From assembly GCA_002269645.1 (NCBI GenBank), contig NIVC01000640.1:248001-312000 (forward strand): 64,000 bases of DNA, in the 5' to 3' direction. The stretch comes from Macrostomum lignano (taxonomy: Eukaryota). The notes below the pieces were generated by a model. It was given only the letters and a program-made list of their open reading frames with translations. It had not been told where the DNA came from and ran no database searches. The translations under genes were made by a program, and so were the position numbers. Below, one piece after another: positions 1 to 64,000 of this stretch; position 1 is the first letter of the stretch, and each line of letters opens with the position of its first letter.

Positions 1-153
1 AGCTTGGCGCCCCTGTCTCTTAGAGCTTGGCGCCCCTGTCTCTTAGCTTGGCGCACCTGTCTCTTAGCTTGGCGCACCTGTCTCTTAGCTTAGCGCCCCT
101 GTCTCTTAGCTTGGCGCACCTGTCTCTTAGAGCTTGGCGCCCCTGTCTCTTAG
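1..153. repeat. Minisatellite, 21-23 bp unit AGCTTGGCGC(C/A)CCTGTCTCTT(AG), about 7 copies, runs off the window start; probably in an LRP2BP intron
   Basis: Direct tandem repetition visible; each unit ends in pyrimidines + AG on the + strand. Confidence 0.9.
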
Positions 154-264
154 GCTAATGCCTCTTGTTAGAGATGTTGATGTCATACTGAAGTTTGCCA
201 AAATTGCAAATTTGTAAACCGCAGTCAATCAGCAGCCCAAATGCTCACTTCCCGCTCACTTCAG

Positions 265-1227
265 GGTGGTGCAATACGACGACATCGCAGCCCTCGCCGA
301 GGAGACCCAGTGCCAGGCCCGGTTCGTGTCGAAAGGCGTGGCGCTGGCCAGCTTCATATTCGCCCGCTGCCTGCAGCAGGGCCTCGGCGTGCAGAAGGAC
401 CTGGACAAGGCCAAGCACTTCTATTCGCTGGTGAGCTTGCAAAGCAATGCTGAGCTTTCAACTCCGCAAACCCTGGTTCGACTCCGTGCACGGCTTCACT
501 CATTTTCGGGGCTTGTGCACGAGAATTGGCTGGGGGACGGTTGTCTTGCGATTCACAACCATGCACAGAGAGTGTACATGCCTGACTGACAATTAGTGTA
601 AGAGTGCGTGCCTGTGTACAGCATTGTATAAGAAAAACTTACACAGGACCACAGATACTAGAATAACTAGATAGGCCACTCAGCACATTTGCGTGTAAGC
701 TACTTTCAGTTCAGTAGTAAGTTAAATTGAAGCATTTTAATGTATTTTACAAGCCAAGGCTCATTTATTGGCAGTTACCCCCCCCCCCCAGCTTAAACCC
801 TCTAACCGCGTTTTTCCACACTACCCCACCCCCCGACCCGCCCCTATTTTTATTGCCTTTCTCGGAATTCCAGCCTAAAGCTGCCATGTACATTTCAGTG
901 GACTGGCTAATGTAGATTACAGTATTGCTGAACCAATTAGCAAATTGTTTACGCCTGCAAGTTTGGGCTTCTAACCTTATCAAAGCAATTTCAGCTGGCT
1001 TAATTTTTGTAAAATTTTAATAGCTTATTTACTCGTAGAAAGCTGTTTTACTAAGTATATATGGCTGAGTGGCCAATCTAGTTATTTTAGAATCTGTGCA
1101 CAGGACAGACATTGCGAATTGGCAAGCATCAACTCATTCTCTGAGCTCTCCCCCGTTTCAGTCGTTCCAATTCGACCCGGACACCTGCGCTCGGCTGCAA
1201 AATTTGCAGAATGTTGGTCAGCTGTGA
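265..1227 (+). CDS. LRP2BP: 3' end (last two exons, 265-430 and 1162-1227) of an LRP2-binding protein-like Sel1-repeat gene
   Basis: Acceptor cacttcag|265 and donor 430|gtgagc. Acceptor cccgtttcag|1162, phase 0, stop TGA at 1225-1227. Spliced peptide ...DDIAALAEETQCQARFVSKGVALASFIFARCLQQGLGVQKDLDKAKHFYSL|SFQFDPDTCARLQNLQNVGQL* matches from memory the LRP2BP C-terminus (G-x-A-x-ASF-x-x-ARCLQ-x-GLG Sel1 repeat plus short tail). Confidence 0.8.
678..1010. repeat. Interspersed repeat (~330 bp) in the last LRP2BP intron; second copy at 46768-47098
   Basis: Co-linear similarity by eye from CACATTTGCGTGTAAGCTACTTT to ATTTCAGCTGGCTT in both places; no termini assigned. Confidence 0.8.
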
Positions 1228-1609
1228 GTGAGCAGCCAAACCCGACGCGGTCTTGGAAGCCATGAGCCTGAGTTTGTTTTACTGACTTAGTAGTTCAGTA
1301 GATTGTATAGAACATTGTAATTCTCTTATCTTTACTTGATTAATTTTTAAATCTACCTGAAAAATATGGATTTTTCTTGCCTTCATCCCGTGATTAAAAG
1401 AAAACCTATTAGCTCCTTATACCCTCGATTCTTAATGTTTAGTCAGCTGGTTTTTGCATGAATAGAGTCAGAAAATGTCGCAATCACGATTGCTGTAGTA
1501 ATGATCCTAAACTGCTTTTTTATTCTCTGATTGACTTCTGTCTTCCTGATAATTTTGACTGTCCTCTTATCAGCTGTGCTTTTCTACTAAAATTTTGCTG
1601 TCCACTCGC

Positions 1610-2090
1610 AGGCTGCCCACTGAAGGGTCTGTAGGGGGTGGGGGTAGAGGCTGCCCACTGAAAGGGGAGGGTCGGTGGGGAGGGTAGAGGCTACCCACTG
1701 AAGGGTCTGTGAGGGTGGGGGTAGAGGCTGTCCACTGAAGGGTCTGTGGGGGTGGGGGTAGAGGCTGCCCACTGAAGGGTCTGTGAGGGATGGGGGTAGA
1801 GGCTACCCACTGAAGGGTCTGTGAGGGTGGGGGTAGAGGCTGTCCACTGAAGGGTCTGTGGGGGATGGGGGTAGAGGCTGCCCACAGAAGGGTCTGTGGG
1901 GGGTGGGGGTAGAGGCTGCCCACAGAAGGGTCTGTGGGGGGTGGGGGTAGAGGCTGCCCACTGAAGGGTCTGTGAGGGTGGGGGTAGAGGCTGCCCACTG
2001 AAGGGTCTGTGGGGGTGGGGGTAGAGGCTGCCCACTGAAGGGTCCGTGGGGGGTGGGGGTAGAGGCTGCCCACTGAAGGGTCCGTGGGAG
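1610..2090. repeat. G-rich minisatellite, 37-38 bp unit GGGTAGAGGCTGCCCACTGAAGGGTCTGTGGGGGTGG, about 13 copies
   Basis: Direct tandem repetition; explains the periodic ORFs 1570..2073 and 1691..2035. Confidence 0.95.
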
Positions 2091-2664
2091 CTAGTTTAAA
2101 ACTATTTATTTAGATACTTGTATTTAAAACTGCTGTGAATTTTTATTAATTTTAACTTTCTGCTACTTTTATAACTACTTTAAAACTATAGCTGCTGAGT
2201 GTCACAATTTTTCGTGACCTATTTTAGCTCGAATCTAGGGATTAGCTGTGCTCCAAAAATCTCTTCTCGATTTTGTACGTTTTTATACTGTCTTTTTTTT
2301 CAGTTTTCTGCTAAGCACAGGTCGAATAGTCGAAACGTCGTTACTTACTTCTTGGAAAATCAACAACGCTTCCTAAGAATGTTTTGTCCGGCTTTGATTT
2401 TTCCACCAGCTATTATTTTGTTAATTTAGTCACCACTCTGTAATTGTTACATTTCACCAGTCTATATGGAAATACAGAGGTTCGACAGCTTTGCCTTTGG
2501 GATGTAGAGTTTATTATATATACAGCAATTTTTGTGCTACTTAACTATCTATGCTCAATTATTAATTTATGCCCTCTATATAGATAGTCAGCCTGTGATC
2601 CAAATTGCATGTTTTAATGTACTCGTATACTCGACTGATGTGCGGAATGTGCTCATTCTATGCT

Positions 2665-2880
2665 TCGACTATGCTCAATCTGTGCTCAGACTACGCTCAA
2701 TCTATGCTCTGACTATGCTCAATCTGTGCTTAGACTATGCTCAATCTATGCTCCGGCTATGGCGACGCCTCCCCGCTGCATCCGGATGCCCGCGGAACCT
2801 TGCAGCTAAGTCAAGCAAAGTCATGCTCCGACTAAGTTCAATCTGTGCTCAGACTATATGCTCATGCCTCAATCTGTGCT
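2665..2880. repeat. Degenerate ~22 bp tandem repeat (GACTATGCTCAATCT(G/A)TGCTCA)
   Basis: Motif recurs about 6 times with interruptions. Confidence 0.7.
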
Positions 2881-3665
2881 TCAAAATCTTTTGATTTTGA
2901 TTTGATTAGCTCAGTAAATGGAGGCTAGACACATGCATACAGAGAGGGCTTTTACATGTGAGCCATCTAATAATTTAAATCCAGTTAAGCTTTCCAGATA
3001 AACCGATACTGAAGACAAAGCCAGATAATTATTCTGAATTTTCACATTTAACTTGCACACAATGCTTATAATTAAGTAAGTATTGACTAATTCAGCAAGC
3101 ACGTGGGTCCAGCAGCGCAGAATTAGGCCACTTTCTTAATTTACAAGCAAGGTCACCCAGGGGCCAGCAAACCTGCTCTAATGAGCGCCTTGCCACCATA
3201 AATTACCGAACTGTTCACGTACACCCCCGTGTTTGACTTTCACAGGAGGGTCTCCTTCTTTTAGCTATCTACCCTTATTTATAGTGAAAGTACATTCGCT
3301 TTGCGCGGCTCGGGATGAAATGTTTCGACCTTGGACAGGGGGAGTTGGGCTATAAAAGTTGGGGTGGTGGGGGGGGGGAGGAAATGACTGCACAACGTGG
3401 AAAGCCAGTTAAATTAGACTTATTCTCAGCGGGGGGCAGGGGCGTCCCGCTGCCGGGCTTGGCTTGGATCGATAAGCCCGTACAGCACCCGTGCATCGCA
3501 GGCAGAAGGGGGCAGGTTATCAAACTGGAAGGGGGCTTTAGGCTAGGAATCGCTATAAAATATTGCTATTTAAAAGAGCACTCGAATAAGACACACTGAC
3601 ACAGCAAGCTGTTAAACTACGAGTCAGCGCTCTGTAAAATAGCAGCCGATAAAATTTTAACAAAA

Positions 3666-4241
3666 ATGAAACTGTTCAAGCTGGTCTTGCTGACCGCTGC
3701 CCTGCTGCTGTGCTACTGCTGCTGCTGCGGCGTCCAGGCCTGCGGCAGCTCCGGCGCGAAGTCCTGCCACGCCGCAACCAGGTCGGCCGTGGCCTACCTC
3801 ACCCCTCACGGCAGCGGCTACAACGTCTTCGGGATGATCTCGCTGGAGCAGTCAGGAGCCAACCTGGTCATCAGTGGCAATGTGACCGGCCTGAACGCCA
3901 GCCAGCAGTACGGATTCCACATCCACGAGTCCGGCGACCTCAGCACCGGATGCGGCGGCGCCCTCGGCCACTACAATCCCTACGGCAAGGACCACGGCGC
4001 GCCCACCGACTCCGACCGACACGTCGGAGACTTTGGCAACATTGTCGGCGGATCGGACGGAGTGACCAGGGTCAGCATCACCGACAGCGTGGCCTCGCTG
4101 GTCAACACCGAGTCGGTACTCGGCCGGTCCATCGTCATCCACGCCGGCGTGGACGATCTCGGACGAGGCGGCCATCCGTCGTCAAAGACTACCGGAAATG
4201 CCGGAGCCCGGATGGCCTGCGGAGTTATCGGCGTCAAGTGA
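3666..4241 (+). CDS. SOD: Secreted Cu/Zn superoxide dismutase (SOD3-like), 191 aa, intronless
   Basis: Hydrophobic signal peptide. All canonical ligands present: GFHIH, GHYNP, HGAP, RHVGD, IVIHAG, the disulfide cysteines and the catalytic Arg in GARMACGVIG. Confidence 0.95.
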   Translation: MKLFKLVLLTAALLLCYCCCCGVQACGSSGAKSCHAATRSAVAYLTPHGSGYNVFGMISLEQSGANLVISGNVTGLNASQQYGFHIHESGDLSTGCGGALGHYNPYGKDHGAPTDSDRHVGDFGNIVGGSDGVTRVSITDSVASLVNTESVLGRSIVIHAGVDDLGRGGHPSSKTTGNAGARMACGVIGVK

Positions 4242-5134
4242 TCGAGCAGCAGCGGAGGCCGGCTGGCACAGCACCGAGACTAAACGAATCATTTTATTTT
4301 TTATTCGATTTTAAATTGGCGCCAAAATTAACAATAATTAGGGATTGATTTTGCTAACTAAAGTGAGTATTATTTGAAAATTTAATTACTCAATTCAGCA
4401 AAAATATTGTCCAAATTCTCTTGGTATAAATTGGCGTCAATTTGAAACTTTTAACTTGCCATTTTGAACGCACTGGTATTTCGAAATTAAATTAAGAAAG
4501 CCCTTCATATCATACCAACTTCTAAAATTTGGCACATAACCTTGAGGTTATTTTAGGCTGACAAGCTTTATTTTCGACAATAATAGCTACATAATAAAAA
4601 TGTGTGTGCATATGATAGAGTAACATGCAGCTTTATTAAAAGATGTCAGTCTAAAAAATCCACAATTTTTTATGCCAATGAAACGTATACTCATATATAA
4701 CTACTATATTCCAATAGGTATTTCACTATCGATATACCCTGCATTCCATGCACATTTGAGTACAAAGGTATTGCATGCACGGAGCTGTATATATATATTT
4801 TAGTTGCCGCATCATATTTCATCAATCTTTATTTCAGATGTTTTATATATGATTAAAAACGAATTCCACACTATCCAATTAGTTCATATCCATCCAATTC
4901 ACTTAATCACTAACCGCAACCAATACCAAAAAATTGACCAATTCTTACATCAAAGTAATTCATTTGTTTTGCATAATACTATTGTAAATACACTGTTTAG
5001 TTAAGAAATTACCACTACATTTCCGGAATACTTTTTTCTGTGTGATAAGTAGACTGAATTCTTTAACACTTCCACCTGTTTCCAGTATTACGACGGCAAT
5101 AGAGACAAGAGCGTGACACCTGCTAAAAATGCAC

Positions 5135-5858
5135 TTGTTTCCGGCGTGATTTGGCCTGGCCATAGACTGCACTTGTTTCCGGTGTGATATGCCATAGACT
5201 GCACTTGTTTCCGGTGTGATGTGGCCTGGCCATAGACTGCACTTGTTTCCGGTGTGATATGCCATAGACTGCACTTGTTTCCGGTGTGATATGCCATAGA
5301 CTGCAACTTGTTTCCGGTGTGATATGCCATAGACTGCACTTGTTTCCGGTGTGATATGCCATAGACTGCACTTGTTTCCGGTGTGATATGCCATAGACTG
5401 CACTTGTTTCCGATGTGATATGCCATAGACTGCACTTGTTTCCGGTGTGATATGCCATAGACTGCACTTGTTTCCGGTGTGATATGCCATAGACTGCACT
5501 TGTTTCCGGTGTGATATGCCATAGACTGCACTTGTTTCCGGTGTGATATGCCATAGACTGCACTTGTTTCCGGTGTGATATGCCATAGACTGCACTTGTT
5601 TCCGATGTGATATGCCATAGACTGCACTTGTTTTCGATGTGATATGCCATAGACTGCACTTGTTTCCGGTGTGATATGCCATAGACTGCACTTGTTTCCG
5701 GTGTGATATGCCATAGACTGCACTTGTTTCCGGTGTGATATGCCATAGACTGCACTTGTTTCCGGTGTGATATGCCATAGACTGCACTTGTTTCCGGTGT
5801 GATATGCCATAGACTGCACTTGTTTCCGGTGTGATATGCCATAGACTGCACTTGTTTC
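5135..5858. repeat. Highly homogeneous 32-bp minisatellite CACTTGTTTCCGGTGTGATATGCCATAGACTG, about 23 copies
   Basis: Direct tandem repetition; produces 32-aa-periodic ORFs in all three minus frames. Confidence 0.95.
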
Positions 5859-6223
5859 TGGTGGGGAGCATACAAAAATATATTGCAGTCTTTGGATGGT
5901 CAATCTTGATAGATTATAAGAAGGATAAAAATCGTTCTTTTCCGTTTGTATGAAAGAATTGCTAGCAAAAAGGAACGTCAGATTGTAGTTTTTATATTTT
6001 AAATTCAATTGTTTTGTTCATACTTGTTATACTTGTTTATACTTAAAAAATCAAGTTGAAACGATTCGATTAAAATATAAAATCCGTGTCAGCTCAACTA
6101 AGATTCAATTGCATGAAAGGTCAGTCTTATAGATACAAAAGCGTCGTTTTCCACAAGAACTGCAGCAGTAAAAGTTAAACTAAAGCAGTTCGATAACAAA
6201 TTGTAATGCGGTACTGGCCAAGT

Positions 6224-9200
6224 CTATTCATGGCGCTGTCGCCACTGTCCGGTGCCCTGAATCTCTACGCTGTGCACCGAGTTTGTCCTCAAGCTGAACT
6301 TGTAGAGCAAGAAGCCAGCTCCGACGAGCAGTACAGCGCCGAGGATGGAGCCCACAACCAGCAGCGCAATGACCCAAGTTTCAAGGCCTGTATCCGGTTC
6401 GGGCGTCGCCACCGGCGTAGTCTTGGATGGGAGGATCGGAGAGGTGAGTGCGGTTGTTGACATGGTGGCAGCGGTGGGATTCTTAGTTGCTGTTTGGTCA
6501 GTGGCGAGCCCCGTGGTTTCTGTGGGTGCTTCTGTACTAGCGGACCATGTCGGGTCGGTTAGTCTTGGATCGGTTGTCCCAGTTTTGCCACTCGTTGCCC
6601 GTGGACTGGTAGGCCTGGATGGATCAGTGATGGAATCGGTAGCGATTGTAGATTCATCAGTCACCTGTGTTTCTCTTGTGAATTCCGTCGCTGTCCCCGT
6701 GGAAGTTGGCTTCGGTGTCTGGGTCGGTGCCTCTGTCCAAGTAGTCGATGTCTCAGGCGTCTCCGTCGGTGCCTTCGTGGGCGTCTCCGTCATCTTCGTC
6801 GGTGCCATACTGGGTGTCTCCGTCATCTGCGTCGGTGCCATAGTTGGTGTCTCCGTCTGTGGTGCCGTTGGAGTCTCCGTCGGTGTCTCTGTCGGTGTCG
6901 TCGGCGAGGGCGTAGGGAGGTCGTTGATGCAGTCAGGCGAGGCGACGCACGGCAGCGTCTGGTCCCAGAAGGCGCAGTCCAGTCCGCGGAGCGCGTGCTC
7001 AACGTAGCGAGGCGGCCAGCTGACGTTCCAGCCGCCGCTTCCAGAGTCGCGCAGCAGCAGCACCGGCCGGCTGTCGGCCCCGTAGGCCTCCCAGCTCACG
7101 TTGCCGCTGTTGGCGAACTCGACGAGACTGCGGACGAGGAAGCCCGACAGTTGGGCGCGCGCCTCGCCAAGCGGCTTGGAGGGTCTCGCAGGGCTGCCCA
7201 AGGCGTAGACGGCGTCATCCGCTGGAGTTAAGCGGTTGGCGGGGCTTTGGAGCACTTCAGTGAGTGGGAGCTAAGCGGTTGGCGGGGCTTTGGAGCACTT
7301 CAGTGAGTGGGAGTTAAGCGGTTGGCGGGGCTTTGGACACTTCAGTGAGTGGGAGTTAAGCGGTTGGCAGGGCTTTGGACACTTCAGTGAGTGGGAGCTA
7401 AGCGGTTGACGGGGCTTTGGAGCACTTCAGTGAGTGGGAGCTAAGCGGTTGGCGGGGCTTTGGAGCACTTCAGTGAGTGGGAGTTAAGCGGTTGGCGGGG
7501 CTTTGGAGCACTTCAGTGAGTGGGAGTTAAGCGGTTGGCAGGGCTTTGGACACTTCAGTGAGTGGGAGCTAAGCGGTTGACGGGGCTTTGGAGCACTTCA
7601 GTGAGTGGGAGCTAAGCGGTTGGCGGGGCTTTGGAGCACTTCAGTGAGTGGGAGTTAAGCGGTTGGCAGGGCTTTGGAGCACTTCAGTGAGTGGGAGCTA
7701 AGCGGTTGGCAGGGCTTTGGAGCACTTCAGTGAGTGGGAGCTAAGCGGTTGGCGGGGCTTTGGAGCACTTCAGTGAGTGGGAGTTAAGCGGTTGGCGGGG
7801 CTTTGGAGCACTTCAGTGAGTGGGAGTTAAGCGGTTGGCAGGGCTTTGGACACTTCAGTGAGTGGGAGTTAAGCGGTTGGCGGGGCTTTGGAGCACTTCA
7901 GTGAGTGGGAGCTAAGCGGTTGGCGGGGATTTGGACACTTCAGTGAGTGGGAGTTAAGCGGTTGGCGGTGCTTTGGAGCACTTCAGTGAGTGGGAGTTAA
8001 GCGGTTGGCGGGGCTTTGGAGCACTTCAGTGAGTGGGAGTTAAGCGGTTGGCAGGGCTTTGGACACTTCAGTGAGTGGGAGTTAAGCGGTTGGCGGGGCT
8101 TTGGAGCACTTCAGTGAGTGGGAGCTAAGCGGTTGGCGGGGATTTGGAGCACTTCAGTGAGTGGGAGCTAAGCGGTTGGAGGGGATTTGGAGCACTTCAG
8201 TGAGTGGGAGCTAAGCGGTTGGAGGGGCTTTGGAGCACTTCAGTGAGTGGGAGTTAAGCGGTTGGCGGGGATTTGGAGCACTTCAGTGAGTGGGAGCTAA
8301 GCGGTTGGCGGGGCTTTGGAGCACTTCAGTGAGTGGGAGCTAAGCGGTTGGAGGGGCTTTGGAGCACTTCAGTGAGTGGGAGCTAAGCGGTTGGCAGGGC
8401 TTTGGACACTTCAGTGAGTGGGAGCTAAGCGGTTGGCGGGGATTTGGACACTTCAGTGAGTGGGAGTTAAGCGGTTGGCAGGGCTTTGGAGCACTTCAGT
8501 GAGTGGAAGCTAAGCGGTTGGCGGGGCTTTGGACACTTCAGTGAGTGGGAGCTAAGCGGTTGGCAGGGCTTTGGACACTTCAGTGAGTGGGAGCTAAGCG
8601 GTTGGCAGGGCTTTGGAGCACTTCAGTGAGTGGGAGCTAAGCGGTTGGCAGGGCTTTGGAGCACTTCAGTGAGTGGGAGTTAAGCGGTTGGAGGGGCTTT
8701 GGACACTTCAGTGAGTGGCGATTTGCACTGGTTAACCAGTGCCTCAGTGCTAACCTGAGCGAGCTCATCCCACCTGCCTGACATCCCCGCTCCCCTCAGC
8801 CCCGCCTGCTCACAGAGGCTGGCGCCGACCAGCCGATCCCCGATTTCCTCGGCCGGCTCGGCGAGCAGGAAGCCGAAAACCTGAGCAGTGCTCAAAGCAG
8901 CCGCTTTGGCCATGAAGTTCCAGGTAGGACAGGTAAAGTGCCGATCGCCCAGCGCCCGCGACAGCAGCTGGGCCTCCTTGACGTCCCCGACGCCGGCGTC
9001 AGCGGTCGAGCTGGGGAATTCGGCGAAGCGGCGACTCGCGGCTTCCAGTCCGACCGAGGACAGCGACTCGCCGAAGCGGGGGAAGTGGCGCAGTGACTGG
9101 CCCAGGTGCTGTGGGTGGTGAGAGGAGTGACTGGCCCAGGTGCTGTGGGTGGTGAGAGGAGTGACTGGCCCAGGTGCTGTGGGAGGTGAGAGGAGTGAGT

Positions 9201-12200
9201 GGCCCAGGTGCTGTGGGAGGTGAGAGGAGTGACTGGCCCAGGTGCTGTGGGAGGTGAGAGGAGTGAGTGGCCCAGGTGCTGTGGGAGGTGAGAGGAGTGA
9301 CTGGCCCAGGTGCTGTGGGTGGTGAGAGGAGTGCGGGACTCAGCAGTGACTGGCCCAGGTGCTGTGGGTGGTGAGAGGAGTGCGGGACTCAGCAGTGACT
9401 GGGCCAGGTGCTGTGGGTGGTGAGAGGAGTACGGGACTCAGCAGTGACTGGCCCAGGTGCTGTGGGTGGTGAGAGGAGTGCGGGACTCAGCAGTGACTGG
9501 CCCAGGTGCTGTAGGAGGTGAGAGGAGTGCGGGACTCAGCAGTGACTGGCCCAGGTGCTGTGCACCTCACCTCCAGCACGCGGTCCCGCGTCACGTTCAG
9601 GCCATCGGGCAGCAGCAGCCGCACCAGCGTGTTGCCGGGGGAGTCCACGCCGCCCAGCAGCAGCGGAACCGGCGGCAAGGCGTCGACCGACCACGGGTCG
9701 GACTTCAGGAAGTCGGCGTCCAGGGCGGGTCCGAAGGCGACGAAGGGCGCCTGGAGGCCGGCGACGTCGCGCTGGAAGTCTGCGGCCGCGCTGACGATTT
9801 CCGAGGAGGTGAGGTTGCGCAGGCAGTCCAGCAGCTCAGCGGGGGTCGACTGGCTGCAGTTCAGGTAGCTGGCTGAGAAGTCGGAGGGGAGGATGAGCTG
9901 ACACCTGTGCAGTCTGGCAGATAATACTTGCACAGTACTCAAAGTACTCCTAAACTGCAAGCAAGCGGGTATCACCAGGTGTCTCACCTGTAAAATGTTC
10001 GTGCATTGCCCGCACTTCGTCTGGCATTGGCGACACCGCGAAGGGGGAGTTCGGCCAGCCCGACAGAAGGACGGCGCGCTGGAACTGCCGCGGCTCCGCC
10101 AGCAGGTGGAAGCCGACGGAGGCAGCGCCGGCCTCCGCGCCCACCAGGCTGATTTTGCTGGGGCTGCCGCCAAAAAAGCGCACGTTGTAGCGCACCCACT
10201 GGAGGGCCAGCGCCTGGTCTCGGAGGCCAAGGTTTGCGGGCACCGAGGCGTTTTGCAGCCACAGGAAGCCCAGAGCACCTGGGAATCAGCAGGCATTGCG
10301 ACTGAAGCTGGAAGATCCCCTTTGCTACTGCAGCCCGGAGCAACTCAGATCCCATCACCTGCCATTGCTGCCGCAGCTCACCAAAGGCCTGAGGACCCTC
10401 ACTTTACTCTCTCCTCACCTTCTCCTCACCCTCTCCTCACCCTCTCCTCATCCTCTCCTCACCCTCTCCTCACCCTCTCCTCACCCTCTCCTCACCCTCT
10501 CCTCACCTTCTCCTCACCCTCTCCTCACCCACTCCTCACCCTCTCCTCCTCACCCTCTCGTCTCCCTCTCGTCAACCTCTCCTCACCCTCTCCTCACCTT
10601 CTCCTCACCCTCTCCTCACCCACTCCTCACCCTCTCCCCACCCTCTCCTCACCCTCTCCTCACCCTCTCCTCACCCACTCACCCAGTCTGTAGGCGACCG
10701 TCACCACCACCGCATCCACCTGGTCCAGCACGTGGCTTCCCCGCCAGCGCTCATCGAAGGCGTCGCCAGTCTGAAAGAAGCCGCCGTGAAGGAACACCAA
10801 GACGGGGAGGTTTTTGACTTCCCGGTCCGAGTGCGCGGGTGTCCACAAGTTCAGGTAGAGGCAGTCCTCGGAGGTCGCGAGCAGCCCCGGCTGCGGACAC
10901 GCGGGCTTCGGGCTGATCGCTAGGAATTCCTCGTCTGCGGGGTAAAGGGAGGCGATCGTGGATCAACGCTGAGTTGCTAGGGCAGGACTCAATGTGGGAC
11001 TCAATACGGGACTCAATACGGGACTCAATGCGGGACTCAATACGGGACTCAATCCGGGACTTAATACGGGACTCAATCCGAGACTCAATTCGGGACTCAA
11101 TGCGGGACTCAATGCGGGACTCAATACGGGACTCAATACGGGACTCAATACGGGACTCAATACGGGACTCAATGCGGGACTCGAGGCTGGTAGCGGCAGC
11201 TCACCGAACGGATCCGCCGGCTCCGGAACAGCAAAGCGCTTCCCTCCGATGGGAGGCTTGGCGTAGGGCAGGCCGAGAAACTGCGTCATCACTTTGCCAG
11301 CGGGGGTGCGGATCGTCTGGCCGAACGTCCTGCCCAGCCCAAGGATATTCACGCTGTAGTTCCGCAGCACCGTGTTCGAGAACGGCTGCGCACCTCCTGG
11401 CGAGATTCGCGGTGGCGGAGGCGGCAGCGGCGGCTGCGGAGGAGGCGGCGAGGCGGACAGGTTGCTGGCCAGCGACATCTCGGCCGACCAGAGCGGACAG
11501 CGGCCGGGCTCGAAGGCGAAGCCGCCGCTTGTCGAATTGACGCCGGTTTTGGCGCCGAAGCGCAGGAAATCAAAGGCGCCGGCGCTGCTGGAGGGCCAGC
11601 CGGGACTGGGAGCTGAAAGAGGCAAGGAAAGCGGCTCTTGTAGTAGCAACTCTGAGCAGCAACTCTGAGCAGGCATTTGAAGCAGCAACTCTGAGCAGGC
11701 ATTTGAAGCAGCAACTCTGAGCAGGCATTTGAAGCAGAAACTCTGAGCAGGCATTTGAAGCAGCAACTCTGAGCAGGCATTTAAAGCAGAAACTCTGAGC
11801 AGGCATTTGAAGCAGCAACTCTGAGCAGGCATTTGAAGCAGCAACTCTGAGCAGGCATTTGAAGCAGAAACTCTGAGTAGGAATTTGAAGCAGCAACTCT
11901 GAGCAGGCAATTGAAGCAGCAACTCTGAGCAGGCATTTGAAGCAGCAACTATGACCAGGCATTTCAATTACACAGCTGCCTGAAAAACTCACCTCCACTA
12001 GCAGTAAAATCGACCAGGTGCTGCATCATGATTCTGGACAGGCTCCTGTGCTCAGCTGAGTAGTTCGCTCGCACCAGCGGCTCTCCCAGCAGCACCTTCG
12101 CGTCATTCGCCACCGACAGTGCAGCTGCGGGATCTCCGTCCTCATCGTGCAGGTAGACGAAAACCCGGCCTGAGCCAATCATGTCGTTGGCGGCCTCCCA

Positions 12201-14324
12201 AACCGGACAGACGGCGCCAAAGTCGGACAGCGCGCGGGCCAAAATGTGGCGGACGCGGCCGCCGTAGGCGAAGTGCGGCCAGTCGGACAGAGTCAGCCGG
12301 AGGTAGCGGCGCCCGCTCACCGAGGCGTTTCGGCCAGCCGAGTGGAGCCGGGGAAACTGGCCGAACTCGCGGTCCAGGATCTGCAAAGTGGCCAGGTGGG
12401 TCAGGTGGCTGACAGCGGCAAAGTGGCCAGGTGGGTCAGGTGAGTGGCAGCTGCAAAGTGGCCAGGTGGGTCAGGTGAGTGACAGCTGCAAAGTGGCCAG
12501 GTGGGTCAGGTGAGTGACAGCTGCAAAGTGGCCAGGTGGGTCAGGTGAGTGTCAGCTGCAAAGTGGCCAGGTGGGTCAGGTGAGTGGCAGCTGCAAAGTG
12601 GCCAGGTGGGTCAGGTGAGTGACAGCTGCAAAGTGGCCAGGTGGGTCAGGTGAGTGACAGCTGCAAAGTGGCCAGGTGGGTCAGGTGAGTGTCAGCTGCA
12701 GTGGCCAGGTGGGTCAGGTGAGTGGCAGCTGCAAAGTGGCCAGGTGGGTCAGGTGAGTGACAGCTGCGAAGTGGCCAGGTGGGTCAGGTGAGTGACAGCT
12801 GCAAAGTGGCCAGGTGGGTCAGGTGAGTGACAGCTGCAAAGTGGCCAGGTGGGTCAGGTGAGTGGCAGCTGCAAAGTGGCCAGGTGGGTCAGGTGAGTGA
12901 CAGCTGCGAAGTGGCCAGGTGGGTCAGGTGAGTGTCAGCTGCAGTGGCCAGGTGGGTCAGGTGAGCGGCAGCTGCAGTGGCCAGGTGGATCAGGTGAGTG
13001 GCAGCTGCAGTGGCCAGGTGGGTCAGGTGAGTGGCAGCTGCAGTGGCCAGGTGGGTCAGGTGAGTGACAGCTGCAAAGTGGCCAGGTGGGTCAGGTGAGT
13101 GGCAGCTGCAGTGGCCAGGTGGGTCAGGTGAGTGACAGCTGCAAAGTGGCCAGGTGGGTCAGGTGAGTGACAGCTGCAGTGGCCAGGTGGGTCAGGCAGC
13201 TGCATGGCTGGAACGGCACTGCATGAAGGGATCAGGGAGCTCAGCTCAGCCCCAGCTCAGAGCAGCGCGCCACTCACGGTCTCAAATGCCGTCTGGTCGA
13301 GCGCGCCCCAGTCGGCGCCCTGCACGCGAAGCGCCAGCTCCGCCAGCGCCGGGCCGACGCCAGTTCCGACGCCGATCATCAGGGAGCCGTTGAAGGCGCC
13401 AGAGCGCCAGAGCGCGTCCGGCAGCAAGGAGACGTTGAAGGACGGCGCGAACCGACCAGCGCCGTCGCCGTAGTCCCGCCGGAGCAGCGACTCAGCGTCC
13501 AGCAGGTCTCTCAGCGGCTTGCTCCGCAGGCAGTCGAGCGGCAGGCGGCCTTCATCTCCGATGCCGCAGCTCAGGCTGGCGGCCAGCTGGCTGTCCAGGG
13601 CGGCGGCCACTTCGGCGGAGGCCGACCAGCCCAGCGGCGCGGCGATGGAGCCGCTCATCATGACGACGCGCGAGAATCCGCCGCTTCCGACCGCGCCGAC
13701 CGCGTGCAGGCCGACAGCGGCAGCGGCGGTGCCGTGGCCGGCCAGCGTCACTCGCGCCGGGTCGCCGCCGAATCGGTGCAGCTGGTCGCGCAGAAACTCC
13801 AGCGCCAGGCGCTGATCCTCAAGGCCGTTGTTCTGCCCTGCCGGCACGTTGCCAAGGACGCCGAATCGACTGCCGATGGTTGCCATGACGACATTTGTGC
13901 CGATAGCGTCGCCGACTTCGTGACCGAGGCTGTCATTGAAGTCGGAGGAGCCGTCGAGCAGCAGCGCCAGGACGGGCAGCGGAGCAGCGGGGGCAAGGTC
14001 GGGAGTTCGAATGCTGAGGCGGAGCAAGTTCTCCTCGGGGTCGGCGGCCTCCTCGCCGGTCAGCTGGCAGTCGGAGCGGCTGAAGTTGAACGGCTGCGGC
14101 TTGGCGAACCGCCTGTCGCCGACCGGCGGCTCGGCGTACGGCACCCGCAGGAAGCGGAGCAGGCGGCTGTCGAGACCGTCGGGCATCGTCAGGTTGAACT
14201 CGGAGCCGACGATCGAGCAGCTTCCGATGGTCACATTGGCCTCTCCGACCGGCTGCGGCTGCCCTCGGGCCGCCGTCAACGTCAGGGCGACGACGGCGAG
14301 CGTAGCAATGGCGGCTCGGTACAT
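6224..14324 (-). CDS. Type I membrane protein (~1322 aa): signal peptide, two tandem catalytically inactive carboxylesterase/cholinesterase-like domains, Thr/Pro/Glu mucin stalk, TM helix, ~26-aa tail
   Basis: Exons 14324-13278, 12380-11993, 11612-11205, 10934-10683, 10278-9988, 9872-9571, 9096-8814, 7221-6224. All introns are GT-AG, phases are consistent (0,1,1,1,1,0,1) and the total of 3969 nt = 1323 codons. COesterase motifs: PYAEPPVGDRRFAKP, NNGLEDQRLAL, FGGDPARVTL (domain 1); GLPYAKPPIGGKRF, SEDCLYLN, VFLHGG, YRLGALGF, NLGLRDQ, GDRHFTCP (domain 2). Confidence 0.88.
7226..8717. repeat. 41-43 bp minisatellite filling intron 7 of the pseudo-esterase gene, about 35 copies
   Basis: Unit GTTAAGCGGTTGGCGGGGCTTTGGAGCACTTCAGTGAGTGGGA; the array ends a few nt from the acceptor at 7222. 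Confidence 0.95.
9092..9560. repeat. ~35/49-bp minisatellite filling intron 6
   Basis: Unit GTGACTGGCCCAGGTGCTGTGGG(T/A)GGTGAGAGGA, with or without GTGCGGGACTCAGCA. Confidence 0.95.
10405..10682. repeat. Short-period (CTCTCCTCACC)n repeat in intron 4
   Basis: Direct repetition; on the gene strand it reads (GGTGAGGAGAG)n, starting at the donor. Confidence 0.9.
10983..11182. repeat. 12-bp tandem repeat (T(A/G)CGGGACTCAA) in intron 3
   Basis: About 16 direct copies. Confidence 0.95.
11645..11965. repeat. 26-bp tandem repeat (GAAGCAGCAACTCTGAGCAGGCATTT) in intron 2
   Basis: About 12 direct copies. Confidence 0.95.
12381..13203. repeat. 33-35 bp minisatellite filling intron 1, about 23 copies
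   Basis: Unit CTGCAAAGTGGCCAGGTGGGTCAGGTGAGTGACAG; the last unit supplies the functional acceptor. Confidence 0.95.
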
Positions 14325-15134
14325 CGAATAGCGACTTCAGCTGCGGGCTCTGAGATTCTCGATCGCTTGGAGCTGGCGGCAGTGACTTCAGCTGCGGGCT
14401 CTGAGAGTCTCGATCGCTTGGAGAGCTGGCGGCAACGCCCAAACCGAAAAGGGCGAAGATTTGCCGAATTCTTGGCCTTTGAGCATTTTTAGCTTGGCTT
14501 TTTATTACTGCGACTGGCGGGCGGCCTCTCGCACAGTAAAAATTGATAAGATTGGATCCGTGTGCCTTGGTCTCTTTCCAGACTTAGATAAAACTCCGTT
14601 GAGCTCAGTGGTATGCACAAGTATTTACAGGCAGCACGGACTTTTTCACTACCTCTGGACGAAGGTAACTGAAATGTACTGCGCTCTCATATAGAGCGAT
14701 CTGTTTGTATTGGAGATGGTTGCTACGGATTATTATTACACATTTATCAACTGCCAGCATGTTTTCACAAGTCCAGTAGCTCCGCTGTGGACTGCTCACG
14801 TGAGGAGCTTTTTGAAAGTAGATTTGCTTCAAGGACACCGAATAATAAAAATACCGGTAATATCTTGCTTAAGCGCCCAAGCAGGAAAACACTGGCTTAG
14901 AAAATTAAATTGAAAACATGCTAAATTTGTTCAAAAATTTGTCTTAACTGCCAGATGGCATGTCAAATACAAACAATTGCAATGCGATTTTACTGCACTC
15001 ATACTGAACCTGTCTACTGAAGATGCCAACCAACAGCAGTCATGCTTGTAGATCAAATTATTACAATCAAATTTGTCTGGCTTATTAAATATGCGAAATA
15101 CCTTAAATAGCTATTAGTGAGCTACACTGCTTAT

Positions 15135-15614
15135 GCCAGTCAGCGGATGCCACTAATCCCATAGCCAGTCAGCGGATGCCACTAATCCCATAGCCAGTCA
15201 GCGGATGCCACTAATCCCAATGCCAGTAAGCGGATGCCACTAATCCCAATGCCAGTCAGCGGATGCCACTAATCCCATTGCCAGTAAGCGGATGCCACTA
15301 ATCCCATAGCCAGTCAGCGGATGCCACCAATCCCATAGCCAGTCAGTGGATGCCACTAATCCCACTGCCAGTCAGCGGATGCCACTAATCCCATTGCCAG
15401 TAAGCGGATGCCACTAATCCCATAGCCAGTCAGCGGATGCCACCAATCCCATAGCCAGTCAGTGGATGCCACTAATCCCACTGCCAGTCAGCGGATGCCA
15501 CTAATCCCAATGCCAGTCAGCGGATGCCACTAATCCCAATGCCAGTCAGCGGATGCCACTAATCCCAATGCCAGTCAGCGGATGCCACTAATCCCAATGC
15601 CAGTAAGCGGATGC
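15135..15614. repeat. 29-bp minisatellite GCCAGTCAGCGGATGCCACTAATCCCATA, about 16 copies
   Basis: Direct tandem repetition. Confidence 0.95.
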
Positions 15615-16029
15615 TATGTTTATATTTTCGAATGAGAAAGAATCAAAGCAGTGAAAGAGGCCAGGCAATGTTTCATCTTAATTTTCACATTTATAAATCA
15701 ATGTAAACAACACGGCATTATAATATATTTACGCCAAGTATATAAAAATTTACTTAAAGTTAACGCTTAATATAATGATCGAGCATCTAGAGTAGTCTGC
15801 GTGGATGACAAGATCGTTTAAAACAAAACACACATTAACGCATGCGAGTGCAACCACTAAAATTAAAATATAAGGATAGAAACTATAAAAACACATGTCC
15901 TGTTTGACATTCAAGATTCTTCGGCAATATTGATCGTAACAAATAACAATATAATGCGGCAACTGTGCTCAAAAGCATACACCGAACTTTAGGAACTATA
16001 AGGCGCTTTTGCGACAAAACCCGTTAGAT

Positions 16030-16262
16030 CAGGGGTCGGCTCGCAAAGCCTCTCTATCCGGCCTTCGGGTCCTTTAAACTTTACAACAGCAATCCGGCTC
16101 GCTCAATTTCTAAATCCCTTCTCAGTAATCTCTTCCTCTCCTCTTTCCTATCCTCTTCTATTATTTTCTCGCCTCTCCTTTCTCCTATCTTCCTCTCGTC
16201 TCAATTTCCTCTCCTCTCACCCCTCATCCGGGCCCTTGAGGTAAAAAGATCGCCGACCCCTG
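16030..16262. mobile_element. hAT-like MITE (~233 bp)
   Basis: TIR CAGGGGTCGGC...GCCGACCCCTG; imperfect 8-bp flanks cgttagat/atttagat; a related end fragment lies at ~49830-49900. Confidence 0.65.
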
Positions 16263-16614
16263 ATTTAGATAAAAAGAGTTTTACTCTTAACCGACTGCCA
16301 GACAACATTCATGCGTACTACTGGCGTCACTATTATTATTAAGTACTATTGTGCGAACATTTTATTAGCCGCGCGCAGTGAAGGTTTCGTTGAATCAGAA
16401 GACGCAATCGTTGGAACTGACACGGACGCAAAGATAAATAAACTGATATATTTTATTACCTATGCCTTTCTTGCATGGTGCAGGAGACGGGAGCTCGACA
16501 AATTATAAGGATGAGCAAGCCATTATTAAAATACTGTACTCCTATGTACATTTAACACAGAAAATATGTATTTGCTTCGATTTCACAAAAGCAAATCCGG
16601 TTCTGGGAGGTAGT

Positions 16615-17826
16615 GGCCCAGAACTGAGGATCTGGGAGTGTAGCTGCCCAGCTGAGGATCTGGGAGGCTGGCTGCTCAGCTGAGGATCTGGGAGGCTTAG
16701 CCTGAGGATCTGGGAGGCTCAGCCCGAGGATCTGAGACTGTAGCTGCCCAGCTGAGGATCTGGGAGGCTGGCTGCTCAGCTGAGGATCTGGGAGGCTCAG
16801 CCTGAGGATCGGGGAGTGTAGCTGGGAGTGTAGCTCAGCCTGAGGATCTGGGATGCTTAGCCTGAAGATCTGGGAGACTGGCTGCTCAGCCTGAGGATCT
16901 GGAAGGCTGGCTGCTCAGCCTGAGGATCTGCGAGGCTCAGCCCGAGGATCTGGGAGTGTAGCTGCCCAGCTGAGGATCTGGGAGGCTGGCTGCTCAGTTT
17001 GAGGATCTGCGAGGCTCAGCCCGAGGATCTGGGAGTGTAGCTGCCCAGCTGAGGATCTGGGAGGCTGGCTGCTCAGCTGAGGATCTGGGAGGTTCAGCCA
17101 GAGGATCTGGGAGTGTAGCTGCAAAGCTGAGGATCTGGGAGGCTGACTTCTCAACTGAGGATCTGGGAGGCTCAGCCCGAGGATCTGGGAGGCTGAATGC
17201 TCAGCTGAGGATCTGGGAGGCTCAGCCTGAGGATCTGGGATGCTTAGCCTGAATATCTGGGAGACTGGCTGCTCAGCCTGAGGATCTGGGAGGCTGGCTG
17301 CTCAGCTGAGGATCTGGGAGGCTTAGCCTGAGGATCTGGGATGCTTAGCCTGAATATCTGGGAGACTGGCTGCTCAGCCTGAGGATCTGGGAGGCTGGCT
17401 GCTCAGCTGAGGATCTGGGAGGCTTAGCCTGAGGATCTGGGAGGCTCAGCCTGAGGATCTGGGAGTGTAGCTCAGCCAGAGGATCTGGGAGTGTAGCTGC
17501 CAAGCTGAGGATCTGGGAGGCTGACTTCTCAACTGAGGATCTGGGAGGCTCAGCCCGAGGATCTGGGAGGCTGAATGCTCAGCTGAGGATCTGGGAGGCT
17601 CAGCCTGAGGATCTGGGATGCTTAGCCTGAATATCTGGGAGACTGGCTGCTCAGCCTGAGGATCTGGGAGGCTGGCTGCTCAGCTGAGGATCTGGGAGGC
17701 TTAGCCTGAGGATCTGGGAGGCTCAGCCTGAGGATCTGGGAGTGTAGCTCAGCCTGAGGATCTGGGAGGCTGGCTGCTCAGCTTGAGGATCTTGGAAGCT
17801 GGCTGCTCAGCCTAAGGATCTGGGAG
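16615..17826. repeat. Composite minisatellite built on GAGGATCTGGGAG plus variable spacers, just 3' of SPRYD7
   Basis: Dozens of GAGGATCTGGGAG cores joined by a few recurring linker variants, with higher-order duplication. Confidence 0.95.
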
Positions 17827-17878
17827 GGCGGCAGTGGCTCAGCAACGATTCAAGGCAGGAGCCAGGAGATTCGGGCAG

Positions 17879-20800
17879 CTACAGCAGTTGCTTCTCCTTG
17901 ATCAGCTCGCGAAAGCCCACAGGCGGTCCGAAAGCAAATGCCGCAAAGGCGCAGTCTAGAATTGCGCCATCGTCGACGTAGAATGTGGGGAACACTGTGC
18001 CCCTGATCCCCGTGACCGGCGTGTGCATCGGCTTGCCGTTCAGGAACACCTCCAGGGTCACGTGATCGTATGTGAGGCCAATGACGTCGCCCTCCTGTAC
18101 CGGGTCGGGCAGCTTAGCAACCGGCTGGTTGCCATGGTAAATAGCTGCATCGTCGCGCAGGGCCCACGACTCGGCGTCGGAGCCGAGATTGTTAGGCGAC
18201 TCAAGGTCGCAGCGAACAGTGCCGAGGCCGATGCCCCAGCTGCCGCAGGACTGCAGCTTCACCTCCCAATAGGCCTTGTCCTGTGGGTTTGGATTTCGTG
18301 CTGGGGTATTCACACTAAGACAAACTGTGAAGTAGCAGTCTGCCGGGATCGCGGTCTGCTCTGGAATTTCACTCAAGATTTCGACCAATTTTCCGCCAAG
18401 ATTACCTATTCGATTTTTTACATTTTGAGTTTCATTATAAAACTCCAACACTTAATAAAAGATATTGCTTGGCTATATTTAAAGATAGCTATATTGATTT
18501 AATAATGATTTCTTGCATCATTAAGGTCACAAACAAATGGGTTCTCATTTGCAAAAAGATTAAAGCTACATTTTCAACCCATTATAATTGTTATTTATGT
18601 ACTATTTTAAATGATGACACTATATTTTGTATGCCTAGCCAGCATATTGTTCACCAGCAAGTTCCTCTTATGCTTTATTGTGGCCAACTTTATGCTTCAT
18701 TAAAATACCATCCATATGTTGATATGCTGAATGAAAAGTCAGTTTAAAAAAATAATAGCAATAAAAGTAGTCCAATATGTTCCAACTTGTAGCTCAATGA
18801 TATATACTTTTTGGTAAACTTATCAACAAACTTTTTCTGTTATGCCCCAGCAGTTGAATAGTTGTTTTGTCTGAACTAATTGTCACTTAAATACTTAATA
18901 ATGTCAGTGCCAAGGCTGCGTGTGGCACCTTGAGGCATGGCAAAGAGTTTAGCACTGGTATGTGCTCTCTGGCTCTAGCTAAAAACTGGTCTATAGGCAT
19001 TTGTCCTTTTTATGATGGATGGGCTTGCCTGTCCTGACTAGGCTAAGCTTAGCAAGTGTTGGATGCCGGTTTTGCCATTTCTCGGCCCAAAATGTGCAGT
19101 TATACATATTGTATATATTTTCTGCATGCACAAATCATGCAACCAATAGAAAATAGGCGAAAACAAAACAAAAAAGCTTTGGTAAAACCACACGACATCA
19201 TTACATTCTTACAGCTCAACAACAATTTTGGACGTAATGTGTCTTACCAGATTAACTCTGATGTCCTTAACATAACTTTTCACTTCAGCTTCGAATCTGC
19301 ACTGGTGACAAGTCAAGAAAGAAGCTTGTTTGTGCTTCTTCGCTTGACCAGTTGCGATTAAAAGGATGCGAGAAGCTCGGCATTGCTGATGCGGATAATG
19401 TCTGGATTGTTACCGAAGATGGCTTCGAAATCGATGACGACGATTTAATACCAGAAATTGCAAAGGAAGCAAAGTTTGTTTACTTTTTGCTTCAAGGCGA
19501 GCTTTTGGACTGTGTATCAAAGCCATCAAATGAGACGCCTTTCATGCCAAGCAATCCTGCCAGACAGCAAGCCAGTAGCTCCGAACTTGTAGGATCTACT
19601 GGAGTGAGCATGCCAGGTGGAGCAGCTGCTGGTAGCTTACCGTGGCCTGAGGTCTATACCCTGCCTCGGATGGGCGAATTGAGTGACGCTCTTCGCGAAC
19701 TTCGGCTCAATCCAGAAAAGGGTGCAGAGTTCAAAGTTAACCCAACATTTGTAAACCGGTTTCTAAAGTTCATTATTGAGGACGTCTTTCAACAGTTCAA
19801 GTCTGAAGACAATCCATATTTGTCTGGTGTTGAAATTCGCGATATCTGCTGTGCCATAATTGCAACCTATTCTGGCCTCCGGGACGATTCGCCTGAAGGG
19901 TTCCGTTTTTGGCGAATTAAGATTTGCCGTCGCTTGAAGGACCTACGCAGTAGAAAGCTTACGTCATTCACAAGCCCAATCGTTCTGCAAATGCGTGGCA
20001 AGCATGGGAGGAAGCGCAAAGTAACTGCTGCTGCTGCTGCTGCATGTGCTCCCACTGGCGACACTTCAGCTGATGAATTGGGTGATGATGGTGTCGACGA
20101 ACCCATTGACGACTCTGGTGATGATGAGCAACCACCATTTGAGCATCGACCAGTCGAGCCCGACTGTCGAAGTGTCATGAATAAAAGTGTAGATTTTGAA
20201 AATGATGGCACCGTACCCCCCAGCCATGAACAGCGACGAGAGCGACTGAATTCTGATTTTGGCAGAGTCAGTATTTCGGAAGTGCTGGATGAAATGCGTG
20301 TGCTATTTCCTGTGCGAATTTCACGATGCCAGGATAAAACTGTTGCCGAGGAAGTTGAACTTTACCGACCGCTAACTTTATTGCCTGTCATTCTTCAAGA
20401 GACTCATCTGATGATTGAGGAGTACAATAAAAGCAAGACAGACTATATTTGTGCATCAGGTCCAAATGAGATTCGGACTAACATTACGGCAGCGCTGATG
20501 AAAATATACAACAATAGAAAACACCTAAAAAACTACAAGTTCTGCAAAAAATATGTGGATGCCGTCGACTCTGATGACGAAAAATTGTGTGCTGCAGTCT
20601 GTCTTCTTCTTGGTCGGCTGAAGATTGATGCCGAGAAGATTTTTTGCGATGGTCTTCCCGTAAGAATTGTTCGAGACGAGAACAGCAAGTGGTCCGGCGT
20701 TTCTGTCAATGGCGCTACCCTGGTGTTTGATAATGCAGCAGATACCGTCATTGTCTTCATCATCGTGTATGTTGCTTTCAACCTACAGCATGTCCCCTTC

Positions 20801-23730
20801 ATGGAACCATTCCTCGAGACGATTGAGGTTCTGGCCAAGCTGCGCAGCCGGTCTGCTGTTTCACGTAGCTCCGCCAAGACTGTTATTGCATCTTTTCTGT
20901 AGTTGCTGTTTCATTGCATTGCCTTCATTTTCAAAAACTGAAAGCTATCTGACTTTCTTGTGCTCGAGTAGTTTTATCCCTAGATATAAGATATTCCTAC
21001 AGGATAGATAATGGAATAATGGAAATGGTATAATGGAATTATGGAAATGGTGTATTTTTGCAGACACAATATCATAGTTTATTTAGTCCATTTTGCGTTC
21101 CAAATGTTGGATTTGCATTTTTAGAAATGAGAATGCATTTTTGCACTTTGCAGTTTTTCTGTCTGTGAGATAATAAAAATGAAGGGTGCACAAAACAACA
21201 TTTAATTCAATGGGTATCCATTTGCCACATTATAAAGTCTGTTTAAATCCTTGTTGGAATGTTGTCAAATCGCAGCCGGGGTGTTCGTGCACTTTTACTT
21301 TTTGTGTGTTCTATAATGTGGCTTTCTGTGGAATTTTGTCCAGTCTTCTATGCTATACAAGGTGTGTTTTGTTAACTTTTTTGCACATCAAAATGGAAAC
21401 TGTATGCCTCTGCTTTTTATGTATGCATGCTAGAGCTTTTTACTTTACTGTTGCTGGTGTAAAGACGTTTATAATGTGTACATTATATTTTATATGCAAC
21501 TCATTACTTGCAAGTGATGAGTTGTTAATATTACAGAAAACATTCTTGGCCTTCAGTGACTTCCTTTATTAATTCATGAAATCGACCCTCCAAAAGGGCA
21601 TGCAATGATTGCAATCCTTAAAGCTCGGACCCCTCTAAAATGGACCTTATTTGGACCTTAAAAAGCGGACCCTTTTTTAAAATGGACATTCGGAGGTCCA
21701 AAAATATCGACGCTGCGGACCTTGCAATTTGGACCTTATTCTAACAATTTGGCCCTCAAAAATCGGACCTTTTTTAAAAATGGACCTTCAGAGGTCCAAA
21801 AATATCGACGCTGCGGACCTTACAATTTGGACCTTGTGTGAACCTTTTTTTGGACCTTTTTGCACCGCAGTGCAGACTCCGTGTAACTCCTTACCATCAG
21901 CGAGGTCATTGCGTATCAGTATCAGCTACGCAATCAGTCTTAGCTATCATACTTTTATCTGTACCGAGCAATAGAAAATCCACTGCGCGTCCCAAAGCCT
22001 AAAGTCCTAACGACTCTGGATTCCAGGCAATTCATCGTGCGTTTCCTAACCACTCTGGATTCCTGGCAATTCATTGTGCGTTTCCTAACGCCTCTGGATT
22101 CCAGGCAATTCATTGTGCGTTTCCTAACCACTCTGGATTCCAGCAATTCATTGTGCGTTTCCTAACGCCTCTGGATTCCAGGCAATTCATTGTGCGTTTC
22201 CTAACCACTCTGGATTCCAGCAATTCAGTGTGCGTTTCCTAACCACTCTGGATTCCAGCAATTCAGTGTGCGTTTCCTAACGCCTCTGGATTCCAGGCAA
22301 TTCATTGTGCGTTGCTCAACGACTTTGGATTCCAGGCAATTCAGTGTGCGTTTCCTAACGCCTCTGGATTCCAGGCAATTCATTGTGCGTTGCTCAACGA
22401 CTTTGGATTCCAGGCAATTCATTGTGCGTTTCCTAACCACTCTGGATTCCAGCAATTCAGTGTGCGTTTCCTAACGCCTCTGGATTCCAGGCAATTCATT
22501 GTGCGTTTCTCAACGACTTTGGATTCCAGGCAATTCAGTGTGCGTTTCCTAACGCCTCTGGATTCCAGGCAATTCATCGTGCGTTTCTCAACGACTTTGG
22601 ATTCCAGGCAAGTCATTGTGCGTTTCCTAACCACTCTGGATTCCAGGCAATTCATTTTGAGTTGCTCAACGACTTTGGATTCCAGGCAATTCATTGTGCG
22701 TTTCTCAACGACTTTGGATTCCAGGCAATTCATTGTGCGTTTCCTAACGCCTCTGGATTCCAGGCAATTCATTGTGCGTTTTTCAACGACTTTGGATTCC
22801 AGGCAAGTCATTGTGCGTTTCCTAACCGCTCTGGATTCTAGGCAATTCATTTTGCGTTTCCTAACGACTCTGGATTCTAGGCAAGTCATTGTGCGTTGCT
22901 CAACGACTTTGGATTCCAGGCAATTTATTGTGCGTTGCTCAACGACTTTGGATTCCAGGCAATTCATTGTGCGTTGCTCAACGACTTTGGATTCCAGGCA
23001 ATTCATTGTGCGTTTCTCAACGACTTTGGATTCCAGGCAATTCATTGTGCGTTGCTCAACGACTTTGGATTCCAGGCAATTCATTGTGCGTTTCCTAACC
23101 ACTCTGGATTCCTGGCAATTCATTGTGCGTTTCCTAACGCCTATGGATTCCAGACTGATTTATGCCGTTATTATATAACAGCACTGTTAAACTTTACTAG
23201 CTCGGCGACCATACCATCGTAGAAACCAACCGGATAGAATGTCGAAATCATTTTTTTAATCGAGCCGAGTCTTTGCCTTGCTACAAGTGAGTCTTTGCTA
23301 CCTGTAAAAAATCGTTTCTTACTTGCTTTTGTAGGTAAAAAAACTACGGACGCAAATTGTAAAATAGACTTTTGACCCAACCCCCCCCCCTGTATAAGAA
23401 ACATAAAATACTCGGATTCAAGAGCTCAATGTTTATCGTGTAATGTGTGTGCGACACACCTGTCTCTATATGTTATTGCATACACAAATACACACAAACA
23501 AACACAAGTAGAGAGGGCTCTAATTTAAGTCGACTTCTCTGGCTCACCTGCGACACCGGGCAATTAGCCCTAGCGGCACCCGTACCGCATATACGGCGGC
23601 CATTTTTAACTAGGACAACACCCTGGCCCATTGTGGCATTATCCAGCTGCACTGGCGGCGCCAGGGTCACCGGCTGGTAGGCAAACTGGTCCCGGTACAT
23701 ACGCCGAAAGCAGCGAGCGCAGGAAGCCAT
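17879..23730 (-). CDS. SPRYD7: SPRY domain-containing protein 7, 194 aa, exons 23730-23548 and 18280-17879
   Basis: Donor cag|gtgagc at 23548 and acceptor cccacag| at 18281, phase 0. Spliced MASCARCF...GQGVVLVKNGRRICGTG...Q|DKAYWEVK...GDVIGLTYDHV...GIRGTVFPTFYVDDGAILD...PPVGF matches SPRYD7 from memory along its whole length. Confidence 0.93.
19289..20902 (+). CDS. Intact CIDE-N-like + SAMD3-like ORF nested antisense in the SPRYD7 intron; probable accessory gene of a CACTA/EnSpm element; start exon not identified
   Basis: Frame is open from acceptor ttttcacttcag|19289 to the stop at 20902. N-terminus LRICTGDKSRKKLVCASSLDQLRLKGCEKLG...WIVTEDGFEIDDDD...LLQGE resembles the CIDE-N pattern. Central Y-x-S...ICCAIIATYSGLRD...WRIKI...DLRSRK and C-terminal YVAFNLQH...FLE resemble SAMD3-like proteins. 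Confidence 0.75.
   Translation, partial: LRICTGDKSRKKLVCASSLDQLRLKGCEKLGIADADNVWIVTEDGFEIDDDDLIPEIAKEAKFVYFLLQGELLDCVSKPSNETPFMPSNPARQQASSSELVGSTGVSMPGGAAAGSLPWPEVYTLPRMGELSDALRELRLNPEKGAEFKVNPTFVNRFLKFIIEDVFQQFKSEDNPYLSGVEIRDICCAIIATYSGLRDDSPEGFRFWRIKICRRLKDLRSRKLTSFTSPIVLQMRGKHGRKRKVTAAAAAACAPTGDTSADELGDDGVDEPIDDSGDDEQPPFEHRPVEPDCRSVMNKSVDFENDGTVPPSHEQRRERLNSDFGRVSISEVLDEMRVLFPVRISRCQDKTVAEEVELYRPLTLLPVILQETHLMIEEYNKSKTDYICASGPNEIRTNITAALMKIYNNRKHLKNYKFCKKYVDAVDSDDEKLCAAVCLLLGRLKIDAEKIFCDGLPVRIVRDENSKWSGVSVNGATLVFDNAADTVIVFIIVYVAFNLQHVPFMEPFLETIEVLAKLRSRSAVSRSSAKTVIASFL
21575..21872 (+). mobile_element. Right end of a CACTA/EnSpm (CMC)-like transposon
   Basis: Dense GGACCT/AGGTCC subterminal motifs, a duplicated ~65-bp block and the terminus ...TTTTTGCACCGCAGTG (reverse complement CACTG...). 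No matching left end found. Confidence 0.55.
22005..23152. repeat. 39-bp minisatellite CTGGATTCCAGGCAATTCATTGTGCGTTTCCTAACCACT (with variants), about 30 copies, in the SPRYD7 intron
   Basis: Direct tandem repetition; gives 13-aa-periodic ORFs. Confidence 0.95.
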
Positions 23731-23924
23731 TGATTGGTTCGTTGATTTGAATGCGACAGATTGAAAGCTGTGACGCAGGGCCGAAACTGCAGATTCGTTA
23801 ATGAGTCCAATGAGAATGGGCTGACTGAAGGGTAATGAGTATACGTTTGAGTATGAGTTGTTGAAAATGGACGACTCATTTTTTATAGACCTAAATATCT
23901 TCACTAAATAATCTGACTTAAGGC

Positions 23925-24852
23925 TAGAGGGGGGCGCACAGGAGGAGGCGCCAGCTACAGAGGGGGGTGCTAGCTACAGAGAGGGCACCAGCTACAGAGG
24001 GGGGTGCTAGCTACAGAGAGGGCGCCAGCTACAGAGGGGGGCGCGAGCTAAAGGGGGCGCCAGCTACAGAGGGCGCCAGCTACAGAGGAGGGCGCAAGCT
24101 ACAGAGGGGGGCGCCAGCTACAGAGGAGGGCGCCAGCTACAGAGGAGAGCGCAAGCTACAGAGGGGGGCGCCAGCTACAGAGAGGGCGCCAGCTACAGAG
24201 GAGGGCGCCAGCTACAGAGGAGGGCGCAAGCTACAGAGGGCGCCAGCTACAGAGGGCGCCAGCTAGAGGGGGCGCCAGCTACAGAGGGCGCCAGCTACAG
24301 AGGGCGCCAGCTACAGAGGAGGGCGCAAGCTACAGAGGAGGGCGCCAGCTACAGAGGAGAGCGCAAGCTACAGAGGGGGGCGCCAGCTACAGAGAGGGCG
24401 CCAGCTACAGAGGAGGGCGCCAGCTACAGAGGAGGGCGCAAGCTACAGAGAGCGCCAGCTACAGAGGGCGCCAGCTAGAGGGGGCGCCAGCTACAGAGGG
24501 GGCGCCAGCTACAGAGGGCGCCAGCTACAGAGGAGGGCGCAAGCTACAGAGGAGGGCGCCAGCTACAGAGGGCGCCAGCTACAGAGGAGAGCGCAAGCTA
24601 CAGAGGGGGGCGCCAGCTACAGAGGAGGGCGCCAGCTACAGAGGAGGGCGCCAGGTACAGAGGGCGCCAGCTACAGAGGAGGGCGCAAGCTACAGAGGGC
24701 GCCAGCTACAGAGGGCGCCAGCTACAGAGGGCGCCAGCTACAGAGGGGGGCGCCAGCTACAGAGGGCGCCAGCTACAGAGGAGGGCGCAAGCTACAGAGG
24801 GGGCGCCAGCAACAGAGGGAGCGCCAGCTACAGGGGGGGGGGGCGCCAACTA
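23925..24852. repeat. 17-20 bp minisatellite GCTACAGAG(G)nGCGCCA
   Basis: About 50 variable copies between ZMIZ copy 1 and SPRYD7. Confidence 0.95.
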
Positions 24853-25215
24853 TAGCTAAAAAAACTTCCAATATTTAAACATCTCTGGCTTGTCCTTATC
24901 TAGTTTAAAAACGGCCTTGGTGATAGATACTCAGCCAGAGATACTACAGCGTGCAGAAGAAACACTACTTAGGAGCTTCTGCCTAAATCAAAAAACGAAA
25001 AAATGAAGACGCCGAACTCCATGTGCAAATAAAATTTTATATTAAAAATTAGATACAATTAAATACGTTTGTTTATGTACATGTACACATCAAATACTTT
25101 AAACTTAGCAAAGCGGCATTGCAGCACGACATTCTGCATTAAATAGCGACGAACAAAACACATGTAATTAAGTAGATTGCTAAGGTAGAAATGATAAATG
25201 TCAAGAAAAAATTGG

Positions 25216-26919
<1,704 letters not shown>

Positions 26920-27429
26920 AAAATTTTTTAAAGTGATTTTTTGACTTATTTAATTTGATACTATGGAATGCAGGAAAATATGTAAAATGTTGAGCTTGAT
27001 TCAAATTAAATAATAAAAGAAACATAAAGCAGTAGTATATTTCTGAATTCCCCAATAAAAAATATATAGGGTTTAAAGTAAAAAATAATTGATATACTTC
27101 AATTTTTAAAGCAAATATCTTAATAGAAAACTAATATATTTTATGACCAATCATTTAGAATAAAGCCTAATAATAAAAATCTCTGTTGTAGTGCATGGCT
27201 TCAACACATTTTACTCTTATTCTTACCCTAAGTATGCCATCTTTATACTAGTGGCACCCAGGAGAAATAAGATGGGGGGAGGGAAATACTTTAGGCTTTT
27301 TGCCTTGTTGAAGTTTTGAGTATATATACCCTTATTATATAGGGTATATAATACTTTGACAATTTTTGTGTATTAGTAGACACTGATCATTTTTACCTAA
27401 ATTTTTTTAGGTTTTTAGGCCCAAGAAAT

Positions 27430-27802
27430 CAGTGGCGCAACTGGGGGGGGGGGGGTGGGGAGGGCGAGGTGGGCAGTCACCCCCCTTAGGTGGAGACTCA
27501 TGCTTGGGCGCAACCTTGGGATTCACTCGGCCGTTTCTATTGGCAACACACACGTGTATGTCGCTATTGGACAGAATAGTAGTCACGTGACTGCTCTCAG
27601 CCAATAGCGACTTACATGTGTGTGTTGCCAATAGAAACGGCCGGGTGATTCCCAAGGTTGCGCGCGTATGTGGAGACTCAAAAAATCAAATGGGGGCCAA
27701 GAGAATTTTCACCAAAAACAGAGCCAAACCTCTGTCCCCCTCCTGGGACTTTACCTACCAGAATCTGCCCCCCCCCCTAAAAAATTTTTGGTTGCACTAT
27801 TG
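27430..27802. mobile_element. hAT-like MITE containing a nested MITE
   Basis: Ends CAGTGGCGCAAC...GTTGCACTATTG; flanks caagaaat/caataaat. Confidence 0.6.
27499..27670. mobile_element. ~172-bp MITE (CATGCTTGGGCGCAAC ... GTTGCGCGCGTATG family)
   Basis: Perfect 8-bp TSD tggagact; internal palindromic structure; homologues at 45519-45690 and ~52890-53610. Confidence 0.85.
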
Positions 27803-28604
27803 CAATAAATCTTTTTATATAAACAATTTCAATTGACCAATTCTTATGCCTAATGTCATTTTTAGCTCTTGTCTCTTGTCTATTAATAATAATAAATCTG
27901 ATATAAATAGAATAGCCAAAACATTTGCAATAATATCTTAAAAAGTTAGCCTTAGGTCTCAAATGCATGGGATAACTAAAGAAATTGTTTTGCTATTCTT
28001 CACTATATCTATATCCAATGCCTTTAATTTCTTTCTATCATGTAGTAGACTTGATTTAGTATATTAAAAGTTGTTTCCTAACTAGGGACAACAATACTGA
28101 CCTATAATAAACTAAAAAAGATAATTTTGTCAATTTAAAAAACTATTTTTAGTATACAAAGAGCATTACAAACAGACAAATAGACAGATCTTAGAGATTT
28201 AGTAAATTTAAATTGGTTGAAAATTGAAAAATAGACTCAGTTTATATTGGTTTTATATTTTATGATGACTTCTTAAAAGACAAAATCCTCAAGATTTCTT
28301 TATTTATATCAACATAGTTAAAGGATTGTAAGCCTATTGCAAATGCAAGTTTCATATACATACATGCCCAACATCTATCTGACCTATCCGAACCAGACAG
28401 GTAAAAAACGTGAAATGGCCATTGGCCAAGATAAGTCACAAAATCAAAAATATGAAATATGAAAAATTGGGAAAAGAAAGAAGAGAGGAAAAGAAAGGAA
28501 AAAAAGGAAGGAGAAAAGAGAGAGAGGGGAAAGAAAAGAGAGAAAGAGAAAAAGGCAAGAAAAGTCATATACAAAGTGAAAATTAAGTTGCAATCAAGAG
28601 GAAC

Positions 28605-29760
28605 CCAGTGTGCAGATCATGTATCCATGTATGCTGGACCAAATTTGGGCATCAAGAACTTTGTATGCCAATATACGCCAAAAACAAAATGTTGTACTAA
28701 AATGTACACCAAAAATTCCTAAAAAAAGGTAATATGGTTTTCACAAGTAGAGTCTTCTAAGAAAGGCTTTTGTATGATAAGTGTTTATAAAATATTACAA
28801 ATATTTTCAGTTTAAACAAATTCAAATTATACCCACAAAAATATGGCCCAAAATTGATACTCTAAGCAAAAATTTACACTAATTTTATTCATTTTTAATT
28901 TTGAAGAAGCAAAAATTTTATCACGATCCAGGTTGCGGATGGTATGCATGTACGCCGGAACTTTTCCGGCGTACAAAACGGCCACCCTAAGTCCTTGGCG
29001 TACACAATCGGCGTACACAACCCCTGGCGCACTCTGTCGGCGTACACTATTGGCGTACACAAGTAACACAGCCACGCATACTTTTTTGGCGTACAAATTT
29101 TGGTGAATAAATTCATGCCGTGCATGAAAATTGTAAAGTAAATTAACGTTTTTACGTAAAGTAAAGGAAAATTTATATCGTCAATGATAAACTTTTTGCT
29201 TATTTTAAGTTAAAAAAAATAAAATTAGTGTAAAATTTTGCTGAAAGTATTAATTTTTCATAATATTTTTTGTAGGTAGTATTTAAGTTTGTTTAAACTG
29301 AAAAAATTCGTAATATTTTAAAGACACTTTTCATACCAAAGCATTTCCTAGAAAACTCTACTCGTGAAAACCGAATGACCTTTTTTTAGGAATTTTTGGT
29401 GTACATTTTAGTGCAACTTTTTGTTTTTGGCGTACACTAGCGTACAAAGTCCTTGACGCCCGAATTTTTTCCGGCGTACACGGGTACATGATCCGCACAC
29501 TGGCTGACGATACAAATTTTCCATTACTTTACCTTAAAATGTTAATTTACATTACAATTTTCATGTATGGCATGAATTTATTTACCAAAATTTGTATGCC
29601 AAAAAAGTATGCATGGCTATGTTACTTGTATATGCCAATAGTGTATGCCAACAAAGTTTGCCAGGGGTTGTGAATGCCAATTTTGTACACCAAGGACTTA
29701 GGGTGGCCATTTTGTACGCCAGAAAAGTTCCGGCATACATGCATACTATCCACAACCTAG
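28605..29760. mobile_element. Older non-autonomous DNA transposon (CCAG...CTAG ends) with a younger copy of the same family inserted in reverse at 28928-29503
   Basis: Outer flanks agaggaac/aaaggaac. Arm order A+ [B+ A-] B-. An uninterrupted A+B- homologue lies at ~53030-53555. Confidence 0.8.
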
Positions 29761-31187
29761 AAAGGAACTAAGTTGCAATTGGGAGAAACTAAGTCACAAA
29801 TTTGGACAAACTAAGTTGCATTGGACAGGTGAAATTTTGAGGTTGGGCATATATGTTCATATAGTATATAGCACCACTGTAGTGATAGAGTGAATATAGA
29901 TTTTTGCAAGTTTCTAAAAGCAAATCTAAAGATACCAAAAGTTCCCAATCCAAATCCAAATATCCAAATGTGTTTTTGATTAGTAAGCAGAAAGTAAAGG
30001 TAAATGAAAGGAGCAACTATGACACTTTTGATATAATGATATAGTGCCTTAATAATTCAATATAATAACTCCTTATAACATAGCCTTCTATATTTCTCTA
30101 TTTTTACAATTAGTTTGCTATTTCCTTGAAACTGCCATGTTTAAATTTATAGCTAAAAACATTGTTTAAATGTTGCAATATAAAATGTTATTTTGCAAAA
30201 AAATTTGTCTTAAATAGACCACTCAACTAGTATAAATAAAAGCCCCAAGTGGGCCAATGAAGCCAATTTGCAGAGATCTACAGAGGACAATCCCAGATCC
30301 CAGAGCCCCTACCTCTTCATGTTTCTACAATTAGGCCCTAGACCTACAATTACAACTACAGTCCCGCTTAGGGTTAGGGCTAAGGCTAAGAAAAAATAAT
30401 GATAAATCTATAGTAAAGTTGTACTGCAACAGTGCAATGCAAGTAAGAGGTTAACAACAATAGAAAAAAGTAAAGTTGGTAAACTGTGTCAAGTTTCAGA
30501 ATGGGCGACTGAAAGATGGATTGGCTCACTGAACCATGGTAGCTCGCCAGCCAACGTTTGAAGTTTTGAACCTGACGGATGGACCGAGTAGCTCGTAGGT
30601 CGTAGACTGCCAGACCGGTTTCAAATCCAGATTCCGTAATATATTTTTGACTTTTCATATTACCGGATTCCAAACGGAATCGACTCGGATTTTCCAAGAA
30701 AATAAGCAGTATAACTAATAAACTTTGTTGAATGTCTGACTGCGTAAACAGCCTTACTTTGCACAGTTTTTAACTCTCCTCTTGGCTATTGCCATTTAAT
30801 AATTACAACTTTATAGCACGTATATTCTTCTAGTTCTGGTTCTAGAACTAGATCCAATTTGTAAGTTATAACTTTCAGTCTCCTAAACAAGCAACTTGAT
30901 ATGAAAAGCCCTTTGAATGTGCAATTAAATTTAACTAATTATTTGAAAAAAAGATCAGAAAAAAAACTAAAACAGCTAAGCTGGCCCGGCTCCAATTGCG
31001 GTTGGGTCAAATTTAACCAGTCAAAAGCGCCACGTACTCGTGAGCTATTTCGTGTATTTTTACGGTCGATTAAATTTCTACAAATTGAATGGAGCCTTTT
31101 AATTTCATCACAAACCTTCAGTCATCGAGAATGATCGAGACCATGCTTCTTAAAGCTTGCTTTCAGCTGCATGGTACGTGTCCCGGC

Positions 31188-32144
31188 CAAGGACGACTTA
31201 GGGCCTTTTCATATTGCTTGCTCTGGTTCCAGAACCAGAACCAATTTGTGAAGTATAACTTTTTGTCTCCATAACTAGAGGGAGATACGTGCTATAAAGT
31301 TTTTATTATTGAACGACAATCGCCAAGAAGAAAGTGAAAAATTGTGCTAAGTTAGGTTGTTAAGGCAGTCAAATATTAACAGAGTTTAATAGTTATACTG
31401 CTGTTTTTCTTGGAATTCCGAACCGATTCTGGTTCTGGAATTGGTAATATGAAAAGGCCCTTAGTAGGACGGGAAACCTCGTTTCTTAGAAAATTTTAAA
31501 AAGCAGGTTTTCCCGAAAAAATACACTACGGAGATAGGAAGTTTTCATTTTTCAGCACAAAAACTGTTATTGCTTTTGATGGGAGGCAGATCCAGTGTTC
31601 ATCTTTTGATATGAATTGTGCCTTTCTTATTGCTCTATCGATATTCATAAAGCTTTTTGTTCAAAGAAGTAGGATTCTATGTTAATTTTTTATTCTACGT
31701 ACATTTCCTGTACCTAAAAATAATAAAAATGCATTGCACAGCTCTAAATATTTGGTTTTTTGAATCCATTTTATCATTTGTGCTACGCATATTTGTTACA
31801 CTGCAGTCAGCTAAGAATGATAAAATAGACTCATAAAACCAAAGAGCCGAGCTGTGCTATTTTAATGGCTTTTAGGCACAAGACATCCGCAAATGTACGT
31901 AGAATAAAAAATTAACATTAGAATCCTATTTTTCTGAACGAAAAGCTTTACGAATATCGATAGAGCAATAAGAAAGGCACAACACATCAAAAGATGAACA
32001 CTGGATCTGCCTCCTATCAAAAGCAAAAACTATTTTTGTGCTGAAAAAATGAAAACTTCCTATCTCCGTAGTGTATTTTTTCGGGAAAACCTGCCTTTTA
32101 AAATTTTCTAAGAAACGAGGTTTCCCGTCCTTAAGTCGTCCTTG
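31188..32144. mobile_element. Foldback MITE with long inverted arms (CAAGGACGACTTA...), possibly P-superfamily
   Basis: Perfect 8-bp TSD gtcccggc; ~270-bp inverted arms at 31463-31730 and 31870-32144; homologue at 45375-45916. Confidence 0.8.
31201..31460. mobile_element. PIF/Harbinger-type MITE nested in the left TIR of the foldback element
   Basis: Perfect 15-bp TIR GGGCCTTTTCATATT and TTA TSD; related inverted copy at ~30650-30900 and a fragment at ~41640-41750. Confidence 0.85.
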
Positions 32145-35100
32145 GTCCCGGCCTCTCGGAAACACGTCCGTATATATGCGCTGGTACAGGTACATGTGGC
32201 CATACATAATTTTTGTTTATAATTAAAGCGTTAATCGTACCGGTGAAATTTTTACATGCTTTTTTACGAGCTATATAATCTATCGACAGAATTTTTGATA
32301 TAGTAACAGTGCTTTCTGTAGCTAAACAAGGCAAAACCGTTGAACTTTTTATTCGACGAGTACAGCTGCTGCCCAAAGACCATTGTACACCTACGTACAT
32401 GTATTACAGTAGTGGTACTTGCTGCTTCCATGAATTCTTGAAATAGTTCTTTTGACTACCCGAAACTGCCACATGTAAGCAGATTGTACGGTGCTCAGTG
32501 GACGATGATGCAAGCTCTAGCCAATAGAAATATCAACTGTACACTCATCTCTGAATCGGCATGCAGTGATTCATTACGTGCTTACGTATAACATATCCTA
32601 TAGCTTTGTGTTTAAAATATGATCGAAATCGGTTGCAGGAAGACTCACTTACGTCAGGTGTTTTTCATAAGCGCACCAAACTGTAACTGTCAAAACTTTT
32701 ACATGCATGCGCCTTTGTTCAGAGGTGGATTTAGAAATATAAAATGAGGGGGGGGGGCGGATTTTAACCATAAGTGGGGGCCTCCTACTGAGCAAACTGA
32801 GGGCGGTAAGTATAGTATGAAGTTGGCCACAATAGCCAGGCAATTTCTACGCGTGATTTCGGACACTCCCGTCTTTTTTACTGTTTCGGATTTAATTAAT
32901 CCGTATATTCGAAGTATTATAGTTCAGAATATTGAGATGCTAGTCCAGTGGAAAATAGACGCCATCATCGCCAGCCACGAGAGGGGGATGACTGCCCCCC
33001 TCCCTTACATCCGCACGTGCGGCTTGGCTACCAATTGTAGTTAATGCAATAAATAAAAATTAAGAAAACAAAAGTTACTTTTTTAAAACACGTTTTGGAA
33101 CGGCGCGCGTGATCCGCGAAGCTGCAAGAAAAGAGAAAAAACCTTGCACAGAAAAAGATAAGTCTTACCCACTACGTTACTTTAATACTTTAATATTCGT
33201 ATATTTTCGTTAAAAAAGTTATATACATAATACAAAACTTGATTCGTCGAACGCAATAAATCAACAGTTTCGTCATTTACTTTTAAGACAGTATTTAAAA
33301 TTGGTTCGTCATATGTACATCTCTTGATTTTTGTGTCCATGATAAAGTTAAGAAAAGTTAAGGTAAATACTGAGTCAAATCAGTTGTCAGGGTCCAAGAC
33401 AGTCGGGCTTGATTAAAAAGGAGATCAACCAACACCACAGAGGAGTAGAGAATCAATCAAGGGGAAGCGTTACTTAATTAATAATTTTTAAAAGTTTAAG
33501 TGAGCGCACAGAAAAAAAGGTCGGCATTTGAAATTAAAACAGTGCAATAAAATAACTAATTAGTAGTTTAGACGCAACCGCAATGGCGATTAATGATTTC
33601 TTACACGGAGCAATCAAACAGCTGCTGAGAATGGCAAAAATATTCGCGAACAGACTAATTCAAGTACTTTACTTTTTAATTGGAAAGTGCAAAAATGTAT
33701 CGCGCTTTCACTACACAACAGTGCTCATACATATGGCTTCGCATTAGATAAATACGCAATTATAACATGGCTAATAGAATGTCAGTAAAAGAATAGCAGT
33801 GTCTATATGGAGAAAAAGTGTTCCCTTTAACTATGAGCTGATTGTGACACGCGCTCGGATAATCTCGAAATTATAAATAAATTTAAACAACTTTAACTTC
33901 GAGCAGCACTTATTAAGGAAATAATTTTTCATAATGCCATAAAAGGCCAGGTAAATTGGTATACATTTGGAATACAATGCATATATTATACATGTTGTTG
34001 ATTATAATCAAAGGTTAATAAGTGGAGAGATCAATGATAAGCTACTAGAATAAATAGATACGTCCCTCGCAATAAAATGCGTTTATCTACTCTTCTCAGT
34101 AGCAAAATTAGCGTTTTCACCTCTATATATTTTGAAATTATCCTGTTTTAACTGACTCCAGACTCCTTCGACTCGAAATGATAAAAAAACAAATTTTAGA
34201 CCAAATCCAGTGCGTGCATAGCGAGCAAAAGGGTGGCACCTCCCCCGATAAGCTGATAACCAGTTGGACTGCCTGCCCTCTTCCCCGCTCCTTACTGCTC
34301 TCTCATTGGCTGAGACAGATTGGGCCTGTCTGTTAGGCTTACCTTGACCTCTCTCCTTACTGCTCTCTCATTGGCTGAGCTAGATTGGGCCTGCCTCTCC
34401 CTAGGCTGAGTTTCATCCGTTTAACTTTGACCAATCCTTACTGCTCTCTCATAGCTGAGCTAGATTGGACCGCGCCCTAGTCACTTGTGTACATCCTGTT
34501 AAATAGTTGTTGTTTATTCTTAGCTTTCATCCTTGACGCGTTGAAGGAAAGGAAATTCTAGCTGCTAAATGAAATTTTAGTGTTGACGCGCCAACAAACT
34601 ACTGCAAAAGAGTAGACGCTCAGCTTTATAACAACTTTAATTGCAAGTGACCTATCTATAACTGATTCTAGTATCTGCGAGTTTTCATTAGTTATACAGA
34701 AATTAAAGAACCTAGAAAAAATCAGGCAGACGAGACGCAAGCTGTGAGTAAGGACTTTAATAGTCAAGTTCTACTGTGCAGACAATATGAAAAAAATAAT
34801 TAATTAATAACGACTTAACGCGATCCGAGTATAACAATACAACATCAAAACGAATAGGCAAATATCAATAATAAATAATAGTTGAACTGAGAGTTAAGCA
34901 GTGGTCACATAGGAGAAATGAAATTCGTAAAAATAATAAAGCAGCGGTCACAACGCTGAATTGTCAGTGACAACAATAAGATACACGTGGAACGGACAAC
35001 AAAAAAACTACATTATGGAATAAATCGCTTGAAAAATCGACTGATAAAAAGGAAACTAAGTTTCAGAGCTTTAATAATCCTAAGGTAACTCGCGCGTCAG

Positions 35101-35417
35101 TGTAGATAAGCTAAAAGGAGGATGCTTTGCTTAGAAGCATTTAACACTGGAATTACAACAACCTCGCATGGCATTGTGAGCAAAACCTGCTCAAATACTA
35201 CCGTCCTTAGCTTAAAAAAGCGATACTCACTTTTAAAAATAGATCAGGCATTTGACTGATTGAAACTACGCAGAAAAACGAATTTTAACTACTTTTGCTG
35301 TGAAAATTTTAAAGATAAAATTAACTATTACTGCTTAGATGGCTTCACACTGAGAATTGGTTTGTGCACTATGTAAAATCTAAAAATTGCAAATTCTAAT
35401 TACGACACTCGACACTC

Positions 35418-37118
<1,701 letters not shown>

Positions 37119-38825
37119 AAAATTTTTTAAAGTGATTTTTTGACTAATTTTATTTGATACTATGGAATGCAGGAAAATATGTAAAATGTTGAGCTTTATT
37201 TAAATAAAAACCATAGAGTATAAAAAATGGAAACAAAAATTACCAATGTAGCAGTGTTGCATAACAGACTTGACATTTTAATAAGATTTATGTCCTACTA
37301 ATTTAAATATACTTTATGCCTGGTTGATAGAGTGAATAAATATAGAAAATCAATAGACCCAGACCTATTTTTTTGTTTCTATATATTATTTAGTGTATTT
37401 CAGTCCACATTTTATCAAAAATATATTTTTCTAATCCTTTATTTATAAGGCATCAAATGCCATTTAAATACAAGTGGTGAGCAAACCCCCCATCCCAAGA
37501 ATGGGTAGAGAGGATGGCACACAAAGGCAGCACAAAGTACAGTGCAAGGAGGAGTGGATGGCTAACATTTATTTTACTCCAGGCTCACAAACAAATCCTA
37601 AGAGAAATGGAGGCAATAAAGCATTTCTTGTGCTTTTAAATGGTTTCATGTTGCTTTTACATTATTTTTTCTTTTTGAAGGCAGAAACTTTTTTTCTCAA
37701 TTTGATAGAAATACAAATATATATAGATATAATTGGGAGATGTTTAAACTGGTATGTGAATAGAAGTGGGGGTAAAAGTGAAAATAACATGCATCAAATA
37801 GATTGTGACAAAGTCTGCAATAAAATTTAATGCTAGCAATGTGAGTCATCAGCTTTATTGGTAGAAAAAACATTATATAGATTTAAAATAGAACTTTTAT
37901 TGTGAAAAAATGAAAAAAATTCTTGAAAAAATGATATTTATTTAAAATATATCTGATAATGTGTCTGACACTGCTTATAGGGTTGCTTGATAAGTTTGCA
38001 GATGGAATTGAGGGACTAATTTGCAAAATGGTTTTATAAGATAGAAAAATGCAGCAGTCTATCTGATGCATTTGTTGAAATTGTTGAAATCTCACTAGGT
38101 GGGGATATATGCAAATAAATTTTTGAAGTAACAGCATATTTAGAAGTGTCTTTTTCTTCAAACTTATTAAGCAAAATTTGTACAAACATAGAACATATTA
38201 ACTAAGAGAATATGATTCTCAATGAAAAGCAAAAAGGTTATCTAGACTATAGGTTATATTTCAAATAACCCAATTTCAAACTTGTTTGTATAAGAGTAAG
38301 AATAATAAGAAAACATACTATTTTCTTAAAATTTTATGCACTAACATTTTTTAGGTTTAGGTTATCTGATCATTTTGGCAGCAAATAGTCATTTAGTGAT
38401 AATTTTGTTTTATGCCAAACACATTTTGCTTTTAATGAAAGCCACCAATTTTCTATAACATTTTTGTTTATAACTTTTATTTCTTTTTGTTTTGCTTATA
38501 AGAGCATATTTACTATTGTTATATAATACTCTAAATAGACAATTTGTTAATGTATGAGGTATATCCCAAAAGTAAGTTTCCCTCCTCATATGTACCATGG
38601 CATCCAAGAAGCTTAGCTAAGTGCCATGTATGTTGTTGCTTTCTTTTTTGTCTATGGCCCAACCTTAAAGTTCCTAAGTCCTAGCTTGTTCTTGAGCTGC
38701 ATGGCTGCAACCAAAGCATACAACCCTTTGCAACCATGGTCACATCTAGCTTATTCTCTTACTATAATGTTTGAAACATCATAAGTTTTCTATACTGTCT
38801 GGAAAATTGACACCAAATTCACCAA

Positions 38826-39122
38826 CATACATGCGCAACAGTCGGCCGAGTCGGCCGATCCGGCCGACCGATTTGGCGGCCAATCAAGGAGTCGCAAAAA
38901 TGCCCACCCAAAAAATAACCCGAGTAGTAGTACTAAGTAGCTGACGAGGCATTTTAGCTTAATAAAACAGTCATAGTTACTCCTGCCGTTTACCCAAAGT
39001 TGCGTTAATTTTGCTTTCGGGTTTTTTTATATGTAAGTCGCATTTTTGGCCAAAAACTACGTCGCATTTTTGTTAAAACTAAGTCGCACGGCTGACCGAA
39101 TTTTGGAGGTTGCACATGTATG
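38826..39122 (-). mobile_element. CATACATGCGCAAC-TIR MITE (~297 bp)
   Basis: 14-bp TIR; perfect 8-bp TSD ttcaccaa. Confidence 0.92.
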
Positions 39123-39372
39123 TTCACCAAGAACTTGTGAAAGTCCTAGGAGAAGCCGCACTATCCATTCAAATAGTCAAGAAGTGGGTGCAAGAAATTT
39201 GAGGATGCGACTGCATGGAGGACAAAGAGCATTCTGGATGACCAAGGACTCTAACAACTGATGCCAATGCTGATTGCATGATGGCTGCTATAAGTGAAGA
39301 CAATAGAAGGACTTGCAGTGAGCTGGAGGAACTCCTTGGCATTCCTCACAGCACTATCCACTGCATTCTAAC

Positions 39373-39672
39373 CATACATGCGCAACCTCTGAAATTCGGT
39401 CGGCCATGCGACTTAGTTTTAACAAAAATGCGACGTAGTTTTTGGCCAAAAATGCGACTTACATGTAAAAAAAAACCCTAAAGCAAAATTAACGCAACTT
39501 TAGGTAAACGGCAGGAGTAACTATGACTGTGTTATTAATCCAAAATGCCTCGTCAGCTACTTAGTACTACTATTTGGTTATTTTTTTGGGTGGGCATTTT
39601 TGCGACTTACTTGGTTGGCCGCCAAATCGGTCGGCCGGATCGGCCGACTCGGCCGACTGTTGCGCATGTATG
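39373..39672 (+). mobile_element. CATACATGCGCAAC-TIR MITE (~300 bp), opposite orientation to the 38826 copy
   Basis: 14-bp TIR; perfect 8-bp TSD attctaac. Confidence 0.92.
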
Positions 39673-42600
39673 ATTCTAACCAAGAATTTATGCCTTCAGA
39701 AGCTTTTTGCCAAATTGGTGCCATACTTACTAACTGATGAGCAGATGGAAGAGCAGGTGGTGGTATCCTGGGACTGCCTCCATTGGGTTTGTTGTGAAGG
39801 CAAGGGATTTCTCAGTAGAATAGTGACTGGAGATGAGACATGGGTCTACAAATGGGACCTAGAGCTGAAGCAGCAGTTAATGCAATGGCTTCCAATAGGA
39901 TTGGCAAGTCCTAAGAAGGCAAGCAAGGCTCATTAAAGGTGATACACATCATTTTTACATTGATAGGATCATTCTGGACTGGCCTATGCCTATGGATACC
40001 AAAGTGAATGGTGAGTACTATTGATGGGTGCTTCAAGAGAAACTGCAATCAGCAATAAGGAAAAAGCAGCCAGGCCTTCTAGAAAGAGGTGCCATCTTCT
40101 ATCACAACAATGCCCCAGTGCATTGGGCCAGATGGGTTGAAGAGCTGCTTGACTCCTGGAATTGGGCAGTTCTCTGCCACTGGCGCTACTTGCCTAATTT
40201 GGCTCTAGTGGACTTCTATCTGTTCCCACAGATGAAAAAGAGCCTTTGTGGCTAGCATTTTGGATCTGAGAAACAGTTGAACAACAGCGCTTCATCAGCT
40301 CATTAACATCTGGCAATTGCCGGCTACAGGCTTACCTTTGAAGCGTGGGTGCGTCACTGGGAAAAGTGCATTAAGCTTGGCGACCAATTTGAAGAGTGAC
40401 AAATATTTGAAATTGTGGTTGGACAAAGTTTATATTTTTTAAAACTAATTACTCACTGTTGGCATTTGACCAAAACTCACTTTTTGGGATATACCTTGTA
40501 TTATAAAATGAAAATGAGAATTGGATAGATTATATAAAGGAGTAGCAAAGGGTAAAGAAATGGAAATCTTAAAAATAAAAAACCATAATAATGAAAAAAA
40601 TTAATATGACAATTTTATATTAAAATATATCCTCATTTAAACCCCCTTACTTTTGTCTATTATCTATTTAGAATATTGTATGATAAAAGTAAATATAAAA
40701 ATCATTATTGAATACACTAAAATAAGATAAATATGTACAGTTGGTATGCATCCTAGACCTGGGTTTTTTTCATCCATAACTTGGGTACAATTTTCAAGAC
40801 CAGGATACGCTGCACTGCTATAGACAAAAACTAGTCTAACATTAATAGTGTGTTTTAAATTACTAGCTAATTCTAAGAATACAAAGTTATAGACTGAAGA
40901 TGTCCACCACACTCTAGATCATGTAGTATACGCCCAAAATTTGGGCATGATTTGGCTTTGCATGCCAAAATTAGGCATGCATAGTTGGCGTGCATCATTC
41001 TTGAGAAAAAAAATACATGCACACCTGGCATGTATTTTACAGAATCACACGTGAGAGTTATTGTAAAGTAGAAAAAATATAACTGTAAATAGTATTGCCA
41101 AAAAAGCATAAAAAGCAACCAAATTATCTCATAAAAGGGTCTATTACACAATTTAAAGGTATTTTGTTGTCCCAATGAAAAAAAGGTTATTTATTGTCAC
41201 AACACCAGCATATTTTTGAGAATGGGCATGTACTACATTTTTGGCATGTATTTGTAATTATTCAATTTTTGTTGGGGCATGCACCCAGCATGATCCAGAC
41301 TATGGGACATCCATAACACTAAATTGTGAAATAGGCATCACATCCTTGCAAAAAATTCTGGTGCACTTTTAGCACCCTGAGTCAAATTTCAAAGTGCGAT
41401 TTTTAAGACCAGGATGCTTTTTGCACCCATTTGCACAAAAAACCCAGTGTGCATCACTCTTTAAAAAAATTATATATGCACACCTGGCATGTACTTAATA
41501 AAATCACAAAAAGCTTACTATAGCCCTAGCAATAATAATAATTAAAAAATGACAATTTTTAAATATACTCTATAGGCCGATTATATTATTTAAGTATAAA
41601 CATAACATAGCAATGGATCGAGAAAATTTCTCAATCCAAATTTCAGAACCAAAACAGTTCTGGAACCGATTCTAAAACGGAGCAGGCAATATAAAAAGCT
41701 CCAAACCGATTCGGATTCTGGTTCTGGAATTGGTAATATGAAAAGCCTAAATGAAGAAATAGACTAAAGCCTACTATCATAGGCTATAAATCTAGTCTTT
41801 AAAACTTTGAGATTGATGGTCAAGCAACATTATCTACAGGACTTCGTTGACTTGTTACCAAAAGCTTGACGCATTTTTTTGTTAATGAAGTTAATATATT
41901 TCATATATTTATTTTTCGTCAAAATAATAATAACAGAATGTGCAAATCATAAACTTGTATGCATAGAAATAGTCTATAATGAACTTTTCTCATCTAAAAA
42001 AACTTTTTACAAACATTTTATATCTTTACGCAAGCTATATCTTTTAACTGACGCTTTTTTACTTTTATTTTGTTTTAACTTCGTAACATTCCGGCCTTAA
42101 AGTTGCAGTCTTAAGATTTTTATGAACTTTATTTTAAGCTACGTTAATTAAGCTTCGATTTTGTGTAGCTTCTTGTTTTTTACTTACTTTGCCATACTGT
42201 ATGTACCCTGCCCTCTTGCACTCGACTATAGTTATAATAAATGGGTCCTTTTTTCATAATGTAAATGAATTGTTTTGTCTCAACATGCATAAAGTTAAAT
42301 TCAGAAATAGATTTTTATTAATAGGAATTGGAATGAAATGCTTAATTGTTTAACACCTAGGCCTAGAGAAGCCATGCAAATGGATGAACAAGCATGTTTT
42401 TTAGCCTTTATGTAACGGCTTGTGGATTTATAAGATAAGCAGATCCCAGCGGACGTCAGGAAACAGACGAACAGCTTACAGAAAGACGTGAGGTAGAAAT
42501 TCCGTCGCTTGTCAGTCAGCGTCGCTGATGTCGCCTGGCATGCAGAGCAAGATCGCGTTTTGTGTTTTGAGTGTTGATCACCAGGCCGAGAAGGCGAAAA

Positions 42601-44323
42601 GTCCGATAGGCTGTCCGTTGTTCTATTCCTACTGTAAGCCATATAGACAGTCCCCACGAGAGCTATACTGTTACTTGTAAATCTAAGTCACAAAAGAAAA
42701 GTCATGTAAAAACAGAGGTTCTACAGACGAGTATGTATCAATAAATTTGAAACGGTAGGGCGTTGGAAACAAAACTTTATAATTATCAAATTTGCTTTAC
42801 TTCAATCAAATTATGCACCAGTTTATTTACTCATTTTTTCTCAGAAAAAAAGTTGAAAAGAACGTTGTTGCGTAGAGAAGAAGACGTTTTGTTTAACATT
42901 ACTAGCGGCCTTTTTGGCGAAGTAGATTCAATCCACTATACTAAAAATATTATTTACTAAATTTCACTGCAACAGCGCAGAGATGACCAAAGCCGATTGA
43001 CTGCCCCCAGGATTGTACTAAATGTATGAATATTATATTAATCATAGCTCTCTATATCACACTGTACAATATAAGCTTCTATAAGATCTTGACAGGCTTT
43101 TAGAGATTTCCATTTTCTAAGTAACCTAATAATAAAAGTTACTAATTAAGAACTGACTATTCTAATAAAAGTTACGCGCTAAATGAAGACTGTTTAGCTT
43201 AAAACATTTATTCATTATCTTAATCTGATGCGCCAAGAAAACAAATGCTGCGACAACCGAAACAAAAAAGAGACAAATTAATAGTAATAAAAAACACCGC
43301 CGCCACCAACTCGAGTCTTTGGGTAGGAGAAAGTTGAATGATGGACAGAGAGAGAAACGGGTGCGAACTAAAATAACGACAGGAGTTATCCCCAGCTCAG
43401 ATTCCATCTAACTGGCATAGTTGTCCAGGCTGATTTCTTTCTGCAGAAATAGCTCAAATCTACGAGCGTAGATACAATATGCAAAATATAGCCTTTAAAC
43501 TAACAAACGCATAGAGACTAATTAATGTCTTAACAGTCATGCTCTAGCCGTAGGTGATGACAATGCAATGAGATATAGGCCAATATAGGTAAGGTGGCGC
43601 GCGTACGAAAAAAATTAGTAAGAAAATTTTAAACAGAAAAAGGAAAACAAAGACGCACTAGTAAAAAAGGAGGGATGATTCTAACGATATCTGTTATAGC
43701 CTTCCCGTGCACAAGCTCTATCACTAGGGGCGCGGCAGTGTTTGTTTTGATATAATTTCTATTGCGCTCCACCTGCTAGCTCAACTCGGCGGCAAACAAA
43801 AGGAAACCATTGACGCCAATATATTGAGAAAATGATGAAGATTAGTACAATACTCGTATTATTATTATTAGTAGTAGTAGTACAGTTGATAAAATCGCCA
43901 GAAAGAAACCAAGGATCCGCGGAGTTTAGCTCATTGTTTAAAGAGCTAATAAACGTCACAAAAGCTCCGCTCAAAAAGATGACGCAACCAATATCCATGG
44001 CCCTTCCTACAAAGCGTTTTCGCTGCGTGCATAGCGTCGCACAGAGGAAAAGCAGCAAGAGCAACAGCATGCCAATTTTTTATTATAATCAACTAGATAA
44101 GTTGTTGAAAAAGAAATCAAATTGAGGGGGTTCCTAACGCTTGGTTGAATTCGGATCGGGCAAAACGCTGGATGTTATACATGTAATTAAACGGCCCCCA
44201 CCTCTCAGCAATCGAGCAAATTGTTATCGGGCGCGAGAAGGGGATTAACAACGGAACACAACGAGCCTCGATAGTACTGATAGCCTGGTCCCAAGCCAGA
44301 TCCCATCCGATTTCTAAGCCGGC

Positions 44324-46571
44324 TTACTCGGCGGCCACAGGGTCCGACTGGTTCTCGGCTGGACCGCCGGCGTCACCGTTGCCGCCTTCGCCTCGAGGAC
44401 GGCGAGGGCGATTGCGCCTGCGGCCGCCGCCGCGAGAACCGCCACGGCCGCCGCCGCCGCCACCGCCGAAAGCCTCCAGAGCGGCGTAGAATCCGCGCGG
44501 CCCGTCATAATAATAATATCCATCCGGAGCGTAGAATCCGCCGTTCTCGTCAATGTAGCCGGGCTGCGGATAGTCGCCTGGATAGCCGCCGCCACCGCCG
44601 CCTCGACCACCGCGGCGGCCACCTCCCTTGCCGCCGCCAACCTGGTTGCGCAGCTGTTCGAACTCGTTGAAGCGCATATCGGCCTGGCGGCGCTGGTTAA
44701 ATAGCTTTGGATCGTCGCCGCCTTCGCCTTCAACGTCACCCTCGCCGCCGGAGTGCTGCTGCTGGCGGCGGCGCCGATTTGATGGCTTCTTTTTACGCTG
44801 CCGGCGCTGGCCGGGAGCGGCGTCGCCTTCGGCCTCGCCTTCACCCTCGCCGCCAGGGGCTTCGTCGTTCTCTCCGCCGCCTCCGCGCCTGTTGCGAGGC
44901 TTCCGCTGACGCCGACGACGCTGGTCGCCCTGGCCAGTTTCGCCTTCGCCTTCACCTTCGCCGCCGGTCTCGCCATCGCCAGCCGAGGGTCGATTTCGGT
45001 TGCGACGGTTGCGGAACCTGCCGCCGCCACCGCCGGGCTTGATGCAACGGCTAACCGGTTTGTCGTTGCGCAGAAAAAATTCGTACAAGCCGCAGGCCGG
45101 ACAGACTGGCCGACGTTCGGCCGTCTGCGCCTGCTCGTCGCCGCCTTCAGGCCGGTTCTCCTGCTGCGCGCGGGCGCTGTTCTCAATTAGACTCACAATG
45201 CAACCCCGGTGGTAGAAATGGCCACAGTGGGAACGCCAGCTCTCGGAATCGCCAGCAACCAGGTCGGCCTTGCAATTCGGGCACTCGTGGACGCGTTGGT
45301 CAAGTAGAAAGCGGCGCACAATCTGCGGCGAGGGGAGGTCAGAGCCGAGTGTTCGATTATGGCCATGTAAGGATCAAGGACTACTCAAGTTGGATGGGAA
45401 ACCTCGTTTCTTGGAAAATTTTAGGAGGCAAGCTTTTTACACTACGGAGATAGGAGTTTTCACCTTTTCAGCACAAAAATGGTTACTTTTATAATCTACG
45501 TACATCCACTGTACCTTACATACATGCGCAACCTTGGGAATCACTCGGCCGTTTCTATTAGCAACACACACATGTAAGTCACTTTTGGCTGAGAGCAGTC
45601 ACGTGACTACTATTCCGTCCAATAGCGACTTACATGTGTGTGTTGCCAATAGAAATGGGCGGGTGAATCCCTAGGTTGCGCCCAAGCATGGTACCTAGCA
45701 ACCAAAAAAATTTCATGAATATCAATAGAGCTACAAAAAAGGCAAAACATGTCAAAATATGAGCATTGGGTCTGCCTCCTATCGAAATAAAGAACAATTT
45801 TTGAGCTGAAAAAATGAAAACTTCCTATCTCCGTAGTGTATTTTTTTCGGAAGAACCTGCCCCCTAAAATTTTCCAAGAAACGAGGTTTCCTGTTCTTCT
45901 ACTTGAGTAGTGCTTGGTAAGGATAGGTAGCCTGTTTAGTCCAAATTTCATAATTTTTGCCAGTTGACGCTAACGAGTCGCAATACTGACTGATTATAGC
46001 TTTCTAAGCAATAGCAGACTCTAAAGTATGATAAGAAGGGTGAATTATTCGCCATAGATAAGCAAGTCTCAAAGGCTGTGGTAGCCACCACAACCATCTG
46101 CCGACGTAGCCGTTTTAAGGGTCTGATTGCCAATAAGAACAAGAAACTCACCCTGACTAGCAAAAGTACATTCTCTTCGCCTTTCTTCTCTTCGGCAACT
46201 TTAGCTAGTCGTTCGGTCATCTTAGCAATCGCATCGGCCGGCATGCCAGTGTTGGAGACAATCTGCGTAGAGGCGCAGCTCTCCGGGTAGTCGGGTGCGC
46301 AGCTGATGACAGCGGTGGCGGAGAAGCCCGGCTCGCCACCGTCGTCGCCTTCACTTTTCTTGGAAACGCGAATGGTCACAGTGAACTTAATGGCGCCAGA
46401 GTCGCTGCAAATATAGAATAGAATAAAGGCGGAGTGGTCGGATTGCCGATCATCAGCGGAATACAAACATTCAACCGATAAAGGTTATACGCATGACTAA
46501 ATGTTTTACCTCTTGTCGCAAAGGCAATCATCGCCATATTGTTTCTTCAGAATTGCGATCACGCGTTCCAT
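44324..46571 (-). CDS. RNF25: RWD + RING-H2 E3 ubiquitin ligase (RNF25-like), ~437 aa, with a Gly/Arg/Glu-rich RGG tail; exons 46571-46510, 46404-46152, 45322-44324
   Basis: GT-AG introns with consistent phases (2, 0); total 1314 nt. RWD-like MERVIAILKKQYGDD...FTVTI...CAPDYPE...AEEKKGEENVL followed by RING-H2 CPNC...CGHFYHRGC...CPAC with an E/Q-rich insert. Orthology inferred from architecture only. Confidence 0.75.
45375..45916. mobile_element. Foldback MITE (same family as 31188-32144) in RNF25-like intron 2, carrying a nested MITE at 45519-45690
   Basis: Ends CAAGGACTACTCAAGT / ACTTGAGTAGTGCTTG; perfect 8-bp TSD gtaaggat; nested element flanked by gtacctta/gtacctag. Confidence 0.82.
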
Positions 46572-46767
46572 TGTTGATTAACAACTCATGCAAGAAAAAC
46601 AAAAAAGCATTCAGTTGTAAAAAATGCCCATATTGAATTGTTATTATTCATACTCGTATCTTCCTAATAGAAGTGTATTTCTCATATTAATTAGTATCAA
46701 AGTAATATCATTAAAGTATATTAATCACAGTATTATCATTATTGTGTCTATGTTCACCAATGCACTT

Positions 46768-47098
46768 ACTCAACACATTTGCGTGTAAGCTACTTTCTGT
46801 TCAGTAGTAAGTTAAGCTGAAGCATTTCAATGTATTTTTTAAAAGACAAGGCTCATTTAATGGCTCTTACCCCCCCCCCAGCTTAAACCCTCCAACCATG
46901 CACTTTCACACTACCCCCCCCTGTGCACCCCAATTTTAATTGCCTTTCTCTTGGAATTCTAGCCTAAAGCTGGCATGCACATTTCAGTGGACTGGCTAAT
47001 GTACATTACAGTATTGCTGAACTAATTAGCAAGTTGTCTACACCTGCAAGTTTGGGCTTCTAAACTTATCAAAGTAATTTCAGCTGGCTTTATTTTTT
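46768..47098. repeat. Second copy of the interspersed repeat at 678-1010
   Basis: Co-linear similarity by eye. Confidence 0.8.
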
Positions 47099-47734
47099 AT
47101 TTAAAAAGCTTAAATCCAACATATATATATTTGTGTGCGTGTATGCATCTAGTTAAGAACAATCTCAAATAATTGCTAATTATATAAAAAAGTAAATAAC
47201 CTACATAGCAACCAATGTAACCACTCTTGGTTTGCAATAATTGTCTTTAAAATGTCAATGACCTTTGAATATGTTAGACCCTAATCTAATATACTAAAAA
47301 TCTAAATATACTAAATCTCTAAGGTTTGTATGCTTGTCCATAACGCTCTAGTCCTATATACTAAAAATGAGTTGTCTGTATCTATCTATCTATCTAGCTA
47401 TGCGATAGTTTTCAGAAAAATTGGCTCAACCAGTTTTCTTCAAACTTGCACCATTTGATCAGAAATTTTCCTCGCACGGTATATGCATCTTGGCTAAGAA
47501 ATGGCTCAATGTTAAAGGTATTAAATATTTGAAAAACATGCTTTTTTGCAAAGGTCAAGCAAAATTTTCGACTTGAAATGCATTGTGTTCTCTAATTGAA
47601 AAGAGATAGCCCAGATGCGAACAGACTAGAATGCTAATGTAGCGACCTGGGTTCGAATCTTAGCAGTGCAAAAATTTTTTTATTAAAACACTTTAAAAAA
47701 CACAAAATGCTAAACATAAAAAAGCGCAATGTCA

Positions 47735-48150
47735 AACATAAAAGTGGCACCATGTCAAACATAAAATTGGCACCATGTCAAACATAAAAGAGCCATCATG
47801 TCAAACATTAAAGAGCCACTTTGTCTAACATTAAAGAGCCACCATGTCGAACATAAAAGAGCCACCATTTCGAACATTAAAGAGCCACCATTTTGAACAG
47901 TAAAGAGCCGCAATGTCAAGTATAAAAGAGCACCATGTCAAACAATAAAAAGCCACTTTGTCTAACATTAAAGAGCCACCATGTCAGACATTGAAAAGCC
48001 ACCATATCAAACATAAAAGAGCCACCATGTCAACATAAAAGAGCCACCATGTCAACATAAAAGAGCCACCATATCAACATAAAAGAGCCACCATGTCAAA
48101 CATTAAAGAGCCACCATGTCAAACATAAAAGATACACAATTTCAAACATA
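47735..48150. repeat. 22-23 bp tandem repeat ATAAAAGAGCCACCATGTCAAAC
   Basis: About 17 degenerate direct copies. Confidence 0.9.
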
Positions 48151-48580
48151 AAAGTAAGCGAATTTTAAATGAGCCACTATAATGCTAAGGAAATTGTCGC
48201 ACTAGCTACTTATTGTCTGGTGGATGCTTGCTATTTGGGGATGCTTGCTATCTGGAAGATGCTTGCTATCTGGGGGATGCTTGCTATCTCGGGGGTGCTT
48301 GCTATCTGGGGGATCCTTGCTATCTGGGGGGTGCTTGCAATCTGGGGGGTGCTTGCTATCTGGGGGATGCTTGCTATCTGGGGGGTGCTTGCTACCTTGG
48401 GGATGCTTGCTATCTGGGGGATGCTTGCTATCTGGGGGATGCTTGCTATCTGGGGGATCCTTGATATCTGGGGGATGCTTGCTATCTGGGGGAAGCTTGC
48501 TATCTTGGAAATGCTTGCTATCTAGGGGATCCTTGCTATCTGGAGGGTGCTTGCTATCTGGGGGCTGCTTACTATCTGGG

Positions 48581-50807
48581 CATACATGCGCAACTTCTGA
48601 AATTACGCTGGCCGTGCGACTTAGTTTTCGATAAAAAATGCGACTTACCTATGAAAGAGCCAAGCAAAAACTTTAGGTAAACGGCAGGAGTAACTATGAC
48701 CATATTTTTAAAGCTAAATGCCTCGCCAGCTAATTAGTGCTGCGTGCAGATTCCGCGTTTTTATAACAGCTAATCAGTATGTCATCTAGTGGCAGCATGA
48801 AGCAATTAGTAAATTGTCAGTACAGTGTAGTGAGCATACTACAAAAGTCATGATTCATGAATGTCCAGAAGTAAGTGAAGTGAATACAGTGTGACCTATA
48901 GCTCAAGAACGATTTGCTAGACGATTTGGCATGGAAGATGAGAGCCCTGATTTAGATGGCTCATCAGATGCAGAATACGAATCCAGTAGAGATACAAGCT
49001 GTGAAAACCCACAGATTTTTAAGCCACTGAATTCTAATTCCCGGAACTATTTTTGCATAGATTCTAAATTTGAAGTCATGCTCAAACAAAAACTTGTTAA
49101 CAGTTAGGAAAAAGGCAAAGATGGGAGTAATGCATGTTAAACTAAGATTTGAGGCCTTTGCAAATTCTCTCCATTCCTCAATCGTCTCATCCTCTTTTTC
49201 TTTTCTCTCTCATCCCTTATCCCTTTTCTCTTTCCTCTCCTCTCTCCTCTCGTCTCTCCATTCCACTCTACTCTCTCATCTTATCTTCCCTCTCGTCTCT
49301 CTCCACTCTACTCTCTCATCTTATCTCTCCTCTCTTTTCTACTCTCTCATCTCTCCTCTCTTCACTCTCCTCTCTTCACTCTCCTCTCATCTCCTCTTTA
49401 TCCTCTCTTCTCTCATCTACTCTCTCCTCTTTCCTCTTTCCTCTCTTCTGATCTCATCCATCATCTTTTCTTTCCTCTTTCCTCTAATCTCCTCTTCTCT
49501 CTCATCTCTTTTTCCTCCCTCAGCTTTTCTCTCCTCTTCTATCTTTTCTCCCATCGCATCGCTCGCCTCTCCTCTGTTTGCTTATCTCTAATCTTCTATT
49601 CCCTCTACTTTGAAGTAAGAAAATATGCACATATTTTTGCTGAAGATAAGAGGAGAGAAGAGGGCATTGAGGAGAAAGGGTAGAGAGAAAGGGGGAGAAG
49701 AGAGGAGAGTAAAAATGAGAGGAGAGAGAAGAGGGAAAAGGGGGAGAGAGAGAAGAGGGGAGGCAAGGTAGAGAAGAAGAGAGAGATGAGAGTTGAAGAG
49801 ACACCAACCTTGCTACTCGTAGTTAGGAAGTTTCAAAGAACCCGAGGGGCGAGGGCCAGATAGAGGGGCTTCGCGAGCCGGAGTTTGCCAACCCCTGCTC
49901 CAGAGTTTAAGAAATCAATGGGAAACTGTTGACGCGGGCTTCTGATTTCAAAGATCTTGTCTGTGGTTGAAGGCTTCTATTCTGTTTTTGCTCTCCTGCC
50001 ACACTTGCACCTACTACCCCTGATTGCCTCTGATTGTGACTTACTTCCCTCTTATTGCAACTTAGTTGCTTCTTTTTGCGACTTACCTAATCCTTTTTGC
50101 GACTTACCTAATCCTTTTTGCAACTTACATAATCCTTTTGCGACTTACCTAATCCTTTTTGCGACTTACCTAATCCTTTTTGCGACTTACCTAACCCTTT
50201 TGCGACTTAGCTGATCCTTTTGCGACTTACCTAATCCTTTTGCGACTTACCTAACCCTTTTGCGACTTACCTAATCCTTTTGCGACTTAGCTGATCCTTT
50301 TGCGACTTACCTAATCCTTTTGCGACTTAGCTGATCCTTTTGCGACTTACCTAATCCTTTTGCGACTTACCTAACCCTTTTGCGACTTACCTAATCCTTT
50401 TGCGACTTACCTAACCCTTTTGCGACTTACCTAACCCTTTTGCGACTTACCTAATCCTTTTGCGACTTACCTAATCCTTTTGCGACTTAGCTGATCCTTT
50501 TGCGACTTACCTAACCCTTTTGCGACTTACCTGATTCTTTTTGCGACTTACCTAATCCTTTTGCGACTTACCTAATCCTTTTGCGACTTACCTGATCCTT
50601 TTTGCGACTTAGTTTGCTTCTTTTGCGAATTGTTTTTCTTTTGCTTCACCATTTTCCCTGAACTGCTCTTTCTTTTGCTTTCCTCTTGCCTTTCTTGGTT
50701 CTTGTGTTTTTTTGTTTTTGGTTGACTCAATTTTGCGACTTACCCCTGGTCAGCCACGATTTACGGTGGCCGGATCGGCCAGGTCGGCCAGCAGTTGCGC
50801 ATGTATG
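48581..50807 (+). mobile_element. Expanded CATACATGCGCAAC-family element (~2.2 kb) with an internal CT-rich insert and a 20-bp satellite
   Basis: Both 14-bp TIRs present; perfect TSD tatctggg. Confidence 0.85.
50035..50625. repeat. 20-21 bp satellite TTTTGCGACTTACCTAATCC, about 28 copies, inside the MITE
   Basis: Direct repetition; the core GCGACTTA equals the MITE's internal motif. Confidence 0.95.
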
Positions 50808-52077
50808 TATCTGGGGGATGCTTGCTATCTGGGGGATGCTTGCTATTTGGGGGATGCTTGCTATCTGGGGCATGCTTGCTATCTGGGGGATGCTTGCTAT
50901 CTAGGGGATGCTTGCAATCTGGGGGATGCTTGCTTTCTGGGGGATGCTTGCTATTTGGGGGATGCTATCTATCTGGGGGATGCTTGCTATCTGGGGGATG
51001 CTTGCTATCTGGGGCATGCTTGCTATCTGGGGGATGCTTGCTATCTAGGGGATGCTTGCAATCTGGGGGATGCTTGCTTTCTGGGGGATGCTTGCTATTT
51101 GTGGGATGCTATCTATCTGGGGGATGCTTGCTATCTGGGGGATGCTTGCTATCTGGGGGATGCTTGCTATCTGGGGGATGCTTGCTATCTGGGGGATGCT
51201 TGCTATCTGGGGCATGCTTGCTATCCGGGGGATGCTTGCAATCTGGGGGATGCTTGCTTTCTGGGGGATGCTTGCTGTCTTGGGATGATTTCTTTTTGCA
51301 TTGCACTTAATTTAAGTATTTTGTCTGTTTTCTTTGTGAATGCTTTATTTGACTATCTTTTTGTTACTTGTAGAGAGCAGAGATTCTATACAGATGTCCC
51401 CCAACGGGGGGCGAAGATTGCTAGTATATATTCTAATTTCAAGACAACCCAAGCTATCCCTATAGTTTTCCACCTAGAAAAGAATAATTATAGGGAGCTT
51501 AATACATGCCTATTAGGTAGGCATTAGCAGTCATATATAATAATAGTGATAAGAATTAAACCTATCTAACAATCATATTTATTCAAGCAATTATATATAG
51601 TTTAAAGGGTAAATTTTATAGCTATCAATGGATTATAGTCACTTTGGTAACAGGCAAAAGTCATTTCAATGACAAGAAAATACATTTTTGGTGATAGCCA
51701 ATGTTGTTGCAGACATGAATAGAAAACTTTCTTGCCAATTTTAAACAAATAAAACCAAAATTTCAGAGGTTTGCTAAAATAGTCAAGTATTGTTTCATTT
51801 AATTTTATCTTTATTTATTTATTATCATAGGATTATAAACTTTTTTGATTAGTCTGTTTTTATATACTAGAAATTTTTTCCATGTCTTTCTGGATAAGGA
51901 TCTTCTATGTTTATATATTTAAATGATCTGCAAAAAAATAAAACCAATTGATTTGATTTTTCCAAAAGTTAATATTTTTCCCTTAATATATTTATCTCTT
52001 AAAAGAAAGTTTTAAAATATATAAAATTTAAATATTAACAAAATAACTACAATTGATATTATTAAGTGTTTCCAATC

Positions 52078-52376
52078 CATACATGCGCAACCTCCAAAAT
52101 TCGGTCGGCCATGCGACTTAGTTTTAACAAAAATGCGACGTAGTTTTTGGCCAAAAATGCGACTTACATGTAAAAAAAACCCTAAAGCAAAATTAACGCA
52201 ACTTTAGGTAAACGGCAGGAGTAACTATAACTGTGTTATTAATCCAAAATGCCTCGTCAGCTACTTAGTACTACTATTTGGTTATTTTTTCGGGTGGGCA
52301 TTTTTGCGACTTCCTTGGTTGGCCACCAAATCGGTCGGCCGGATCGGCCGACTCGGCCGACTGTTGCGCATGTATG
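52078..52376 (+). mobile_element. CATACATGCGCAAC-TIR MITE, near-identical to the 39373 copy
   Basis: 14-bp TIR; perfect TSD ttccaatc. Confidence 0.92.
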
Positions 52377-52887
52377 TTCCAATCATTAAAATCCCCACTT
52401 ACTAAATTTTCTATTTTAACTAAAGGCAAAATATCATAGAAGCAACTTGTAACCAAAACTATTACTTGTCATAGAAATGTCTATTGCTAAAATGACATGC
52501 ATTCCTATTAATTACTAAATGACTTTGAGTGTTTTAAGATACAATGACCAAAAATATTGTTTTAATAATTTTCAAGCAAAATTGATATAGTATTAAGACT
52601 ATGATTATTACAAATTAGGGATTGATAATTATAAATATAGCATATGGGTGCATTTTATACTAGGCTTTTTTATATATTAGGAGACTATATCTAACTTTAC
52701 TTAAAAATATTTTTTTGTTCTTTATATAAGACATTATACAAATAAAAGTCATTAGTTTCGTTTTTTTAGTTTAACTATTTAAACTATTTTTTATTTAACC
52801 TTGTCAACTCACTAGTATAGTAGAAACAAATAAATTGACAATTTAAAGCTTTGCATAAGGTAATGTATATAATATACATTGGTATAT

Positions 52888-53610
52888 GCCATGCTTGGGC
52901 ACAACCTTGGGATTCACTTGGCTGTTTCTATTGGCAACACACATGTATATTGCTATTGGACAGAATAGTAATCACATGACTGCTCTCAGCCAATAGCGAC
53001 TTACATATGTGTGTTGCCAAGGTCTGGATTGTGTAGTAGTGTACACCAGAACAAGAATCCTATCTTAGGTAAATGTACACCAGTGTATGCCAAAAACAAA
53101 AAAATTCCTGAAATAATACACCAAAAGTTCCTTCTAAAAAGGTTATTTGGTTTTCACAAGTAGAGTTTTCTAAGAAAGGTTTTTATACAAAAAGTGTTTT
53201 TAAATATTACAAATATTTTCATTATAAACAAACTTAAATTAAACCTATAGAAATAATAATGCAAAATTCTTAGCAAATTTCTTAGTAATCATTTACACTA
53301 ATTTTATTTATTGTTAATTTTCAAGAAGCAAAAAGTTTATCACTGACTTTCTAGACTATACAAATTTTCCTTTATTTTATGTAAAAGGTTAATTTATATT
53401 ACAACATTCATGCATGGTATGAATTTACGAATATTTATCAAAATTAGTATGCCAAAAAAATTGCATGAATTTGTATACCACAATTTGTACACCAACTTTG
53501 AAAGAGGTCATTTGTATGCCAGAAAATTCTGGCATATATATAACCTTCTAGAGTCTGGGTGTGTTGCCAATAGAGACAGCCAGGTGATTCATAATATTGT
53601 GCATGTAAGG
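52888..53610. mobile_element. Decayed CATGCTTGGG-family MITE interrupted by a ~540-bp A+B- element
   Basis: Homology to 27499-27670 stops at gtgtgttgccaa (~53020) and resumes at the same motif (~53560). Confidence 0.7.
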
Positions 53611-53724
53611 TATATACCAAAAAATAGGTTGTTTTTTCTAGGGTATATTACATAGAGAATGTTCTGAACTATGCTATAGTATGGCTAATGCTAGCCATAC
53701 TGGCATACTCTAGATCATATAATA

Positions 53725-54000
53725 CATACATGCGCAACCCCCCTGATTTACACTGGCCATACGACTTACTTTTTGACCAAAAATGTGACTTACCTGTGAA
53801 AGAAACCCTAACGCAATTTTGGGTAAATGGCAGGGCAGGAGTAACTATGACTGTCTTATAATATAAGGGCTAAATGCCTCATCATCCAATTAGTACTACG
53901 TCTGTATTCTTTAGGCTGGGCATTTTTGCAACTTACCCTTTGTCCACCACAATTTACGGTGGCCAGATTGGCTAGGTTGGCCAGCAGTTGCGCATGTATG
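53725..54000 (+). mobile_element. CATACATGCGCAAC-TIR MITE (divergent subfamily)
   Basis: 14-bp TIR; perfect TSD atataata. Confidence 0.9.
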
Positions 54001-55252
54001 ATATAATATATACCCAAAAATTTAGGTATGCATTGGCCTAATATACCAAAAGTTAAACATGCATAGTTAAATTAGCATATATTAATTTTAAGAAAATAGT
54101 GTGCATGTTGCATGTATACCTAGGCTAGTATGCACTTTATAGAAATCACACAGAAGAGTTAGTGTTAAGTATATAAAAGATGGAGAAGTTCATTTTTTAA
54201 ATGTAATATGTAACTTTCAGGTTTTCTAGTATAGAAATCTTTTAAAAGTAGCAGTATTCTTACTTAAAATAGTTTATAAGTCCCAGTTTAATTTCCTGGA
54301 ATAAAAACAATTTAACAAATGCCAATGGAACTTAATACTTCTTAACATCACTAGACTAAGCTAAGCTAGTATACAGATATAGATTGGCACCTATGACTAT
54401 GAATATGATATATCAATCAATTTTAGAGATAGATTTAGATATTAGAGATTAAAAGTATTATTAATATATCGATTTAATAAAATTATCGATGACAATTAAG
54501 ATGGCAAAACTGTAGGCCTACTCTTAGGTTTTGTAATATGTCAAGCAGTCTAGCACTTTTTCATTTAAATCATAGCAAACAAAACTCAAAAAATCCAAAA
54601 AGGGTTTTTTCAAGGCAAAGGGATGTTCTAGCCATTCAAATATTATCAAGCTTTCTATGAATAATGTCTTGACTTAAGCCGAGAAGCTGCATCTCGTCTT
54701 GTAGGCCTAAGCATTACTCGTTTCTTGACGAGACTTCTTGACAATCTCTTGACTTTGAGAGTGGTAGAAAATCTAAAAATGAGAAGTATAATAAACCGTC
54801 CATTTTTTGCTATAAAATAAAATGCAAAATTAATTATACCGCAATCAAATTCTCGCAGTTACACCAAATGATGCAATCCGAAGCTGTATTGCATAAAAAA
54901 TTTCTCTTGGTCCTTGAACTGTCTGTGGTCAACTTTAAAACTCGCATTTTTCGTTTAAAAAGTACAAGATAAAACAAAAATTGATACATTGAAGGAAATA
55001 TTGAGCCTTTTATCTATTAGTATATCTCGTTTATTTTAATACACCTCTAGAGAAATATATTTCAGATTTTTCTAAGAGTTAATAATCGCGATTTACGATG
55101 CATATATGACGAAATTGCATTTACGTTTCCTCGGGTGGTGGATTAAAAGAAATCTATAATTTTTCGAAGTTTCTCAAAATTTTTGTCTGTGTTTTTTTTG
55201 CAAATAAAATGTACATGTATATTTCGAAGTAAAATGCATTTATACGTTGCAA

Positions 55253-55726
55253 CCCCAGATGCCCGGATTGCGCAGGAATCGCGACTGCAGATTGCAATCT
55301 GCTTGCAATTATTGACTTAATTGCAAGCCACTTACTGCCTATTGTGAATATTGCAAGTCATTTGCGCAAGCTAATTGCAAGCTTTATAATTATAAATGTA
55401 CTCTACTATCATTACTAATAGTAGAATAAAATGTAAATTTACTTAGAAAAATTGTCACTCACTTCATTTCTTTATTTCTTCCTTTTATAAATAAATGTGT
55501 TGTTTAGATGCACATTAAATTGTAAAAAATCATGACTATGCTAAAATCATTCTAATATCTTATTAAAGTAACTTTTCAAAGTAATATTGTGATAATTGCA
55601 ATTCACTTGTAAGCCACCAATTGCAAAAATTACAATTCACTTGCAAGCAATTGTTCAATACGTGCGCAAGATCTGCACGCCAACTTGCAATCAAGTCCCA
55701 ATTATCGCAATTTCGGTCGCCTTGGG
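55253..55726. mobile_element. Possible CMC-like MITE with CCCAG/CTTGGG ends and many TTGCAA subterminal motifs
   Basis: Imperfect terminal inverted similarity; motif clusters near both ends. Confidence 0.4.
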
Positions 55727-56039
55727 CCTATTCAGAATGTTTATTGCTCTAAATGCCATTACAGCATATGTTGCTTAGACAACTTTGATAACGACGACAA
55801 TGAGATATCGAAAAGGTAAATAAACCATCGCTGCATACAATTAAAGTTTTAATTTATATATACAGAACTCCGTGTTGATAAGCGACGAACTGAATGCATT
55901 TGAGCTGACAAAAGATTCTGATTATTGTACAATGAAATGGGGTATATTTTACCTTAGAGGCTCTATTTGTTAATAAGGATGCACCGTGCATGTATATATA
56001 AATGCCCATAGGTGTTAGACCAACAAAATAAAAGTATAA

Positions 56040-56432
56040 AAAATAAAAAAAAAATAGTTTTACATGTCCACATCTTTCGATGCGCCGAAAATTTTCAATT
56101 TCTGCATGCTTGCTTTTTGTGGGATGCTTGCGATCTGGGGATGCTTTCTATTGAGGGGGAATGTCCACAGAATATACTCTAACTACTACTCGATATGTAC
56201 TGCTCTGTATATTCTGTGGGGAATGCCTGTTATCTTTGTGAAGGCTTTATTTCGATTCTAGTAAACATCTTTATTTGTCTCTGTGACAATTTTACCCGAA
56301 TGAGGTGATTTATTATAAAACTAAAGAGGAGGGATTGGTTCTTAAGAATTGGTGCTTTTTTAATGGATTTGCATGAAGAATTTTTCTCCTTGCTTATTTG
56401 GGCGCCCCGAAGGAGGGCACTAGATTGCTAGT
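56040..56432 (+). mobile_element. 3' fragment of a Helitron related to 47285-51424
   Basis: Two or three degenerate GGGATGCTTGC units, similarity to 51290-51350, GC-rich hairpin GCCCCGAAGGAGGGC then CTAG|T. Confidence 0.5.
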
Positions 56433-56814
56433 TATACTTTAAAATCGTCAGCAGAAGGCATGGCGCGTCGCCACCGGGGGAGGGGGGACGGACAGGGGGA
56501 ACATACCCCTGGATATGTCCCCCTGATAGTAAAAGCTATGGGGGGACATGCCAATGCTTTTGTCCCCCCCCCACCCCACCAATTGTGACCCGAATTGTGA
56601 TAATCAATAATTTTTCTTCGCCTTAAAATAGCGCGAAGAAAATATGGCGCCTTCGGCGCCAAAATGAGTGCCTGCGGCGCTAAAATGAGTGCCTGCGGCG
56701 CTAAAATGAGTGCCTGTGGCGCTAAAATGAGTGCCTGCGGCGCTAAAATGAGTGCCTGCGGCGCCAAAATAAGCGTTGACAACACGATTCTCAAAGTAAT
56801 TGAAACGTAGGAAT

Positions 56815-58080
56815 CAGGGACAACTAAAACTACCGGGACGCGAAACAAGCCAAATCATGGTGAAAAAAGTTGGGGGCTCGTTTGAAAGCAGTGTTCTATG
56901 GCCGTTCCAACTACAACTCTTCAGTCTAAAAAGGTGTGAGGGCAAATAAAAAGCCCTCAACTCTTGTGCGACTGTGAAAAATGTCGAGAAAGTGCAGCGT
57001 CTTTAACTGCAGATCAAACTATAACTCAGAAGAAAGCCGAACAACGATATTTGCTCTTCCTTGCGATGCACGAGAACGGAGCGTTGGAGACAAACCCTAC
57101 CAAATATTTTTGAGGTAAGAAGGATGTTAATTTTAAGCGATCATACGCTGGTATGCGTGGATGAATTTATTACAAACTAATTGTTAAAAATAACCACTGC
57201 GATAAATTTACCTTTCTAGAAAGTGACTGAGCACATGGACATATTCCAAAAGCACTGGCCAAGTGACACCCCATGTTAAAGAATGGTCGACATGAAAGAC
57301 CGAAAGATCCGCCTTCCGTCTTCCCTGGCTTTCTCCGTCGTTCGCGCATTCATTATGCATACGCCAGTTTTGATTCGAGACTTGCAACAATTGGCAAACT
57401 GAATCCAATGGAACCTTAACTATTCAACCGCCAGGTGCAGACAGTTATATCGGCCAAATGGATGGACGTGATCCGACTGTACAAATCAGAAGAATATCAC
57501 GTTGTCAAACGAACGGAATTAACCCACGAAGCTTGCTATCCTTCAGTTCAAGTATACAGAAAAACGAAGGTAACACTCGCTCTCCAAGTCTTCAATGAAA
57601 AGGTTGTTGCAGCACCGAAGTGCGACGGCTTTTAAACTTTTTTCTCTTGTGCTTATCTCACATGCTTAAATATATGTAATTTTCGCTTAGTACCCCAGTT
57701 TTTCCGATACAGTATACAGGTCCCCGTAAGTTCCTCCTCAAATAAGTTATGTTCAGTTCCGTTCCACGATACATACACCATGCTAAGTTTAAACCTTTTC
57801 TTAGTGAATATCTCGCGTGTCTAATTGTATGTCATTGTGCTCTGTACGGCGTTTTTTAGTACTCAAAGAAACAAAGAACATATTTAAAACTGAATAAAAA
57901 CCTTTTAGACAACTTACTGAACCTTTTAAGCAAAAATAATACTGTGGCCTTAGTCTTTTTAGCAGCTAAGCTAAGCATTTAATGCATGAGAAATCGGGCG
58001 CCCATAGACTCAAACGAGCCCCCAACTTTGTTCGCCATGATTTGGCTTGTTTCGCGTCCCGGTAGTTTAAGTTGTCCCTG
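56815..58080 (+). mobile_element. Internally deleted P-element (THAP9-like) transposon relic, nested in a larger MITE-like element (~56459-58153)
   Basis: ~70-bp TIRs starting CAGGGACAAC; perfect 8-bp TSD gtaggaat. Frameshifted THAP-like pieces (VFYGRSNY, IFALP, KHWP, RPKDPPSVF) and a P-transposase-like segment AKWMDVIRLYKSE...ELTHEACYP...VTLALQVFNEKVVAA. Confidence 0.75.
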
Positions 58081-58216
58081 GTAGGAATTTAGTCATGTAC
58101 ACGTTGAATTCTTGGCTTTGTCCCCCCACCATAAAATCCATGGCGACGCCTCTGACAAAAGGTATCGCGGAGACTGAAAGATTTAATAATTCGACAGTAC
58201 ATGTACATACGTAGGC

Positions 58217-59410
58217 CAACAACAACAACAAAATACGCTGTCAGGATGGCAAAAGTCAGCGTCACAGGGCGCGCTTCATGGCTTGGGCGCGAACAAAGGC
58301 CGCGCCACCGGCAGTGTCCGGGGCGCCGGCATCAGCCAGCAGACAGTCGACATAACGCTGAGTTCGCGCTTGACCTCGCCAGTAGGGTGCCTGCAGCGTG
58401 AGCAGCAGCACCTCCTGCACCGGCTGTGGGCAGTACGACTCGGCGCGGATGAGATGGCCTGCGAGCTGGAGTCGCCGACGGCGCAGTAGATCACTTGGAC
58501 GTGGCAGGCCAGCGCGGCGATAGAGTGCCGCGTTGTTGACTCGCTCGACGCCGATGTTGAAGGCGGCGCGCAGCAGGCCAGCGTGCGCCGCATCGACCTG
58601 CTGTTCGAGTGAGTCCGTCAGCGTCCAGGTCTCGACGTTGTACAGCAGGACGGTCTCAATTACCGCCTGGAACAGCGCCGCCCTCTGGCGGTCCGGTAGG
58701 GCCACGGACTGCAGGACTGCCCTCACAGAACGAAAGGCAGCCCAGGCAAGCCCGCGGCGGCGTCGCAGGTCTTCGCGAGCGTCTGGAACCAGACCGCCGA
58801 GGTAGACGAACTGCTGACATCGCGGGAGTTCGGTCGCCTGCCCGTCAGCGCCTCGGCAGAATATTGCAGCCTCGATGTCGTCCGGCACGCAGAGCACAAC
58901 GGTCTTCTGCGTGTTGACCACCAGGCCGACACTCGCCGCAACGGCAACTAGCCTGTCCAGCTGCCGTTGGGTGCCCTTGACGGTCGAGGACAGCAGGGCG
59001 AGGTCGTCGGCGTAGCCAAGCACGCTGAGCCGCTTCTCCGGTTGACGTTGACCCACGCGTCGCCGCAGCAGAAAACCGTCGTCGTCGGTAGGAAGAGCAG
59101 TCCGCAGCACTTAGTCAAGTACCAGGACGAACAGGAACGGCGCCAGCGTATCTCCCTGAAGTACTCCGGAGGATGTCTCAAAGGAGTCCGATAGGCCGTC
59201 CGGTGTTGTCACAGCAGCTGTCGTATCACGGTACATCGCCATGATGGCGGAGATCAGCTGCTTAGGCACGTTGTACGCGCGGAGCACCATTGGAAGCACG
59301 GCTCTGACAACCGAGTCGAATGCCTTCTTGAAATCAATAAAGATTAGAATCAGGATCGACTGGCGAATCCGCGCCTCCTCGATGACTCGGCGAAGAGCCA
59401 GGATCTGCGC
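58217..59410 (-). mobile_element. 5'-truncated non-LTR retrotransposon (RTE-like clade), reverse transcriptase fragment with one in-frame stop and a (TTG)n 3' tail
   Basis: FIDFKKAFDSV, GVLQGDTLAPFLF, YADDLALL, VNTQKT, FVYLG; TAA at 59111-59113. Confidence 0.92.
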
Positions 59411-60071
59411 CGCAATATATCATGCCCGTACAACATTAATTTCGACGTCCGCTGACGCGTACCCTACCTACCCGACGTCGATGGGCGTCGCCCAAAATGG
59501 CCGCCGAATTTTTACACTGTGCCGACAAATGACGTCTTATGTCGGCTAGACGTTAGTGCAAAGTATGTCAAAATACCATTTGCAAGTGAAATCGCGCGGA
59601 TAGACGTCGGAAATGTGGCCAACGTCGCCGACGTCGAATTGCTCTACGTGATGTGCACGTAGATTGTAGATGCATGTTTACCAGTGCAGTATACATGTGC
59701 AATTATGCATATACATCACGTACGTGCACATAAACAAGCTTTTGACTTGAGTTTGTCCGTTTTTAGATAGTATAAAACAAACGATCGTATCAGGTAGGTA
59801 GATTCTGGCGAATGCCAAACACAAGGAATAATCCAACATTAGTTTACATTTGCATTGCTTCGTTATTGTGTACGAACATGCAAGCTGCAGTAAAATTTGC
59901 GTGCAAGTTCACTGCAGGGTGATCTGTATTTAAATTACTCCCGCGTCCTGACCGTAAAAGTATTCACTGCTGTAAACTATAAAGCTCGTAGCATCATTAA
60001 AATACGCCTTTTCATAGAGAAAAGAGGCGGCTATATTTTTATAGGCTGCAGGCAGCATTAATCGATACGAT

Positions 60072-61508
60072 ATGTCGGAACACACAGAGGAAATGGATGA
60101 AGCGACAATGTTAATCCGGCAAGAGAGACCCGCAGCTACTGCCTACACCGGACGCATCAAGCTGCTAAATTTAGCGCTTCTTTTAATCATCTGCGCGCTG
60201 GAACGGTGCACATTCTACGAATACGTCGCCGATGTGATGAACAGCCGGCCAAATCACTCGCAGGCGCTGGACTACTGCGGCATCCTTGGGGATAATAACT
60301 ACAACATAGAAAATCTGTTTGAAAGCTGGAAGGATCAAGCGCTACTAGGACTGGCCTTCCTACTGCCAGTGCTAGGTGGAGTAGCTGCTGACTGGCACTG
60401 CGGATGCCTGCGTGTGCTGCAGACTGGCTTCACCGTGTACTCGCTGGGCGCTATGCTCATCGTAAGCATGATCTACGTGCCCTCCGCCTGCAACGCCACG
60501 TGCAAGTTCATTTGTCAGGCGGCCCTGGCTCTGGGCTCCGGCCTAGTCCGGCCCAGTCTGATGACTTTAACCTACGAAATAGGTCAGCCAATGATAGGCA
60601 CAATCGGAGTTTGTCATCTGTACTACGCTTTTGAAGCCATCGGCGAAGTGACTGGCTGCTTTTTGGCGTACGCTACTGACCTCAGAGAGGAGCCGTTGAC
60701 CCTGTCATGCGTGTGCAGCACGTACACCATGATTTGTCTGACCATCGCCCTGACGCACACGGTGCGCGCGGGCTGGAATCCCGGCCTAGTTCGCCTGCCC
60801 TATTGGCCGCGAACTCGGCGCATCCTCATCGTGATCTGGCCGATCATTCTGTCATCCTGCGTCCTCATGCTGAACTCGTTCACTATCAATGGCTGGGAGA
60901 TGACCCATCTAGCTAAGCAGAAAACTCTACAGGACCTGATGACGAATCGCGACCTGCTGTTGTTGGTCTGGTCAGTCAGTCTGCTTCTATTCGTGGCCGC
61001 TCAGGCACTGGCAGTTCGGTACAGTCGAACTTTCAAGTCGCGCTTCTTTCGCATTGCTCTGGGCATCGCAGTTGCAGCCGGGAACATGTTCATCGAATCC
61101 GGTATTTTCTTCTACATAAAATCGGTAGAAAAAAGTCGCACAAATCCACCAGATATACGAACGCTGCGGTACATCTTTGGCAGTCAGAGCGTCATCGGTG
61201 CTGCATCCGAGGCGCTGATGTTTGTATCTGTCAACGAAATCGCCTTCAAAATTGCGCCGGCCGAAATTCGAACTTTTATGATTGGACTTTTCATGTCTTT
61301 GAGAGGCTCTGGGTTCTTCACTACCGTCATCATACTTCTGGGTTACCAAGCTGCAACGAACGAGCAGGAAATATTTCACGGTCTGGGGACCGCCTACATG
61401 CGCCTTGCTCTGGGCATCGCTCTGCTGCTGGCGCTGCTGTTTTTCAAATTCTCGTCAAAAAATGCTCTGCGATTCCTGGTGAACATCCAGGCCGCCTCCA
61501 ATCGTTGA
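60072..61508 (+). CDS. Divergent POT/PTR2 (SLC15-like) oligopeptide transporter, MFS fold, 478 aa, intronless
   Basis: LERCTFY (ExxER-like), GGVAADWHCG...YSLG, ALGSGLVRP, SEALMFVSVNEIAFKIAP...GLF; about 11-12 hydrophobic segments. Confidence 0.82.
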   Translation: MSEHTEEMDEATMLIRQERPAATAYTGRIKLLNLALLLIICALERCTFYEYVADVMNSRPNHSQALDYCGILGDNNYNIENLFESWKDQALLGLAFLLPVLGGVAADWHCGCLRVLQTGFTVYSLGAMLIVSMIYVPSACNATCKFICQAALALGSGLVRPSLMTLTYEIGQPMIGTIGVCHLYYAFEAIGEVTGCFLAYATDLREEPLTLSCVCSTYTMICLTIALTHTVRAGWNPGLVRLPYWPRTRRILIVIWPIILSSCVLMLNSFTINGWEMTHLAKQKTLQDLMTNRDLLLLVWSVSLLLFVAAQALAVRYSRTFKSRFFRIALGIAVAAGNMFIESGIFFYIKSVEKSRTNPPDIRTLRYIFGSQSVIGAASEALMFVSVNEIAFKIAPAEIRTFMIGLFMSLRGSGFFTTVIILLGYQAATNEQEIFHGLGTAYMRLALGIALLLALLFFKFSSKNALRFLVNIQAASNR

Positions 61509-62364
61509 TTATGCTTCGTTTGGCCTACTATGAGTAGTATAGTTTAACTCTTGCTAAACTAGCTAGTATTTGCACTATCTGACAGCGATTTGCAAAATGC
61601 AATACTAATAGTGGGCCTAAATAATGTTCCTACTTAATACTTAATACTTAATGTTCCTACTAATTAATTCCTACCAATAATCTTATTAAATAATCGCGTA
61701 AAATAACGAGCTGAAGGCCCAAAAAATTATTGCGTCAATCTTGAAAAATCCACGGTTTGCATGCATTACCCGCGATGTCTCTTGTCTAGGTAATTTTCTA
61801 GCTAACGTTCCCAATAAATATAAATTTAAGGACGTTGCTGGGCTGTTTACTGGTGAGAGATCATTTGCTACCACGAGTTTCAAGTTCAGTTCTGTTGCAA
61901 ACGCCAAATTTTAATCAACAGGTAGAACGAAATTGAGGTTGTACAACATGTACTGCGTCAATTCCGAAATTCTGAGTCAAAGCTTGTCCAATCCTCAGAT
62001 AAGCCAAGCCAGTGGACACAATGCGTTGAGCGTGCCAGTTTTGACAAAGTGGTGAGAAACAGGGCTTGAATCTCCGGCTCAAACTGGTTCCTAATCTCCG
62101 GCCTTGGCCGCTCGCTTCCAATTCGTCGCTTGAACACTGCTGGATTTAAAGTCGCGCTGGGTCGGCACCAATCTTTTCCGCAACTGTTGCTTCGTTTATT
62201 AATTAATGTCGAGAAAATATACTAGTACTGTTGCCGCTGGTGACTTTCGAAAATAGGTGAGATTTACTGTTTGATGCTTTCTTGTGGGGCTTGAAATAGT
62301 TGTCTGCTATGCTTTATTCTTAGTAACATACGCATCACGACCATCTACCCCAGTTTGCCCCCAC

Positions 62365-63190
62365 TACTTCCTGCTAGCCGTATAGGTCCTCAATCCTGCT
62401 ACTTCCTGCTACCCGTATGGGTCCTCAATCTTGCTACTTCCTGCTACCCGTATGGGTCCTCAATCTTGCTACTTCCTGCTAGCCGTATGGTTCCTCAATC
62501 CTGCTACTTCCTGCTACCCGTATGGGTCCTCAATCCTGCTACTTCCTGCTAGCCGTATGGTTCCTCAATCCTGCTACTTCCTGCTACCCATATGTTCCCT
62601 CAATCCTGCTACTTCCTGCTACCCGTATGGGTCCTCAATCCTGCTACTTCCTGCTAGCCGTAAGGTTCCTCAATCCTGCTACTTCCTGCTACCCATATTT
62701 TCCCTCAATCCTGCTACTTCCTACTACCCATATGTTCCCTCAATCCTGCTACTTCCTACTACCCATATGTTCCCTCAATCCTGCTACTTCCTACTACCCA
62801 TATGTTCCCTCAATCCTGCTACTTCCTGCTACCCATATGTTCCCCCAATCCTGCTACTTCCTGCTACCCGTATGGGTCCTCAATCCTGCTACTTCCTGCT
62901 ACCCATATGTTCCCTCAATCCTGCTACTTCCTGCTACCCATATGTTCCCCCAATCCTGCTACTTCCTGCTACCCGTATGGGTCCTCAATCCTGCTACTTC
63001 CTGCTACCTGTATGGGTCCTCAATCCTGCTACTTCCTGCTACCTGTATGGGTCCTCAATCCTGCTACTTCCTGCTACCTGTATGGGTCCTCAATCCTGCT
63101 ACTACCTGCTACCTGTGTGGGTCCTCAATCCTGCTACTTCCTGCTACCCGTATGGGTCCTCAATCCTGCTATTCCTGCTACCTGTATGGG
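62365..63190. repeat. 35-bp minisatellite CCTCAATCCTGCTACTTCCTGCTACCCGTATGGGT, about 23 copies
   Basis: Direct tandem repetition. Confidence 0.95.
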
Positions 63191-63284
63191 TCGTCAATGC
63201 TCCCCGTTAATTCCCCTTCCTGTGTGACTGTGTGACTCCCTACCAATCCTGCTACCTGGGTCATCAATCTTCCTCACAATGTAC

Positions 63285-63524
63285 CTGGGTCGTCAATCCA
63301 TAACAAAAGGGGATGAACCAGCAAGTGTAAGCTGTCAAGAATTGTCTGTTTTGCGCCTGGTTCTAACCTGCCCTGGAAGGAAACCCATGTCTTCTGGTGC
63401 ACTGCATGTAGATTGGCAGCACAGCCCAGATAACACAGTACCTTTTCACCTTGTGCACTATACTGAGTTCGTGCCAAAACGGACTTTACACAGATACAGG
63501 TTGGTTTGCCTTCTGTAATCTCGG
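63285..63524 (-). CDS. Candidate symmetric internal exon (240 nt, phase 1/1) of an unidentified gene
   Basis: ttctctatag| acceptor and cag|gtacat donor flank an open 80-codon frame (AEITEGKPTCICVKSVLART...LLLWIDDP); no family recognised. Confidence 0.35.
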
Positions 63525-64000
63525 CTATAGAGAACTTCTATAGGGACAATAATACTCGTAGCTGATTAAAGTCCGAACAACATAAGAGAAATGCACACGA
63601 AAAACCAGCTTTGCTTAAAATTATCAGCCGGGAGCCAGATAGAAAAGAATTGTTTTTTTATTTCTTTCCAAAGGCACAACCCCCCCCCCAGTCCCCACAA
63701 ACAAGGCACTCGGTGGTGACAGCTTGCACTTTTTATTGATAGATTGAACATTCACTTTTCTGTCAGTCAGTCAGAGAGGGGGAGAGGGGGACATAAATAA
63801 TCCTAGCATTGATATCTAAACTACTCTACTATAAGTAAACTAACTGGAGTAAAAGCCACCACTTATCCGGATATTATTAACAGATTTAAAACATATCTAC
63901 AATAATTAGCAAAGCGGCATTGAGGTAATGACAAAGCGACAGTCGGGCAAGGAACAGTCACTGCCGGCTGTGAAAGACGAGGATGAAGCGTCACAATTTG

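Follow-up and report, generated by a model that had tools for sequence, protein, structure and literature searches.

Non-catalytic cholinesterase-like proteins are a textbook example of the reuse of an enzyme fold in cell adhesion and synapse organisation, and to our knowledge all those described have one such domain. The neuroligins are type I proteins with a signal peptide and a single non-catalytic cholinesterase-like ectodomain, in which two triad residues, Glu and His, are still present; a Ser/Thr stalk bearing O-glycans, one TM helix and a cytoplasmic tail with a PDZ-binding motif at its end complete the chain. Gliotactin, neurotactin, glutactin and the ChEL domain of thyroglobulin likewise represent single, non-catalytic COesterase domains that serve dimerisation or contacts between proteins (PMC5943944). 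Neurotactin has a type II anchor, glutactin is a secreted protein without a TM helix, and thyroglobulin carries its domain behind long Tg repeats. Non-catalytic cholinesterase-like domains that work via surface binding and four-helix-bundle dimers have been reviewed (PMC5943944).

Here we describe a gene of the flatworm Macrostomum lignano, contained in a 64,000-nucleotide stretch of contig NIVC01000640.1 (hereafter the window), which is predicted to encode a tandem, doubly dead version of this domain in an organism open to testing. RNAi and transgenesis are established in M. lignano. We regard the finding as solid but hardly a surprise: database entries for the gene already exist, both the fold and the triad loss are of a familiar type, and the function is argued by analogy.

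Gene structure and domain architecture

The gene lies on the minus strand at 14324..6224, where eight exons with GT-AG introns join into an open frame of 1326 aa without an internal stop (CDS 14324..6227; stop codon TAG at 6226..6224; Table 1). This frame is uninterrupted over 3978 nt, and the splice sites read GTGAG at every donor and CAG at every acceptor. An initial annotation made from the sequence alone had eight exons joining in frame, which is borne out, and its single long frame also stands, though not the length of ~1322 aa that it gave. At the exon 5/6 junction the nearest canonical acceptor, CACAG at 9904, was rejected for a frameshift with 12 stops, and three further in-frame junctions were dropped in favour of the in-frame acceptor TTCTCAG/ at 9872, which is also used by the annotated copies (junction ...FT/ASYL...; slashes mark the splice point). 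The boundaries of all eight exons are identical in the annotated models of copies that are 94-95% identical, and the M. lignano annotation behind those models is transcript-based (PMC5730564). The span of 8.1 kb for a 4-kb CDS is due to non-coding minisatellites, a different one each, that fill six of the seven introns (region 7224..13196). The exon 7 acceptor sits at the end of one of these minisatellites, with the repeat unit including both the acceptor and the first 17 nt of the exon.

Table 1. Positions in the window of the exons, protein features and intron minisatellites of the M. lignano tandem COesterase gene
Feature	Position (strand)	Residues	Remarks
Signal peptide (predicted)	14324-14262 (-)		signal-like N-terminus
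Exon 1	14324-13278 (-)	1-349	start codon 14324-14322, signal peptide, first two thirds of D1
D1 nucleophile elbow	13742-13722 (-)	195-201	AGHGTAA
D1 lost acid position	13373-13347 (-)		in GVGTGVGPA
Intron minisatellite	12381-13196		35-mer
Exon 2	12380-11993 (-)	350-478	C-terminal third of D1, with former catalytic-His region
D1 former catalytic-His region	12119-12078 (-)	437-450	LSVANDAKVLLGEP
Intron minisatellite	11655-11964		26-mer
Exon 3	11612-11205 (-)	479-614	D1 end, Pro-rich linker, D2 start
Pro-rich linker	11451-11398 (-)		SPPPPQPPLPPPPPRISP
Intron minisatellite	10985-11182		12-mer
Exon 4	10934-10683 (-)	615-698	D2: shortened Cys-loop, EDCLYLN, oxyanion-hole stretch HGGFF
Intron minisatellite	10409-10680		11-mer
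Exon 5	10278-9988 (-)	699-795	D2: dead nucleophile elbow
D2 nucleophile elbow	10144-10124 (-)	744-750	VGAEAGA, Glu replacing Ser
Exon 6	9872-9571 (-)	796-896	D2: lost acid position
D2 lost acid position	9654-9631 (-)		in GGVDSPGN
Intron minisatellite	9092-9562		34/49-mer
Exon 7	9108-8814 (-)	897-994	D2
Intron minisatellite	7224-8718		43-mer
Exon 8	7221-6227, to 6224 with stop (-)	995-1326	D2 end, stalk, TM helix, tail
D2 former His region	crosses intron 7 junction	991-1005	GASLSDDAVYALGSP, His to Leu
Ser/Thr/Pro stalk	6928-6377 (-)		40% Ser/Thr, 16% Pro
TM helix (predicted)	6376-6302 (-)	1277-1301	single, 25 aa
Cytoplasmic tail	6301-6227 (-)		25 aa, ends ...QWRQRHE

The encoded protein comprises, in order, a signal peptide, a COesterase domain (D1), a Pro-rich linker, a second COesterase domain (D2), a Ser/Thr stalk, a TM helix and a 25-aa tail. 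With 17 N-x-S/T sequons it is predicted to be a type I membrane glycoprotein with an O-glycosylation-type stalk. The linker, the many sequons, the stalk, the single TM helix and a tail with no PDZ-type end had all been listed in the initial annotation and were all found; the tail of the window protein ends in ...RQRHE, and those of other M. lignano copies in ...NGGYTG. Exon 3 encodes the conserved GRCPLW that marks the end of D1, the linker and the start of D2, LGLPYAKPPIGGKRF, which as read from the sequence begins without its own Met or signal peptide. Since the end of D1, the linker and the start of D2 lie on this single exon with no stop, the locus is one gene with one reading frame. The transcript-based models of the annotated copies also join the domains, and the reading as two separate genes, which the initial annotation had named as a refutation, is not upheld.

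The expectation of two complete COesterase domains was matched by Pfam, in which PF00135 covered two stretches of the protein (E=2.1e-136; 456 bits, with the curated cut-off at 27) and no domain besides COesterase was found. With a custom profile of 522 positions, D1 (aa 12-521) was recovered over profile positions 8-510 (166 bits, E=8e-52) and D2 (aa 572-1083) over positions 30-512 (327 bits, E=1.5e-100). Sequence searches against PDB recovered acetyl- and butyrylcholinesterase with both D2 (E=5e-54) and D1 (E=4e-32). The whole-protein homology search was dominated by low-complexity words and gave six matches, and the per-domain searches were more useful; the representative-library search was run with P0003 in place of the window protein. 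The AlphaFold2 check, made on a substring of the 94% identical copy P0001 rather than on the window protein, returned a cholinesterase-type fold with a mean pLDDT of 80.4 (mostly >90 in D2, about 75 in D1), and a Foldseek search with this model placed human AChE on top (TM-score 0.84-0.86), a match that probably falls on D2 of the model. Both domains are complete alpha/beta-hydrolase folds of the cholinesterase type. A fixed pseudo-dimer packing of D1 against D2 is not supported by the P0001 model (pTM 0.59; linker pLDDT <50).

Catalytic positions and comparison with known cholinesterase-like proteins

The triad positions were read from an alignment to solved cholinesterases and a 102-sequence profile. 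In D1 Ser is replaced by Gly, the acid by Val and His by Val (Asn in an alternative alignment), in D2 the three residues are Glu, Pro and Leu respectively, and neither domain has a His in the 10 residues on either side of the His position. The elbow and former His-region motifs reported in the initial annotation are all present, and its claim that Ser and His are lost in both domains agrees with the profile alignment, which adds the loss of the acid; a triad restored by alignment, the outcome it had set against this claim, did not emerge (G/V/V-or-N and E/P/L). As judged from these alignments, neither D1 nor D2 has the Ser-acid-His triad of an active serine esterase, and we infer that the protein does not hydrolyse esters. 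The oxyanion-hole Gly-Gly (HGGFF) is retained in D2.

Acetyl- and butyrylcholinesterase match best in both sequence and structure, and their three disulfide pairs are all kept in D2; D1 of the window clade keeps two of the three, the second Cys of the Cys-loop pair being missing. Unlike these enzymes, which have the triad and a long Cys-loop with the choline-binding Trp, the window protein is without either and combines two domains with a TM anchor. The D2 Cys-loop (C627-C639) has 11 residues between its cysteines as against ~26 in cholinesterases, and when D2 is aligned to AChE the segment with the choline-binding Trp falls in a gap.

With the neuroligins the window protein shares the entire succession of parts, from signal peptide through non-catalytic ectodomain and Ser/Thr stalk to TM helix and tail. 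The Ser position is Gly in the aligned bird NLGN2 and Asp in insect NLGN2, the same kinds of change as in D1 and D2. However, the window protein has two cholinesterase-like domains in place of one, has lost all three triad residues in both, and lacks the PDZ-binding end. It likewise differs from gliotactin, neurotactin, glutactin and thyroglobulin in its second domain, and shows nothing of the type II, secreted or Tg-repeat layouts of the last three. The gene is no orthologue of neuroligin, gliotactin or neurotactin.

Paralogs in M. lignano and the proposed function

The D1-D2 pair is also present in two older M. lignano paralogs, A0A1I8I8B3 (P0162) and A0A1I8G704 (P0161), for the latter of which an older gene prediction gives a chain of 3380 aa comprising at least three such pairs. 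Overall identity with these paralogs is only 28-42%. The elbow reads GHG in six of six D1-type domains. In the D2-type domains the Ser position is Glu or Asp in five of five, the acid position is Pro or missing, and the His position is Leu in all four that extend over it. A signature of GHG in D1 followed by G-x-[ED]-A-G and Leu in D2 fits the window protein, P0001, P0002, P0162 and three pairs of P0161. Beyond the elbows, P0162 and P0161 resemble the window protein in the end of D1 (GRCP.W) and the start of D2 (RNYS/T), whereas their D1, unlike that of the window protein, still has His at the catalytic position along with the first disulfide. The D1-D2 pair is a conserved unit in these older paralogs. 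The loss from D1 of the window clade of the His and the one disulfide that they keep could mean ongoing decay.

The per-domain phylogeny proposed in the initial annotation was computed by neighbour-joining with few references, and recovered a clade of M. lignano D1 and D2 domains separate from the sampled neuroligins (bootstrap 90-94%), comprising a D1 clade (80-87%) and a D2 clade (89-91%). In this tree the pair appears as the product of an internal duplication. No orthologues were detected outside Macrostomum, in searches with M. lignano as the only Macrostomum genome and with no D1-only query of the representative library, and other tandem proteins group elsewhere in the neighbour-joining tree.

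Much closer are two 94-95% identical M. lignano copies annotated as the hypothetical proteins BOX15_Mlig025559g1 and g3, and near-identical copies are also in UniProt as 'COesterase domain-containing protein'. The name Mlig025559 was not found, in a search for expression data, in the full texts or supplements of the M. lignano papers searched. Similarity between the window and the two annotated copies runs from 14567, 240 bp upstream of the ATG, to 6849 inside the last exon, and both flanks of this segment are unrelated to the copies. The window copy differs from them in stalk, TM helix and tail, and the transcript-based models concern the annotated copies; its stalk is longer and its short tail is different. 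dS between the window and annotated copies is 0.03-0.05, rising to ~0.95 in the 3' part. D1 is under purifying selection among the recent copies (dN/dS 0.10-0.28, binomial p<=0.002), including in the comparisons with the window copy (p=0.0016 and 1e-5). No purifying selection was detectable in D2 among the three recent copies (dN/dS 0.6-0.9, p=0.12-0.57), values in keeping with a relaxation of constraint after the duplication and also with diversifying change.

By analogy with the neuroligins, non-catalytic binding or adhesion is the most likely function, and we think it probable that the protein is a type I membrane glycoprotein whose tandem non-catalytic cholinesterase-like domains serve cell-surface binding or adhesion. 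The Ser/Thr/Pro stalk would hold the tandem ectodomain away from the membrane, and at the cell surface the ectodomain would bind a partner, either a protein or a matrix component, in the way of neuroligins, gliotactin, neurotactin and the ChEL domain of thyroglobulin. The duplicated domain may offer two different binding modules or, alternatively, an intramolecular counterpart of the dimer of the single-domain relatives. The window copy itself may be a recent duplicate or gene-conversion product; as its tail differs from those of the other copies, any signalling through the tail would differ too.

The last point bears on a less favourable reading, namely that the window copy is a redundant, recent chimeric duplicate drifting towards a pseudogene, with its frame intact only through youth. 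The unrelated flanks, a dS that leaves too little time for stops to accumulate together with the diverged 3' part, a D2 dN/dS not distinguishable from neutral, and the neopolyploid state of M. lignano with its extensive duplicated sequence (PMC5730564) are all consistent with it. Nevertheless, we hold it to be rather unlikely, given that all seven introns keep GTGAG...CAG around an intact 3978-nt frame, that purifying selection on D1 extends to the window copy, and that the replaced 3' end still supplies an in-frame stalk, TM helix and tail. A further alternative, that the protein uses the former active-site gorge to bind a small ligand as a membrane-anchored or shed scavenger or carrier and not in adhesion, could appeal to the former active-site motifs (GHG; Glu/Asp with Leu), the best conserved of the family's short signatures, and to the oxyanion-hole Gly-Gly and three disulfides kept in D2. 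The superfamily does include non-catalytic esterase-like carriers. However, the nucleophile elbow is structurally constrained, so that its conservation need not mean ligand binding, and D2 has lost the part of the Cys-loop that binds choline in the cholinesterases; we consider this reading improbable. The constant acidic residue at the nucleophile position of the D2-type domains, beside the retained Gly-Gly, might even suggest that D2 is partly catalytic in the manner of the Asp-nucleophile alpha/beta-hydrolases; but such hydrolases still require His, and in D2 the general base is Leu wherever covered and the acid Pro or missing, leaving very little room for this proposal. Finally, some multi-domain COesterase predictions are indeed fused tandem genes, as is clear for Lineus P0165, in which a signal peptide is repeated before each domain. 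That the window protein too is merely a gene-model artefact from two neighbouring esterase genes is scarcely credible in the face of the stop-free exon 3, a D2 that begins with neither start codon nor signal peptide, and transcript-based models that join D1 and D2 identically in other copies.

Tandem non-catalytic COesterase proteins in other phyla

The search for the two-domain plus TM layout suggested in the initial annotation was successful, and the layout is to that extent not unseen: a signal peptide, two dead COesterase domains and a TM helix also make up the predicted, uncharacterised XP_064622620.1 of the nemertean Lineus longissimus and predicted proteins of 1184-1191 aa in the sea urchins Diadema and Lytechinus. 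The architecture is not unique to M. lignano. These proteins resemble the window protein in their two Ser-less COesterase domains, C-terminal TM helix and short tail, and a Ser/Thr stretch before the TM helix is seen in the sea-urchin proteins only. The elbow motifs of all these proteins differ from those of M. lignano (GHGAG/GSDTG, GQGKG/GMGTG). Their domains fall outside the M. lignano D1/D2 clade in the neighbour-joining tree, so that the duplication looks independent. The proposal that the double-domain protein is undescribed holds in that we found no paper describing a protein with tandem cholinesterase-like domains, the nemertean and sea-urchin ones included, and that only uncharacterised proteins, not an already characterised family, share the layout; it gives way in that copies are deposited, other phyla have the layout and M. 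lignano has paralogs.

The database census points to similar unstudied proteins in several phyla, and finding what one of them binds would tell whether new surface receptors commonly arise through duplication of the domain. A bolder and, in our view, unlikely extension is that D1-D2 might be an obligate two-module recognition unit of the Macrostomum lineage, equivalent within one chain to the cholinesterase/neuroligin dimer and later multiplied into separate genes as well as poly-pair giant proteins, with tandem receptors of independent origin in flatworms, nemerteans, echinoderms and nematodes forming an unrecognised class of recognition molecules at the cell surface. Multi-domain dead COesterases are also present in Parastrongyloides.

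Gene model and transcript support

G+C content is 57-66% across window positions 6224-14324 as against 41-50% on either side, and the minus strand of this interval displays long open stretches with minisatellite arrays between them. Joining the open stretches at GT-AG boundaries gives eight exons, with GTGAG at all seven donors and CAG at every acceptor, and a CDS of 3978 nt encoding 1326 residues. The gene model of the initial annotation (~1322 residues) is essentially right. The nearest canonical acceptor after exon 5, at 9904, was rejected as it breaks the frame; the acceptor at 9872, preceded by a good pyrimidine tract, restores it with the junction ...MHEHFT/ASYLNC..., and the equivalent junction (...FT/ASYL...) is used in the deposited relatives.

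Exons of the gene with two cholinesterase-like domains (window coordinates)
Feature	Position	Strand	Basis
Exon 1	14324-13278	-	GT-AG joining
Exon 2	12380-11993	-	GT-AG joining
Exon 3 (aa 479-614)	11612-11205	-	GT-AG joining
Exon 4	10934-10683	-	GT-AG joining
Exon 5	10278-9988	-	GT-AG joining
Exon 6	9872-9571	-	GT-AG joining
Exon 7	9108-8814	-	GT-AG joining
Exon 8	7221-6227	-	GT-AG joining
Stop TAG	6226-6224	-	end of CDS

Exon 3 encodes, uninterrupted by a stop, the end of the first cholinesterase-like domain (D1; ...GGFAFEPGRCPLWSAEM), a proline-rich linker and the start of the second (D2; ...LGLPYAKPPIGGKRF...). D2 has no initiator methionine or signal peptide of its own, and no further COesterase fragments occur elsewhere in the 64-kb window. 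D1 and D2 thus belong to one gene and not two, exon 3 spanning the domain junction.

A search of ~5.8 billion proteins recovered Macrostomum lignano proteins of 1234 and 1232 aa that are 94-95% identical to the window protein, named hypothetical protein BOX15_Mlig025559g1 and g3 (in UniRef, 'Carboxylesterase type B / COesterase domain-containing protein'). Their loci, on contigs NIVC01001827.1 and NIVC01000640.1 of GCA_002269645.1, have eight exon boundaries identical to those of the window gene and an exon DNA identity of 96.4-99.7%. Because this annotation rests on a transcriptome assembled with guidance from the genome, in which trans-splicing and poly(A) data defined the gene boundaries (PMC5730564), the two-domain mRNA is transcript-supported for g1 and g3 and indirectly only for the window copy. 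In the deposited models, 123-132 nt (41-44 codons) of in-frame, open stalk sequence are removed from the last exon by splicing (~17040-17170 in the g1 locus, L002, and the equivalent in the g3 locus, L003), and therefore stalk length may vary through alternative splicing. Immediately 5' of the start codon a 51-bp unit is present twice (window 14333-14434; L002 9890-9992); it is kept in the g1 copy and sits within 240 bp of upstream sequence common to the copies.

Domain architecture and catalytic sites

As expected from the initial annotation, Pfam PF00135 matches two stretches of the protein (E=2.1e-136). A profile of 522 positions, built from 102 single-domain relatives, delimits D1 to residues 12-521 (166 bits) and D2 to residues 572-1083 (327 bits), each covering nearly the whole profile, and both match solved acetyl- and butyrylcholinesterase structures (E=4e-32 and 5e-54, respectively). 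An AlphaFold2 model of the g1-copy ectodomain has a mean pLDDT of 80.4 (D2 mostly >90, D1 ~75, linker <50), and Foldseek aligns it best with human AChE (TM-score 0.84-0.86); with a pTM of 0.59, the relative placement of D1 and D2 is not confidently predicted.

All the motifs quoted in the initial annotation occur in the protein, and its claim that both domains have lost serine and histidine extends to the acid as well. In the profile alignment, which is consistent with the solved-structure alignments, the nucleophile elbow reads A-G-H-G-T in D1 (Ser to Gly) and G-A-E-A-G in D2 (Ser to Glu); the acid position is Val in D1 and Pro in D2; and the histidine position is Val (Asn in the other alignment) in D1 and Leu in D2, with no nearby histidine in either domain. 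In D2 the Gly-Gly of the oxyanion hole is retained, as are all three disulfide pairs of cholinesterases; the Cys-loop of D2 has only 11 residues between its two cysteines and lacks the choline-binding-Trp stretch of AChE. In the window clade, D1 no longer has the glycines of the oxyanion hole, nor one cysteine of the first pair.

The remaining predicted features, namely the proline-rich linker, glycosylation sequons, mucin-like stalk, single TM helix and tail without a PDZ-binding end, are likewise borne out. The hydrophobic N-terminus ends ...TAARG/QPQ; there are 17 N-x-S/T sequons, a stalk of 184 residues (~40% Ser/Thr, 16% Pro), a single helix of strong hydrophobicity (residues 1277-1301), and a 25-residue tail ending in RQRHE, which is not PDZ-type. 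The protein is a secreted-pathway, membrane-anchored and heavily glycosylated molecule with two esterase folds that are unable to use the serine-hydrolase mechanism.

Family history, selection and candidate function

When 1.84 billion representative proteins were scanned in full with the relative P0003 as query, older M. lignano paralogs were recovered. P0162 (1013 aa, ~41% identical) combines both domains with a Thr/Met/Glu-rich stalk. P0161 (UniProt A0A1I8G704, 3380 aa, encoded outside the window) is predicted to alternate D1- and D2-type dead domains along its length, with at least three consecutive D1-D2 pairs, and neither a signal peptide nor a TM helix separates one domain from the next; it might be a genuine giant protein built of many pairs or, alternatively, an array that an older gene prediction fused. 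The elbow is GHG in every M. lignano D1-type domain; all D2-type domains carry an acidic residue, Glu or Asp, in place of the serine and, wherever covered, Leu at the histidine position. The D1 domains of the older paralogs keep the histidine and the first disulfide, both of which are lost in the window clade. Per-domain neighbor-joining (NJ) trees on profile columns, which are distance trees with long branches and a small reference set, unite all the M. lignano domains in one clade (90-94% bootstrap) that divides into D1 (80-87%) and D2 (89-91%) clades. The simplest reading of these sequences would be one internal duplication, divergence of the halves, and subsequent duplication of the pair as a unit.

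Among the 150 best representatives, 86 have at least two elbow-bearing COesterase domains and 16 at least two that lack the serine. Some of them were rejected as fusions of neighboring genes, such as Lineus P0165, in which a signal peptide is repeated before each domain. Several others look genuine from their sequences: Lineus longissimus XP_064622620.1 (1354 aa), in which two dead domains follow a signal peptide and precede a TM helix and a tail; sea-urchin proteins of 1184-1191 aa, conserved between Diadema and Lytechinus, with tandem dead domains and a Ser/Thr stretch ahead of the TM helix; Parastrongyloides trichosuri proteins with two to four dead domains, one with GAEAG; and TM-anchored proteins of Styela and Solemya with three or four mostly active-looking domains. 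All of these fall outside the M. lignano clade in the NJ trees, none has a described function, and our literature search found no papers on tandem cholinesterase-like domains. The suggestion of an undescribed double-domain protein is partly upheld: we found no study of a tandem dead cholinesterase-like membrane protein, but near-identical copies were already deposited, and the layout is not unique, recurring in Lineus longissimus, Diadema and Lytechinus. A 7.3-kb Tara Oceans contig from a marine metagenome (ENA ERZ976255, 1554-6435) encodes a 772-aa ORF with 1.5 COesterase domains that keep the nucleophile serine and, 70 nt further on, an 830-aa ORF with another such domain, likely a multi-domain esterase of a eukaryote.

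Comparison of the three recent copies, based on small counts of 18-36 changes each, gave dN/dS of 0.10-0.28 for D1 (aa 22-505), with replacements below neutral expectation (binomial p = 0.0016 to 9e-6), and 0.6-0.9 for D2 (aa 571-1085), not distinguishable from neutral (p = 0.12-0.57). Visible constraint thus falls on the more degenerate domain; the pattern in D2 may reflect either relaxed selection following duplication or ongoing change on a surface used for binding. The window copy resembles both annotated loci, introns included, only between 14567 (240 bp 5' of the start codon) and 6849 (nt 376 of exon 8), with sharp ends and unrelated flanks beyond. In the stalk, TM helix and tail dS is ~0.95, as against 0.03-0.05 in the remaining gene; DNA identity falls to ~70% around the TM helix, the stalk is ~100 residues longer, and the 25-residue tail replaces a longer one. 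The window copy therefore looks like a mosaic, by gene conversion or recombination, of an older paralog and a g1/g3-type gene.

Neuroligins, gliotactin, neurotactin and the thyroglobulin ChEL domain act via surface binding and four-helix-bundle dimers (PMC5943944). By analogy, proteins of the window type probably serve at the cell surface by binding a partner, either a protein or part of the matrix. The mosaic structure makes this role less certain for the window copy in particular than for the family, and decay of that copy is a lesser but appreciable possibility. It appears rather unlikely that the former gorge binds a small ligand. Residual catalysis through the acidic residue of D2 is improbable, because Leu replaces the histidine in every family member covering that position, and least credible is a gene model that fuses separate genes, which exon 3 excludes in practice. 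Surface binding remains our favored proposal.

Minisatellites and other features of the window

The long introns (1-4, 6 and 7; window 7224-13196) are each filled by their own minisatellite, and splice junctions are copied in several of the repeat units. On the gene strand, the unit of intron 4 is the donor-like GGTGAGGAGAG; that of intron 1 has the acceptor TTTGCAG at its end; and that of intron 6 includes CCCACAG and the first 17 nt of exon 7. Intron 5 of L003 has a 67-mer (x9.4) copying the exon 6 junction. The same arrays occupy matching introns of all three copies (L002 11132-16639; L003 11120-16168) with differing copy numbers, e.g. 23.7, 15.7 and 6.7 in intron 1. Minisatellites with 11-50-bp units are very common over the entire window (1-64000; 38 TRF rows), which fits the 15% of simple and tandem repeats reported for the M. 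lignano genome (PMC5730564).

Two nearly identical minus-strand ORFs of 566-567 aa lie ~10 kb apart (25216-26919 and 35418-37118). The former, the one of the pair that was scanned, contains a ZMIZ1/2 GBD-like domain (PF25527, E=5e-42) and a MIZ/SP-RING zinc finger (PF02891, E=7e-21), and the pair appears to have arisen when a ZMIZ/PIAS-like gene was duplicated locally in tandem. At 58262-59110 the minus strand carries a 282-aa ORF, probably left over from a retroelement, whose match to reverse transcriptase is weak (PF00078; 24.7 bits against a cut-off of 29.6).
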